Positions 1 through 1,011 of a stretch of 1,011 nucleotides of DNA are shown here, piece by piece. How positions within the stretch are numbered: position 1 is the first letter of the stretch; each line of letters begins with the position of its first letter. Below the pieces are notes generated by a model, which was not told the DNA's origin, did no database searches, and saw nothing but the letters and a program-made list of their open reading frames with translations. The position numbers were made by a program, and so were the translations under genes. The DNA is from Naegleria gruberi (Eukaryota), in NCBI GenBank assembly GCA_000004985.1, contig GG739619.1. One strand, written 5' to 3'.

Positions 1-2
1 TG

Positions 3-497
3 AATCAGAATATTGTTCAAATTAAGAAGATACCGAGCTACTTTTCATCCTTTTCAACAAGTAACAATTCTGGGATTTATATTCCTGCAGCAGTGATTGA
101 GCAAACTTCAACACCAGGTGATAATATTTGGTATTCTCTGTGCTGTGCTTTTGGAGGGCTATGCACATTGATTATTGTACTCATCTTTCTACTCTTCTCT
201 GCCATTTGTTTATTCTTCCCACTTATTTATAGTAGAAGTCCAAAGATTCCAATTTTTAACACATTCCCAATTGAGGTTGGATATGGAATGGTTGGAGTGT
301 TAGGGTTGACCTTTTTAGTTTTGCTCTGTTTCTCGAGTTGTTCAATTTATTGCTGTTTATTTGTGAAAAATACGAATCGATCTTCAGATGGAGAGGATAA
401 TGATGAGGAACAAAACAGACCAATGTGTTGTTGCTATTTCGAGTTGGATAATAATGACGATGATGGATTCTTGGCACCTGTTGGTGATTTAATTTAA
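3..497 (+). CDS. Small cysteine-rich membrane protein with two hydrophobic segments, unknown family. It is 5'-partial: frame 3 is open from the window edge to the TAA at 495-497. The ORF-track start at 93 is a GTG and the frame is open upstream of it, so the true start or an upstream exon lies outside the window or across a splice site near 90.
   Basis: Frame 3 has no stop from nt 3 to the TAA at 495-497 and no in-frame ATG. The translation is NQNIVQIKKIPSYFSSFSTSNNSGIYIPAAVIEQTSTPGDNIWYSLCCAFGGLCTLIIVLIFLLFSAICLFFPLIYSRSPKIPIFNTFPIEVGYGMVGVLGLTFLVLLCFSSCSIYCCLFVKNTNRSSDGEDNDEEQNRPMCCCYFELDNNDDDGFLAPVGDLI*. It contains two ~25-30 aa hydrophobic stretches, one bracketed by CC motifs and one by CC-like motifs, then an acidic D/E/N-rich tail with a CCC triplet. 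Codon usage (GGA Gly, CCA Pro, AGA/CGA Arg, CTT/TTG Leu) matches gene 2. AATAAA lies 37 nt downstream of the stop. The start coordinate is uncertain: alternatives are exon start at 91 after the acceptor-like ttcctgcag (82-90), or GTG 93 if prokaryotic, which I consider unlikely. Confidence 0.6.
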   Translation, partial: NQNIVQIKKIPSYFSSFSTSNNSGIYIPAAVIEQTSTPGDNIWYSLCCAFGGLCTLIIVLIFLLFSAICLFFPLIYSRSPKIPIFNTFPIEVGYGMVGVLGLTFLVLLCFSSCSIYCCLFVKNTNRSSDGEDNDEEQNRPMCCCYFELDNNDDDGFLAPVGDLI

Positions 498-533
498 TTT
501 CTTGAAAAATCTTAATTTTACAAAAAATTCTTG

Positions 534-539
534 AATAAA
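534..539 (+). promoter_or_regulatory. Canonical AATAAA polyadenylation signal, likely serving gene 1. A variant ATTAAA is also present at 586-591.
   Basis: The hexamer AATAAA lies 37 nt downstream of the gene 1 TAA stop in a U/A-rich context (ttcttgAATAAAtaacgaatc). Position and sequence fit a eukaryotic 3' end signal. Function is inferred only. Confidence 0.4.
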
Positions 540-641
540 TAACGAATCAATCATGTAAATTTATTTAGAATATCCGTAATTACATATTAAACAAGATTGA
601 AATATCAGAAATTCCAAATCCTATTGAAAATTATTTAAATT

Positions 642-682
642 ATTAAAAATTCTGACAACAAATTTAAACAAATTAAAAATTC
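642..682 (+). repeat. Perfect 11-bp direct repeat ATTAAAAATTC at 642-652 and 672-682, with 30 bp periodicity, in the intergenic spacer upstream of gene 2.
   Basis: This is an exact match seen in the sequence. Flanks are partly similar (aaattATTAAAAATTCtga vs aacaaATTAAAAATTCatg). The related words AAAAATTC at 523-530 and GAAATTCC at 608-615 recur in the same spacer. The background is AT-rich and low-complexity, so chance repetition is possible. Confidence 0.5.
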
Positions 683-702
683 ATGATGAACTTTTTTAAA
701 AA

Positions 703-709
703 TATAAAA
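703..709 (+). promoter_or_regulatory. TATA-like element TATAAAA, 12-18 bp upstream of ATG 721.
   Basis: TATAAAA matches the TATA-box consensus. However it sits in a region that is all A/T, and it is too close to ATG 721 for a canonical metazoan -30 placement unless transcription starts at or after 721 and translation begins at a downstream in-frame ATG (808, 829 or 901). This is a weak call. Confidence 0.2.
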
Positions 710-720
710 ATTAAAAAAAA

Positions 721-1011
721 ATGTACAGAGGTGATAGAAGAATTTCCCACATAACCAATCCGTTCCACGTAAAACACATTACTCCACCAAGTAATCGATC
801 ACCGGATATGATTCACTGGGATGATTTGATGACTGATGAATATTTTAATGCTGTTCTTGAGAGCAAGCCTCCAAAGATAACTTCGGAAGCAGCTGCCGAG
901 ATGCCTGCTCTCGGATTTAATCCTAATGAACCTATTGTTTGGATTGATATTGAAACAACAGGATTGGATGTGCACAAGGATAAAATTTTGGAAATTTCAT
1001 GTGTTATTACT
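721..1011 (+). CDS. REXO2: Oligoribonuclease (REXO2/Rex2/Orn family, DEDDh 3'-5' exoribonuclease). N-terminal 97 codons, 3'-partial, continuing past the window end. It includes a ~73-aa N-terminal extension that is probably an organellar (mitochondrial) presequence.
   Basis: Frame 1 is open from ATG 721 to the window end and is not in the ORF track because there is no stop in the window. In-frame TAA at 712-714 lies directly upstream, so 721 is the first possible ATG, and the context aaaaaaaaATG is A-rich. Translation: MYRGDRRISHITNPFHVKHITPPSNRSPDMIHWDDLMTDEYFNAVLESKPPKITSEAAAEMPALGFNPNEPIVWIDIETTGLDVHKDKILEISCVIT. Residues 74-97, encoded at nt 940-1011, match the oligoribonuclease Exo I region (E. 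coli Orn ...[27 protein letters not shown]; human REXO2 ...[27 protein letters not shown]), including the catalytic D-x-E at nt 946-954. This is recalled from memory of the family sequences, not from a database search. Confidence 0.82.
   Translation, partial: MYRGDRRISHITNPFHVKHITPPSNRSPDMIHWDDLMTDEYFNAVLESKPPKITSEAAAEMPALGFNPNEPIVWIDIETTGLDVHKDKILEISCVIT

Follow-up and report, generated by a model that had tools for sequence, protein, structure and literature searches.

The plus-strand reading frame at positions 3-497 of the window, by which we mean the whole 1,011-nt stretch of DNA analysed here, is very probably a fragment of a conserved multi-pass membrane protein of heterolobosean amoebae. 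Judged by its relatives, the window most likely holds only the C-terminal third of a four-pass membrane protein. The best overall explanation, which we favour with modest confidence, is that this C-terminal third of a heterolobosean multi-pass protein has the membrane topology proposed below and carries putative S-acylation sites. The family has been seen so far only in heterolobosean amoebae (Naegleria and Willaertia) and belongs so far to no named family. The features of the window are as follows.

3-497, plus strand: C-terminal part of a protein-coding gene, 164 codons and TAA, with its start upstream of the window (open frame, coding-like GC, homolog length)
3-119, plus strand: S/N/T-rich, poorly conserved linker, aa 1-39 (homolog alignments start only at aa 35-39)
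120-230, plus strand: entry motif D-x-x-W-x-S-x-C-x-x-F-G-x-x-C and long transmembrane helix A, aa 40-76 (hydropathy, invariant columns, AF2)
231-275, plus strand: Pro-rich inter-helix loop SRSPKIPIFNTFPIE, 15 residues, aa 77-91 (with its flanks, invariant R78, P83, I84, F85, T87, P89, G93 and Y94)
276-365, plus strand: transmembrane helix B, aa 92-121 (hydropathy to 2.25; invariant C109, F110, C117 and F120; AF2 helix)
366-494, plus strand: acidic C-terminal tail KNTNRSS...GDLI, 43 residues, aa 122-164 (12 D+E versus 3 K+R; pLDDT < 50)
498-720, no strand: AT-rich intergenic spacer, GC 0.16-0.25 (composition profile)
721-1011, plus strand: neighbour gene, N-terminal 97 aa of an oligoribonuclease-type RNase_T exonuclease that runs off the window end (PF00929, 27.4 bits, cutoff 24)

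We number the residues of the frame 3 protein from window position 3 (aa 1). Starting at the window edge, this frame stays open as far as a TAA codon at 495-497 and encodes 164 residues, and the other two plus-strand frames have stops at 1-3 and 23-25. The first in-frame Met (ATG) does not appear before aa 96; the start at position 93 is a GTG that comes from the bacterial table-11 ORF rule and gives a 134-aa ORF. The GC content of nt 1-100 is 0.33, compared with 0.34-0.39 in the coding body and the much lower values of the intergenic spacer. Since the window contains no eukaryotic start and the GC content is coding-like from nt 1, the gene continues upstream. The earlier note had read a small membrane protein at 93-497, which is not supported, as the window offers no eukaryotic start codon and the ORF reaches the window edge. 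The 134-aa bacterial-style call on a eukaryotic gene fragment is likely a mis-annotation, and a contig look-up returned no exact-protein record for this ORF. Exact 33-mers of the window gave 0 matches in metagenome, prokaryotic-genome and viral contigs. The GC content of the whole window (31.9%) lies between those of W. magna (29%) and N. lovaniensis (36.7%), in keeping with a Naegleria-like heterolobosean. Base composition, the gene next door and the homologs indicate eukaryotic DNA as opposed to prokaryotic or viral DNA.

On translation, the sequence elements described by the earlier note are all present, namely the two hydrophobic segments, the Pro-rich loop, 11 cysteines including CC, CC and CCC, and the acidic tail; a membrane-protein coding region with a cysteine-rich helical hairpin is confirmed as genuine. 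Hydrophobic segment 1 covers 35 residues (aa 42-76, nt 126-230, IWYSLCCAFGGLCTLIIVLIFLLFSAICLFFPLIY) and segment 2 covers 30 (aa 92-121, nt 276-365, VGYGMVGVLGLTFLVLLCFSSCSIYCCLFV), with maximal Kyte-Doolittle 19-residue means of 3.09 and 2.25, respectively. The 11 cysteines among the 164 residues are distributed over helix A (C47, C48, C54, C69), helix B (C109, C113, C117, C118) and the CCC triplet of the tail (aa 142, 143 and 144, nt 426-434). The resulting cysteine content of 6.7%, against 3.9-4.3% in shuffled sequences (P = 0.02 for codon-position and 0.06 for mononucleotide shuffling), is only modestly enriched given the T-rich composition. The vicinal arrangement is clearly non-random, with four adjacent Cys-Cys pairs (permutation P = 0.002). 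The C-terminal tail (aa 122-164) is probably disordered, as the structure model predicts, and its conservation is poor.

Upstream of aa 35-39, neither phmmer nor tblastn found similarity to either homolog. Within this non-conserved linker, upstream of the hairpin domain, lies an in-frame 30-nt stretch at window 61-90 (GTAACAATTCTGGGATTTATATTCCTGCAG) that looks like a mini-intron in starting with GTAAC and ending with CAG. It contains no stop and its length is a multiple of three, so that, on sequence alone, it may be either spliced or read through.

To find relatives, we used an exhaustive phmmer/HMMER search of 1.84 billion representatives, with the single sequence rather than a profile as query. 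This returned exactly two proteins. The first, P0002, is hypothetical protein C9374_013896 of Naegleria lovaniensis (XP_044553328.1 / A0AA88KQ54, 633 aa), which matched with E 6.4e-24 and about 59-60% identity (query 37-125 against protein 500-588). The second, P0003, is hypothetical protein ABK040_009086 of Willaertia magna (KAL9641771.1, 558 aa), which matched with E 6.2e-10 and 36-39% identity over its residues 221-318. No short family members came out of this search. The earlier note's description as a small membrane protein is therefore at odds with its only homologs, which are 633 and 558 aa long and carry the window hairpin as the second of two. A literature search for papers mentioning the homolog accessions found none.

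Both homologs contain N/Q/H-rich low-complexity sequence and no Pfam domain, and their N-termini are hydrophilic, low-complexity and not signal-peptide-like. Each has two hydrophobic blocks of 65-80 aa with two helices per block; the window hairpin corresponds to the second block and is preceded by 220-500 residues. Because both relatives place the window hairpin second, behind long N-termini, the window protein would be the C-terminal fragment of a four-pass protein. The full-length layout would then run from a long low-complexity N-terminus through a first transmembrane hairpin, a basic helical cytosolic linker and the second hairpin to a variable, usually acidic tail, and the second hairpin would form the conserved core, in which a rigid Pro-rich loop of ~15 residues connects two long helices. 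Ten of the 14 cysteines in each homolog fall within the second-hairpin domain, so that the cysteine-richness of the hairpin is a family trait. In the first hairpin, which lies outside the window, an ALIYFIVF motif is strictly conserved between Willaertia and N. lovaniensis; hhalign gave no support for an internal duplication of hairpin 1 and hairpin 2.

A word-index homology search gave no matches, whether the query was the 164-aa protein or the domain profile built from the three sequences. The profile search by this method also missed P0002 and P0003, although both are in its collection, so its negatives are uninformative, and word-index negatives for TM-rich or low-complexity eukaryotic proteins are not trustworthy. 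The domain profile gave only chance pattern matches in metagenome and viral contigs. The hairpin domain may be more widely spread, or remotely related to a known fold.

The window protein belongs with the two homologs by the similarity of the second hairpin, which includes both the entry motif and the loop motif. Among the three sequences, 26 hairpin columns are invariant: D40, W43, S45, C47, F50, G51, C54, I57, L60, F65, I68, C69, P73 and I75 in helix A, and in the loop, its flanks and helix B the residues named in the list above (R78 to Y94, and C109, F110, C117 and F120). The constrained elements are the entry motif D-x2-W-x-S-x-C-x2-F-G-x2-C, the loop motif and five intrahelical cysteines, and the most densely conserved of all is the loop with its flanks, P-x-I-[FY]-x-R-x4-P-I-F-x-T-x-P-x3-G-Y. 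Over the hairpin, the comparison of the window with the N. lovaniensis gene gave pN 0.27 and pS 0.71, with synonymous sites saturated. These values show purifying selection on the hairpin domain and a large distance between the species. The two homologs together with pN/pS exclude a spurious ORF.

The cysteine pattern stressed by the earlier note is conserved in part. C47, C54, C69, C109 and C117 are found in all three sequences, but C48, C113, C118 and the CCC are absent in Willaertia. In detail, C48 is C in N. lovaniensis and F in Willaertia; C113 is C and I, respectively; C118 is Y in N. lovaniensis and a gap in Willaertia; and the CCC at 142-144 corresponds to CLCC in N. lovaniensis and is missing from Willaertia.

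The N. lovaniensis protein resembles the window protein in the entry motif, the Pro-rich loop, the CC at the start of helix A, the CxxxC in helix B and the Cys cluster in the tail. It differs in its 500-aa upstream part, which lies beyond what the window can show, in the Tyr at C118, in its genomic neighbours, which include no RNase_T gene, and in a far less acidic tail (6 D+E versus 4 K+R). Tail acidity is thus present in the window and Willaertia and barely so in N. lovaniensis. The Willaertia protein shares 26 of the 26 invariant hairpin columns, including the five cysteines and the loop motif, and has its acidic tail right after the hairpin; unlike the window protein, it has its CC in the middle of helix B and no vicinal pairs where the helices end, and it also has a C-terminal extension that is N/Q-rich and very long, and intron sequence upstream of the hairpin domain. 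The Willaertia gene region is not directly translatable to the protein, which fits an intron of ~108 nt upstream of the hairpin domain. The same homolog occurs on two contigs of one assembly (L003 10001-11785 and L004 6442-8226) with identical flanking gene order, Lipase_3 upstream and DCD downstream, which suggests haplotigs or a recent segmental duplication.

We then consider how the hairpin may sit in the membrane. AF2 with the three-sequence domain alignment gave two long helices of about 34 and 38 residues, joined by a loop with short turns and followed by a disordered tail, at a mean pLDDT of 60.6, which is low confidence. Helix A was modelled as one helix, with pLDDT 72-80 in its first three-quarters and ~55 at its C-terminal end. 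The four-helix region of Willaertia was modelled as all-helical, also at low confidence (pLDDT 56.1). According to the well-established positive-inside rule, basic residues flanking transmembrane segments mark the cytosolic side. For the window hairpin alone this signal is ambiguous because the loop carries 2-3 K/R. In the homologs, the 15 residues after TM2 contain 6 K+R (P0002) and 10 K+R (P0003), so by the same rule the linker would be cytosolic. Helix A would run from the cytosol to an extracytoplasmic Pro-rich loop, and the C-tail would be back in the cytosol. We consider this Nin/Cin hairpin, with N-terminus, linker and C-tail cytosolic and the loop extracytoplasmic, to be the probable arrangement.

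With this topology, C47/48 and C117/118 at the cytosolic helix ends, C113 one helical turn deeper and the tail CCC could be S-acylated by DHHC acyltransferases. Acylation would fix both the acidic tail and the over-long helices at the inner leaflet, and in this way tune sorting or lateral organisation. We put forward S-acylation of the cytosol-facing cysteines tentatively. C47/48 and C117/118 do lie at helix ends, which would be cytosolic if the basic stretch that follows TM2 in the homologs is taken as the guide. A short TMD with cysteines next to the membrane suffices as a substrate of a DHHC enzyme, and a Cys moved deeper into the TMD is less acylated (PMC10520890). Since deeper cysteines are less well modified (PMC10520890), the invariant buried C54, C69 and C109 would more likely serve helix packing or another role. 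The features most suggestive of palmitoylation are also the least conserved, as C48, C113, C118 and the CCC are gone in Willaertia and the tail of N. lovaniensis is only weakly acidic. In its working mode the protein would resemble many membrane proteins with juxtamembrane cysteines, and it belongs to none of the named families tested here.

The cysteines also permit a different reading, modelled on small Cys-rich metal-tolerance membrane proteins, in which acylation is not the point: C47, C54, C69, C109 and C117 together with the CCC would coordinate Cu, Zn or Cd, or act as a thiol relay. In its favour, the five intrahelical cysteines, unlike the juxtamembrane vicinal ones, are invariant across genera, S-acylation works less well on cysteines deep in a TMD (PMC10520890), and the hairpin domain holds the 10 of 14 cysteines counted in each homolog. 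However, the three sequences have no His, Met or Asp partners and no CxxC-type metal motifs in common, no metal-transport or CYSTM family was matched even at E <= 10, and the tail Cys cluster is gone in Willaertia. We therefore regard a thiol metal or redox site as unlikely. A related and quite unlikely proposal is that the hairpin is an undescribed, Heterolobosea-restricted membrane domain whose invariant cysteines and rigid luminal Pro-rich loop form a functional site. Such a candidate site could, for example, be a thiol-lined metal/redox site or a ligand-contact loop, so that the hairpin would not be a mere anchor.

The remaining alternatives concern named families and the length of the protein. 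The earlier note had recognised no named family, and this was borne out by the Pfam, PDB sequence and Foldseek PDB searches, none of which gave a match. The Pfam scan had nothing near threshold (best 'Sensor', 14.5 bits versus a cutoff of 28.2), sequence searches of the PDB, for which the protein, the domain profile, P0002 and the hairpin-1 profile served as queries, gave nothing beyond TM-composition noise (E >= 0.1), and Foldseek found no match in the PDB. The earlier note had also been right to leave CD225 and PLAC8 unassigned, since neither was listed by Pfam at E <= 10. CD225/dispanin proteins (IFITM, PRRT2) have two hydrophobic segments, a W-S-L...CC...G-F-like string and juxtamembrane cysteines, and those of IFITM are palmitoylated. 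The sole support for a divergent CD225/dispanin or PLAC8/CYSTM member is a visual likeness of D-x-x-W-x-S-L-CC-x-F-G to D-x-x-W-S-L...CCLGF. The spacing from W-S-L to CC differs by ~8 residues, the loop is Pro-rich and not the basic conserved intracellular loop of CD225, and a 43-aa tail follows the last helix. Sequence and profile similarity to CD225/dispanin is lacking: CD225 (PF04505) did not appear at E <= 10 with the window protein or at E <= 1 with P0002 and P0003, and hhalign of the family profile against a hand-entered IFITM3 sequence gave a probability of 0.5% over 4 columns outside the motif. PLAC8 (PF04749) and CYSTM (PF12734) likewise gave no match at E <= 10 with the window protein or E <= 1 with the homologs, and the cysteines are spread over two helices and the tail, not gathered in a Cys-rich motif within or beside a single C-terminal TM. 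This membership is extremely improbable and effectively refuted.

A reticulon/REEP-like role, in which two hairpins inserted as wedges in the outer leaflet would bend the membranes of the ER or of vesicles, draws on the plan of the homologs, which resembles that of the reticulon homology domain (PF02453) in having a variable N-terminus, a hydrophobic hairpin, a hydrophilic cytosolic linker, a second hairpin and a tail. The window helices are also unusually long (30-35 residues), and hairpin 1 of P0003 (aa 124-194) matched Pfam Reticulon below threshold (E 0.0013, 19.1 bits). That score is far under the gathering cutoff of 31.8 and falls in the hairpin absent from the window, and neither P0002 nor the window protein matched. 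The hydrophobic blocks of the homologs, with two full-length helices in 65-80 aa, are twice as long as the 30-35 aa reticulon hairpin, and reticulons are not known to have a cysteine pattern. Membrane shaping of this kind is very unlikely here. The four-pass layout of the window gene is extrapolated from two non-syntenic homologs, and a shorter paralog would be possible, that is, a stand-alone protein of ~170-250 aa with its start just upstream of the window and the second hairpin only, which would come close to what the earlier note had pictured. It would fit the absence of synteny, as neither homolog has an RNase_T neighbour, and the 36 residues before the domain that are not alignable to the homologs. 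Against this, both family members have the first hairpin and long N-termini, the ORF is open to the window edge with coding-like GC and no Met, and the exhaustive search found no short members. We consider a stand-alone short paralog improbable, and the C-terminal third of a four-pass protein remains our preferred reading.

The genomic neighbourhood was also analysed. The spacer after the hairpin gene, where GC falls to 16-21%, had no Rfam match and contains only low-complexity A/T repeats. Three loosely similar A/T-rich 30-mers occur at 502-531, 624-653 and 695-724 (TTGAAAAAT...AAAAATTCT); they are probably low-complexity sequence, or could be poly(A)-signal or promoter elements common to both tandem genes. 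Searches with blastn against phage records, Rfam, repeat search, and bacterial promoter and terminator scans returned nothing relevant. The RNase_T neighbour is 58% identical to P0001, encoded on the ENA metagenome contig L001, and its N-terminal extension of ~70 aa (MYRGDRRISHITNPF...HWDDLMTDEYF) is conserved in P0001 at 58% identity. On L001, gene calling split the RNase_T gene at 1631-2420 into 1631-1960 and 1998-2420, leaving between them a gap of ~37 nt with GTGAGT just upstream and ...TTTAAG at its end, which suggests, as far as these motifs can indicate, a very short spliceosomal intron. F-box-like proteins flank this homolog (1-1482, minus strand; weak PF00646, 19.6 bits), and the N. 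lovaniensis locus L002 (14010-19247) has a flanking F-box plus Zn_ribbon_GRF. These F-box flanks hint that L001, at 37% GC, may likewise come from a Naegleria-like organism. None of the homolog loci L002, L003 and L004 has an RNase_T gene next to it, and no hairpin gene is present on L001. Because there is no synteny with either homolog, the window gene could be a paralog, or else an ortholog whose region has been rearranged.

If our reading is correct, the window provides a third member, and a divergent one, of a family of heterolobosean multi-pass membrane proteins that has been neither named nor studied. What is new is this divergent member; the two database 'hypothetical proteins' were already known. 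The gene model is also corrected, from a bacterial-style 134-aa ORF to part of a eukaryotic gene. Since protist genomes commonly contain orphan membrane proteins restricted to one lineage, the finding has no bearing on a long-standing open question. If the hairpin did form a functional site, it would represent a new protein family, and with it biology peculiar to the lineage of Naegleria-type amoebae. The map of residues under constraint, with five intramembrane cysteines and the Pro-rich loop, would be a starting point for the membrane biology of Naegleria and Willaertia, including relatives of the pathogen N. fowleri.
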